A DNA stretch of 64,000 nt from Gracilinanus agilis. Taxonomy: Eukaryota. Below, piece by piece: positions 1-64,000 of the stretch. A program made the position numbers and the translations under genes. The stretch is taken from NCBI RefSeq assembly GCF_016433145.1, contig NC_058132.1, positions 88,270,260 to 88,334,259 on the forward strand, read 5' to 3'. The number at the start of each line of letters is the position of its first letter. The first letter of the stretch is position 1. The notes below the pieces were generated by a model. It saw nothing but the letters and a program-made list of their open reading frames with translations. It did no database searches and had not been told where the DNA came from.

Positions 1-1022
1 AAAAGTAGGTTCAATTAGATCTAGAAAAGTTCATCTGATTTCATACTCTTTGAAGAAATATATGTGCCGTGTATCTTTAGATTTATTGTGGAGAATTATA
101 TTAACAATTTATAGAATATATTGTTATGAATTTGGATGTTTGTGCCAAGAATGTCTTTTCTTCATTTAAAATCTCTACCTGTTTCTTGAGAAAAAAATAA
201 ATTGCTTGATAGAGTTCAGCTGCCAAGCATCCTGATTTCCATAGCTGAAAAGTTTCTAAATGATTTGATGCAAAAGCATAAATCACTCTTGAAACATTTC
301 TGTTCAAGCAAGCTCAATAATGGTGTATTTAAAAGAGAAGTATGCTCTCAAATATCACCTCATTTGGGAAATTTTTCCTGATTTCCCTACTCCCCCCAAA
401 TAGAAGTGACTTTTCAGTCTCTGAGCTCCAATAGTACCTAATTTTATCTAGATTATGGCACAAGTCCCATTATATTTGTATTATCCTGTTGTAAGGACTA
501 CATTCCTTTGGGGGTAGTACTTGAATCATATTGTTCCGTGTAGCCTAGCAACACCTAGCAAAGTCTGTCGTGTATGTAGTATATTCCAAAAGAAAGGAAA
601 AGGAGAAAAAAAGGAATTCATACTGAAAAGACACAATGGGAAACTGAGTACCTTAGAAAGTATGGATCCCTTCAAAATGTGAGGGATTACTGAGTATTTT
701 AATTACTTTTATTGTATGCCCCAAAGTGATGCCTTATATATTTCTCCCTTCATCATAGTAAGGAAATTCTATGTGTGTATGTGTGTGAGAGAGACAGAGA
801 CAGAGACAGAGAGACAGAGAGACTGAAAGATACATGACATAAAAAATGATAAAAACCTTTGCCTTAAAAAAAAAAGTGTAAGATGGTAGAAAAACCCTTA
901 AATTGAAAGTTAGGAGACCCAGATTCTACTTACTTGATCTGTTACCAAATTCCAATATATACTTGGGTAGATTATTTCCCATCCATTGGCCTCAATTTCT
1001 CCATCTTGTTGTCCCCATCAAA

Positions 1023-1272
1023 AGCAGCTAGGTGGCACAATGAAAAGGGAATTGAACTTAAGAGTTCGAAGGCCTGAATTTTAATGCAGTCTCAGATACT
1101 AGCAATGTGACTGAGGTATCACTTAACATTTGTCTACCTCAGTTTCTTCTTCTACAAAAATGGGGATAATAATAGCATCTACTTCCCAGAGTTGTGACAA
1201 TTAGATACAATAATATTAGTAAAACACTTTTCAAACTTTAAAGTGCTATGAAAATGCTAGTTTTTATTATTA
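1023..1272 (+). mobile_element. MIR/Mar1 CORE-SINE (representative)
   Basis: GCAGCTAGGTGG head, CTCAGTTTC..AAAAATGGGGATAATAATAGCA core. Further MIR-type copies lie at about 5815-6010, 10350-10500, 11325-11580, 25400-25625, 37660-37880, 47270-47480, 53355-53830, 57450-57700, 60360-60560 and 62370-62640. Confidence 0.8.
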
Positions 1273-1369
1273 TCTATAAAACTAAGGGATAGATTACAGG
1301 ATCTTTAAATTCCAATCTACAGTAATAATTGACAGTTGCTATGTATGGGACTTCATTTGTTTTATTGTT

Positions 1370-1668
1370 TGTTTTTAATTTTTCAATTGATTAATTAAGA
1401 AAATTTTTCCATGGTTACATGATTCATATTCTTTCCCTCCCTTCCTTCCACCCCCCTCCCATAACCAATGTGCAATTCCACTGGGTCTTACATGTTTCAT
1501 TGATCAAGACCTATTTCCATATTATTGATATTTGCACTAGGGTGATCGATTAGAGTCTACATCCCCAATCACATCCCTATTGAATCATGTGATCAAGAAG
1601 TTGTTTTTCTTCTGTGTTTCTGCTCCCACAGCTCTTTCTCTGGATGTGGATAGCGTTCTTTCTCATAG
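1370..1668 (-). mobile_element. L1 3'UTR fragment
   Basis: Reverse complement of the same 3'UTR as 22683-23154. Further pieces lie at about 10245-10315 and 14674-14855. Confidence 0.88.
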
Positions 1669-3129
1669 GTGGGGCTTCATTTGTACAGGGAACTCCTTTC
1701 ACCAATGCAATTTGCCACTTTTTCTTCAATTTATGTTCTCAGAGTTTCCCAGAACACTTAAAGGCTAATAGACTTGCCCTGGGTCTTCCATAGCCAGTAT
1801 GAGTCAGAAGTAATACTTGATCTCCTGACCTCATGGTTGGCTCTCTATCCACACTATACCTCATGATTTCTTGACCTTTTAAGATTTGCAAAATACTTCC
1901 CAAACATTTTCTCGTTTAATTCTCACAATAACCCTGCTAGGTATAAAATATCACCTTACTTCATAGATAAAAAAAAACCAAAATTCATAAAGGTTAAGTG
2001 AATAACTTTTGGTCATATGGTTAGAAAATGTCAAAGGTCAAAGGTGGAATTAAATTTAACCATAATTTTCTGTTCTTATGACTTCAAACTAATTCATCTC
2101 TTCCACCATGCCACGATGCCATTCAGAAATTATAAATAAAATATATAATAAAAATTAAAAATGTAAATTTATAAACTATATTGATCATTTAGTAAAATAT
2201 AAACTAAATATTTTTAAAACAATATAAATGAATTACAAAATAAACACATAATTAAAATAATTAAAATTCATACTTACAAAATACTTTCCTCACAACAATA
2301 GGGAAATGTAATTATTAATACCCCAAAGGTTAAAAATGAGGAAACCCAGATCTCAGAGAGTTTGGGAGCTTGCCAGAGGTTTTATAGGTAATAAACAAAA
2401 GAGCTAGGATCTGAGCCAAAGTCCCCAATTTTGTGTCCCTATGTTCTTTGAAATATACTTACTGCCTTTATAAGGTTTATGATTCTTTCAATTGTTTCAA
2501 TAAGTGGATTGTCATTCAGAACTAAGGAATATTTTTCTTATTCAGAAGTTTTGTCAGAATTTGACCTCTACAATTGTACCTTTTTTCAAGATCCGCTAAG
2601 CTCTAGTTCAGAAGACTCGTGGAATGGAGAAGCTTGAGGTCCCCCTCCTTGATGCTGTCTTCACTGGTCTTTAAAGAATGTTCAAAATTGAAAAATACCT
2701 TGAAGAACTAAGCTAAGTCAAATGGCACAATGAATCTATGCATACAAGAGATAGTAAGATGAAATGTTTAATTTCAAAGTAAAATTATAATGTCTGCTTG
2801 TAATTAATTATTTGTATTTAATATGTATTTGCATGGACAGGAGAAATTATAGTGAATTATAAAAAAAGTTTTAAAACTCCCTCATCACAATTTATCTTTT
2901 GTCTTAGGTCAGCTATAGTGTTATTCCATAAGCCCTCTGTCTGTGATATCCCTAGAAATTTCTCTGAATTTTCTGGAGCTGGTTCTAATTATTAGCTTAT
3001 GAACTCTACCAGGAAAAGTTCATCATGGGGATTCTTCACTGGAAGAGTGAGAAAGGCCTCAAACCATTTCCTCCTGGTTCCCAGAAGTCCTGCTTCTTAG
3101 TCTTTAGTATCTAAAAAAAAGTACACTAC

Positions 3130-4125
3130 ATTCATAGCCTCTACTTCCACTCTTCTCTACTAGCTCATTTCTCATCTCTTCATGATCTGGCTTCCAACTT
3201 CTTCACTCAACTGAAACTGCTCCTCAAAATTTCTAATCATTACTTAATTGCAAAATCTAATTGCCTTTTCTCCATCTTTTAAAATTTTTATTCTCTAGGT
3301 CATTTTACACTATTGACCACTATCTTCTCCTGGATGTTCTCTAGGTTTTTATGATGTTGCTTTTTCTTGATTCTCTTCTCATCTGTCAGACAACTTCTTA
3401 GTTTTCTTGTGGGTCCATAATCTATATCACTCCCTCCCAACTGTGGGTATAGCCTAGGGTTTTATGCTGGACACTCTCTCCCTCTCTATTTCTCTCTCTC
3501 CCACTCTCTTCCACTCTCTCCCCTCATCAGTAATATGCTGATACCTCCAAGGACTAAATGTGCAGCTCTGGTCTTTCTCTTGGGCCACAATTATCAATCA
3601 CCAACTATCTCATCAACATTTTGAAGTAGATATTGTAAATTCAAAATGTCCCAAAGAGAACTCATTATTTTTTCTCCAAATTAACTCTTCTAAATTTCTC
3701 TTCTTCTAACTAGGGCATCTCCATTTTTCAAGTCATCTAGGATTGTAAACAGGTTATCGTCTTCCTTCAACTCCTCACATACTCTTCAGATCTATTCAGA
3801 GGACAAATCTTATCATTATGACTTCTATATCATCTTCTGTAATCATCTTCTCCTCCCTTTTCATGTGGGTGCCACTCTAGTTAAAATTCTGATCATCTCT
3901 TGCCTAGACATTCTAGTAGCCTCCTATTTTCCTCAGTTCTCTTCTGATTCCAATATATCTTTCACATAGCTGCTAGAGTGACTTTTTCTAATGTACATGT
4001 TGTCTCCCCTTGCTAAATTGTAAGTTCTTGGAAGACAAGTATACTTCTTTTATATCTGGGTCCCCAGTGCATAGCACATGATGAGGAAACAATAAATATT
4101 GATTCATTAATTGATTGAAAGATTG
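3130..4125 (+). mobile_element. L2 LINE 3' fragment
   Basis: L2 ORF2-type pyrimidine-rich sequence ending AATAAATATTGATTCATTAATTGATTGA. Other L2 pieces lie at about 7960-8460(-), 43308-43440(-), 61080-61840(+) and 63440-63930(+). Confidence 0.75.
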
Positions 4126-4742
4126 AAAAACAAGTCCACTTTCCATCTCCCTGTGCTCTTCAGGAATTTTATATCTTTTAAACTTATTTCACTGTTTTTC
4201 ACTTCCTTTCTCATATTGTAGAAGCTCAATTTGTAAAACCAGTCCTCATATGCTTCCACCTCTCTACTCATACTGGTCTTCTCTAGAAGTCCTCTAGACC
4301 CTTAGATTTTCCCCATTGTGAAGAAGTAGGGCAGAGACCATACCTTTACACAGTTTCCTGATTGCATTCTCACACACCAAGAATGAGTCTAAATAATATA
4401 TTTCCCATATGAATCTAACCCCTTTATAAGTTATTAGAGATCTTTCAACTAAAACAGAATATCCAGTCTAACATCATTGCCATATTTTGGGAGAACAAGT
4501 TCAGGAAGATTTCCACATTTGTGAAATGAATTAATTGGATGTGGGTCCTTAAAATTTCTTCTATAAATTCAACAATTCTTTAAGTTCACTTTGTGGTTGT
4601 GACAAAGGTGGTGGCCTTTTATTTATCTCAAATTAGCATCCTTTTGGATCCAATGTGCCCATCCTCATTTTGACATGGTATCTAAGGTTGTGGAGAATGA
4701 GTTTCTATCTTCTCTATTCCCTGATGTTTCCATTTTATAATT

Positions 4743-5681
4743 CTAAGATTTTTGGAAGATTTTTAGAATTCCACGACGTATCTCCTTGGTCTTGACACTG
4801 TAGATGATGGGATTGAGCATGGGAGGCACAAAGAGATAAACATTGGACATCATGACGTGGACTACAGGCGGAGCCTTCTTCCAGAAGCGGTGGATCATAG
4901 AGACAGCGATGATGGGCACGTAAAAGGCCAGAACTGCACAGATGTGGGAAATGCAGGTGTTGAGTGCCTTGAGTCTCTGTTCCTGGGAGGCAATGGCTAG
5001 TACAGCCTTCAAGATGAGAGCGTAAGATAGGAGGATGAAGGTTGAGTCAACGCCATAGGTAAAGATGACCACAAAAAGCCCATAGACGTTGTTAACATGG
5101 ATGTCTCCACATGCAACCTTCATAAGGTCAGGATGGAGGCAGTAGGAATGATGCAGAACATTTCCCTTGCAGAAAGGCAACCGCTTCACCAGGAAGGGAA
5201 AAGGGAAGAGAGTGACAAAGCTTTTTGCAAGGATGGCCAAGCCCATGACCACGATACGGGTGTTAGTGAGGATGGTAGCGTAGCGCAATGGGTTACAGAT
5301 GGCCACGAAACGGTCAAAGCTCATAGCCAGCAGGATCCCAGACTCCATGAAAGAGAAGGTATGTATGAAGAACATCTGGACCAGACAGGCATCAAAGCCA
5401 ACCTCACGGTAGTTGAAGCAAAAAGTACCCAGCATAGTGGGCAACGTAGATAGGGAGACACCTAGGTCATTGAGGGAGAGCATAGATAGGAAGTAGTACA
5501 TTGGCTGATGCAGGGCAGTCTCTCGCACCACAAGGCCTAGGATGGCAAGGTTGCCCCCAATGGAGATCAGGTAGAGCAGGCAGAAGATGAGAGCTACCCA
5601 CCCTTCTCCAGTCTCCAGACCTGGGATGCCTGTCAGCTGCAACTTGTCTGGTTGGAAGTGAGAGTCATTGAAATGCCACAT
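4743..5681 (-). CDS. OR51I1: Class I olfactory receptor, OR51I1 ortholog, intact, 312 aa
   Basis: The ORF track starts at a GTG (5744); the real start is taken as the ATG at 5681 (MWHFNDS, N-glycosylation sequon NDS). OR motifs LHQPMY, MSFDRFVAICNPLRY, KALNTC, PPMLNPIIYS are present. Long stretches (LPFCKGNVLHHSYCLHPDLMKVACGDIHVNN, SQEQRLKALNTC, VHVMMSNVYLFVPPMLNPIIYSVKTKEIR) match human OR51I1 as I recall it. Confidence 0.92.
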   Translation of the reverse strand: MWHFNDSHFQPDKLQLTGIPGLETGEGWVALIFCLLYLISIGGNLAILGLVVRETALHQPMYYFLSMLSLNDLGVSLSTLPTMLGTFCFNYREVGFDACLVQMFFIHTFSFMESGILLAMSFDRFVAICNPLRYATILTNTRIVVMGLAILAKSFVTLFPFPFLVKRLPFCKGNVLHHSYCLHPDLMKVACGDIHVNNVYGLFVVIFTYGVDSTFILLSYALILKAVLAIASQEQRLKALNTCISHICAVLAFYVPIIAVSMIHRFWKKAPPVVHVMMSNVYLFVPPMLNPIIYSVKTKEIRRGILKIFQKS

Positions 5682-6013
5682 GGTAGAATTCCACTTGGAA
5701 TGGGGAGGGTACACAGATGTTTTGGGCCCTGTTTTCAGCCTCACTCTCTTCTAGCTCCTGTCTCCAAATACAAAAGGAATATAGAGTTAACAGGACATGA
5801 GGTAATCTGACAGTTAGAACATAGGTTCTGGAATCAGAGAGATTTGAGTTCAAATTTAGACTCAGATACTTAAGAGCTTGAATAAATCATTTTTACTTCT
5901 CTCTCTCTATCTCAGTTGCCTCATTTGTAAAATGGAGATAGTAATAGCATCTATCTCCAAGGGTTGTTGTGAGGTTAAAATAAGATAAAGTAGTTTTCAA
6001 ATTTAACACCATA

Positions 6014-6695
6014 TAGGCATTCTTTGGAGATATTGCAAGTTTGCTTCTAGACTAACCCCAATAAACATGTCTAAAAAAATACAATGTACTTACCTTCATT
6101 AAAAACACTTTTTATTGATAAAAAATGCTAACCATCATGGGAGCCTTCAGCAAGTCACAATCTTTTGGCAGGTGGAAGGTCTTGTCTCGATGTTGATGCC
6201 TGCTGACTAATCAGGACGGGGGCTGCTGAAGATTGGGGTGGCTGTGACGATTTCACAAAATAAGACAACAATAAAGTTTTCCTCCATGGACTCTTTCTTT
6301 CATTTGAACACTTAGAGGCTATTGTATTGTTATTGACTGGCCTTATAATTTCCATATGGTTGTGTTTCAGGGAATAAGGAGGGCAGAGGAGAAGGAAAGA
6401 GTTGTGGAATTGCCAGTTGGTGGAGCAGTGAGAATATACACAAATTTATTTATTAAGTTCACTCTCTCATATGGACGAGGTTCGTGGTGCTAGAAATTAT
6501 AATATTAACATCAAAGATTACTGATCACAGATGACAATAATAAATAGAATAATAATGATAATGAAAAAGTTTAAAATATTTCAAGAATTAAAAGATATGT
6601 CACAGCAAAGCCACAAATCTTCAATTTATTTTTTAAAAATGCATTATCTGTGCAGCTCAATAAAATGAAGCACCATAATATGAGATATACCTCTG
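6014..6695 (+). mobile_element. Tigger1-like (TcMar) internal-deletion derivative
   Basis: Both ends and the interior (AAAAATGCTAACCATCAT..GAGCCTTCAGC, GCCACAAATCTTCAATTT, terminal GAGATATACC) resemble Tigger1 as recalled. A TA precedes the left end. Confidence 0.7.
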
Positions 6696-7379
6696 TGTGT
6701 ATGGAGGGCAGGAATGTGTATGTATTGCATCTTATTATTACAGTCAGGTAATTCCATGATCTGGGACAGTGGGGAGCAGGCACAACAAAAACTCTCAAGC
6801 CTTACTTAAATATGGCTGTTGTACTTCCTCCCCCAACACATACTTGGAACTTCTGTGGGAAGACACTTGTCATAATCACGGGATATTGTATTCTTCCAGT
6901 TTAAAGACTATTATAGTATTCTGTGCAGGCTTTCCTTTAGATTCTAGAGACAAGGGAGGAGAAGAAGGTTCAAAAGTACACTTCAGTATAAGAATCTCCA
7001 AAGGATAGTAAATCTCTAAAGGATAGTATAGCTCAAGTTTTTATCAGTGTCTGCTATACTTCAGAACCTAATTAAGCCAGTCATTAGATTCTCTTATACT
7101 ATTATCAAAGTTAAAAATGGACCAGTCTCTTTCCCCAACATAGGGTAAGTTAAAAATCCATATTCTTTGTCTTTAAATAAGCACAACAATCTTTTTCTTT
7201 GCCTCCTATATAAGTCCTTAATATATCTTCCACAATGGTTATGCCAAATCTCTCCCAAAGTTGCCCTTATCCAAAAAATAACTTTTTCTCTTATTTAAGA
7301 AAACTTTTGATGAACTAACCAAAGTTCCTTCTGTTCTTTTTCCCCATGTCTAAATCTTTATATCTTTTCATTAAAAAAA

Positions 7380-7568
7380 ATGCTTCCCTTGTGGCTTAGA
7401 ATCAATGCTGTATATTGATTCCAAGGCCAAAGAGTGTTAGGACTAGGCAATGATGGTTAAATGACTTGCCCAGGTCACATAGCTTGGAAGTATTTGGAGT
7501 CAAATTTGAACCCAGGACCTCCTGTCTCCAGGCCTAACTCTCAATCCACTGAGCTACCTCACTTCCCA
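7380..7568 (-). mobile_element. Older SINE1/CORE-SINE copy
   Basis: Same head and core as the young copies, with the long tail variant. Similar older copies lie at about 8908-9091(-), 45294-45490(+), 46000-46134(-), 51227-51412(-) and 60877-61080(-). Confidence 0.8.
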
Positions 7569-9772
7569 GTCTTATATCTTTTCTAAAACTATTTGGTTTC
7601 CCTCCTATCTAAAAGATTTTTCTTACTAAGACCAATAATGTTTATATTTGCCTTTTATCCCATCATTCCCTGCTCCCTTCTCCAGATCCTTGTTCCATTA
7701 ATCATCACATTGCTGTCATATATCTGCAGTCTCTAATTTTCCACTGACTTGGTCTCATTGTCTACAAATATTTTCAGTGTGACCTAAATCTTTGTCTCTT
7801 AGCCTCTTCTGTCTCCTGACCTTCAGACCTGCATCCCTAGCTCTCTGGTGGGCAGATCTATTTGCCATACCATAACCTCCTCAATTAGTTCAATAGTAGT
7901 TCTTACTAAGGCAGAAATTTTACAATAGGTATTTAAGATAAAAGCATTAGGGAACTCCAAACAAAATGGTACATCTAAGAGGGAAGGTAGATTAAGATAA
8001 GGGGGAAAAAAGGGAAGGTAGATTGAAATAAGGAAAAACTTATTGGTGGAAGGAACATTGGAATTTGCCTTTAGAAATGGGAGAAAATCTAATTGACAGA
8101 GAGGAAGGTAGGTAAGCATTCAAGAACACAGGGATCCTTTGCTTGAGCCAAAAAGAAAGCATGGCTGAAAGCAAAAACATGTTTGAGTATGAAGAATTGT
8201 CTAGTTTAGCTACAGTGTAGAGCATGTAATGAAAAGTAAGAGGAAATGAAGATGAGGAGGTAGGGTGGCCTTCAATGCCAGGTGAAGCAGTTTTACATTT
8301 TCTTTATATCCAAGAGGAAAAAACTGAAAATTTGATATCAGAAGGATGCCAGGACTAAATCCATGCTTAAGGTTTTTGTTTTCTCTTGGAAACCTTCATA
8401 AAGTAGGAGTGGATAATGGAATCATGAAGACGCGTAAAGAAATTATTGCAATAGTCTAGGAATTTTCTAATGAGTCAATATGCATATAATGGTGGTGCAA
8501 ATATTAAGAGGCTCACTTTATAGATGAAGAAACTGAGTTTGAGGAAGGCTGAAATTTATCCAAGATTCCACATGTAAAAAATGGTGAAGCTAAGACTCAA
8601 ACTCAGGTGATCTGATGGCAACATCAGTGCTCTTTCCACTATTCCCCAAAACCCTTTTTCTGCACTCCCAACATTATGCCCCATGGCTAATTGTGCCCCT
8701 AGGCTATTTCTCTTATTGCACTATCAGCTTTATGCTTTTTATTTATGTTCACATCCCCTAGGATCTTGTCCTGGAACTCACAACATAAAAAGGCTGTTAG
8801 GATTTAATTTCTTAAATTTAATTTAACTAACTTAGTAAAATAAGGATTAGAATGGAAATTTGTGGTCTCATTCAATTCTGAAGTTCTATGTTCTTAAGGG
8901 TTTTTTTTAACCCTACCTTCTTTCTTAGAATGGGTAATGACTATGGATTCTAAGGCAAAGGACTCATATGGGTAATTGGAATTACGCGTTTTGCCCAGGG
9001 TCACACAGCTAGGAAGTGTCTGATGCCAGATTTGAATCCAGGCAATCCTGACTCCAAGCTTGGTACTCTGTCCCCTTAGACACTGGCTGCCCTTGTTCCT
9101 AACAAGGCTACTCTTAACAGGCACTCACAGAACAAAGACACATTAATAGAAAGCCCACATAAATTCAAACACAAAAGAATCCCAATCATATGTATTTACA
9201 TACATATGTGTGTATATATATGCATGTATATATATAACACACATACATAATATGTACATCTATAAACATACAGGTTTTTTTTTTTGGAAACTCAGTCAAA
9301 GGCATGCAAACATTCATGAAAATGAGTAACAATACAACTCAAAGTCACATTCACTGATGTGCAAATACATACAGAAACAAATATTTCCAAATCCTTCACA
9401 CATGAACATTTATATACACATAATTTTTTGTTTGTTTTTATAGCTTATGATTACCTGTTCTCATACCACAGCCATTTCCTCATATGGAACCCCACCTCTA
9501 ACTCCTGATGGATTCCCTCTTAATGAAAAAAAATTAAGTAAGACCAATAATGTAGAGACTGAGACTGAGAGCATATATAACCTCCCCAGCCCACTTCTAA
9601 CTCCTAAATCCCTTGTCTTTTTACCAAGAGGAAGAAGGAGCAGAGACTCACATTCACTCACCTCTCCCACCCTGGCCCCTGCAGGTGTGGTCCTCTTAAT
9701 GAAGGAGTTTAGAACGAATCAGATCAAGACTCTGGTATCTCACATTCAGACAGCTAGCTCCTTTTGGACTGT

Positions 9773-9808
<36 letters not shown>
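9773..9808 (+). repeat. (TTG)n microsatellite
   Basis: Visible. Other simple repeats: (TG)n 19507-19572 and 35354-35410, (CAT/CAC)n 22434-22510, (TTC)n 30636-30705, (CA)n 41321-41368, (AAT)n 42770-42803. Confidence 0.95.
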
Positions 9809-10000
9809 TTGGTAGGTGTGGGTCAGGGTTAAGACTGATACTAGATAGAGGTTCTAAGGTTTAGGATCAAGGTCTGGGATGGAGCAAGAGTTAGGATTAA
9901 AGTTTGGGTCAGGATGGTGATTGAATCTAAAGCCCTGGATAAGGCTCTGAGTCTGGTTTGGGTTCAAGACTTGGATGGGATCCCTAGGAGTGAGGGATTC

Positions 10001-10165
10001 ACTCACTGGATTGTGAGAGGAGCTGTTTTCTCCTGCATGGAGAGAGCCAGCAGAGTGGCTACTCCTTACTTGGAAGTCCAGTATTTATAGAACCTTTATA
10101 GTGCCCTAAGGATAAAATGTGGGAATGGAAGAAGAGCTCCCAAGGGATCAATTCCCTGGAGCAGT
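10001..10165 (-). promoter_or_regulatory. Candidate OR51I1 promoter / first non-coding exon
   Basis: Perfect O/E (EBF) palindrome TCCCAAGGGA (10138-10147), O/E-like TTCCCTGGAG (10152-10161), minus-strand TATAAATA (10082-10089), and minus-strand donors GTGAGT at 10001-10006 and AG|GTGAGT at 9656-9663. Confidence 0.55.
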
Positions 10166-13126
10166 CTGATATTTGGTGCCAGCATCAGCATTGACCCTTT
10201 CATGGCCACGAGTATGCAAGCATGGTTTCAAATACTCTGAGATAGATACACTGTGGTATAATCGAACATAATGGACTTCTCTACTAGCAGCAATGCAATG
10301 ATCCAGAGCAAGGCAAAAAACTGGCAATATTAACATACACACACATAATAGCTAGCATTTATATAGCACTTACTATGTGTCAGGTATTGTGTTAAGCACT
10401 TTGCAAGTATTATCTCATTTGATCTTTATAGCAACCCTTGAAGATGGGTAGATGTTATTTTTAACCCCATTTTATAGATGAGGAAACTGAGTCAAACAGC
10501 TTTCTCCCTGAATCAGCCCCTTCTCCATCTCCCTCTTGATTGTCTTGACTTTATTTTCTTCCAAACAAAATGCCAAGTGTCATACAGCTATATCAAATCC
10601 GAGGTTCAAGGCATGTTTCAGGTGTTAGTAAGCATCATCTCAAAACCAGAACTCATGGTTCCTTCCTTAAGTACTTTGTTTACTCCTAAGGGAGGAAAAT
10701 AGGAACCACAATTATTTTGTATCATCTTAACGTAGAAATCCTCCAACCACTGGTAATCTTGTAGTAGAAATTGAGAAGAAATAAAATGTAACAACTTGTT
10801 CAAAGACATAGTAAAACAGATGGTCTTGTTCACTGTTGTAACAACTTTTTGTAGTTCTTGGATGAGAGATGCTGAAGTCTCATCTAACTGGTTATTTCAG
10901 CTCCAAAGTTTTGTCTAAAAGAACAATTATAAGACAATTATTTTTAAAAAATGGATCACTTCCTCTTGTCTCCTACTGTTGAACAGGGAAAAATCACCTC
11001 ATTCTAATAAATTAACCTCAAGTCTGATTCCAGCTTCCTATCAGACTTGGGGTTAATTTTTTTTTCAACCCAACTATACTCTTTTTTTTTTTTTTTTGCT
11101 CTGCATCATTTCTAAAGAGCCTAGGGACTCCACTTAGGAAAAGTGCAATGGAGTTTTGTAAAGGCACAGTAATAAATGTCTTTTCAACCTTCATCATGCT
11201 CATGGCTGTCATGAAAATGAACCTGGAGTAAGACAGAAAATATCTGGTAGAACCCTTTGGAGTTGTCAGCTTCTAGTTTCTTTGTTATACATTTTTGTTT
11301 CATTCTACATATAGCATAGGTTTCTAGAATGCAGTCAGTAGTGGATATGACCAGAGCCTGGAAGTCCTAAATTCACATTTGACTTCAGATATTTTCTAGC
11401 TGTGTCACCCTGGGCAAGTCATTTAGCCTCTCTCTGCCTCAGTTTTCTTATCTGTAAAATGGGGGTGATGATAATAGCAGTTACCTCACATGATTGCTAC
11501 AAGGATGGGATAATATTTTTAAAACACTTAGCATAGTGCATGGCACAGCAGACATCCAATAAATACTCTCATTATCAGTCTTTTATCTAACAGCAATAAA
11601 ATTGCAAGTTTCCAATGGGAACATTAGCACCCTATTGGTGGAGCTATGAACAGATGCAATCTTTCTGGAGAACAATCTGAGTTCAGCTTACTATCCAATA
11701 GTGCACATTGATCTTTATTTAATGTAATAGTAATGAAAATATCAAAGAGTATCATTTTAGAAATGGATTAGTCACAATATTGATTTGGAAAAAATGAACT
11801 GGCAATAATGCAAAGTTAAAGGAAAAACAAAAAACAAACAAAAAACCTAATGAAAATTGACAGCATTTTTCAACAGTTTTTTCAGCATGAAATGTATCTG
11901 TTAGTAAGGAGAAAAAAAACAGAGAAATAGCTCACTGTAATAGAAAAGATGAAGCAGACTTCCTATCAAATATATACAAATAGCATGTGATATACCAAGA
12001 GAAAATAAAAATGGGAGAAAGCATCCTTAATTTAACAATATGCTTGGAAAAAATGGAAAACATTTGGGCAGAAAGTGGATTTCATCCCCCCCCATACATA
12101 TCATATACTTCAGTGAATTATAATTCAATGATAGATGAACTATACAAATTATAGAAAAAAAGAACAAAGTTCTTTAATTTATTAGAGTGAGAAATATCTA
12201 TTTTTCTATTTGGTCAAGAAGCAAGTCAAAGCATTTATGAAATATTTACTATAGGCATGCTACATTGGGGCTGTTAGGGCTCATGTTCTAATTGAGTACA
12301 AACATAACACACAAATGTTACAGGGAGGTGAGCATTCTCAGCATGATGCACAGCTAATATAATGTTTCTTAGTGGAAGAAGCTGGAAACCTCTTCTGGAA
12401 AACTGTAATGACATGTACTGGAAGGACCTTGCTTCTGAGTTTGGAGAATGTGCAGAATTCTATACATGATTCTAGTCTGATAACCACATCAAAAAGATAG
12501 ACTACTGTATTGGAACTTGGAGTTCTCTCAAAGGAAGTAACCAGTCAAAGGAAGACTTTGTCTCTTTACTAACTAATACTGTCTGAGTTCAGAGGCAAGA
12601 TCTATTATAAGCCTCCAATAGTAATTAAGGTCTGAAAACTCTACATTTGAGTTGCTACTGCATCTCACATGAACAAATGACTCTTGTTATTTCTGTCTTC
12701 TGTTGTCTATTTTTTTTCTGGGTTTTAGGTGGAAAAATAAAGATGGTATACAAGATCGGGAACTTTAAGAGGTCTGAATGGAGAGCCCACTAGATATCTG
12801 GAAGGGAGAGCCTTTGCCAAGTTTTCTGGAAAGTCTAAAAAATGATGAGTGAAGTTTGAGGTGATCTGTTTGACCCAATGTATATAAAGGACTCAAGAGT
12901 TAGCTTCAGCAATTCATCCACCTATGTCTGTAATAATGGGTTCCAGGTAGATATTTTGATACTGGCATTTAATGCAGATTAGTTTAATGGAATAAAAATC
13001 CCAAATGTCTTCTTGGGTTCTATTAATAGAATCATAGACCAATACAAGCAATAACTATAGCTTTTGAGGTAGTCCAACCTCTTCATTTTACATATGAGAG
13101 AATTTAATAGGCAACATGCTATAGAG

Positions 13127-13459
13127 CAGTGGTTCCCAAAGTGGGCGCCACCGCCCCCTGGTGGGTGTTGCAGTAATCCAGGGAGGCAGTGATGGCCACA
13201 GGTGCATTTGGGATTTTGAATGTTTTAACTTTTTTTGTATTACATTCTATTCTGAGTTCAATAAATAGTTTCATAATTTCAAAGTTGAATGTTTCTAATT
13301 TACGCCTGTATTATATTTTACACAAAAGGTAGAAACATTAATACAGATATGTTTCCTATTAATTGCTATTAAAATTTAAAAAAAATAATTTCCAGGGGGT
13401 GCTAAGTAATATTTTTTCTGGAAAGGGGGCGGTAAGCAAAAAAAGTTTGGGAACCACTG
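13127..13459 (+). mobile_element. hAT (Charlie-type) MITE, family A copy 1, 333 bp
   Basis: 14-bp TIRs CAGTGGTTCCCAAA/TTTGGGAACCACTG. The 8-bp flanks CTATAGAG/GTATAGGG match at 6/8. Confidence 0.9.
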
Positions 13460-14436
13460 GTATAGGGGAAAGAGCACTGAACTTCAGGAGACCTAGGTTC
13501 ACATTCAATTTCTGTAAAGACACATGTTCTTAAAGAAGTCGTTTGGGAAGATCTCAGATTTCTCATCCTTAAAACTAGGATTTAAAATAAATGATATGCA
13601 AGATCTCTTTCAGTCCTAATCCTATGAGGTCAGAGGATAAACTGTTATCTCCATAATCATTCAATCTTTGATATCATGACTGTATATAAAGGGTTCCAAT
13701 GCTCAGAAACGTCTGACCTTTTCTCTGGCTTGAGTAGCAACTCAAGTAACAGGTCACACAGTAAGGAAGAAGCAGGAATTCAATAACAAAAACTTGGTAG
13801 TCAATAGCCCTAGAGTACTCTGCCCAAGTCAAACTTATATTGAGGTTAGCCACATGTTACCATTTCTGGAAATCAATCCCATTTAAGGTAATTTGGTGCT
13901 TTTATATACAATTTAAGAGGCATCAAAAAAATCCCCCAGCCAGCTGGAACAGAATTCTTATCTAACATCATTTCATTTCATCACATGGCTTTCAAAGATT
14001 TGGCCCAGGATTAGAAGTGATTATTGAGATATTATATTTTACCAAGTAAAGAAATCATAGATAAAATTGGGTAGAGTAGGGTGGTTTTCACCACATTCTT
14101 AAATAGGATATTTTGAACAAATAAGGGTGCCATATTTTATAAGGGGCATTGGCAAAATTAAATGTATTATGGACAGTAAGAAATATTAGGAAATAGTTTT
14201 ATCATATAAGGAATGTTTGAAAGGCACAGAGAAGTTTAGAATGGATAAAATCTAGAAGAGACATGATAACTGTTTTCAAGTATTTGAAGGTCTGTCAATG
14301 AAGACACTAAGATGTAGTAAAAAAAGTTTTAGAACTGGAGTTCATTTGAACTGAATTCAAATCTCAATTGCAGTTTACTCCCTGTACCTCTTCTCTAACC
14401 TCCCTGCCAGCTGCCACCGTGACCACACCAGACACC

Positions 14437-14563
14437 ATGCCCTACAGAAACTTGTCTCCTGTTATATTTCTTCTGACTGGTCACCACCTCTCCTGGAATA
14501 ATATTTCAGGAAAGCTCATCAGGTTTCACTTCACTTTCTCCTTTCTGGCTATCCTTCCCATAG
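14437..14563 (+). pseudogene. Possible 5' remnant of a truncated OR gene
   Basis: Branch point CTAAC (14395-14399), pyrimidine tract and CAG (ends 14410), then ACCATG (14437) encoding MPYRNLSPVIFLLTG. After a frameshift come PG (14492) and FWLSFP (14543-14560). The sequence ends at a broken hAT MITE. Confidence 0.4.
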
Positions 14564-14568
14564 CCTCC

Positions 14569-14673
14569 CTGACAAATACAATGAAACTTCAAAATTGTTG
14601 CCTTAAAAACAGACTGACAGATGAGCATTTCCTTTCCTTCTGCCCCCTCTTTAAAAAAGTTTGCCCATCACTG
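14569..14673 (-). mobile_element. hAT MITE, family C copy 2, one arm only
   Basis: Reverse complement of the left half of 57980-58183, ending TTTGCCCATCACTG. It abuts CCCTAGTG of an L1 3'UTR. Confidence 0.85.
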
Positions 14674-15394
14674 CCCTAGTGCAAAAATCAATAATATAGA
14701 AATAGGTCTTGATCAGTGGCATGTAAAACCCAGTGGAATTGTGCATCCGCTGAGGGAGGGGGCGGGAGGAGGGGAGGGAAAGAACATGAATCTTGTAACT
14801 ATGGAAAAATATTCTAAATTAATTAATTAAATACAATTTTCTATTAAAAAAAAAGAAGGTAAGACTTAAAAAAAGGAATCAATCCAACTGCAAAAGAATC
14901 TTGAAACCTCGGGTGTCTGATATAAAAGTCATGCAAAAGCTAGAAAATTTCTGAGACTTGGAATCATTGCTCTGGCACCACAGCATGCAGTTTAAACTCA
15001 GGCCCCATCCTGTCTGTCACATTGAAGCTAATCTTGAAGTTTTTGGTTACAGTGCTTTCACAGGAAGATAAGAGAGCCAGGAAAAGAGGGGAGGGAAAAT
15101 GAAGACTCCTTTTTCCTGTCTCAGTGTTTCATAGGAAAGAGAGCTGAAAGTCATTTGCTTAAAACTGAAGTCAAGAATTAACCAATTCTAAATTCTCTTC
15201 CACACTGGGATGAAGATCATGAACCTGACCAGATCTAGCCAGGAAAGGAATGACCACAGGTGTGCCTGATCATATTCTACTCTCTTACTTGGAACTTTCA
15301 ACTTGGAGGATACATCTTCATAGAGAGAGGAGCAGTATGAATTCTCAAGAGTCCTGAGCTTCATCTCATTCCTCACTTCCACCTGTTCCACTCT

Positions 15395-15625
15395 ATCCCT
15401 TCCCTGGAGCCTTAGAACAGGCTATAAATATAGTGAGGACACATTTGCTCACAATGGGACAGGCAAGAAGGATACAAACAGTTTTGTGTATAAGGCTGTC
15501 TTTTCATCAATCTATTTTCCTGAATGGGTCTGGCGAGTTCTGAGATCCTCCTGGGCTGGCAAGGTTCCCGTTCCCTTCAATTTTGTCCTGGTTCTATAAC
15601 AGGATAGGTTAAGTCCCAGGGATGG
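15395..15625 (+). promoter_or_regulatory. Candidate OR51I2 promoter
   Basis: O/E-like TTCCCTGGAG (15400-15409), TATAAATA (15423-15430) and TCCCAGGGA (15614-15622), in unique sequence upstream of OR51I2. Confidence 0.45.
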
Positions 15626-15763
15626 AGCGATGTTACAGAGATGAACATGACAGCATCTCAAAGAAGATAGTCAACATTAGATTGGAAGCTGAGACAATTT
15701 GCAAAACTCCAGTTTTGCCACCAATTACTTGTATGACTTTGGGTAAATTCAATTTTTCTGGGC

Positions 15764-15765
<2 letters not shown>

Positions 15766-15810
<45 letters not shown>

Positions 15811-15850
15811 GAGGGAGAGACAGAGACAGAGACCAAGAGGGGAGAAGGCA

Positions 15851-15901
<51 letters not shown>
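15766..15901 (+). repeat. Compound microsatellite (TG)n + (GA)n
   Basis: Directly visible tandem dinucleotides. Confidence 0.97.
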
Positions 15902-15909
<8 letters not shown>

Positions 15910-17561
15910 ATATGATTAGATGATCCCTACTATTCCTCCTAGTTGAGATATAATTGAAGGAACTTGAGGAGACAAATACAGAGAGGGAGCTAAAATATGA
16001 GGGGATAATTCAGGTTTTCAAGGCATCAGTTTCTCAAAGGAAAGGAATTGGAGGTGGAAAAGGGGCCCAATATGAAATCTGTCCTCCCAGAATTCTTAAT
16101 AATTCCCATTACTCTTAACAAAGCACTTCCAAGTGGCTTGTCCATGTTTAACTAGCTAATAAATGTCAGAGCTAGGATTCAAACCCATGTGTTCTTGAAT
16201 CAGAATTTAGGATTATACAATAGCTGGGTCTTAGGCCTATAAAGCTGGTCTCTGATATTTCTTTCAAAAAAGAGATAGTTGAGGTCAGAGCTAAGGCTGT
16301 TCAGCACAGAGACATAGGAATGGAAAGAATGGGCTCTGGTTAGAGAAGGAACAAGGGGAGTTCAGAGCCCTGGGGGTAGGAAACAACACTTAGAAAAGTA
16401 GGAAAACAAAGGACTTCAAGTTAAAAACCCCAGCTTTAAAGTTACTTGAGGCCTGAATTTTTAAGATAAAGAATGGGGTGTGTGGGGAGGGGAATGTATT
16501 TCCTGTTCCTTGCTCTCTTCAAGACAGCCTCCCAGGCAGGCATTTTGCTTTGCTCTCAGCAGGAACTAGAGGAATATGCTACAAAAGCAGGTTCTCTGTG
16601 AGTCTGAGTATCAGACTCTTTTCTTGGGCAGGATTTTATTATTTTCCTCCAGTTATCCAAAATCAGAGCTGAAAGAATTATTTAAACTTCCATATGCTTG
16701 AAGGTTAACAAAATATCTTTTAAGGTAAGTAAATGTTATCCAGATTTTACAGATGAAAAAGTGGAGTCTCAAATAAAATGACTTACCTAAAGTCACACCA
16801 GATTAAGTTGAGTTAGAGCCAGTGTGAAAACTTAAGAATCTGAACTTTTCCACTGTGTTCCTACATTGGACTAGAAGTTCCTTGGGATCAGGGCCTGTTT
16901 TTTGCCTTCCTTTGTTATCTCCAGAACTCAGCATAATTCCCAGCACTTGGCAGATGCTAAGTAAATGTCTGTAACCTTTTCCCACACTTCAGGAACATCA
17001 TGTCAATTATAATTTTGGGGAGTAAGAAAATGAGCCCAGAAAGAAAAAGAAATCAGACATATTTCGTCCTGATTCATTCATTACCCATGCAGAGGTATTT
17101 CTACTTTCCCTTTCCTCCCCCAGGTGCTTTCATTGGCCCAGGGAAGTTATCTTGTATTTAATTTGTATATCTTTTGGATACATATGGTCATTAATGGCAG
17201 GGACTACTTTATTTTTGTCTGAATTTCTAGTGCTGAAGAGTGCCTTGGCAATTCACTTATTGTTTAACTGATTGTTCCTTCATTCTGATCTGCTCTTCAT
17301 AATGTTTTTAAATCCTAGGTTTAGTTCTGACTTTATTTTCTCCATCATTCCTAAGAAAAATTCTGCAGGTCGGGAAGAGTTAGCAATAGAGCCAGGTTGG
17401 GTTGGTAGGATGGCATCTCAGACAGGACAATTTGGGGTAGCATAAAGAACATTACTTTGGGATCAGAAGACCAGGATTTATATCTTACATCCACTACAAA
17501 TTAGCTCAATGATTTTTGGGATGACTTCTTTCCTCTCTTAAATGAGGGGACTGGTCTAGAA

Positions 17562-17773
17562 CAGGGGTTCTCAAAATGTTTTACTCTCAGGACCACTCTA
17601 CACCCTTCAAAATTACTGAGCCCCCCCCAATATGCTTGTTTGTGTGTCATATTTGTTTCTAGTGGCTATATTATAAATTAAAACATCTTAGTATTATTAT
17701 GAAAATAATTCTGACCTTTTGGACATCCAGAAAGGATCTTGGGGCTTCCCGGAAGACACTTTGAGTACCACTG
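17562..17773 (+). mobile_element. Old hAT-Charlie MITE
   Basis: CAGGGGTTCTCAAA...TTTGAGTACCACTG ends with NTCTAGAN-like flanks (GTCTAGAA/GCTTAGAT). Confidence 0.7.
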
Positions 17774-18072
17774 GCTTAGATGCTTCTAAACTGCCTTCCA
17801 GTTCTGATCTACTACGGATCTTTTAATTTTCTCTTTTTGTGGCTTCTAGCCTGCATTCCTGTTGGCAAATCACCCCTTCACTTCTAGGCTTCAAGGACCC
17901 TGCAGCACAAATGGATTTTCTAGGGAAAGTTCTTTCTGGGATTCTTTGGAACCTTGGTTTTCAAACCACAAACCCTTTCCTTCCCATGAACGATAATACA
18001 CTCAGCTGAGGAAGACTTGTGGGCAGTCACCTTTTGACTGGTGCAAAGTATGTCTTCATCAATCCTCTAATC

Positions 18073-18285
18073 CAATGGTTTCCAAACTTTTTTGGCCTAC
18101 CGCCCCCTTTCCAGAAAAAAATATTACTTAGCACCCCCTGGAAATTAATTTTTTTAAATTTTAATAGCAATCAATAGGAAAGATATATGTATTAATGTTT
18201 CTACCTCTTTTGCAAAATGCACCTGTGGCCATCACCGCTTCCCTGAATCGCTGCAGCACCCACCAGGGGGTGGTGGCACCCACTA
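18073..18285 (-). mobile_element. hAT MITE, family A copy 2
   Basis: Reverse complement of family A with a perfect 8-bp TSD CTCTAATC (18065-18072, 18286-18293). One TIR is largely deleted. Confidence 0.88.
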
Positions 18286-18561
18286 CTCTAATCTCTGTTT
18301 AGGCAGGCAATCAACAGGCACTTATGATGTGTTTAATATGTCCCTTATATTAATATTAATTAATTAACTTCAATCAATCAATTAATCAATTAAATAAATG
18401 ATTTCTATTTGATTTTATTTAAATTTTATATAATAATATAATAAAATTATAAATTTTATTATTTTAATTTAAGTAAATTTAATTAAAAATAAAACATAAA
18501 TTGAATAGATTATTGACTAATTAAATTAAATTAAAATTAATATATTAATATTATTATGTCC

Positions 18562-18757
18562 GGGGGCAGCTGGGTAGCTCAGTGGAGTGAGAGTCAGGCC
18601 TAGAGACAGGAGGTCCTAGGTTCAAACCCGGCCTCAGCCACTTCCCAGCTGTGTGACCCTGGGCAAGTCACTTGACCCCCATTGCCCACCCTTACCAATC
18701 TTCCACCTATGAGACAATACACCGAAATACAAGGGTTTAAAAAAAAATTAAAAAAAA
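18562..18757 (+). mobile_element. Young SINE1_Mdo-type tRNA/CORE SINE
   Basis: GGGGGCAGCTGGGTAGCTCAGTGG head, B-box GGTTCAAACCC, A tail, and a 15-bp TSD AATATTATTATGTCC. Confidence 0.95.
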
Positions 18758-19540
18758 AATATTATTATGTCCTTCCCCTATATATGTCCCTTCCATGCAG
18801 TAAGCACTGGGAATATCAACATGATACCTCTCCTCAAGAAGTTCATATTCTAATGGGATAGACAGAATGCAAATAAATCTATAAATGTACACACAAACAC
18901 ACACAAACACAAGATATTTACAGTGTTAATGGAAGGTAACCTCAGGTACTGGAAGGCAGGGGTGGTCTGTATGTGGGGTAGAGGGGCAGGGAGAAACTCT
19001 TTCAAAAGGTGGGATTTAAACTGAATCTTGACTAGGAAAGCCAAGAGGCTGAGGTAAGGTCAGAGAGCATTCCAGGAATAAGAGACAGTTAGTAGGAAAG
19101 AATAAGCATGAGAGAAATGGAGTACTGAGGGCAAAGAATAGCAAGTAGGCCAATGTAGCCTGTAGTGTTTAGAAGGGGAGAAAATTTAAGAAGATTGGAA
19201 AGTGTTCTGAATTGTTTGCCACTCACTATACTTCCAAGGCACTCCTTTCTCAAAATCTCTTAGCAGTCTAACCTTGCTCTCAGAAAAGACTCTTAAGTTA
19301 TTAACCAACCCCTGAGATTTCCTATCAGTGGGCTAATGCTCCCAAAGCATCTCCATTCTGAGCTCCAGCTCTCCTGAGGAGGGAAGGATTGTATTTCCTA
19401 AGTTTTGGTTCTGGCAGTAATAATAAGGAGGAGAAGAGATGTTTGGCAAAAGCCTTTCCTTGATTCCAGTAATATAGTGTAGCGGGCTGAAAGTCCTAGA
19501 GAATAGTGTGTGTGTGTGTGTGTATGTGTGCATGTGTGTG

Positions 19541-19572
<32 letters not shown>

Positions 19573-19861
19573 CAGTTGATATTAGAGAACAATTAGCCAT
19601 GATTTGTCAGTGTAGTGGAGATCAATTTTCTTGGACTTGTCAATAAATTCAGTGACTTGAATATTCTATAAAGGATTCCATACATTTAGCAAATTGATTT
19701 AATGCCAGTTTCCAAATAGATGCTTCCTGAAGCAAGTTCATTGAAGTGGGAATCAAGAATTCTAGGTTCTGGTTCTGGTTCTGCTGCTTATACTGGGCAA
19801 AGTCCTATATTTCTCGTAGATTCTGTTTTCTCATCTGTGGTTTATATTATATGGTCTAATG

Positions 19862-20070
19862 CAGGGGTTGGCAATGTATAGCTCTGGAGCCATATCTGGC
19901 TCTTTTGAGGGCCAGATATGGCTCTTTCCGCAGGAGCCATATAGTCCATTTTTTTTTTCAGGCGCTGTTACAGGAGCGCGTGCTGTGAGCACTGTATGGC
20001 TCTCACGAAATTACATTTTAAAAAATGTGGCGTTTATGGCTCTCACGGCCAAAAAAGTTGCCGATCCCTG
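19862..20070 (+). mobile_element. hAT MITE, family B copy 1, 209 bp
   Basis: TIRs CAGGGGTTGGCAA/TTGCCGATCCCTG and a perfect TSD GTCTAATG. Confidence 0.92.
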
Positions 20071-21094
20071 GTCTAATGGAATGAGCACCACTGCTGGAAT
20101 TGTTGGACCTGTATTCCGATCTAGTCTCTAAGGCTTAATACTTCTGTGACATTTGCCAAATCACTTATCTTTATAAGACCTCAGGTTCCTTATCTGTAAA
20201 ATGAAGGGGCTGGACCGGATAATTTTTAAGATCTCCCAATTCTAAATCTATGCCTATGTCCTTATGGTCATATTCCTTTTCCTCTCTTCTTCCATTAGGA
20301 ATTCCACCTAACTTCCAGACAAATTTGTATATATGTAGACGAGAGCTCTCTTGGGATTTCATTTTCCAGAATGCTTTGGGTCAAAGGGCAGGATCACTGG
20401 GAAAGAACCTAGCAGGTAACTTTTCTTAGGGCTGTACATGAGTAATATCGCCGATCATGGGAGTTTTAAAAGGACAGGAGACAGGGGATGAGAGGGATGA
20501 CACTTGAGAGAAAGAACTTTGGCTGCCAGATGAGTGGTGCCCCATGAGTCATGTCCCATCTAAGCCCGAGGGGTTGATATGGCTATGAAGCATGGGAGTC
20601 CTCACTTTTGATAATATATTCTTTGATTGCAGCCTTTTGAGTAATTTACCCATCTACTGACAAAAGACACTGCTAGCAGTGGGGAAACAAACACCATTTG
20701 TGTTCATTTGATGAGTGAGTCCAACATTCTGATGATTCCCTATTTCACAGCACTATGTGATGAGGTAGTTCTGGGGAGCTCTGGACTCATAGACCTAGTT
20801 ATCTGGTAATTAAGAACATTCTTAGAAGATTCTGTCAAAGTCATTATATTGAGTATATTTTATGCTGTTTGGCACAATATTATCTCAATAAGGTGATTCT
20901 TTCTCTTTTGAGTAAATTGTTCTTTTTCCACCAGATGTGAAGCCAAGTGATTTAATAACATTTGCACTGAGAGAGAGAAAATCAAGGGGGAAAGGGGACT
21001 GACTACTCAATGGAGTAAAATTAGCCCTTTTGCATGTGGAGAAATAGCTAAGGAATAGCTAAATTCCTGAGCTATAATTCTAAATGTAAGCCTT

Positions 21095-21152
21095 CAATTT
21101 CCTTATCTTTTGATTCTCCTCTAAAAGGGTTTTTCTGATCTCTCTGTGATAG
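21095..21152 (+). promoter_or_regulatory. Splice acceptor(s) of the OR51I2 coding exon
   Basis: Pyrimidine tract with AG ending at 21127 or 21152, upstream of the ATG at 21189. Confidence 0.55.
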
Positions 21153-21188
21153 AAGATCTGACAGTGAAGATTTTTCCGGTCTCTTACC

Positions 21189-22127
21189 ATGGGACTGTTC
21201 AATGTCTCACACCCCACTGTATTCCTCCTGACAGGGATCCCCGGCCTGGAGAGCTCTCAGGAGTGGTTGGCTGGGCCCCTCTGTGTGATGTACGTAGTGG
21301 CTCTTGGGGGCAATGCGATGATCCTGTTGGCTGTGTGGGGGGAGTCCAGCCTCCATGCACCCATGTACTATTTCCTGTCCATGCTTTCCTTCAGCGATGT
21401 GGCCATGTCCCTGGCTACCCTTCCCACTGTATTCAGAACCTTCTGTCTCAATGCCAGGACCATTGTTTTTGATGCCTGCCTCACTCAGATGTTCCTCATT
21501 CACTCTTTCTCCATGATGGAGTCTGGCATTCTGCTGGCCATGAGTTTTGATCGCTATGTAGCTATCTGCAACCCACTGAGGTATGCCTCTGTTCTCACCA
21601 ACCAGGTCATTGTCGGGATGGGCCTGGCTGTGACAGCCCGGAGCTTCGCCACCCTCTTTCCCTTCCCTTTTCTCATTAAGAGGCTGCCTATTTGCAGATC
21701 CAACGTGCTCTCCCATTCCTACTGCCTGCACCCAGACATGATGAAGTTAGCCTGTGCTGACATTACTGTCAACAGCATTTATGGAATGTTTGTGCTTGTG
21801 TCTACTTTTGGCCTGGACCTCCTCTTTATCATCCTTTCCTACATGCTGATCCTTCGCTCCGTGCTTGCCATCGCCTCCCGCGAGGAGAGGCTCAAGGCTC
21901 TCAACACCTGTGTGTCCCACATCTGTGCCGTGCTCATCTTCTACATCCCCATGATTGGTGTCTCCACCGTGCATCGCTTTGGCAAACACGCTCCTCGGTA
22001 TGTGCATGTGCTCATGTCGAACATCTACCTCTTCGTACCCCCCGTTCTCAACCCCATCATCTACAGTGCCAAGACAAAGGAGATCCGACGAAGTATCGTC
22101 CGCATGTTCCAACGACTGGCCAACTAG
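21189..22127 (+). CDS. OR51I2: Class I olfactory receptor, OR51I2 ortholog, intact, 312 aa
   Basis: MGLFNVSHP..FLLTGIPGLESS, LPICRSNVLSHSYCLHPDMM, ASREERLKALNTCVSH and IYSAKTKEIRR match human OR51I2 as recalled. It is head-to-head with OR51I1, as in human. Confidence 0.92.
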   Translation: MGLFNVSHPTVFLLTGIPGLESSQEWLAGPLCVMYVVALGGNAMILLAVWGESSLHAPMYYFLSMLSFSDVAMSLATLPTVFRTFCLNARTIVFDACLTQMFLIHSFSMMESGILLAMSFDRYVAICNPLRYASVLTNQVIVGMGLAVTARSFATLFPFPFLIKRLPICRSNVLSHSYCLHPDMMKLACADITVNSIYGMFVLVSTFGLDLLFIILSYMLILRSVLAIASREERLKALNTCVSHICAVLIFYIPMIGVSTVHRFGKHAPRYVHVLMSNIYLFVPPVLNPIIYSAKTKEIRRSIVRMFQRLAN

Positions 22128-22682
22128 GCATGGGACCTTTTTGGATTTAGGTGTTGTGGCACTGCTCTAAAAGTTCTCACAACCACTGTCATCATTACAA
22201 TCCATAAATGTTGTTTAGTGCTTACTAGGGAAAGAAAGAGCTACCATAACATAAAGTGCTTTGGATGAGTTTGTAGTTTTAATAGAGGAGTCAGATATAC
22301 ATATAAATAAATCCTGAACTATCATGGTAGCATAAGGAAATGTCACATGAGTGATACAAAAAATAAATGCTTCAGGTCTTCAGAGAAGACAGGAATGATA
22401 GGGGAAGACCTTCAGAGAAGAAAAGAAGCTGGCCATCATCACTATTACCATCACCATCATCATTGTCACCATTATCATCACCATCATAATCATCACCATT
22501 CCCATTACCATCCCCATTTCACTATCATAATCCCAATCATATCAATACTATGATCTTTCTGGTGTTTAGTATATAGTATATATAAAATTTAGAAATTGCC
22601 TCAGAAGAATTATTAGTTTACATGTACTTAGAATGGGTACAAAAATATTAGCTTCTATTATAAATCAAGAAGTGTTCAATGA

Positions 22683-23154
22683 CTGGAGGAATTCCATGTG
22701 AACTGGAATGACCTCCAGGAACTGATGCAGAGTGAAAGGAGCAGAGCCAAAAGAACATTGTACACAGAGACTGATACACTGTGGTAAAATCGAATGTAAT
22801 GGACTTCTGTACTAGCAGTGATGCAAGGATCCAGAGCAAGGCTGAGGGATTTATGAGAAAGAAAACTAGCCACATTCAGAGGAAGAACTGTGGGAGGAGA
22901 AACACAGAAGAAAAACAACTGCTTGATCACATGGGCTGATGGGGATATTATTGGGGATGTAGACACTAAACGATAACTGTAGTCCAACTATCAATAATAT
23001 GGAATTAGGTTTTGATCAATGATATATGTAAAACCCAGTGGAATTGTGTGTCGGCTAAGGAGTATTAGGGGGGAATGGGGGAGAGGGAAAGAACATGAAA
23101 TATATAACTAGGAGAAAATATTCAAAATAAAAATTTTAAAAATAAAAAATAAAA
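22683..23154 (+). mobile_element. 5'-truncated marsupial L1 (ORF2 C-terminus + 3'UTR + A tail)
   Basis: Encodes LEEFHVNWNDLQELMQSERSRAKRTLY. 16-bp TSD AAGAAGTGTTCA(A/T)TGA at 22667-22682 and 23155-23170. Confidence 0.92.
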
Positions 23155-25838
23155 AAGAAGTGTTCATTGAAGTTTTATTTGGAATGATGTGTGACAAAAC
23201 TATTTTTCTCCATTGTAGTAATAACATTTTCCAATATTGATATGCATATGATATGTATATTACATACATGCATACATTACATACACAACTACATAAGTAT
23301 GTATGTAGTTGTGGGAAGAGGAGCATATCCTTTTCTTTAATTGGCTTCTAAAGTATATTCCTATCTAATTATCTATATCATAATTAGTTAGCTAGATATA
23401 CCTCATTGTTATTTCCCATTTTCATTGTCTTTTTCTATTTTCATATAGTTTATACTTTTTAATCTGTATTAAGTAATACAACTAAATGATTTATACATAT
23501 GCTCATCTAACTAATCAGAAAAAAAGAGAGGAAGAACTCCGCCTCTTTTGTTGGCCTTGGGATCAATGCATAGGCTAGAAAAAAGCTTGATATGAAGACA
23601 GCTCAGGGCATGAACTTCAAAATTGTGAGTCCTTTAGACACTTAGCAGTCACTTCTATAATCAGTGGACTAACTCACAATCTAAACAAATCCATGCTTCC
23701 CAGGCAGGTACTTCTTCCTTTAATATTATACTAGTGATGAGCAAAAATAAGGGAACTACCATATTCCAAACTTCTGCCTTAAAAATGTTGCCCCTATTGA
23801 ATGGGAGCTGCCTCATGGGACTCAGAATGAGTCTCAAATACTTCTGTATCCTTTCTCTCATGTATTAAATGATTCAACTTTTGTGGTTAGTGTGCTAAAT
23901 TGTTCCTTTCTCCTTGACATCTATGCTCCCAGGCCAGTAAATAATTTCTATCAGTTGTCAAGATGATCATCATGTTCGTTGACACCACCATCAATGCCCC
24001 AGCATCACTGAGAACTTATGTACATTTTCTGTATAATGCTGGATCTTTTACAAAAAGAATCACCCAGATCCTATTGATTAAATGCTTTCAAAGTTCATTA
24101 TCAAAGACATAGATACAGATTTCTGTGCTCAGGACATACAAAGTGAACCAGCCTACTATTGAAAAAGATAAAAAAAATGCAATGAACTTCTTAGTCAATA
24201 AACATTTATTAAGTACTTACTGTATTTTGGGCTTGGATTTGAGATTTCTAAGGATTTTAACTGCAAACAATCTTATCATAGGAAATGACATTAGAGTAAA
24301 TGATTCTTGATAACCAAGGGGGTATTAAATAAATGACACTGAGCCCAAATGCCCATGAGAGCACAACAAAGTTATTAGTCCTATAAATAAGTTAGAGTTG
24401 GTAAGTACAGAAGCACTAGCAAGCCAATAGAGGAGAAAGGATCAAAGTTGAGCTTACAATACCATGCCGTGGAATTTACTGCTACTAAACAACTTCTTTC
24501 AGTCATCTTGATCATGGACCTATACCAGTATGAAAGCTGATTGTGTATACCAGAGTGTTTTCCGTAGTTTTAGCAAACACACATACACATACTGCTTCTT
24601 TTTTGTTGTTAATACGAATTCTGAACAAATAGAATTTTTCTTTAACAAAAACTGTTAACTGCTCACTTTGATGCTTAAAGTGGTAATTCTAAAAACCAGC
24701 ATGTATCTCACCATGACTACTTTGCTGGTATTGATAGAATTCAATGAAGGAAAAATTCTGTGTAATGGCTATATTTGGAAATCCCCCTTTTAGGTAAGAG
24801 CTTGTCAGAACTAAACTTTGTATCCCTTCTAATGCCTATCATAGTGTCATGTGAACAGTAAGTTCTTACTATATTTGTGCATGACTTGCTACAGGATTGG
24901 TCTGCTTCCATTCCTAATCATTTATCTTCTCTATAATGCCTCATTCTGCATTTTTGTACAAAAATTGCAACTGATAATATGTAGCTGCCTACTTATGTTC
25001 ATGTTTTGTCATTCTTCTAAAATGCTATTGATATGCTTTGTTTCTTATGCCACAGTCATTTCTGATATACCCTTCTCTAACTATTCCTTGTAACATTAAA
25101 AAAAAGTTAAACAAAACCAACCAATAGCAACTGTGTGTGACATCTTATCTAATACTCTGGGACCCAACCGAAGAATCCCTTCACAGAGAGGAGGGAGGAA
25201 GTTTTTTCATCTCTTTCTTGCCCCACTGCTTAATGTTCCTCCCTTGGTAGTAGTTCATAACTAGTCCATCATGCTTTGCAGTTCAGGTAGCTTTTTCCAG
25301 GACAGAATAAGAGTAATTTTAAATATATAAGTTTTATAATAATCCAATTGTATATTTTCATTAGTTATTTACTTACTCTATAGAACAATAATAGTGGACA
25401 TTATTAGGTCAAAATTTGTAAGACACTTTGCATTCATTATTTCATTCTAGCTTCCACAAAACTCTTGAGGTAATTATTATCCCCATTTTATAGATGAGGA
25501 AAACAATTCTTAAAGAAATATAATAAATTCACTTATGGTTGAACAGCTAGGAATAATCAGTATCAAAGATAGATTCAAACTCAAGTCTTTGAGATTCCAT
25601 ACTAATACTCTATTCACTACTATATTACAGTAGGGTCTCTTTATCTGAGGTTCCATTTTCCATAGTTTCTTTTCCAAGGTTATTATCTAATTATTCAGAG
25701 TTAACAGAAAGGGTAGCAAAGGCCAGAGGTCCGTCCTAGGGAGCAGCAAGTCTGCTCTCATTTTCACATATATTTGTTTGGGAAGAAAGGAGGCTGATAA
25801 GCACCAAGCCAAGAGGCGGGAGCAGGGAGAGAGAACAT

Positions 25839-25967
25839 NNNNNNNNNNNNNNNNNNNNNNNNNNNNNNNNNNNNNNNNNNNNNNNNNNNNNNNNNNNNNN
25901 NNNNNNNNNNNNNNNNNNNNNNNNNNNNNNNNNNNNNNNNNNNNNNNNNNNNNNNNNNNNNNNNNNN
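25839..25967. other. Assembly gap (129 N)
   Basis: Run of N. Confidence 1.
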
Positions 25968-26790
25968 ACCTGTGGTGTATTGGCTTGCCAAGCCTTTGGA
26001 GTGCATTTTCACCCAACTCTCATCTATGGCTCTAAGACACTATAGTGCAATGATGGTGAATCTTTTAGAGACAGAGTGCTGTGCCCACCATTCTCCAGAG
26101 ACCATGTGCCATGCCCTGGCCACCCACTGAATTCTGGGTGCACCCTGCCTTCTTCCCCTTACCCCACACAGTGGAGGGAGGAAGTGCTCCCATTGGGCTG
26201 CTGGGCAGAAGGGCAGATGAAGTGAGGAATGTCCTTAGCAAGTGTAGACAGGAGGAGAGGCGCAGCTCTGCCCGAGTCCTTCTGCCTTTCTAGTAATGAA
26301 CTCTGGGGAGAGGGGGCAGCGAGTGTGCCCACAAATTGTGCTCTGTGTGCCATCTTTGGCATCTGTTCCATACGTTTGCCATCACTGCTATAGTATGCAG
26401 AATGGCCATACCCTAGTAAAACTGCCTCAGCAGGCTGAGACAAGCCTCAAACCCATGGGTAAGTTAGGGGATTGTCTACCCCAAATATGTGAAGATTTTC
26501 CCTGGTGGAATTGGTGGATGAGAACAATTTATTCCAAGTGTCATGGAGTGAGCACTATGGAGGGCTTAGAACTTGTTCACACATCAAAGATGCCTCCCTC
26601 ATCCACTGCATCCTGGACCAACATCAGTCATCCTGACTTTTGTCTTGCCACTGGATTTTTATAACTCAAGGAGCCTGAGGTGGATAACTTTGTGTTACTT
26701 TTCCTCACTTAAATTCAATCCACACAGGAGTCAAGACATCACCCTGTGACATCATTGATACTTTTCAAAATGAAGGACAAAGAATAACAG
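25968..26790 (+). mobile_element. Marsupial non-LTR repeat (RTE-associated SINE/WALLSI-like), split by the hAT1 MITE
   Basis: Sequence is contiguous across the MITE TSD and ends in GTCAAGACATCACCC...AAAATGAAGGACAAAGAATAAC. The family name is from recall. Confidence 0.45.
26048..26387 (+). mobile_element. hAT1-type MITE, 340 bp
   Basis: TIRs CAATGATGGTGAA/TTTGCCATCACTG (consensus CAGTGATGGCGAA); TSD CTATAGTG/CTATAGTA (7/8). Confidence 0.85.
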
Positions 26791-26963
26791 TATGGGATGA
26801 GCAGATGCTCACTTTTACCTGAGGTTTCAGCCACCTATCGTATGTATATTGGAACATATTCCCTTCAAATATGGGGGAACCCTCTGTAGTGTGTTTATGC
26901 CCATTTTATGTGACTGGATTTATTATTATGTGGCAATGGTGGTTGGGTGGTATTGGTGTAGAG

Positions 26964-27155
26964 CAGTGATTCCCAAAGTGGGCGCCCCCACCCCCTGGTG
27001 GGTGCTGCAGCGATCCAGGGGGGCAGTGATGGCCACAGGTACATTTATCTTTCCTATTAATTGCTATTAAAATCAAAAAACATTAATTTCCAGGGGGCTA
27101 AGTAATATTTTTTCTGGAAAGGGGGTGGTAGGCCAAAAAAGTTTGGGAACCACTG
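26964..27155 (+). mobile_element. hAT MITE, family A copy 3, 192 bp
   Basis: TIRs CAGTGATTCCCAAA/TTTGGGAACCACTG and a perfect TSD GTGTAGAG. Confidence 0.92.
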
Positions 27156-28901
27156 GTGTAGAGGGTGCAGCTGGTATGTTAGCGTTCTTAAAGAATTACA
27201 CACAGGCAAGAAAAGTGACTAAGTAATCAATAAATAAGCATTTCTTAAGTGACTATTATGTGCCAGACATCATGCTAATGGCTAAAAGAAAGAGGACATC
27301 AATAACTGACTTTTGTGAACAAAGAATCAGCCGTGCAGCAACGTGCAGACATTGCTTCTCACTGCTTTATGCTCTCTTCTCCCTTTTAGTTTGTAGATTT
27401 TATCAAGCCATATTATGATACAAGTATTTTATGCTCCTTTCTTAGCCTAGGCCTTTCAGTTCCATGTGGTCAGTCAGTCAAAAAATATTTCCTAGGTGCC
27501 TACTATATGCCTTCTATTACTTTCCAGAGTTTATATTCTAGGAAAAGTTAGGAGTCCAATCACAGAAGTTCAGAGGTTCCAGTCTGGAAGAATTCCTAAC
27601 ATTTACATAGAGGTTGGGTTCTACCCTGACTTAAATTTATGTTTATCTCTAAATAACTCATGGCCCCTTTATAAAGGATAAAGCAAAACTCAGACGATAA
27701 AAATACTTAAAAAGCCAGCAGAATATATTATAGAATGAATTAACAGACAGGTATCAGGAGGGGAATTGGGAAAAGAGCAGATCTGTTCTTGGAATTTCCC
27801 TCAATTCTTGAAGAGGAGATATAACTGGTGGATTCATCCTATGTCTTCTGTATTCTGAGATTCCCACAGGAGTTAATGGTCCTCCTTGATTTCTACCTCA
27901 TCCCCTATTTTTTATTTCTACTTTTCCTTGTTTCCCCTGTGTCAGAATGTTTCTAAGCTAGCTAAGACTTGGGCAGAACTGGGAAGGCTGATCCTTTGTT
28001 CCCAAAAGTCAGTTATTGACATCCTCTTTCTTCTAGCCCTTAGCACAATGTCTGGCATATAGAAGGCACTTAAGAAATGCTTATTTATTGATTCCTTAGT
28101 CACTTTACTTGCCTGTGTGTATCTCTTTAAGAACTCTGGCATATCAGTTCTAGCCTCAGACACTGACTAGCTGTGAGACTGGGCAAGTCACTTAACACCA
28201 CTTACCTAGCTTGCCATCTTTCTTAAAGTTGACACTAAGGGAGAAAGTATGGGTTGAAAAAAAAAAGACTGGAGTATGACTGACTAATTCTGTCATTGTC
28301 TCTGGGATCTCTATAGTGCCAAATTGTTCTCAAAGACAAAGAGAGTTATGCTAGTTCCTTTGAAGTATAAATCCCAAAATGTTAGTCAGTTTTTCAAGCC
28401 CTAGCACAAGGGGCATTTGAAAGCTTAAATTAAATTATAGTCATTCTATTTTTGCTTAAAAGAAAATAGTGGTTTATGATTACAACTTCTTTGAAACTAA
28501 GTCCTTGCCCAGGAATGAACCCTTCTTCTCTTCCTTCTGGGAATTTCATTTCTATGTGAAAATATAATCTGGTATATGATATAATTCACATTATGACTCT
28601 TTCAAGGAATTATTTGCTATGAAAACCTGGGCTAATGTAAAAATCATAGTATTCGTAGAGAAAAAGTAGAATCTAAGGAAATGTATGCAAGATGTTATGA
28701 ATCAGTAAATTAATCTATGAGAAGTTTGTCTGCTCAGAAATGATGTTCCATATTCTCCAAAACACCCTGTATGTTAGTATTTACACAAATGGTAGCCACC
28801 AGTATCTTTGTGTTAATCTTCTAAAACTAACATTTAAAGGCACAAAGAAGGTCATGGGATGATGCTGTATGCAACTGATGTTTTTATCCAGCTTCCACTG
28901 T

Positions 28902-29846
28902 TCAGAGTTTAGTCACAGAGAATAACCTGATGAGCCTCCGACGGATCTCCTTTGTCTTGATGGAATAGATGACAGGATTGAGCATGGGAGGGACAAAGAG
29001 GTAGACAAGGGACATTAGTGTGTGCACAAATGGTGGTGCAGATCTTCCATAGCGGTGAACCATGGATACACTCACCATGGGCACATAGAAGATAAGTACT
29101 GCGCATATGTGAGACACGCACGTATTGAGTGTTTTAAGTCGTTCTTCTTGGGAGGCGATAGCCAGCACAGAGTAGAGGATAAGAATATAGGAGAGGAGGA
29201 TGAGGGCAGAATCTAGAACAAAGGTGGAGATAACAATGCACAGGCCAAAGACATTATTTATAGTAATGTCCCCACAGGGTAGACGGATAAGGTCTGGGTG
29301 TAGGCAGTAAGCATGGGACAGGATGTTGGCTTTGCAGAAGGGCAGACGCTTCAGGAGGAAAGGCATTGGAAAAACCACACAGAAACTGCGAATACCAATG
29401 AAGAGGCTCATTTGTGCCACTCGGGCATCAGTGAGAATGGTAGAATACCTCAGTGGGTTGCAGATAGCTACATAACGATCAAAGCTCATGGCCAATAGGA
29501 TCCCAGACTCCATGAAAGAGAAGAGATGGATGAAGAACATCTGGGCCATACAGGCATCAAAAGTAATCTCCTGGGTATGGAAGCAGAAAGTGGCCAGCAC
29601 TGAGGGCAGTGTGGATAAGGACACACCAAGGTCATTGACTGAAAGCAGAGACAAGAAGTAATACATGGGTTGGTGCAGACTTTGCTCCTCTTTGACAATG
29701 AAGAGAATCAGGCTATTTCCCACAATAGAGACTGTGTAAAAGGCCCCAAGCAGCAGGAACATCCAGTGTTGGGAGGCTTCAAGCCCTGGGAGGCCAGTCA
29801 GGGTGAAGGAAGGTAACTCTGTGCTATTAGTTGTAGAATTTCCCAT
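28902..29846 (-). CDS. Class I olfactory receptor, OR51 family (OR51K-like, subfamily uncertain), intact, 314 aa
   Basis: Full 7TM OR with LTGLPGLE, EEQSLHQPMYYFLS, MSFDRYVAICNPLRY, ASQEERLKTLNTCVSH, PPMLNPVIYSIKTKEIR. A splice acceptor lies just upstream (29867-29869). Confidence 0.88.
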   Translation of the reverse strand: MGNSTTNSTELPSFTLTGLPGLEASQHWMFLLLGAFYTVSIVGNSLILFIVKEEQSLHQPMYYFLSLLSVNDLGVSLSTLPSVLATFCFHTQEITFDACMAQMFFIHLFSFMESGILLAMSFDRYVAICNPLRYSTILTDARVAQMSLFIGIRSFCVVFPMPFLLKRLPFCKANILSHAYCLHPDLIRLPCGDITINNVFGLCIVISTFVLDSALILLSYILILYSVLAIASQEERLKTLNTCVSHICAVLIFYVPMVSVSMVHRYGRSAPPFVHTLMSLVYLFVPPMLNPVIYSIKTKEIRRRLIRLFSVTKL

Positions 29847-29866
29847 AATGGAAGTTTTTTTTCAGG

Positions 29867-29910
29867 CTATAGGGTCAAATTTTATAAAAAGGAAAGGAAG
29901 GGGTGGGTCA
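29867..29910 (-). promoter_or_regulatory. Splice acceptor of the OR51K-like coding exon
   Basis: Minus strand reads CCCCTTCCTTTCCTTTTT...GACCCTATAG|, 20 nt before the ATG. Confidence 0.6.
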
Positions 29911-30417
29911 TTGATTACATCCCTCATTCTGACATTCAAGACTTCCATAATATAAAACTGTTTTATTCAAAGTTATAGCTTACTCTATTGCTCAGCATAT
30001 ACTTTCTACTATATTCAGGTAGGTCTCCTCAACATTCTCTGTCCTCTCCTTGATAATACTTAGAATAACTTCCCTTTGCCTTTCAGTTAATCTTTGTCCA
30101 CAACCTTCTTTAAGGCAGATTCACAACTTAATCCAGGAATCTAAGAATAATAAGGAAATCTTTCCTGTTAACCCTAATCTCTATGGATCTCTTGGCTTTT
30201 TCTGATTGATTATAGTAACTGATAATAAATAATTATAACAATGACAAACTATTAAAATAGTGCTTTGTTTGCAACCATTGTCTGTGTCTTTATATTCCTC
30301 CAATTCCCTCATTCCCTTTTTCCTACTAAATCTCTTTGGCTCAATACTCAAGAACATGGAACAGCAATTTCTCTTGCCTAGTCTTTATCTCTACTTTGGC
30401 CTCCTCCTCTCCTTTCT

Positions 30418-30635
30418 NNNNNNNNNNNNNNNNNNNNNNNNNNNNNNNNNNNNNNNNNNNNNNNNNNNNNNNNNNNNNNNNNNNNNNNNNNNNNNNNNNN
30501 NNNNNNNNNNNNNNNNNNNNNNNNNNNNNNNNNNNNNNNNNNNNNNNNNNNNNNNNNNNNNNNNNNNNNNNNNNNNNNNNNNNNNNNNNNNNNNNNNNNN
30601 NNNNNNNNNNNNNNNNNNNNNNNNNNNNNNNNNNN
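30418..30635. other. Assembly gap (218 N) inside a pyrimidine microsatellite
   Basis: Run of N. Confidence 1.
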
Positions 30636-31129
30636 TTCTTGTTCTTGTTCTTGTTCTTCTTCTTCTTCTTCTTCTTCTTCTTCTTCTTCTTCTTCTTCTT
30701 CTTTCTTCTTCCTCCTCTTCCTCTTCCCCTTTCCTCTTTTCCCTCCCATTTCTCTTTGTTATCAATGTATTCTTGTTCCCCCTTGCTCTCCTTGTCTCTT
30801 CTCCCTCTTATGTCTCCCTTAGTTCTTTTTTTTTCTTTTCCTTCTCTGCTTTTCTCCTTTCCTCATGCTTCTTCCAGAACCATAGAAAGTCACAACTTGA
30901 CTGTTTATTTATGCTCTAATAGACCTTTACCTCAAATTTTTTCTAAGGTTGGGAAAAGTGAAAGCTACTTCTGCCACCTGAATTTCTGAAATTCCCATGG
31001 CTAGGATAGGGTAGAAATTCTTAAACAAGCTGAGTTAGTTATGTCAACAAAAATTTGCTCATAAAATTATGAGAATATCCTCAAAAATATGGTTCATAAA
31101 ATTATAGTTATTGAAACTCAGAACTAGAA

Positions 31130-32040
31130 TTATAGAATCTCAGAATTATAGAGGTGGAAGGGACTTTAGTGACCATTTATTCCAACTCATAACCTCATAT
31201 GAATCTCCTCTTCACCATACCTGAAAAGTAATCATCCAAATATTGCTTTAAGATGCCTAATGAGGCGAACCCCATTATCTCCACCAGCTTTTGAATAACT
31301 TGAATAATGAAAGTTTCCTTATAGCAAACATGTCTTCCATTAATTATTTTTTTCTTCTTGATCTAAGCAGAACAAGAATAATTTCTTTTCCACATGGCAG
31401 ATAGTCTTTTGATCACTTAAAGACAGATATCATCCCTATTTTCTCTTCCTCATGTAAATACCACTAGTTTTTAAACTGAACCTCACGTGACCTGAACTTG
31501 AGATCACTTGCCATCCTGTTTATTATTTTCTAGATGTACCATATCTTATTAATATCCTTACTAAGCTCTGATGGGAAGAACTGAACACAATACCTATGAT
31601 ATAGATATAATCTAACCTGAGAACAATAAGAATATCACTTCCTTCCTAAAACACTATGCCTCTTGTAATGTAGCCTATAATCAATTAACTTTTTTTGGTT
31701 GCCATATTGTACTATTGCTCATATTCACTTGAAGTCTACTAAAATCCCCAGTTCTTTTTTTCATATGAATTGCTATTTATGCTTCAGCAACATAATTATA
31801 CTTGTGAAGGTATTTTTTAACTGGAGTGTAAGATTTTAATTTTTCCATTATTAAATTACATCTTATTTCATGTTTGTCCATCAAATTTTCTTTTGATTCT
31901 GAGTGTTATTCAAACTTAGTTGTCTTTTCTTACTTTTTGCATTTATCCATTTGATAAGCATTTCATCTATGATTTTATCCATGATTCTGATTAAAATGTT
32001 AAGCAGTATAGAGCCAAGTTTATATTCCTGGATCACTCTA
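31130..32040 (-). mobile_element. L3/CR1 LINE 3' fragment
   Basis: AGAATTATAGA..GGAAGGGACTTTAG CR1-type 3' end. Other L3 pieces lie at about 12380-13060, 13680-14300, 34440-35180, 53130-53280 and 54330-54960. Confidence 0.7.
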
Positions 32041-32428
32041 CTAGGGAACTCTATCCATCCCTTCCCATTTTAATCCATCCTTCATGTATTATCAAAGTGA
32101 TTTTCCTAAAGCCTCAAGTTTAACCATGTTATTGTTGTTCTCATTAAGCTCCATCAGTCACCCATTACCTCTGGAATAGAAATTCTTAGCCTTTTTTTCT
32201 CTCGTAGACCCCTTTTGGTAGTTTGGTGAAGCAAAATTAAAATTGAGTATCTATGAGTTGTTTTCTGTTCTCAGTTATCCTTCAATGTAACCCAAAACAC
32301 AGGCATCTAGCAGTGGGCAGACAAAACAAAACAAAACAAAATAAAATAAGCCTTTTGTAGTCCTTAACTTTCCTCATCATGCTCATCTCATTCTAGGAGT
32401 TAATAGTTCTTGTTCTCATCAGATAGAT

Positions 32429-32617
32429 CAGAGGTCGGCAACGTATGGCTCTCGAGCCAGATATGGCTCTTTTGAGGGCCAGATATGGCTCTTTCTGCAG
32501 GAGCCATAAAGTCATTTTTTTTCAGGCACTGTTACAGGAGTGGCACTGTGAGCACTGTATGGCTCTCATGAAATTACATATTAAAAAATGTGGCGTTTGT
32601 GGCTCTCACAGCCAAAA
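32429..32617 (+). mobile_element. hAT MITE, family B copy 2 (runs into a gap)
   Basis: Starts CAGAGGTCGGCAAC; collinear and highly similar to 19862-20070. Confidence 0.88.
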
Positions 32618-32800
32618 NNNNNNNNNNNNNNNNNNNNNNNNNNNNNNNNNNNNNNNNNNNNNNNNNNNNNNNNNNNNNNNNNNNNNNNNNNNNNNNNNNN
32701 NNNNNNNNNNNNNNNNNNNNNNNNNNNNNNNNNNNNNNNNNNNNNNNNNNNNNNNNNNNNNNNNNNNNNNNNNNNNNNNNNNNNNNNNNNNNNNNNNNNN
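32618..32800. other. Assembly gap (183 N)
   Basis: Run of N. Confidence 1.
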
Positions 32801-34087
32801 AGCCCAACTGGTGTATGAACAGGAATCATTTCCAGAATAACCCCAAGTTGTCATGCAATCTCTGCTTAAATTTTTCTTATATAGAGAAATATTTCAAGAA
32901 TCCAGTCCAGTTTTGCACAATTATGATTGTTGCCAACTCTTCTCTTACCTTGATTTGAAATCTCTTTTTCCTCTGCAACTTCCACCTATTTTTGTCCAGT
33001 TCTCTTCCCTTCCAAGAGGTAAGTCCTCTTGCACAGAACAATAGTTCTTATGTTTGCAGAAAGCAATCTTTTCTACTCTTTTCCCACCACCCCAAGTCTT
33101 CTTTCTCTAAGGTCATAATCCCCATTAACTTCAATGAAGCTTCATATATCATGGCTGCCAAGACCCTTATCCTAGACATTCTTCCCACCTAACTATGCTC
33201 CATCTTCTTACGTCCCTTCTAACATATAGTGCCCAGATATGAAGATGCCAATTTACCTTACATGTGGAGATTTTTCTGTCCTTTAACTGCTATGGCTTCA
33301 GAATCCCATTCCTACCTCCTTCTCTCTTTCAGTCTGGGCCTATAGTCTTTATCTATATTCCTAGAATGTAGATTAGGTATCAGCTTCATTTCTAGGTGAA
33401 ACACAGTCTCTTTTTTCTTTGGGTATTATTCTAGCATTACCTCTGTCTGGTCCATATGGATATAAACAGCTGCTATATTTTTAAGACTTAAAGCCAAATT
33501 TTTTTTATTGTTTCCTTCCTGGGAAGATTTCAGAAAAAGACTTTTCAGTTTTAATTTAAATAAAACTGGACAACTTCAATTCTGTGAATGTAGTTTATGG
33601 TTGCCTTTTCCTTAGCCTTTATTCCAGCTATTCTTTATCCCTGGAATCCTCTCATTATCTACTCACTTCTCTATTGGTCAAAATACATTATATATTTAAA
33701 GCTGAGTTTAAATGCTCTTTTACCTTTGAAACCTTCCATGATTCTCCAACCAGAAGCACTCTGACATGTGTAACTCTGTAACTATTAGTGTTGTACATAA
33801 ATGGAATTGGCTATTTACTATTGAGCTTTTCATCACTAATTAGAAATTGGATAATGACCTATGAGGAATCCTATAGAAGGGCATTTTGCATTGCATAGGG
33901 ACTGATCTAGATGATCATTAAAGGTCTTTTGAATTTTTATTACATATCCTGTAATGATAAGAGAAGGTTTTAACTCCAGAAACCTCCAAGACTGTCTCCT
34001 GTCAGTCAAGAAGCTGGTACTGAGGTTCTCCAGATAGGGATCATGACCCTGTGGTTAAGGGGTGTTTAGGGGGATGGAGGAATCAAG

Positions 34088-34230
34088 ACTTACCTACTTC
34101 ATTGGACAGATCTGGCAAGGATGGAAGGTCTACAATTGTCCAAACCAACCCTACTCAGACTCTACTGACTCTGAGTGTCCCAAGCTTTATAGGGATGCCT
34201 CTAGAGAGTCCCCAGATGCACAATTACAGA
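34088..34230 (-). promoter_or_regulatory. Candidate promoter / first exon of the OR51K-like gene
   Basis: On the minus strand: homeodomain site TAATTG (34221-34226), adjacent O/E-like TCCCCAGA (34209-34216), TATAAA (34186-34191), then a perfect donor AG|GTAAGT (34088-34095). Confidence 0.55.
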
Positions 34231-35349
34231 GATATTTAAGGAATAGGAGCAGGAAATAAACATAAAGTGAGGGAGAGGTCTGTGGTACCTTGGGATCTAT
34301 CAGGTAAGAACTATAGCTTGGGATTTCTTAGTCTCCAACCTCAGCTAGTAATCCCCAGTCATCCAGTTAGGCAGTAGATCATGTCTCCAAGCTATGTCTT
34401 TTTCAGAAGAGTCAGGCAGAATTAAGTCACTGATATTCAAAGAATCTCAAAATTCTATGGGACCTCAGAGGGCATTTAGTTTAACTTATACCTGAAGAGG
34501 GATTCTATCTACAGTATGCCAAGTAGTCAGGTCACCTATGCTTGAATACCTCTGATAAAGGGAACCCATAGCATCCTAATGCAGCCATTTCAGCAATGGA
34601 AAGCTGTAATTATTTTTTTTTCCTTATAATGAGATAAAAACTGCCTCTGCAGTTTCTATCCATTGTTTCTCATTCTGCCTTCTGGAGCCAAGCAGAACAA
34701 AGCTAATGTCTCTTCCATGCAACAGCTCTATCTCCACCCCTTTATTCCCATCTACTTTCTTCAGCTGTTCTTTCTATAGCATGGTGTCCAGTCCCCTCAT
34801 TATCCTAGTCTACCTCCTGCAGACTTCTGCATCTTGTAGATGTAATTCATTCAGCCTCTTTTGTTGAGTCCTGATAGTGACCAACAGAACATGCGTGAGA
34901 GAAGTCAGACTGTTTTAAAAGGCTACTTCTATAACTCAGCAGACAGGTGGGTATCATTTAGGAGGATGAGCAATCTTATACAACAGCTGCATTATGGGGA
35001 TATTCTTCCCCAGTGGGCCTCCAGGGTAGGCCATGTGTTTGAATCCCTATGAAATGGTCAGACATCTTTCAGAATGCTATGTGAGTGACAGTTTGGAATT
35101 TATACTTCATTTGAAGTAAAGACTGAGTCTGTCTAGTGGGTCTAAGAGTTACAGTCAGTTAAGAATGGGTATAAGCTCTTGGAGCTTCTCAGTGGAAATC
35201 TCAAAGCATGAAAGTCAGCAGACAACTTAAAGTACCAGGAATGACTTGGTGAAGTTCTAGGTCACCAGCCTGGCCCACCTTTGTTTCACAAAAGAAAATG
35301 GCGTCAAGGACACTTTCTATTGAGTGATTTGAATAATTATAGTGAAGGG

Positions 35350-35414
<65 letters not shown>

Positions 35415-36329
35415 AAAATTGTAGGGTAAAAGTTACAAAAGGAAGTAGCACTCTTTTGGCCTTTGTAACTAGGACATGGAAAATTACATGGGGTATGAAC
35501 CTCTGGATTTCCTTATTACCAGTACAAGAGCTATTTCCTTTCCCCTTTATTGCTTCCCTCCTCAGAATTTGAATCACTGCTCAGAACCTTTGGGTCCTAT
35601 GTTCATCGGCTCAGATAATGGGAGAAAGTTGAAACTGGAATAAAATAAAAGCAATTTAAAGTCAAGTAAAAGTAAAATATAGCAAATATTCAGTAAGTGA
35701 AATAAAAATAAAAGTCTTAGAATCACAGTATCTCATATTTGGAAGGTATTGCCAAATGAGTAGAATGTAAAAATGTGCAGTGGGAACTGCCTTATTCAAA
35801 CTACAAAGAATAATGGTAGTGATAATGAATTATCTTTGTCAGCATATTTAATGGAGTGACCCTTTTAAGAGAATCAAATCATTTTTCCAGGGGCATATCT
35901 GTTTCTGATTAAAAAAAAATGGTTGCTGAGAATTAAACAGGTCAACTGTTCCCTTATCTGGGACATAGTTTAGTCTATAGTTCTGAGAGAAGCATCAGGT
36001 TAAGTCTGATTCAGAATTCTGAGACAGAGGTTGTTGCTCTTTTGAACATAACAAGCTATAGAATTCTAGAAGGAATGGAAAACAGAATATGTTAGTGATT
36101 TGCATAAAGAATGTTTAAATTAATAACTGGGGAAATATATATATATGTATATAAACTGTTCTGTAGTTATGAGACAGATGTAATGTACATGATCATAGAA
36201 GACAAAAATTTGGTTACTAACCAAAACTCTTGTGTACCATCAATTCTTGCTGGGCAGCTCTGCAGAAATAGAGCCTGTAATACTCTCTACTGCCATCTGC
36301 TGCTGAGAAGAAAATGATTTGGAATGTAT

Positions 36330-37270
36330 TTTGACAGTTACTTGTCTGCTCATTTTTCCTACCTTTTTTATAGGTAAGCTGTGTTTTCTGTGAGGTTAGT
36401 GTACCATCTTAAGCTTTAGTCCTTCCTTGATGCTTCTGTTAGCTTTTATTCTGGGTTTCTGTCAGTTTCAGTTCTTCTAAGGTGGTATGATGGCCTAAGG
36501 GCCAGGAGCTCTGAGGGCATCTTCCCACTGCTGATTCAATTAACCCTTGAGATGGTGATAGCTTAAAGACTTGCCTCAGACTTGGACATAAGCTTTTGTT
36601 CTTATTCTGAGCTTGATCAGGTCAGGAACTGCTCAGATTTTAGCTTCAGGCTTAGGTGTAAGTTTTTGGTCTCACTGTGTACTTGATCTAATCAGGCACA
36701 TAGTTGATTGCCCTGTCCAGGAGCTCTGCACTGAATTTTTGTCAGAAAGATCTGGATTCTCTTTGGTTCTACCAACTACCTCAAACTGGGATCTATGTCC
36801 TCACCCTAAATCCATACTGGGACTCCTGGCTTCACTCTGGGCCCACACAGAACAGCTCACTTCAGCACTGATTGCCCTGGGCTAGGATTCCTGAATTCCC
36901 CAGTTTTAGAATTTCAAGGAGTATAGGTTGGTTGGGCCTCTATCTTGCCCAGGCTGGATCTCAGGATCTAGATACTGGCTTGGGCTTAAGTTTTGAACCT
37001 GGAACAGCTAATGTGGGATGGTGGAATGTGGCTTGCTCTTCACTCCTTGCTATAACCTCTTGCTGGCTCTGCTCCACACTCTGCCCCCTGTGCTCCAAAT
37101 GTTCTCTGCCTACCTTTTGGGTTTTCTTTTCTTGATACTTATTTCACTTTGTCTCCTTGTTGGTTCTTTTATTCCTGTATTCATTTTGTGGTGTTATTTT
37201 AATATTGGTTGGAGAGGATTCTCATAGTGACTCTGAGCTTCTTTGCTCTGCTCTCTTGGCTCTACTCCCA
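36330..37270 (-). mobile_element. Degenerate L1 5'UTR
   Basis: The minus strand begins GGGAGTAGAGCCAAGAG.., resembling the GGGGCGGAGCCAAGATGGCG start of marsupial L1. Confidence 0.55.
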
Positions 37271-38340
37271 GACCATTTGTCCAAAATGGAAGCTACAAAA
37301 ATTCATCATGGAATGTTTATGATAACTCTATTAATTTGGATTTACTCATATATCTTTAACAGATTTAGTTGGGGAACCATTGAATATGAAATTTAATGAG
37401 AGAATATTAAATGATGGAACACTGATAAGTAATTATATATATATTTTTTGATAAGTAATTATATTAATCTATGCACATTGGATTTTTAAAAACAATGGAT
37501 TTCAATTTTAGTAACTACAAAAATAGACAACACTTCCAAATAAGGATATCAGATTTTATTAAAAGCGTTCAGAGGGATTTAATTGTATTGTTATTTAGAG
37601 TAATTTAAGAATAATCCTATAACAAAAACTGATACACAATAATGATAATAGTGATAATAGTAACTAGCATTCATGTAGCACTTTAAGATTTTAAAAGTGT
37701 TTTTTAAATATTGTATTATCAAATACAACAGTTCTAGGAGATAGGTATTATTATTATCCCCGTATTACATATGAGGAAACTGAGGCAGACAGAGATTAAG
37801 TGATTTCCCAGGGTCACACAGATATAAAATATTTGAAGCTGTATTTTAACTCAGGTCTTCCCAAATCTATTGTACCCTATCTGCATTAAGAAGTCACCTG
37901 ACTCTAGAGACTCTATAGGGCAATTGCTCTCATGGCTTTCTAGATACTCTAACTAGTACAACTTTTCTGAAACATGGTCTTTGAGAAGAATACACAAATG
38001 AAATATAAAGGCAGCATCCAGTCCAATCTGTTTTAGTTCAGGTCAGTCCATTCTATCTAGTCCAGCCCAATCCCCCATCTGGTACAGTCTGGTTCAACCC
38101 AAATCAGTCTAGTCCAGTTCAGTCTTGATTCAGTTTGTTTCAATCATGTCCAATCTAGACTGATACAAACTAGTTCATTCTGGACCAAGCCAGTCCAATC
38201 TGATCTATAAAGCTATGTTAGACTGTGTTTCATTAAATGGGGCCCAGAGATTTGACTCAAGATAAATACTGTCAATAGTTCAGGGCAATTAATGAAATGC
38301 TATACTATATCCTCCACTACTGTAACACTTATTTCACGAT

Positions 38341-39110
38341 TGTAAAAAGGTGATTTTAGGGGATGGGACTAGATGGTTAATATAGGTCAGTATCAGAAGA
38401 TTTAACAGGTTTAGGAAGGCTAACAGAACCAGTGTTAATAGGTTAACTGTGGGTTGATAGACTGATGGCACCCCATTCCAGGAAGAGCCTGTCCTGAGGT
38501 AACTTAACACACAGACCACTCAATAAAAGTGATAGATGTTGGGTTTATTATAATAAGGAAAGGTGGAAAGGGAATTTGGATAACCCTACACTAATAATAT
38601 CAACTACCTAAACCCCCAGATCTAAATATCTTATCACCAAGAGTCTTCACAGAGTTTGATCTCTACGCTGATCTCCCTATCTAATATATGTTATAAAAAA
38701 GAATATAAATAATCTGAGTAAGGTCAAATGAAAATGCAAATTGGGTGTGAGGAAGGATAAAGGGTGATATAGGAGATTATAAGGTGATTGGAGGAGGAAT
38801 GAAGGTAAGGGAAGATATATTGGAGATAAAGGAAAAGGTATGTAGGAGAGGGCAGCTCAAACAGGTTTATTCCCAGAGGTTTGAGGCAGAGGATACAGGG
38901 AGGAAATTAGGGCCAGTCAGAAATGTTTAGGTTTGACTGGAGGGTTTCTCTTGTTATTTTCTCCAGTCTCTCAAGGGAGGAGTAGAGAGGGCCCCTCCCT
39001 GCCAGTCAAACTGATGGCTGGAGGAAGTCTTGAAGGTGGGTAAATACCTGCGAAGATGGATGCCCGAGTTTTCTCAAGAAATAAAAGAAAATGATTCCTT
39101 CCTCTTGAGC
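38341..39110 (-). mobile_element. ERV solo LTR a (may resume at about 39753-39890)
   Basis: Abrupt TGT terminus, minus-strand AATAAA (plus TTTATT near 38545), and purine-skewed LTR-like composition. Confidence 0.6.
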
Positions 39111-39113
39111 CCT

Positions 39114-39752
39114 TGTCTTAATTTTCGACACAATGACTCACCACAGGGTTTGAATAGGTAACAAGGGGATTTATTAATACTAGGGTCAGTCAGAAGGGGG
39201 AAGGGGTTCAGGGCTTTCTAACTGCTGCCAGGGAGAGGGGTGAGGGTGGGGATGGGTCATGGAGAGGTTTAGACAGAGAGAGCCCGGCGCTCCCAGTCAG
39301 GAAGATTTGGCTGCCTTTTAAGTAAAGTCTTTATCAAATCTAGGAGTAACTTATTTGAGGATACTCTACTAGCCTATAGAAACTAAACCCACAATGTCTA
39401 TTCACCAAGCCCTCCGTTCCAACCAGAACCCAAAGGAAAATCAGGGAAGGGGAGGGATGGAGATGGGAGATCAGGGAGAGGTCCAGAGAAATGAGATAGG
39501 TCCAAATTTCCCCAAAACAAAATAAGCACAGGCCAAGGCCGAAGCAATTAGGCCAAAGCCAAAAGGCCAAAGCAAAAACCTCCAGCCACAGCGAAAGCCA
39601 GAAGGCAAAAGCCCCGTCAGTTGGAACTTCACCTCTATTTATAGCATTAAGTTCTAACTGACTTTCTGAACATTCTAAGATGTTTAACTGACTTTTTGTG
39701 ACCGTTAGAAATTACAGAAGCAAAAAGCTTCTTTTAGCTACCTTGCATTACA
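39114..39752 (-). mobile_element. ERV solo LTR b, apparently nested in LTR a
   Basis: TGT...ACA termini, minus-strand TATAAATA (39636-39643) and a polyA-signal-like TTTATT near 39170. No matching TSD found. Confidence 0.65.
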
Positions 39753-40160
39753 TATATTCCAGTCCCTAATCTGGATAAATTTACACTAAACCAAACCCCC
39801 CTTTTAATGGTAATGGAGAAGTGGTCTATGGCAGGTTACCTGGGCCTAGAGAAAAGATCTTGGATCCACAAGGACCCCACACCTGATCTTACAGACAGCT
39901 GGTCCAAAAGACTCAGGATCATACTAGGAACTCAGTAGATCATAACAATTAGCAGGTAAGCAAGTAGGATGGGAGATTAAAGTAGTACAAACACCAAGGA
40001 AAGTAGCCAGTTTTCTCCAAGCCAAACCAGAGAAAAACAACACACCTTCCAGGTAACTGTCTGAACCCACTTTTTCATTCTAGAATTCTCTCCCTGTTAG
40101 TCTCATGCCTCTGCCCTCTGCAAACTTACTTAAACCCTCTCTTCTTTATAACACTACTAC

Positions 40161-40698
40161 TGTCATTTGATGGGCACTGAAATAGGGGAATGGGGAAGTC
40201 TGGAAATACTTGATATGACAGTTAAACACTCAACTTATCCAGGGAAACCAATTAAATATTTGTGAGTCAATTGGGGTTATAATGAGACAGTAGGAAGCAA
40301 CATAAAAGGATTTTAATAATAACATAAAGGTAGGGCAAATGGGAATGGGGCAAAAACAACTCTTAACCACTATAGGAGGGAAGATATAGGGGTTAGGTTG
40401 TCCAGGAAATCAGGGCAGGGAAGATAAAACTTACACTACACTATACTAGATTAAATACAAGCTTGACAGGGTTTGGGGATCTCACTATTTGCTCCAATGA
40501 TGTTCTCTGCTGTCCCAGGGTCCAGGATGTTGGTACAGTCTACTAACTCCACTGGGTCACTCCAATAGGCTATCACAGATCTAGAGGCCCATCCAAAGCT
40601 GTTGATCCAGACCTATTTTGTAGTTCCTCAAGTGGGGCTTCTTCAGTGAGATCAGGCCACAAGCTCTTCCACCAATGGCAAACCTTCCAATTGTCACA
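40161..40698 (-). mobile_element. ERV solo LTR c
   Basis: TGTCA...TCACA termini with the same architecture as LTR a. TSD not evident. Confidence 0.55.
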
Positions 40699-41319
40699 GT
40701 GTTCAAAAGTGCTGTGCCCTTTCTGCCATATTCCAAAAGCCCTTAGAATGTTCAAATCGAGCTTGCATTTTCAAATATGCTTTTCTAAATTTTACACTTA
40801 CCTACCTTACCTTATTCCTTATTACAGCACAATCTGAATTTTTAAAAAATGATTGAGTTTTATTTAACTATGAAGCATTTTTTTCCAACCCACTTCCCCC
40901 CACACACAAGAAAACAAGAATTCTTGAATTACCTAAGCACAGTCAAGCAAAACTTTCCCTTATTGGTCATGCCTAAAAATGCATTTCTTATTCTGCATGT
41001 TGGTCCATCATTTTTCTTTCATAAGGTGGGCAATGTTCTCCTTTATCAGTCCTCTAGAATCATGGTTGATCATAGTCCTTAAAAGCTTTTCCAAATTGTT
41101 TATTTTTTATAATATTAATATGATTGTATAAATTGTTTTTCTACTTTGGGTTATTTCACTCTGCGTCAGTATATTATACAAATCTTTCCATGTCTCTTTT
41201 GAAATCATCTTCTTCCTCATTTCTTACAGTACAATATTAATCCATTATATTCATATATCACAAATTATTCATTCTCCAATTAATGGCCATCTCCTTAGTT
41301 TCCAGGGTTTTTTTTAATA

Positions 41320-41370
<51 letters not shown>

Positions 41371-42770
41371 GCTAGCTACTCTAAATATTTTTGTATATAC
41401 AGAACATTTTCCATATTTTTCAGTATCTGAGATGTAGACTTAACAGTGGTATTATTGGGTCAAAGAGCATGCATAGTTTGGTAACTTTTGGCATTATGCT
41501 AATCTTAATAGATTGGTGAAGGATATGTGATTGCCAAAGGCCACTGAAGTTCAGAAGAATCACTGTTCTTGGGCTAGAGGAAGTGCTTTCATCTGACTGA
41601 TTACTCTATACCCCAAAGAACCTCCCTGCCTCCTGCCACTGTCATTGATATGACTGTTCCATTTGAGAACAGATATTCTACTTTTGAATCAGTGGTGGGG
41701 AGGGGGGTTGGGTATTCTTGAAAAAATTGTAAAATATTACATAGTGCATCAGCATCTAGCCCCAGAAGGCTATAGAATTTATAGTAATCAGATGATTATG
41801 AGGGAAGGATGATGAATTTCTTTTTTATTATTTTAGCAAGGATCTTTAAACCAAAAGTAACTTGTTTTCCTATTGCAGTCATTTGTCTTGCTGTTTTTAT
41901 ATCATATTCAGATGTTAACTTTCATTTCTCATGTTTTTTGAGTACCTATGATAATACTATTTTTTTCACTTTAAGGTAATGGCTGTTTAAGGTCCAATCT
42001 GTTATCACTGTGTCTAGATTTGGCCACATTAGTGCCAACTAGGGAGCAATATTAGTCAAGTTAATAAACATTCATTATTTTGTGCCAGAGATACAAAAGG
42101 TGAAAACAGTCACTGATTTTAAGGAGCTAACAATCCAATGAAGGAGATAACATGCCAAGAACTCTATATAAACAAGCTATTAAAGCCTTAAACCTGCACT
42201 AAGTCTTTTGGGACAGACTATAAGGCTATTTTAGAGGTAATTTCTGAGAGAACATAGGTGTATTAAAGACATTTAGGAAAGGCTTTAAGTCCAGTAGTGT
42301 GTGTATTTCATCTACAACTGAGTCTGAGAATAGCTAAGATACAAGGTAGTGATTCTTTGGGAATTTAGATCCATTAGGGTGAGAGCCAGGTGGTATGAGG
42401 TGGCAAGATTAGACAGTGTATATATAGCATAATTTTGGGGAAGATTTAAATGATGACCTTGAAACACAGATAGTGATTAGATCATAGGAAGTTAATATTT
42501 TCACTGTATAACACATTGCTTAGACTTTTGTTACAGTGATTGCTTTGCTTTTTTTATTTGTATTCCCAATGCTTAGCACACTGACTGTCACATAGTATTT
42601 GATAAATTCAGATTTATATTAACAAAATAAACAAGATTCAAAAGTTTAAGTTTAAAAAGCCAGACTGACCTGTAGCTTTCCTTTCCTCCCCCTTTCTCAG
42701 CACAGTCATAATAGAAAGAAAATTGTGCTTTCTATTCTTTGTTCTGCTGTCATAGCATTTGCAATATATA

Positions 42771-42804
<34 letters not shown>

Positions 42805-43579
42805 CTCTGTATTCCTTCTCTGCAGATTGTACAGTGATTAAACTGCAGACATTTGTTTCCCCAGAGGACATTTGGAAAAGTTTCCAAATCAAACCCATAT
42901 CCACATTATTTTCATAAATGATCAGCTTCACTATTATTCAGAACAGCTCACGTGGTAAATGAGCACACACACACAAAGAACATCACCTGTATCTACCCTA
43001 AGCAAATCGAAGTTTAGGTAGAGAAATGGACTTTCTTTGTTTGAGGCATATATGGGTGTTTTTTTCTTTTCCCCCTTTGGCAGCTGGAGAGATGGGAGCA
43101 TTTTTTTCCCTATTTTTTTTTTTTTTTAAATAGGAGATGGGGCTTGTGTGGGCAGGCCTAAAGTTGGAGCAGGATTTGCTGGTGTTCTCGCTTCTACTGT
43201 CCTTGCCTGAGCCTAGTCCTAAAATTCTTCAGATTCAAGAGGCTAACGCCAAGGCTGGGGCTGGGCTTGGGGAGGAGATGGTGCAGGCCGAGGCCTCTTT
43301 CAGTTTTTCAGTCAGCATGTATTTACTAAGCAATTAATCTAGGTTATGCTGTGGTCAGACGCTGAGTAAAACAGTTCCTGCCCTCAAGTAGTTCACAGTG
43401 GAATGGGGGAGACGATACGCAAACAATTAATGGAAGGACAAGGCTTAGACTAGATGAATTCGGAATAATAAGGGAAAGAAAACTAGCATTCTTTTCAAAA
43501 GTTGCTGTCATTTGCTCCCAGCAAGAGGGGTTCGGTACTATAGTCACAACATGAAGTAAATAGCAAGAGAAATGATTCT

Positions 43580-44760
43580 CCGGAGTTTCTGCGCAGGCTC
43601 CTTTCGATCGCTTCTGCACCAATCACAACACCCCAAGCGATGTGTTGTCTCCTTTTTTCCCCGCCTCCTGCTTCTTTCCCCAACGCGTTCTATAGGGCGC
43701 GAGTGACGTCATCGCGCTCCAGAGTGTGTAACGATATTACGCACAGCGTGCACCGGAAAAAGAATTTCGCCTTCCGTTTTTTGTTCGGCGGTTCTGGCGG
43801 CGGTCCTGTATTTGTCGCGACTTCTCCTCTTCCTCGGCAACCCAACCTCTCACCGTGGTCTGTGATGGGGCGCACGTCGAAAGACAAGCGTGATGTCTAC
43901 TACCGGCTGGCCAAGGAGGAGGGCTGGCGGGCTCGCAGCGCCTTCAAACTTCTCCAGCTGGATGAGGAGTTCCAGCTCTTCAGCGGTGTGAGTCGGGCTG
44001 TGGATCTCTGCGCCGCCCCCGGGAGCTGGAGTCAGGTGCTGAGTCGCAAGCTCGGGGAGGATGGGTCCCCGGCCTGCATCGTAGCTGTGGATCTGCAGGC
44101 CATGGCGCCCTTGCCCGGGGTGGTGCAGATTCAAGGTGACATCACCAAAGCATCCACGGCGCAGGAGATTATCGGGCACTTTGAGGGGGAGCCTGCCGAT
44201 TTGGTAGTATGTGATGGCGCCCCTGACGTCACTGGGCTGCACGACATTGACGAGTACATCCAGGCCCAGCTTCTTCTGGCGGCCCTCAACATAGCCATTC
44301 ATGTCTTGAAGCCCGGTGGGAGCTTCGTAGCCAAGATCTTCCGAGGCCGGGACGTCACCCTACTCTACTCCCAGCTTCGCATCTTTTTCCCGGAAGTGGT
44401 GTGTGCCAAGCCCCGGAGCAGCCGTAACTCCAGCATTGAAGCCTTCGCTGTGTGCCGCGGCTTTGCGCTCCCGAAAGGCTACGTGCCCAGCATGCTGAAC
44501 CCCCTGCTGGACCACAGCTACCACGGGGACTTCAACCAGCTCGAGGGCCCCACAAGGGTCATCGTGCCCTTTCTGGCATGTGGGGACCTGAGTGCTTATG
44601 ATTCAGACCGCACCTACCCACTGCAGCTGGAGGGGGCCCATGAGTACAGGTACACGCCACCAGCACAGCCACCCATCAGCCCGCCCTACCAAGAGGCCTG
44701 CAAACTCAAGAAGTCTGGGTGTCTGGGTCGGTGCACACTGCACCCTGAGTTTTTGTCCGA
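43580..44760 (+). promoter_or_regulatory. CpG island over the FTSJ1 promoter and gene body
   Basis: Dense CpG and high GC in an otherwise AT-rich, CpG-depleted window. Motifs: TGCGCA (43590-43595), CCAAT (43619-43623), GC box CCCCGCCTCC (43659-43668), CRE TGACGTCA (43704-43711), CCGGAA (43753-43758). Confidence 0.85.
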
Positions 44761-44923
44761 TTCCCAGGAGCAGGGATCCACTGAGTCTGAGGAGGATAGC
44801 GAGGATGAGAGCTACAAGGATAGTGACAAGGAGGAGAGCGACAAGGAGGGTGAGGAGGAGGGCGAGGAGGAGGGTGAGCAAGCTCCTGACCAAGCCTCCG
44901 ACTCCCTCACCCAGGACCCCTAG
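43865..44923 (+). CDS. FTSJ1: Intronless FTSJ1/TRM7 tRNA (C32/G34) 2'-O-methyltransferase, 352 aa, probable functional retrogene
   Basis: The ATG at 43865 gives [33 protein letters not shown]. The SAM-binding motif DLCAAPGSW and all four K-D-K-E catalytic motifs (AFK, CDGAPD, VAKIF, SIEAF) are intact. The ORF is uninterrupted, whereas vertebrate FTSJ1 is multi-exon. The 75 upstream codons of the 427-aa track ORF are promoter/5'UTR, not homologous protein. Confidence 0.95.
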
Positions 44924-45126
44924 GGAGGAGTCCCCCCCCCCCCAAAAGGACCTCAGTAAACATTCTTATAGCTTCCAAGGACTGTAATCCTCTAGATGCA
45001 AGCTTTTCCCTTGATTATTTCTCCTACTTGTTGGGTAAACTTAAAGGGCTTGGGACTTTGCCAGAGCCGTAGTTAAGATTGATAGACGTGTTTGTGTGTG
45101 TTTATGTGCCTTTTTATTTACAATTA

Positions 45127-45132
45127 AATAAA
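45127..45132 (+). terminator. Candidate FTSJ1 polyadenylation signal
   Basis: AATAAA about 200 bp after the stop, followed by T-rich sequence. No residual poly(A) tail is visible. Confidence 0.5.
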
Positions 45133-48100
45133 TTTTCTTATTTATGTTAAATTTGACCATTTTCTTCATAATGAAAATTAATTTCATTAATGTCTTTTTT
45201 ATATTGATTAAATTCTTCTCAATATCTCTCCTCCCAGAGAGGCACTCTCTATATAATAGTTTTTATTTTTATTTTTTATAGTAAAGGGAAGATGGGGGCA
45301 TATAGGTACACTTTAGTGGATAGAGAGACTGAGGTCCTATGTTCAAATTTGGTCTCTGACACTTCCTAGCTGGGTACCCTGGGCAAGAAACTTTAACTCC
45401 ATTCCCTATCTTTTATGGCTCTTCTGCCTTAGAACCAATACATAGGATTGATTCTAAGATGGAGTGTGACAGGGCTATTTATTTTTAAAGAGAAGAGAAA
45501 AAGAATCAGTAAAACTTATCACTACTTTGCAAAACTGGGAAAAAATGCAAACTTCTGTACCCCGGAAGGCTCCCAATTTTACAGAGTAATAGGGGAAGAT
45601 ATTTTCTAATATATCTTGGAGTAATTTTTTTTTTTTTTTGTAATTCTATAGCATTCACTTTAAATTGTTTTGTGGTTGTTCTTATCTATATTTGAGTTAC
45701 AGGAGTAGTTTGGCATTTGCTTCCTTTAATAGGAATTAACCAAAGTGCTTTTTGATTGGCAGTTGAGTGACTTGTAATCCTAACCCTTACTTTCTAATTC
45801 CTGTTGATGCATGTTTTTCTTTGTTTAAATTTAGATAATTAGGTACACATAGTTGCAAAATCATCACACTAACTCAGATCCGATTTTTTGTTGTTTCTGG
45901 AGAAACAGGCTGTGAGAAGTATGGGATTATTTGCTACTTCCTTTCCTTTTGCAGCTAACTGCATAATATAAGACTTGGGAAAGAGGGAGTTAACCAGGTA
46001 TTTTCTTCTTAGACAATGGGGGTTAAGTGACTTGCCCAGGGTCACACAGCTGGGATGTGTCTGAGGTCAGATTTGAACCTAGGACCTCACATCTCTAGGC
46101 CTGGCTCTCATCCACTGAGCTATCCAGCTGCCCCTGACGAAGTATTTTAATGTAACAACTAAATAAAATAAAATAATTAAAACCCAACAAGGAGTCAGGA
46201 CATGCCCAGGCTTCAGCAGCAGATCTACAAAGAGTCATATTACTGCAAACTCCTTGTTACCGAGATGCCCTACTTCTATGTGAGGAACTTCCTTTCTGTA
46301 GCCTGCAAACACTTGTTTGTTTTTTATCCCTGAACCCTGTGTCTCACCCATATACCTGAGGGTTTTTCAATTTTGAGAGTTTCTTTAAAATTTTTTTTTA
46401 TTCTGATATAATTCCCAAGCTTTTTGGACATTTATTCACTTTTGTAAAATTTTATTTCAGGTTGGTTAGTTTCAAAATTTTAAAGTCTGAAATAAACACC
46501 TACATTGATTTTATTATGCAATTAACTAATCCTTAAAAGCAAAGGAAATGGCAAATATTCCCATACTTCTCACATGTAATTATATTCAAAATAAATCAAA
46601 ATTCAAATGAGTTAACATTTCTAAAGTTCTTTACAAACTTTAAAGCACTATATAAAGCATGGTATATATATATATGCTGGTAAAACTATAAATTGATAAG
46701 TCTTATGATTTTATCATTAGATGACTTTTATAAGCCTTTACAACTTTTAGTCTGTGAGCCTAAGAATCCTAAGATCCTAAGATATGTAATTTGTTATATT
46801 TCTATCTATAACATACTTTAAAAATTATACTTAAATGATTCAGTAGTTGTATGACACATGAATCTGTCAGTAGGAGCATTCCCTTTGTGGCAGATCTATT
46901 GTCCTTTCAGCTGGTAATATTTTTGTCTATATTTCTGTAAATCACATAGAATTTAACACTTTCTTCCTTTGGTGAAGGTCAGTGAAAAGAGATCTAAGTT
47001 TGGATTTAGATGATTTGAGCTTGAATTTCTACCCACTAAGTACCTAACAAATTTGGGGAAATCATTTCACTTATGTCGTTATTGCTTTGACAGATGAAGA
47101 GGAGAGGAGGGAAGAAGATCCTTCAGGAATCCTCTAAATGCTTCTCCAAGCCTCTGAGTTTCCTCCTAGTTTTTCAGCATCATCTGCTTTGGGAGAAGGA
47201 AAATGGGGATAATGCTGATGAGGCAAGGCAAAGAAACAAGCTGTGGCTTCTTGGGATTGTCTCTACCTGCTCTGTAATAGCTAGCATTTATAAAGGGCTT
47301 TGCCACTTTTTTATTTCCACAGCCACCATGGGTGATATCCTGATTTTATAGTTAAGGAAACTTAAGTAGGATAAGTGGTTTGTCTGGGATCATACAGCTA
47401 TTAAGTGTCTGGGGCTTGATTTGAACTTAAGTTTTCCTGACTATCCAGCACCCTATCCAAAGCACCACCTAATTGCCTTGTAATTATAAAGCTCCCCATT
47501 TCTTGAGATTTAAAGTTTCTTCTCAGCTTTGACTTCAAAATGTGAAAGCATTATTTTCCCAGACTAAATCTTGTATACTTGAATTTTGGGAGTGGGAAAG
47601 GTAATAGTGGTGGTGAAGGAAGGGCTACGGTTTTTATTTTGGAAGAATATAAGAACCAGAGTTACATCTGAGTCTCAGTATCAAGATCTACTGTTCCAGA
47701 AGGGCCAGTGGATCTCTGAGGGATGGCATATTTCAACAACCTAAGAGTCAGCAGAACTAGTCCCTTGTCTTGAGAGTAAGTGGTTCTGTTTTTCATTATA
47801 TCTATTAAATGAACCTGAAGAAATAGTTCTCAACTTTCATTACTGACATTCTGTGGATCTATTGTGAAGTTAGTGCCAGTGGACTTCTACTCAGCTACAA
47901 CTTTAGTAGTAACTGAATGATTCTTTCTCCATGACCTCAGGCAAATCATTTTCCTTTTCTAGAGTTGCAGTTTTCTCTGCAAAATCAAGGAGTTAGATTA
48001 GATAGTCTCTTCTAGTCATAATATGGTACTTTGAGGATTTGTAGAGCACTTCAAGCTCCTTTTTCTAGATACTTCCTCCAAAACATATTTTCCGTAAAGA

Positions 48101-49246
48101 TTATTATTCCATAATGCTCCCTCTCTCCACCTCCACTAACTGATTCTTGAATATCAAGTGCACAGAAATGCCTACATGCTTGGGTCAGTGTAAACATCTT
48201 GTTGGAGAGTAGAGGTAGATGATCATCCCAATGTTCACCTTATGGTGTTCTGGGGTTTTTGTTCTGGGGTTTTTGTCTCCTTCCACAAGATAGTACCTAT
48301 CTCTTCCCTGCCATCTTCCCAATTGATAGTACTCCTCATGCCACAAGTCCTAGGCAAGGTTTGTGCTATTTGTCCCAGGTGCAAATAATTACTAAGGTAC
48401 CTTTTATGTTAAATCCTTAGCAGTTTGATTTGTCTTGTGGTCAGTGCTTTGTATATTGTATTGAAAAAACTATATAAATGTGACATAAACTATATAGCAT
48501 TTGTGATATTCTTTCTTCACATGTATGGGCCCCATCCATTTACATAAGCTCTCCCAGCTTTCAAGTACTCTTTACATTTACATGAACTCAACAACCAAAG
48601 TTCATGAGTCTACGTGGACAGGTTTGCTTTTATTAGAAGACACAATTAATTAAATACAAATGCATTTAGTGAAACACATAGTAAAACTATGGAACAATAT
48701 TATAATTTTTAATGATAGCATAGTGTCATTGTGGAATGATGTGTACTTGATTCTGCTGGTCTAGAAACAGAATTCAATTCCAGCCTTGCTTTTCCACACC
48801 TTGGGAGATATTTAAAGATGAAATCTTTTCTTTGGCTACAGCTCTCTCCTTCCCCCTCTTCTCTTGGAGAATTGATCAGTCACACTCATTTAGCTCACTT
48901 TTTTAATCTACTAGTGGTATGGTGGGTTTCAGGTCCAGGTTGTCCCATCCTTTGCTATTTTATCAAGTTCATATCAGACAAAATGTTAGTGGTACAATCA
49001 CAATAGTTCAGAGGCCCCTGTTAGGAAAATTCCTAATATTCAGACAAAAGTTATACCATGGTTTAATTTCACATTTTCCTTAAGTCTAGCTAATCCCTGG
49101 CCTCTGTATTTGAGACAGGATCAGTGTTTAGGAAATATAAAGTTAAAAGAATGAACAGGCTATTTTACAATATGGGTACTGGAAGTTTTTAAAAAAAAAA
49201 AAAGCAGATCATTTTTGGAACTGATTTTATTTAAGAGATCATTACA

Positions 49247-49438
49247 GGGGCAGCTGGGTAGCTCAGTGGATTGAGAATCAGGCCTAGAGATGGGAGGTCC
49301 TAGGTTCAAATCCAGCCTCAGACACTTCCCAGCTGTGTGACTCTGGGCGAGTCACTTGACCCCCATTGCCCACCCTTACCACTCTTACACCAAGGAACCA
49401 ATACACAGAAGTTAAGGGTTTGGAAAAAAAAAAAAAAA
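49247..49438 (+). mobile_element. Young SINE1_Mdo-type SINE
   Basis: Full head, poly(A) tail and an 11-bp TSD AGATCATTACA. Confidence 0.95.
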
Positions 49439-51441
49439 AGATCATTACAATTGGTAAGCTCATATCTCCTTTTCAAAAATGTTTGCAGAAACCCGATGCC
49501 CTACTTCACTGGTTTCCAACATTTTTTATTTCATGAAACCTTTTTAACAAAAAGTGACTTGTGAATCTCCAGGGTAATTTAATATATTATTCATAATATT
49601 CTTTTAGATTTATTTATCAAGTAATTACAATAACCACAATGATAGCTGTTGTCTAAAAAGGCTCTAAATTAGAATTTATGTATTATAATTATAAGCACAA
49701 AATTAACTATATGTAATTATGAAAATTAAAATTATAAAACTAAAAATACATACACCGACAGAAAGTCCCCAATTGAGAACAATGTTGCTAACCAATTTAT
49801 TTGAAAATCTACTAGATAGAAAAATGATATCCATATGAGAATAAATTCAAATCAGAAAATCTTAATACTTCAATGAGAGACAAGTGAGAGATGGTTTGAA
49901 GATGGCTCTTAATGAGAATGCTTAATGGTGGTTTTCCAACAAAAAGGTAATTATGCTGCAAGAAAGCAAATGTTTATAGGTGCAACTCTGTCACATGAGA
50001 TGAAGAGGCATATTTACAGGGTAACGAGAGAATAGAGATCCTACTCTGATACCATGAACACAAATGAAGAAATCTTCATGTGTCTAAATATAAATTGGAT
50101 GTCAATTTACCTGGATTGTTGATCCTTGTGGCAGTTTGGAAACAATAAGATGAGAGATTGAGAATCAAAGACTGCATTGAGCTTGATTAGAAGTGATCAG
50201 AGTTTGATGTAGTTTACTGCATGAACAAGAAAATCACATGCAAGATCATGGTGTTTTTAAATCCATGCAGAAATTTAAAAAGCTTCAAACATACACATGC
50301 TTGTTGTCACTGAGAAGAAGCATATATTTGTAACATAATTGGGCAGTCATTTACTACTTAAGATTCTGTTAAGGAATATTTAGCATGAACTCCATGGGGT
50401 ATCACTGAGAACCTCTAAGAAGTTGGTGAATCACAAAATGGAAATCACTGGCCTACCTCCATCTTTTCCCTTCTGTGCTGTAGCACCAGCGTTTTTTTTA
50501 GTTTCTCCTTTTGGTTTCTCCTGTTATTGCCTGTGTGCCCAAAATGCTTTCCAGTTCAACTTATTAAGTCTAAATCAGGTCTGGACCCCACTCTTCCTTC
50601 CTTTCAGGCTGTTCTTTCACAAACATATATTATTTCTCTTAATACTTCTAGGTATCACCAAGGCTCTCTTGTTAAAATTTAGTTCCCATTGCTTTCAGGG
50701 CTACAAAGCAGTGCTTGTCTCTCTGAACTTTAAAATCCTGGAATGCCAGGCAATTCTCAAACCCCTGTTACAATAATAAGAAAATAACAATAGTGCATTT
50801 CCCCCCCATAAACCTGCTGACCCCTCCTTTAAGTAGATACAATGTCAGTGGGAAGAAAGCATACCCTTCGAGAATATGAGTGTAGAAGCAGGTGTGGAAG
50901 GAATATGTATGGCCTGAGCACACCTATGGAAAATGTTGGGAGGGAAACTCTTGCTTCTAACGTTGTAGGGCTGCTGATGTCTTTTAGTCATGATATTATG
51001 TTGCTCTCTGGACCTGTTCCATGATGACTGACTGCTGGACATGATGCCACGGTCTGATTCTCTCTCCTATTCTATCTTTCACTCGCTTAATGATATATAA
51101 AGATAAAGGTTTCAACAGGGATGTACTGTGCAAAGCCAGTTTAACAACCAGCTCTCCCCTTCCAAATGATGAATTCGGTTATATTTTTTAAAGTCTACTC
51201 TGCCTTATTAACGTTTTCTCCATCACTTTTTTTTTAAACCCTTACCTGCTGTCTTAGTATCAGTTTTAAGACAGAAGGGCAGTAAAGAATAAGCAACTGG
51301 GGTTAAGTGACTTGCCTGTGGTCACACCGCTAGAAAGAGTTTGAAGTCAGATTTGAAATCAGGTTCTTCTCAACTTGATCTGGCACCCTATCCATCGTGC
51401 TACCTAGCTGCCTTTTCTCCTTCACTTTCTTAAGTCTAGAC

Positions 51442-51723
51442 CAATGAGGTCAAACTCAAGTAGAAATGAGCCCAGCAACTGCATATTAACTTAGAAAACC
51501 ATAAATTAACATTATTATATTTTTATTTTGTTAAACGTTTCTCATTTACATTTAAAAAAAATTTTTTAAACCCTTAACTTCTGTGTATTGGCTCCTTGGT
51601 GTAAGAGTGATAAGGGTGGGCAATGGGGGTCAAGTGACTTGCCCAGGGTCACACAGCTGGGCCTCATTTACATTTTAATCAGATTCCTTCTTGAACTCTG
51701 GTAACAGAGTTTGACAGTTTCTT
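51442..51723 (+). mobile_element. Old hAT MITE interrupted by a SINE1
   Basis: Perfect TSD GTCTAGAC (51434-51441, 51724-51731) and degenerate TIRs (GTCAAACTC/GAGTTTGAC). Confidence 0.72.
51554..51662 (-). mobile_element. 5'-truncated SINE1 nested in a hAT MITE
   Basis: 13-bp TSD CTCATTTACATTT (51541-51553, 51663-51675); only the 3' half of the SINE is present. Confidence 0.92.
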
Positions 51724-52919
51724 GTCTAGACAGTCAACAAAGCAATAAATAAAATCCTGATTTGTAGCATTTGCTTTTTTTCCAATGCATAAATACTCAC
51801 TCTGAAAATTTAATAGTTGGTTCTCATTAGTCAAGTTGCCACCAGAATCTTCAGGAACAGAGGACAGCCAGAATTTCTTCCATTGCAAGTTTATTCAAAA
51901 AAGCAGGACTTAGAGTCCATAATCTGGATTTATTTTTCAACTTTGACCCTTGGTAGGTTTGTGAGCATGATTAAGTCAATTAATTTTGTTTAGCCTTAGT
52001 TCTTTCATTTGTAAAACAGGGATAATAAGAACACTTGGCTTACAGGGTTGTTAGGACCAAATGAGATGATATATTTAAGGTGCTTGCTATCCTTAAAGCA
52101 CCATAAAAATGACACCAGTTATCATTAATAGGCAGGCAACAAGCATTTAAGTGCTTATTATGTGTTAAACCTGGGAATACAATAAAAATAAAAAGACAGT
52201 CAAGTAACTTGCATTCTATTTGGGAAAAGATAACTTATAATGAATGGTGAAAAGGTGGAGGGGAAGTTTTTCCCTGAAGGGCCTGGTGGGAGAGAAATCA
52301 GATGGATTGCTGGCCTGGGCCCATCACCCAAATGGCTCCAAGAAACTTATCAATGAGAGAAGGTGACTGCCATGGTGGAGGGGACATTCCAAGGTAAGAA
52401 GGCTTCAGGGTCTGAGTGAAGTTCTAGAGTGAGAAAGTAGCTGAGTGATGGTGGCAAAATCCTGAAAATTATTATCACGAAAAACATTCACACAGCCTGT
52501 CTCAAAAGTCTTATAATTGTTTCAAGCCTTAAGAGCAAGAGGAACTGAAAACCTCCATTAGAGCTGGTTTCAAAGGTGTCCATGCCTTTCTCCATCATCA
52601 CCAGTACTAGAAGCCACCTGGAGAAGAGAAAGGAGTGGAGCATTGGTGAAATAGAAGCAAATTTAAGAATCATGGTTTCAAATCTGAAAGACCTCATATC
52701 TTGGAAAATACCTTGTCTCTGAGGGTGGACTTTGGGCCATTTGCCCCGAGATTTGTTTGCAGCTTTCATCACAGGTACAAATGTTGTTCTGATGTGTGAG
52801 AACTCATATGAGAGGAACCAAGAGAAAATGGCAAGAACTAATGACATACTCCAAGAAAGGCATATTCAGGCTGAAAATCTGTCCTCTGGATATTCTTGAA
52901 CTTGTCAAAGTCTCTTCTT

Positions 52920-53117
52920 TTTTTTTTTTTTTTTTTAATTTTAAACCCTTAACTTCTGTGTATTGACTTATAGGTGGAAGAGTGGTAAGGGTAGGCAATA
53001 GGGGTCAAGTGACTTGCTCAGGGTCACACAACTGGGAAGTGTCTGAGGCCGGATTTGAACCTATGACCTCCCGTCTCTAGGCCTGGCTCTCAATCCACTG
53101 AGCTACCCAGCTGCCCC
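52920..53117 (-). mobile_element. Young SINE1_Mdo-type SINE
   Basis: Full length, poly(T) on plus, and a 15-bp TSD TCAAAGTCTCTTCTT. Confidence 0.95.
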
Positions 53118-54989
53118 TCAAAGTCTCTTCTTGAAAGTGGTACTGAGCATGCAATGGTCCAGATGTAGTCCATCCAGGACAGTTTACTGAAGGCCTATCT
53201 CCTTCCTCATTGTGGACACTCCAATCTTTTTAATGGAATCAAAGATTTAATAAGTTATTTTGGCTGATAATGGGGCTATGGTCTCATATTGCTTGCCCTG
53301 TGGGGCTAAGCTGTGCCTAAGAGATCCCATTTATTCTAGCTGGAGTTAGCTAGGAGATACAGTGTGTAGGATGGTGGATCTGAAGACAGGGAGACCTGAG
53401 TTCAAATCTGATCTCATATAATTTTTGTTCTTGAGTCATTTTTCAGTTGTATCCTATTCTTTATGATCCCATTTGAGTTTTTCTTGGCAAAGATACTGGT
53501 GTGGTTTGCCATTTCATTCTCCAGCTCATTTTACAGATGAGGAAACTGAGACCAAAACACACTGAGACCAAAACAGTTACATAACTAGTAAGTGTCTAGG
53601 GCCATATTTGAACTCAGGAAGATGAGTCTTCCTGACTCCAGGCCCAGCACTCTTACTAGTTGGGTAACATCATTTCACCTCTGTTTGCCTCAATTCCTTC
53701 AGCTATAAACTAGAGATAAAAGTATTACCTATTTCATATGTTTGTTAAGAGAATCAGATGAGGAAATATTTGTCTTTAGCACAGTGCCTGGCACAAAATA
53801 GGGACTGAATAAATATTCCCTCCCTTCCTCAAAGAGTTCAAGTTATCAAGATTGGATGAACTAGATTATTAGATACTAAGGAACCCTAGCAAATGTGTTT
53901 GTAGAGCTGGTGATCTTTGAAAAGTTTTGTCAAACAGGAGAAATGTTCCAATACCTGAAAAAGACAACAGTCCAGATTTTTTTATAAAAAGGAAAGATTT
54001 CATTCTTTAATTTATAAGCTGATGAACTTAAATTTTGGTTCTTAACAAAATCTATGATGTGCTTTGAAAAGAAAGCACTTTTAAAAAATGAAGAATAAGA
54101 ACAGTGGTCACTAGGATCTAACATGGATCCATCAGAAATAAATAATTTCAGTCAAATCTTATTTCCATTTTGCCTTAGTCGGTCAGTAAATAAACTTCTG
54201 TTAAGCACCATAGCACCACCTTTGCTTAGCTCAATACTAAACATGAAAAAGAAAGATGTTCACTACCCTCAAGATGCTTATAGTTTAATGGGGGAAGGAA
54301 CATAGAAAAGGAAACTGAAAAGTGGAGATGGATTTATTATACTTAGATTTTAGAAAGAAATTTGACAGCATCTTGCATGATAGGTGGGAAAATGTAGGCT
54401 AGGTGATGGGAAGTTTGGTGGCTTTAGAACTCGCTGAAAAACCAGATCCAGAGTAGTGAAAATGGATTGATATCAACCTTGAAGCAGGTCTCTAGTGGAT
54501 TATCCCAGCAGTGACAGAGAGCTGAGTTAGATAAGTAGGATTTAGGATACATTAAAGTTATAACTGAATAACTGAACTAATGGAATAAATTCCAAAAAGT
54601 AAAAGATACTAGAAATAAATATAAAGTACCAAGATCACATTCAAGATGGAGTGGTATGGCACAATTCATTTGGAAAAGATCTGGGTATTTTAGTGAACTT
54701 CATCTTCAATATGAGTTACCAGTGTTACACCATAGTCAGAAAAACTAATGACCTTAGGTTGTGTTAATAGAAAAATTATGTCAAGAATGAGGGAAATTAT
54801 AGTCCTTTTTTCTCTCTTGGTCAGGCTATATTTGAAGTATTATTGTCAGAAAGACTGAGAAACTGAAAAGTCTCCTGAAGAAGAGGAACAAAGGGCTAAG
54901 TAGATAAGAAACTAGGACACCCAAGGATGGGTTGTAGGAATTAGGGATGTTTATCCTGGGGAAGATGCACAGGTTACTTTTTTATGTTT

Positions 54990-55875
54990 ATTAAAAATTT
55001 TTTTTCAGTTCCTTCCTCCCTCCCCATACCATAGAAAGTATCATCTGGCAAACAATTATATATATGAAGATTATGTCTTTTGTATTCTCACCTTAATTCA
55101 TTCTCTTGAGGTGAACATTCATATTCTTCAGATATTAAATTTGTAGCTATATACAATATCTTTTGTTTCTACCCATTTTACTCTTCATTATCTCATGTGG
55201 TTCTTTCCAAGTTTTTTTTTAATTAATATGCTCATTGTCTCAGATGGTGCAGTAGTATTTCATATCATATGCTACATATATGCAATAATATACCACAATT
55301 TATTAAGCCATTTCATAACTGATGGATATCCCCTTGATTTCCAGTTCTTTGTCACCACAAAGAGCTGATATAAATATTTTGGTACTAAATCCTTTTTCCC
55401 TAATCTTGTGAAATAGAACCAGCAATGGTATTCTGCATCTAATGGTATTCATAGTTTTCTAACTTTCTGGACCTAATTCCAAATTGCTCTCCAAAATGAT
55501 TGAATCAATTCACAGTTCCACCAAAAGTGTATTAGTGTCCCCACTTTTCCACATCCCCATCAACATTTGTCATTTTCCCCTCTTATTTTTTTTTGCCAAT
55601 CTTATGAGTGTGAAATAATACCTCAGAATTATTTTGGTTTGCATTTCCTTAATCGGTAATGATTTAGATACCTATATATGACTTTGATTTCTTCATCTGA
55701 AAACCATTCGTATCATTTGCCCATTCATCAGTTGGGGGATGGCTTTTATTCCCATAAGTTTGAAAAAAATTCTCCTTATATTTTCTGTAATGAGGCCTTT
55801 ATCTGAGAGACTATGAATATTTCCCCCAATTTTCTGATTTCTTTATAATTTTGGCAACATTTGTTTTATTTTTCC
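54990..55875 (-). mobile_element. Older L1 3' fragment (ORF2 end + 3'UTR)
   Basis: Typical antisense L1 ORF2 motifs (TTCCAAATTGCTCTCCA, CCCCATCAACATTTG, GGTTTGCATTTC). Similar older L1 pieces lie at about 40840-41495, 45140-45700, 24560-25230 and 11730-12190. Confidence 0.85.
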
Positions 55876-57979
55876 AAAAAAGAACAGAATAATTAAAAAA
55901 AAACTTAGAAAGACCTACATGAAATTATGACATGTAAAGTAAGCAGAACCAAGAGAACATTATATGCAGCAAAAGAAATTGTTTGAAAAATCAGTTATTT
56001 GTGTCCACCTCCAGAGAAAAAATTGATAAATAGAAACAAGCAAGACATAATTTTATATATACATATATCTTTTATCTTTTCTTTTCTTTTTCTTTTTCTT
56101 TTTCTTTTTCTTTTTTTTATTTTTTTTATTTTTTTTTTTTGTCAAATGGTACCTTCTCTAGTGCCAGGAAAAGAGGTAGGGATAGAGGGTGTTATCTGAG
56201 AATTAACTTGTCTTCAATGCTACTTCTGATGGTGGTGGTGGTTTTTGTTATGGTAGTGGTGACATTTCAATTCAGGAAGCACTTAACAATGCCTCTCATG
56301 TGTCAAGAACTGCTCTAAACATTGGTGGTTTGAAAACAAAAAAGAGACTTCCTTATGCAGGGAATATGGTTTATTTTTCAGAAGCTAGGAGATTGGTTTA
56401 TTTATGGAATGCCTTCCTTTTAACAGCCTTGTGAGTTAATAACTGTAAGTATTTTTACATGAGCTTTATAGATGAATTAAATATGACTCAGTGGGGATTT
56501 GCTTAAAATCACTCAAGATTGTCTGTGGAGGAATTGTTAAATTTTCCTGTTGACTCTCCAGTGTACATGGAAATTGCAGAGAAGCAAATTTTGGTTTAGA
56601 GAACACTTCCAAGTAACCAAGGCAATCCAAAAGGATCAGGCTGCTCTGAGTGGTAATAGATGTTTGTTACTAGTGTTCTTCTAGAAGAGGCTGGATGTGT
56701 TTTTGTTAGAGGGATTGTAGAGGGATTGTTGGTCATTTCGAAGCTGGACTGGATGCCCAGAGAAATTGCATTGGTAATGGGAGTTTCCCCATCAGGACAT
56801 TACCATACAAGTTAAATTTCAGGTCTAGTCCAACCCAAACCATTCTTGTTTTACATAAAGTGATAATTATTACATTTTCACAGTTGTGTTTGAAGGAAAC
56901 ACTATGCAAACTTAAATCTCTCTATAAATGTCCACTATTGTATTGCTGAGGTCTTTTCCAGTTCTGAGATCAAGCTATTTTGCTAAGAGACAGAATTTGA
57001 GAAGTTTTGGATAGCCCTCTTGTCACTTTCCCTTTGTGATGTAGAAAATAAGCTCTAATTATATACTATCTGAACAATCTTCAGATGTTTCACCTATTCC
57101 TCACAGTGGATGTCTGAGTCAAGGAGGGTGAATCCCATGGAGACTCCTGACCTTCCATCCAAACATATTAAGTTAACATCTGGTTTAATAACCTGTCACC
57201 TTAAACTCTGATTAGCATGAATCAAGCCTAAGGAACCCAATCTACCAATAAAAATTTGGTAGAACACATTTGAACTATTATGTTCAGTTCTGGATGCTAC
57301 ATTTTACTAAAAATTTGAAGCCCAAACTCAGAATTTGTCAAAGCACTAAATTCTCATCCTCTAATTAATAGTTGTTTGTAGTTCAACCTTTGAAATCAAA
57401 AGTTGTTTTTATTTTTAAATTAGAAATGATGGCTCTAATCTTTATCTGAGAGCAGTCAGATGGTGCAATAAAAAGAGCTTCGGAGTCAAGAAGACCTGAG
57501 TTCAAATCCAGCCTCAGATATTTATTAGCCCTGTGATGGACAAGCCATTTAACTTTTGCCTCAGTATACTCATCTGTAAAATGGAGATAATAATAGCACC
57601 TACCACTTAAGGTTGTTTTGACAATCAAAGGAGATAATATCTATAAAGTGCTTAGCGCAGTGTCTGGCACATAGTGGGTCCCACACAAATGTTAGTTATT
57701 ATTATTATTTTTATCATCATCATCACCTTCATCACCACTATCATCATTATCATTGAAGGGGTCCAGGACAGCAAACTCTATTAAAGTCCCATCTTCCATT
57801 AATATTTTGTGTATCCTTGGGAAAATCCCTTCTAGTTTCTAGATCTCAGTTTCTTTAGTTGTAAATAAAGGAGTTGAATGAAATTCTCTCTAATATTCCT
57901 TCATATCTACATGATTTCAGACAAACACAATGAAAACTTCAGGATTTTATAAGATTCTCTATTATAATTTAGTCTATGA

Positions 57980-58183
57980 CAATGATGGGCAAACTTTTTA
58001 AAGAGGGGGCAAAAGGAATGGAAATGCTCATCTGTTGGTCTGTTTCTAAGGCAACTCTTTTGAAGTTTCATTGTATGATATCCTACTCATTGTATTGGTC
58101 AGATTAGGAATAATGTGGCTCAGCCAGATAGAACATTTCAGGGGGCTGCATCTGGCCCGCAGGCTGTAGTTTGCCCATCACTG
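57980..58183 (+). mobile_element. hAT MITE, family C copy 1 (OC1-like subterminal sequence), 204 bp
   Basis: TIRs CAATGATGGGCAAACT/AGTTTGCCCATCACTG; TSD GTCTATGA/GTCTATGC (7/8). Confidence 0.9.
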
Positions 58184-58770
58184 GTCTATGCAATTAATAT
58201 AACAAATAAACCCGATGACCATAAACCCAATTGTAAGTTAGGTTTATTGTGTCATCATATCTCCTGAAAATGAAAACTTACAAAATGATATAAAATGTCA
58301 CAAAAACAATGTCTAAACAGATTTTTTTAGTGATCCACAAGGTTCAAACAGGATGCATATTACAATGGTCAAAACACTTTAGAATAATTATTCAAAAGGA
58401 AAAACTCAAAATCCCAAATGCTGCTCTACCTCATTTTTAGTCCAGGCTAGACATCCTCTCCTGAGCCAGTTGGGTCCATCCCCATGATAAAAGGTCATGG
58501 GGCGGATAGTACAGCAGCCCAAGTACCTGCTACTCTTTCTTAAAGAAATGAGCCAATGTAATGGGTTTTTTCCTCTTTACCTGAATGAACCAAAGTCACA
58601 TGTTCCATTGCCCTCATGAGTGACTGGTTCTTCTACTTCCATTAGTCCCCACTACTGCTTAGATTTTGCCACCAAATTGACAGTTAGGCTAGTCTTAGTC
58701 TAGGGCTGGTCCAGTCAAGTCTTCCTATTTATTCTTCCTGTTTCTGGGGAGATGGCTCCTCTCCCCCATG

Positions 58771-59733
58771 CTAAACCCTGACCCTCTTTCTAGAGAACAC
58801 ATGGATGATGCCTTTGCGTATCTCCTTGGTCTTGATGCTATAGACAATTGGGTTAACCACGGGTGGGAAGAAAAGGTAAATATTGGCCATGGTAGGTTGC
58901 AGCACAGAGGGGAGGTGTCGCCCAAAACGATGGACCATGGACAGACCAATCATGGGTACATAGTACACAAATACAGCACAGACATGTGAGCCACACGTGT
59001 TGAGGGCTTTCCAACGGCTCTCCCCTGAGGCAATCCTCAATACTGTGTGGAGGATGAGCACGTAGGAGACAATGATGAGTAGGAAGTCCAGCCCAAATGT
59101 GGAAATTACGATGAAAAGTCCATAGATGTTGTTGATGGAAGTGTCGGCACATGGTAAGTGAACAAGGTTAGGGTGCAGGCAGTAGGAATGAGAGAGGATG
59201 TTGTGTCCACAGAAGGGTAAGCGCTGGAGTAGGCCGGTCAGTGGGGCCATGAGCACCACACTCTTGAGAGTAACTGTGGCACCTATTGAAATTATTCGGG
59301 GCAAAGTCAGTATGGCTGTATAGCGTAGTGGGCTATAGATGGCCACAAAGCGGTCCATGGACATAGCCAGCAGGATACCCGATTCCATGATGGAGAAGGA
59401 GTGAATAGAGAACATCTGGAGCAGACAGACATGGAAGTTGATTTCAGTTACATCAAAGAGGAAAATTCCCAACACAGTGGGAAGTGTAGAAACAGAGATG
59501 CCAAGTTCAGCAAGGGCCAACATGGCTAGGAACAGGTACATGGGCTGATGCAAGGTGGGATTCATGTGGATGACATGGAGGATGGTCCCATTTCCAAGGA
59601 ATATGATGACATACATCAGACAGAAAGGGATTGAGATCCAGATGTGTTCAGCTTCCATCCCAGGAATGCCAGCCAAGATGAATGTTTTAGGTGTGAACCC
59701 CACTATCGGACCAGAGCTATTACTAGTCTGCAT
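58771..59733 (-). CDS. OR51J1: Class I olfactory receptor, OR51J1 ortholog, intact, 320 aa
   Basis: The track ORF starts at a GTG (59751); the real ATG is at 59733 (MQTSNSS). IIFLGNG.ILHVI, LHQPMYLFLAMLALAE, KALNTCGSHVCAV, ANIYLFFPPVVNPIVYSIKTKEI and the C-terminal KRVRV match human OR51J1 as recalled. Confidence 0.87.
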   Translation of the reverse strand: MQTSNSSGPIVGFTPKTFILAGIPGMEAEHIWISIPFCLMYVIIFLGNGTILHVIHMNPTLHQPMYLFLAMLALAELGISVSTLPTVLGIFLFDVTEINFHVCLLQMFSIHSFSIMESGILLAMSMDRFVAIYSPLRYTAILTLPRIISIGATVTLKSVVLMAPLTGLLQRLPFCGHNILSHSYCLHPNLVHLPCADTSINNIYGLFIVISTFGLDFLLIIVSYVLILHTVLRIASGESRWKALNTCGSHVCAVFVYYVPMIGLSMVHRFGRHLPSVLQPTMANIYLFFPPVVNPIVYSIKTKEIRKGIIHVFSRKRVRV

Positions 59734-59765
59734 GATGGTATCTTGCACCACAGTAATAGTTTTGC

Positions 59766-59800
59766 CTAGTGAATAAAAAACAAAGTCCCTGTCAGTTCAG
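59766..59800 (-). promoter_or_regulatory. Splice acceptor of the OR51J1 coding exon
   Basis: Minus strand reads CTGAC...CTTTGTTTTTTATTCACTAG|, 32 nt before the ATG at 59733. Confidence 0.7.
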
Positions 59801-62800
59801 CACTATGGAGTGAGCTCTCTAGGGACAAAGCCCAGGACTGGACATTGATGAAATAATTGGAAAGGAGTGAATAGACTTGACTCTTTGGAAACTTCAAATC
59901 TGATTGGAGAAACATGATTCTTGTTTTTGGGAAAGCTTTTAGTCTGATGGTAAAGATGGGATCTTGGCACGCAGAGAACATTCAGTATCATGAGAGAGAA
60001 GTGGGTATTGTTCACAAGGATCTGACGGTCTGAGCTAGATCTTCTCTACAGCTACACAGGACATGTGCAATGGGGTATATAGACCACCTAGCATGTTGGA
60101 ATAATTGTATAACCATGGGGTTCATCAGGAAAAAAAAACTTCCTAGAGAAAATGAGAGAAGAAAAAAAAAGAATGTAGCTTAATAATTGGGATTGGCAGG
60201 GGTTCAATGTTAATGGAAAGGAGACAGAATGACATACTCAAAGACAGAGAAAAACAAGTCATGCTCTGTAGGAAAATAGCCACAAAATTGGGAAAATGAA
60301 TTAAAAAGTAATCAGCCAGTCAATTGATACATTCTCCCATGGTAAGAGAATGGGAAAGATCAGAGGACCTTAAATCTGGAGACATGGATTTTTGGTTGTA
60401 CTTCTATCAATTACTAGCTATGTGCCTTTGAGCATGTGACAAACTCTCTGAGCATCAATATCCTCATCTGAAAAATAGGGATAATATTTACACTATCTAC
60501 CTCACAAAATTCATTTCAAAAAATTGTTTTTTAAACCTTAAAGCATCACATAAAGGTGAATACAATAACTGTAAAGCACTTAGCATAGCACCTGACATAT
60601 AGTAGGCACTTTAATAGTATGCTTATTTTATTATTGCTATAAATTATTATTATTCACAGTGACTGTAATGCCTACTGTCCTTCTCCCTCCTTTTCTTTAA
60701 CTGACACACCCTTTCAGCTATAGAGGTTCCCCAGTAACCTCTCTATTTTCTCTGTTCTAGGAACTTACTCTTCATCCTCCCAGGAAATCCATTAGTATTT
60801 AATAGTCTTACTTCTCAAACTGTCTACTGTCCATTTTGAACTGGATGACCCATAGCCTTCTTCTTCTTCTTCTTCTTTTTAACTCTTACCTTCCATCTTA
60901 GAATTGATACTGGGTATTGGTTCCAAGGCAGTGGTGAGGGCTAGGCAATTGGAATTAAATAAGTTGTAACTTAAGTAACTATAATTTAAGTCACATAACT
61001 AAGAAGTATCTGAGGCAAGATTTGAACCCAGGACTTCCCACCTCCAGGCCTGGCTTTCTATCTACCTAGCTGTTTCCCCTTTTGCATAGAATTCTTAAAC
61101 TCAACAGGTACAAAACTAAATTTATTATATTTTCCCCCAAATCCTTCCCTTTTCCCTACTTCCCTTGACTGTCCAGAGTACTACTATCCTTCCAGACACT
61201 CAGATTCAAAATCAATGTATCATCCTCCACTCCTACTCTCAATCCCCATATCTAATCATTTGCCAAGACCTATTGATTAACATTGTAATGTCTCTCTTAT
61301 ATTCTGCCTTCCATCCTCTGACACCACAAATACTCTGGTGCAGATAAAATTGATTTTCCTGAAGCTCAGGTCTGACCATGTCACTCCACCTTCTTGATAA
61401 ACTCCAGCAGCTTCCTATTATCTCTAGCATCAAATATAAAATCTTCTGTTTTGAATATCACAGCCTTTCATAACCTAGCTCTTACTTATCTCCAGGTATT
61501 CTTAAGGTCCAGTGACACTGATGTCTTGGCTGTTCTTCTCATAAGACACTGTCTACCAACATCAGCTTCCTCCCATACCTATAATGTTCTTCCTCCTCTT
61601 ATCTATTTCCTATCTTCTCTAGCTTCCTTCTGCTAAAGTCTCACTTTCTGCAAGAAACCTTTCCTTAATGACAAGTGGCTTCTCTCTCAGACTTTCTCCA
61701 ATTTATCTTGGATATTTTTTGTTTGTGCATAGTTTACATCTTGTTTCTCTTGGAAGCTCTTTAAGGACAAGATATGCCTTTGCCTTTCTTTGTATTGCTA
61801 GTACAGAATAGGTGTTTAATAAATGCTTATTGACTGACTAATAATAGTAATACTATTAAGTTCTTTCATTTGTATAGGGCAAAGTACTTGCCAAAGAGCT
61901 TCCCCACTCATTCTTCCATCTAATAGTCACACCATTACTGAGAAGGAAGCAGGACAGGGCTTTTCTTCTCATCATAAGATAAGAAAACTGAGAACTTTGG
62001 AAATCATTGACTTTCTACAAAGTCCAATAGTGTATTAATTGCAGGATAATGACTAAAACATTCATACTCCCCTTTATGGCTCTTCCTGAGAATCTTGCTG
62101 TGCCTGTAGATTCATATTTCTCTGCCTACCTCTAGATGAGATGGAGGAAAAATAATGCCCTTCATCTAAAGAGGATGAAGATCAAATGCCTGGAGGCTAG
62201 ATTTGGACCCGAGAACTGAAGACTGCATCTGCTATTGGGATTCAGGTTATATTGAGGACTAAGGCAAGAATTGGTGGTAGAATTAAATTTGTACCATAAA
62301 ATGGAAATGGTGGTGGGACCATGGGTTCATGTTCAAGGAAATGGCTGATGCCATGACTATCTTTTATATTTTGCAAAGTTCTTTCATATGTTATCTCATT
62401 TGAGCCTCACAACAACCCTGTAAGATAAGTAGGGGAGGGTAGATATTATGACTCCCATATCATTTATATTATTCCCATTGTATCGAGAATAGTAATATTA
62501 TCAAGTTCTTTTATTTGTATAGGAAACAATATTTCAGAAGATTTGAATGATTTGCTCAGGATTATATAACTAATAAGTTCCATAGACAAGATTTGAAGCC
62601 AGGTCTCACTTGACTCTGAGTCCACTGGTATATCATTGATATTGGGGTGTGAGCTTCCCCTAGACATCCCCAAACCCCAAAGGTGTCCCATGTCAGAGAA
62701 TACATAAAGAATTCACTTTCCCTGGCATTCCTGCAGTGCTGAGGAAAGGTGACTTTGAGCTGAGAGGAATACCCCCTTTGGCCTCTCATCCCATTCTTGA

Positions 62801-64000
62801 TGAATACAGAGAAGCACCTTCCAAGTTGCTTCTGTTTGGAGCTCAGATATCTAACCACCCCCTAAACTGCACAAATTCACTCCCTTTTGACTTTGAGACA
62901 TAGGACATAAGCACATGACCCATTTCTGGTCCCAGAGTCCCAAAAACATCACTCCATCATCCCACCATCATCCCATCTCTAGTCACATAGACCTTATTGT
63001 CAAGAAGGTTTAAATATCCCAAATCCCATCTCCTCTGGGAGGCAGTATTCCACCTGCTCCTGCCTCCTGTCCACTCATCTCAAATTATTCAACTTGCATT
63101 AAACTTAATACATTTTTTTTCTATTTTTAAGCTAATTATAGGAACCTTGTCTTTTCTGAAGGTGTCCCTTCCAGCCCAGGTTCCCTAATCAGTTTTCCCA
63201 CATCATCTTGACACTATATCATGAAATGGAGCCTGGGCTGGAAAGCTGGTCCTGATTTACTGAAGAGCCTAAAGTCATCTAATATGAGTTCCTTTATCTT
63301 TTTCTCTTTTATACCACAAACCTCTATTTTTTTCCATCTCTCATCATAGTCCCTTTTTCTTCTGTCGTACATGAGGAATTATCTCCATTTCCCAAGGCTA
63401 ATCCCTTTACCAATTTCCTAGAGCCCAGTTTTTTCTTTCTTCTCTGAAGCCTCCCACAATCACCTCCTTTCTTACATGTATCTCCAATACTTCCATGGCC
63501 ATTTGACTATTTTTCTTAGCTTTTCTTCCATAAATTAAAGAAGGAAAAAAAAAGACATCATTTTCCCTGGATCCTTCAAGCTGTTATCTTAGCTTTCTCT
63601 TCCTTCTCTATCAATGTTTTAGGAATATATGCCATATTCCTTGTCCATATTTACTACCCATTCAGCCCTCAGTCCAAAGTAATTTGTTTTCAATCCCTTT
63701 CATTCCAATGAGAGTGCTATCTGTCATATGACTAAGGACCTTCCAATTACCAAATCCCAAAACCTTTTCTCAGACTTATCTTTCCCAGCATTTACTGTTA
63801 TTTACCATTCCCTTTCTTCTGCTTGTTCTCTTTTTTTCAGCCTCTGTGACATTACTCCCCCAATCCCCAATTCTTTTATCAAAATAGTATTCATTTTCTT
63901 TTGATAGTTTATCTTCTACCCTATTAAACTCAATAATTTAATAGTAGGCCAATTAGTAATGGCCTACTATTTGCAAAGCATTGTATCAGAATGAAGGGAT

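Follow-up and report, generated by a model that had tools for sequence, protein, structure and literature searches.

Orphan retrogenes are intronless copies that have outlived the gene they were made from, and two studies give RNF113A, MARS2 and TRMT12 as cases in which the copy has replaced a multi-exon parent that was lost or pseudogenised (PMC3548309; PMC4772013). Such copies have CpG-island promoters, evolve under purifying selection and presumably retain the ancestral housekeeping function. TRMT12, like FTSJ1, is a tRNA-modification gene. PGK2 and the marsupial copies derived from PGK1 represent another kind of relocation: a study of opossum retrogenes describes an X-linked housekeeping parent, an autosomal intronless copy and an origin in the early marsupial lineage, and the proposed benefit is expression during male-meiotic silencing of the X (PMC2276528). 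In this type the parental gene is retained, and the copies are as a rule biased towards testis. According to the same study, marsupials silence the X in male meiosis and opossum has a strong excess of old retrogenes derived from the X, and the screen of Potrzebowski et al. (2008) required the parent in the same genome (PMC2276528); because a live parent was required, the screen would miss a case such as the one described here.

Eutherian FTSJ1 is an X-linked, multi-exon gene, whereas the FTSJ1 found in the window (the whole stretch of Gracilinanus agilis DNA that was analysed, 64,000 nucleotides) is a single exon within an autosomal cluster of olfactory receptors.

43865-44923, + strand: single-exon FTSJ1 (TRM7) coding sequence, 352 amino acids plus stop (open reading frame, Pfam, structure match, dN/dS)
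44735-44920, + strand: loosely constrained C-terminal tail (alignment columns 300-350, tail dN/dS)

The reading frame at 43865-44923 runs from ATG to TAG, uninterrupted and free of disablements. Its FtsJ domain (PF01728) occupies residues 21-200 and covers model positions 1-181 of 181 with E = 3e-54 (Pfam). The closest solved structure is that of human FTSJ1 (8y2o_B, E = 4.5e-159, residues 1-289), followed by yeast Trm7 (6jp6, E = 7e-89), and with both of them the marsupial protein shares family and domain order; solved structures of the paralogues match more weakly (Spb1/FTSJ3, about 1e-44; MRM2, about 1e-30). The TRM7-type extension that follows the FtsJ domain is conserved to about residue 290. 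In an alignment of 15 species, the SAM motif and the tetrad K28, D117, K157 and E192 show no variation, both being identical in the eutherian gene and the marsupial copy. The preliminary description of this DNA, which had reported a single-exon FTSJ1 of 352 residues with its SAM and K-D-K-E motifs intact, was correct in this respect; it overstated the divergence in speaking of many substitutions, as identity over the core (residues 1-290) amounts to 97% with Monodelphis, 84% with echidna and about 80% with eutherian FTSJ1. Homology predicts that the protein uses SAM to 2'-O-methylate tRNAs at positions 32 and 34, partnered by THADA and WDR6, and its conservation suggests that the marsupial enzyme is active. 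In the tail, a Ser/Glu/Asp-rich expansion is common only to the window gene and Monodelphis among the 15 species and is a didelphid feature, which distinguishes didelphid FTSJ1 from eutherian FTSJ1 and yeast Trm7. The tail contains an imperfect 44-nt internal duplication (44766-44809 and 44829-44872). The whole frame is nested in a longer mechanical open reading frame that begins at 43640.

The coding sequence is accompanied by the following elements.

43600-43900, + strand: CpG island, presumed promoter and 5' UTR (CpG observed/expected ratio)
43612-43638, + strand: block TTCTGCACCAATCACAACACCCCAAGC, conserved upstream of the gene and containing a CCAAT box, 43619-43623 (alignment)
43704-43711, + strand: CRE/ATF-type palindrome TGACGTCA, within the CpG island, about 155 nt 5' of the ATG (alignment)
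44924-45150, + strand: 3' UTR with an AATAAA at 45127-45132 (alignment, motif position)
28902-29846, - strand: nearest upstream neighbour, an intact olfactory receptor of 314 amino acids (7tm_4, E = 9e-120)
58771-59751, - strand: nearest downstream neighbour, an intact class I (OR51-like) olfactory receptor (7tm_4, E = 1e-133)

The CpG observed/expected ratio reaches 1.44-1.46 at 43600-43899, against 0.14 over the whole window, and is 0.88-0.93 in the 400 nt 5' of the ATG in Antechinus, Sminthopsis and Dromiciops; the island probably acts as the FTSJ1 promoter. The block at 43612-43638 is identical to Sminthopsis at 27 of 27 positions and is kept in a four-species alignment, and its CCAAT box is, by its motif, a putative NF-Y site. 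The CRE-like palindrome (aligned columns GAGTGACGTCATCGCG) is nearly conserved, reading TGACGCCA in Dromiciops and TGACGTAA in dasyurids, and may be a functional element. On the 3' side, the AATAAA at 45127-45132 is the first + strand copy after the stop, and in four marsupials the first 170 nt or so of the 3' UTR can be aligned, with the hexamer recurring at the corresponding place; AATAAA alone, present 149 times in the window, is weak evidence. Searching the window revealed no poly(A) tract after the AATAAA and no convincing target-site duplication around FTSJ1. Since the insertion appears to predate the marsupial radiation, their absence is expected, and it is uninformative rather than contrary. 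A direct repeat (43113-43142 and 45268-45297) might be taken for a target-site duplication, but it is T-rich and 77% identical over 30 nt, and was dismissed as a low-complexity chance match.

Four intact 7tm_4 receptor reading frames surround FTSJ1 in the window (Pfam). The one at 58771-59751, which is the only neighbour so classed, matches consOR51 with E = 8e-126, versus about 1e-42 for class II consensus receptors, and in wombat and Dromiciops a same-strand olfactory receptor comes after FTSJ1. The island at the 5' end, the downstream AATAAA, the missing poly(A) and target-site duplication and the class I receptor setting had all been noticed at the outset and are borne out here, the promoter role remaining a presumption and the class resting on the one receptor that was classed.

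The ancestral arrangement can be read in echidna, where FTSJ1 has 10 coding exons and nine GT-AG introns, spans 5.3 kb and adjoins PORCN, the neighbour being a 461-aa MBOAT gene identified as PORCN by protein search. Marsupial PORCN proteins were found through a 37-residue echidna PORCN exon and then with a full PORCN. The chromosomes that carry PORCN measure 78.3 Mb in koala, 86.6 Mb in Antechinus, 89.4 Mb in Monodelphis, 89.9 Mb in Sminthopsis and 103.0 Mb in tammar, whereas the sequences that carry the intronless marsupial FTSJ1 measure 428-934 Mb (PORCN, 78-103 Mb). In the Antechinus and Sminthopsis assemblies the PORCN chromosomes are the last-numbered chromosome records, and the neighbours of PORCN are EBP and TBC1D25, with HDAC6 and GATA1 in addition in Monodelphis; all four belong to the X-conserved region. 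Human FTSJ1 lies proximal to RBM10. The border of the X-conserved region has been placed at RGN/RBM10, in human Xp11.23 (PMC3820666). Size, accession order and known gene content indicate that the PORCN chromosomes are probably the X, and support an X-linked parent with an autosomal copy, that is, an out-of-X retrogene.

No FTSJ1 is annotated beside PORCN in any of four marsupial species. A DNA profile of the FTSJ1 coding sequence (nhmmer) gave matches in the 3 kb just downstream of PORCN, all on the minus strand and collinear, and none elsewhere in the PORCN loci of koala, Antechinus and Sminthopsis. In koala, the relic comprises exon 2 (E = 9e-4), exon 4 (1.4e-7), exon 5 (1e-3), exons 6-7 (4.4e-16) and exons 8-10 (1e-4); in Antechinus, exon 5 (7e-4), exon 7 (1.2e-7) and exon 10 (1.2e-6), with weaker matches to exons 1 and 3-4; in Sminthopsis, exon 10 (4e-6) and weaker collinear matches. 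The stricter of two tblastn chain tests gave scores of 88.5 and 125.9 versus a maximum of 74.6 in 152 null tiles; with the permissive one, signal and null sequence scored too much alike to be told apart, and a six-frame hmmsearch of the X loci with the protein profile returned nothing significant. The relic is tail to tail with PORCN, as echidna FTSJ1 is, and it retains splice signals at the ancestral borders: koala exon 7 ends in CTG followed by GTGAGT, exon 4 is flanked by CAG and GT in koala, Antechinus and Sminthopsis, and exon 6 ends in AAG followed by GTAA. Because these splice sites fall at ancestral exon borders, the relic is the intron-bearing parent and not another retrocopy.

The decay of this parent is evident. 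Both dasyurid relics have ACG in place of the ATG, deletions of 18 and 9 nt in exon 1 and a frameshifting deletion of 17 nt in exon 4, the koala relic has lost four codons of the SAM motif through a 12-nt deletion, and the relics carry in-frame stops, several exons being no longer detectable. By these lesions, the parental gene is a pseudogene in koala, Antechinus and Sminthopsis, which belong to two orders. Some sites that are invariant elsewhere carry the same substitution in the koala and dasyurid relics, V164L for example, and the relics have no frameshift in common in the exons compared; the relics are compatible both with one early loss of the parent and with parallel losses.

The reading that we favour, with a probability of roughly 0.85, is that marsupial FTSJ1 is an orphan out-of-X retrogene that replaced its decayed X-linked parent. 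The starting point would have been a multi-exon FTSJ1 adjoining PORCN in the region of the X that is conserved among therians. On the marsupial stem, after the split from eutherians and before that between American and Australasian marsupials, its spliced mRNA would have been reverse-transcribed and inserted into an autosomal class I olfactory-receptor cluster. The copy would have had a CpG-island promoter, perhaps partly inherited from the parental 5' end, and would have stayed under strong purifying selection while the X-linked parent subsequently decayed to a pseudogene, leaving an orphan that carries the whole FTSJ1 function. Being the only intact copy, the retrogene would have to serve all tissues.

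A possible trace of the parental 5' end lies upstream of the island.

43499-43538, + strand: block of about 40 nt, 326-365 nt 5' of the ATG, conserved in four marsupial retrogenes

This block weakly matches the CpG island upstream of the X-linked relic (blastn, E = 0.006-0.05; nhmmer, koala E = 0.0016 and Antechinus E = 0.052, both on the relic's strand). It may be a remnant of a parental 5' exon or promoter that was carried along, the match being suggestive only; it could also be convergent, as the core of the block resembles a YY1 motif. Sequence comparison of the region upstream of the retrogene with the echidna 5' region gave no similarity, so that echidna is uninformative on promoter inheritance.

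Escape from meiotic X silencing is a plausible explanation for the success of the autosomal copy. A substantial minority chance attaches to a neutral relocation, in which a broadly expressed retrocopy simply made the parent redundant and chance decided which of the two decayed, meiotic silencing playing no role; in its favour, autosomal genes have given rise to orphan retrogenes too, and CpG-island promoters are reported for nine of ten mammalian orphans (PMC4772013). The over-representation of old X-derived retrogenes in marsupials points to selection for export and speaks against neutrality, if indirectly (PMC2276528). The most specific version of the selective account, namely that the cost of meiotic silencing fixed a retrogene with part of the parental CpG-island 5' end (43499-43538) and made it the sole Cm32/Nm34 methylator in all living marsupials, is a tentative proposal that we think unlikely to hold in every part. 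If it did, marsupials would be a natural experiment in which a human X-linked disease gene became biallelic and autosomal some 80-160 million years ago, and the dead parent on the marsupial X could still be dated. Human FTSJ1 causes X-linked intellectual disability.

The preliminary description had left it undecided whether the retrogene backs up an X-linked parent in spermatocytes or has replaced it; with the parent a pseudogene in three species of two orders, replacement is the supported alternative. An improbable exception would be the didelphids, if they had retained an intact X-linked, multi-exon FTSJ1 and the retrogene mainly supplied spermatocytes, as PGK2 does. Out-of-X retrogenes with retained parents are the common opossum pattern (PMC2276528), and germ-line expression would agree with the CRE palindrome of the promoter. 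Against this, all database entries for Monodelphis FTSJ1 protein are modelled on the intronless gene, in the Monodelphis annotation PORCN is followed directly by HDAC6 with no FTSJ1 between them, the parent is dead in koala and two dasyurids, and a CpG-island promoter together with very low dN/dS fits a sole housekeeping copy. Among the best 120 of 6828 protein matches, in which echidna and eutherian proteins are listed, there is no second intact marsupial FTSJ1. The Monodelphis annotation and the protein search suggest that the parent was lost in Gracilinanus agilis and other didelphids as well.

The echidna coding sequence was rebuilt exactly from its 10 exons and the intron positions were read off it; the junctions fall after codons 40, 63, 95, 121, 139, 157, 191, 219 and 254, and the window reading frame is continuous through 9 of 9. 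Between the window and the echidna FTSJ1 locus only exon-sized pieces match (blastn). Judged by this structure, the window FTSJ1 is a retrogene made from the spliced mRNA of a multi-exon gene. A translocation of the DNA into the receptor cluster, followed by the loss of all introns in place, is very improbable: although no poly(A) tail or target-site duplication is left to prove an RNA intermediate, the nine coding introns are all missing precisely, no flanking synteny came along from the ancestral locus, and an intron-bearing remnant is still found there.

As to the age of the insertion, the best protein matches are the NCBI-named FTSJ1 of Monodelphis, Antechinus, Sminthopsis and Macrotis, and the 90% clusters of these proteins also include those of Dromiciops, wombat, Petaurus, Trichosurus, tammar and koala and the window protein. 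The gene span equals the length of the coding sequence, as expected for a single exon, in Monodelphis, Antechinus, Sminthopsis, Macrotis, wombat and Dromiciops, and the called neighbours of FTSJ1 in wombat and Dromiciops are olfactory receptors. The non-coding flanks on both sides are collinear with the FTSJ1 loci of Antechinus, Sminthopsis and Dromiciops (blastn). The shared locus, flanks, CpG island, CCAAT block, CRE-like palindrome and 3' UTR point to one insertion before the split of didelphids and Australasian marsupials, which on this evidence predates the marsupial radiation. The copy was made on the marsupial stem, as suggested by the therian changes S4T, I11V, T144A and V195A carried by the retrogene and by the marsupial-specific N209S shared by the koala X relic (PSML, versus PNMA in echidna and PDL- in eutherians).

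Pairwise comparisons of four marsupial copies (NG86) gave an overall dN/dS of 0.04-0.12, with 0.02-0.06 in the core (residues 1-290) and dS of 0.24-0.76; the tail gave 0.26-0.88 between marsupial copies, and values as high as 1.0 versus echidna. These values support a functional retrogene. At sites invariant in echidna and five non-mammals, 11 are changed in all marsupial copies versus 22 in two eutherians, and at five of these sites marsupials and eutherians have the identical replacement, which places those changes on the therian stem. By these counts, there was no burst of change after retroposition, and eutherian FTSJ1 has diverged further than the marsupial copy. That the gene is a recently made, dead retrocopy, or an artefact of misassembly or contamination, can be dismissed, since dN/dS is far below 1, several orders have orthologues with collinear flanks in assemblies made independently and a genome-sized run contains 96% of the sampled sequence words.

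The further expectations of the preliminary description, which had been drawn from this DNA alone, have fared well. A retroposed copy agrees with the absence of introns at the nine echidna junctions and with the intron-exon borders kept by the X relic; the postulated X-linked parent is found, decayed and multi-exon, beside its ancestral neighbour PORCN on an X-sized chromosome, in three species, so that the idea of an FTSJ1 that never had an X parent falls away; the suspected old insertion is matched by an orthologous, receptor-flanked locus with collinear flanks in other marsupial orders; and dN/dS, which had been named as the sign of a dead retrocopy if near 1, is 0.02-0.12.

Some indirect evidence bears on transcription. 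Three runs from the genome's own study have contigs totalling 60-91 M letters; of the words sampled from the coding sequence they contain 96-97%, and 83-85% when 442 nt of flank is added, versus 96% for both in the genome-sized run. The three are transcriptome-sized and of unlabelled kind. This excess of coding sequence over flank is the pattern that transcripts would give; the retrogene may be transcribed, presumably broadly.

Databases already name the gene FTSJ1, and its kind, the orphan out-of-X retrogene, is not unprecedented. What is new is the fate of the X-linked parent, which on the sequences compared is a pseudogene beside PORCN in three species. A literature search, which did not cover the orphan table of Carelli et al., returned no paper tying FTSJ1 to a retrogene, to retroposition or, in this sense, to marsupials. 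The locus offers a well-resolved relocation off the therian X, with the retrogene present across orders and an intron-bearing dead parent still readable; as screens that need a live parent miss such cases, exports from the marsupial X are probably undercounted. It can also serve as a simple system for asking how a retrocopy in CpG-poor, tissue-restricted olfactory-receptor chromatin gains or keeps a housekeeping CpG-island promoter. Furthermore, marsupial FTSJ1 lacks positional orthology to the human X-linked disease gene, which matters for comparisons of X-inactivation and dosage.

Compared with the systems described so far, marsupial FTSJ1 shares with PGK2 and the marsupial PGK1-derived copies the X-linked housekeeping parent, the autosomal intronless copy and the early marsupial origin, and differs from them in that its parent is dead. 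With RNF113A, MARS2 and TRMT12 it has in common that an intronless copy replaced its multi-exon parent, together with a CpG-island promoter, purifying selection and a presumed ancestral housekeeping function; unlike them, it is specific to marsupials and comes from an X-linked parent, whose decayed remains can still be seen where the gene originally lay.

On the koala X, a short open reading frame was called next to the decayed parental FTSJ1:

L007 (koala PORCN locus) 16956-17315, (-) strand: ORF of 119 aa, from the koala annotation

As annotated, this ORF lies within the CpG island that immediately precedes the relic, is read from the relic's strand, and contains the 40-nt block that recurs in the region upstream of the retrogene. 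No Pfam family was found for its product. The old parental FTSJ1 promoter may still drive a transcript on the koala X.

The interval between FTSJ1 and PORCN differs in gene content between the echidna, where the two genes flank a third, and the marsupials:

L003 (echidna locus) 16649-18724, (-) strand: Solute_trans_a (PF03619) gene, 417 aa

This gene was not called in the marsupial loci, in which about 0.4 kb separates the end of the FTSJ1 relic from PORCN. In one database entry, P0131, the protein model joins the Solute_trans_a gene to the C-terminal half of PORCN. In koala and the dasyurids PORCN itself spans about 3.4 kb and has a product of 461 aa, and its longest Monodelphis model, known from the annotation of the X locus, encodes 601 aa over 11 kb. 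The latter is annotated as ending 327 nt from HDAC6, so that its extra 3' exons span the interval in which an FTSJ1 relic would be expected.

Among marsupial FTSJ1 proteins the bilby (Macrotis lagotis) is an outlier, with a core identity of 86-89% versus 93-98% in the others. Its PORCN is located on a sequence of 704.7 Mb, consistent with the known X-autosome fusion of this species. A separate observation concerns the didelphid C-terminal tail (window 44735-44920), which contains a Ser/Glu/Asp-rich expansion (SEEDSEDES..., poly-Ser in Monodelphis); the expansion is absent from FTSJ1 of other marsupials, derives partly from an imperfect 44-nt duplication and has evolved almost neutrally.

Elsewhere in the window, two further kinds of sequence were recorded:

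30260-30989 (+) and 30004-31340: two overlapping ORFs, about 218 aa
46008-46135, 49247-49370, 51293-51412, 52993-53118 and 57482-57640: copies of a SINE-like repeat, about 125 nt

The overlapping ORFs had no Pfam match. Their region, adjoining the OR at 28902-29846, aligns at 70-77% to the loci of Antechinus, Sminthopsis and Dromiciops, with its orientation reversed in the last of these; it may represent an old repeat or else a conserved non-coding element. Many copies of the SINE-like repeat are also present at the echidna locus and at those of the other marsupials.

In the three marsupial PORCN loci (L005, L006 and L007), the genes upstream of PORCN are TBC1D25 and EBP, both on the strand opposite to it, and FTSJ1 is convergent on PORCN, as in echidna. 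Compared with the human arrangement, FTSJ1-PORCN-EBP-TBC1D25 with all four genes on one strand, this order and orientation imply a small inversion in eutherians.
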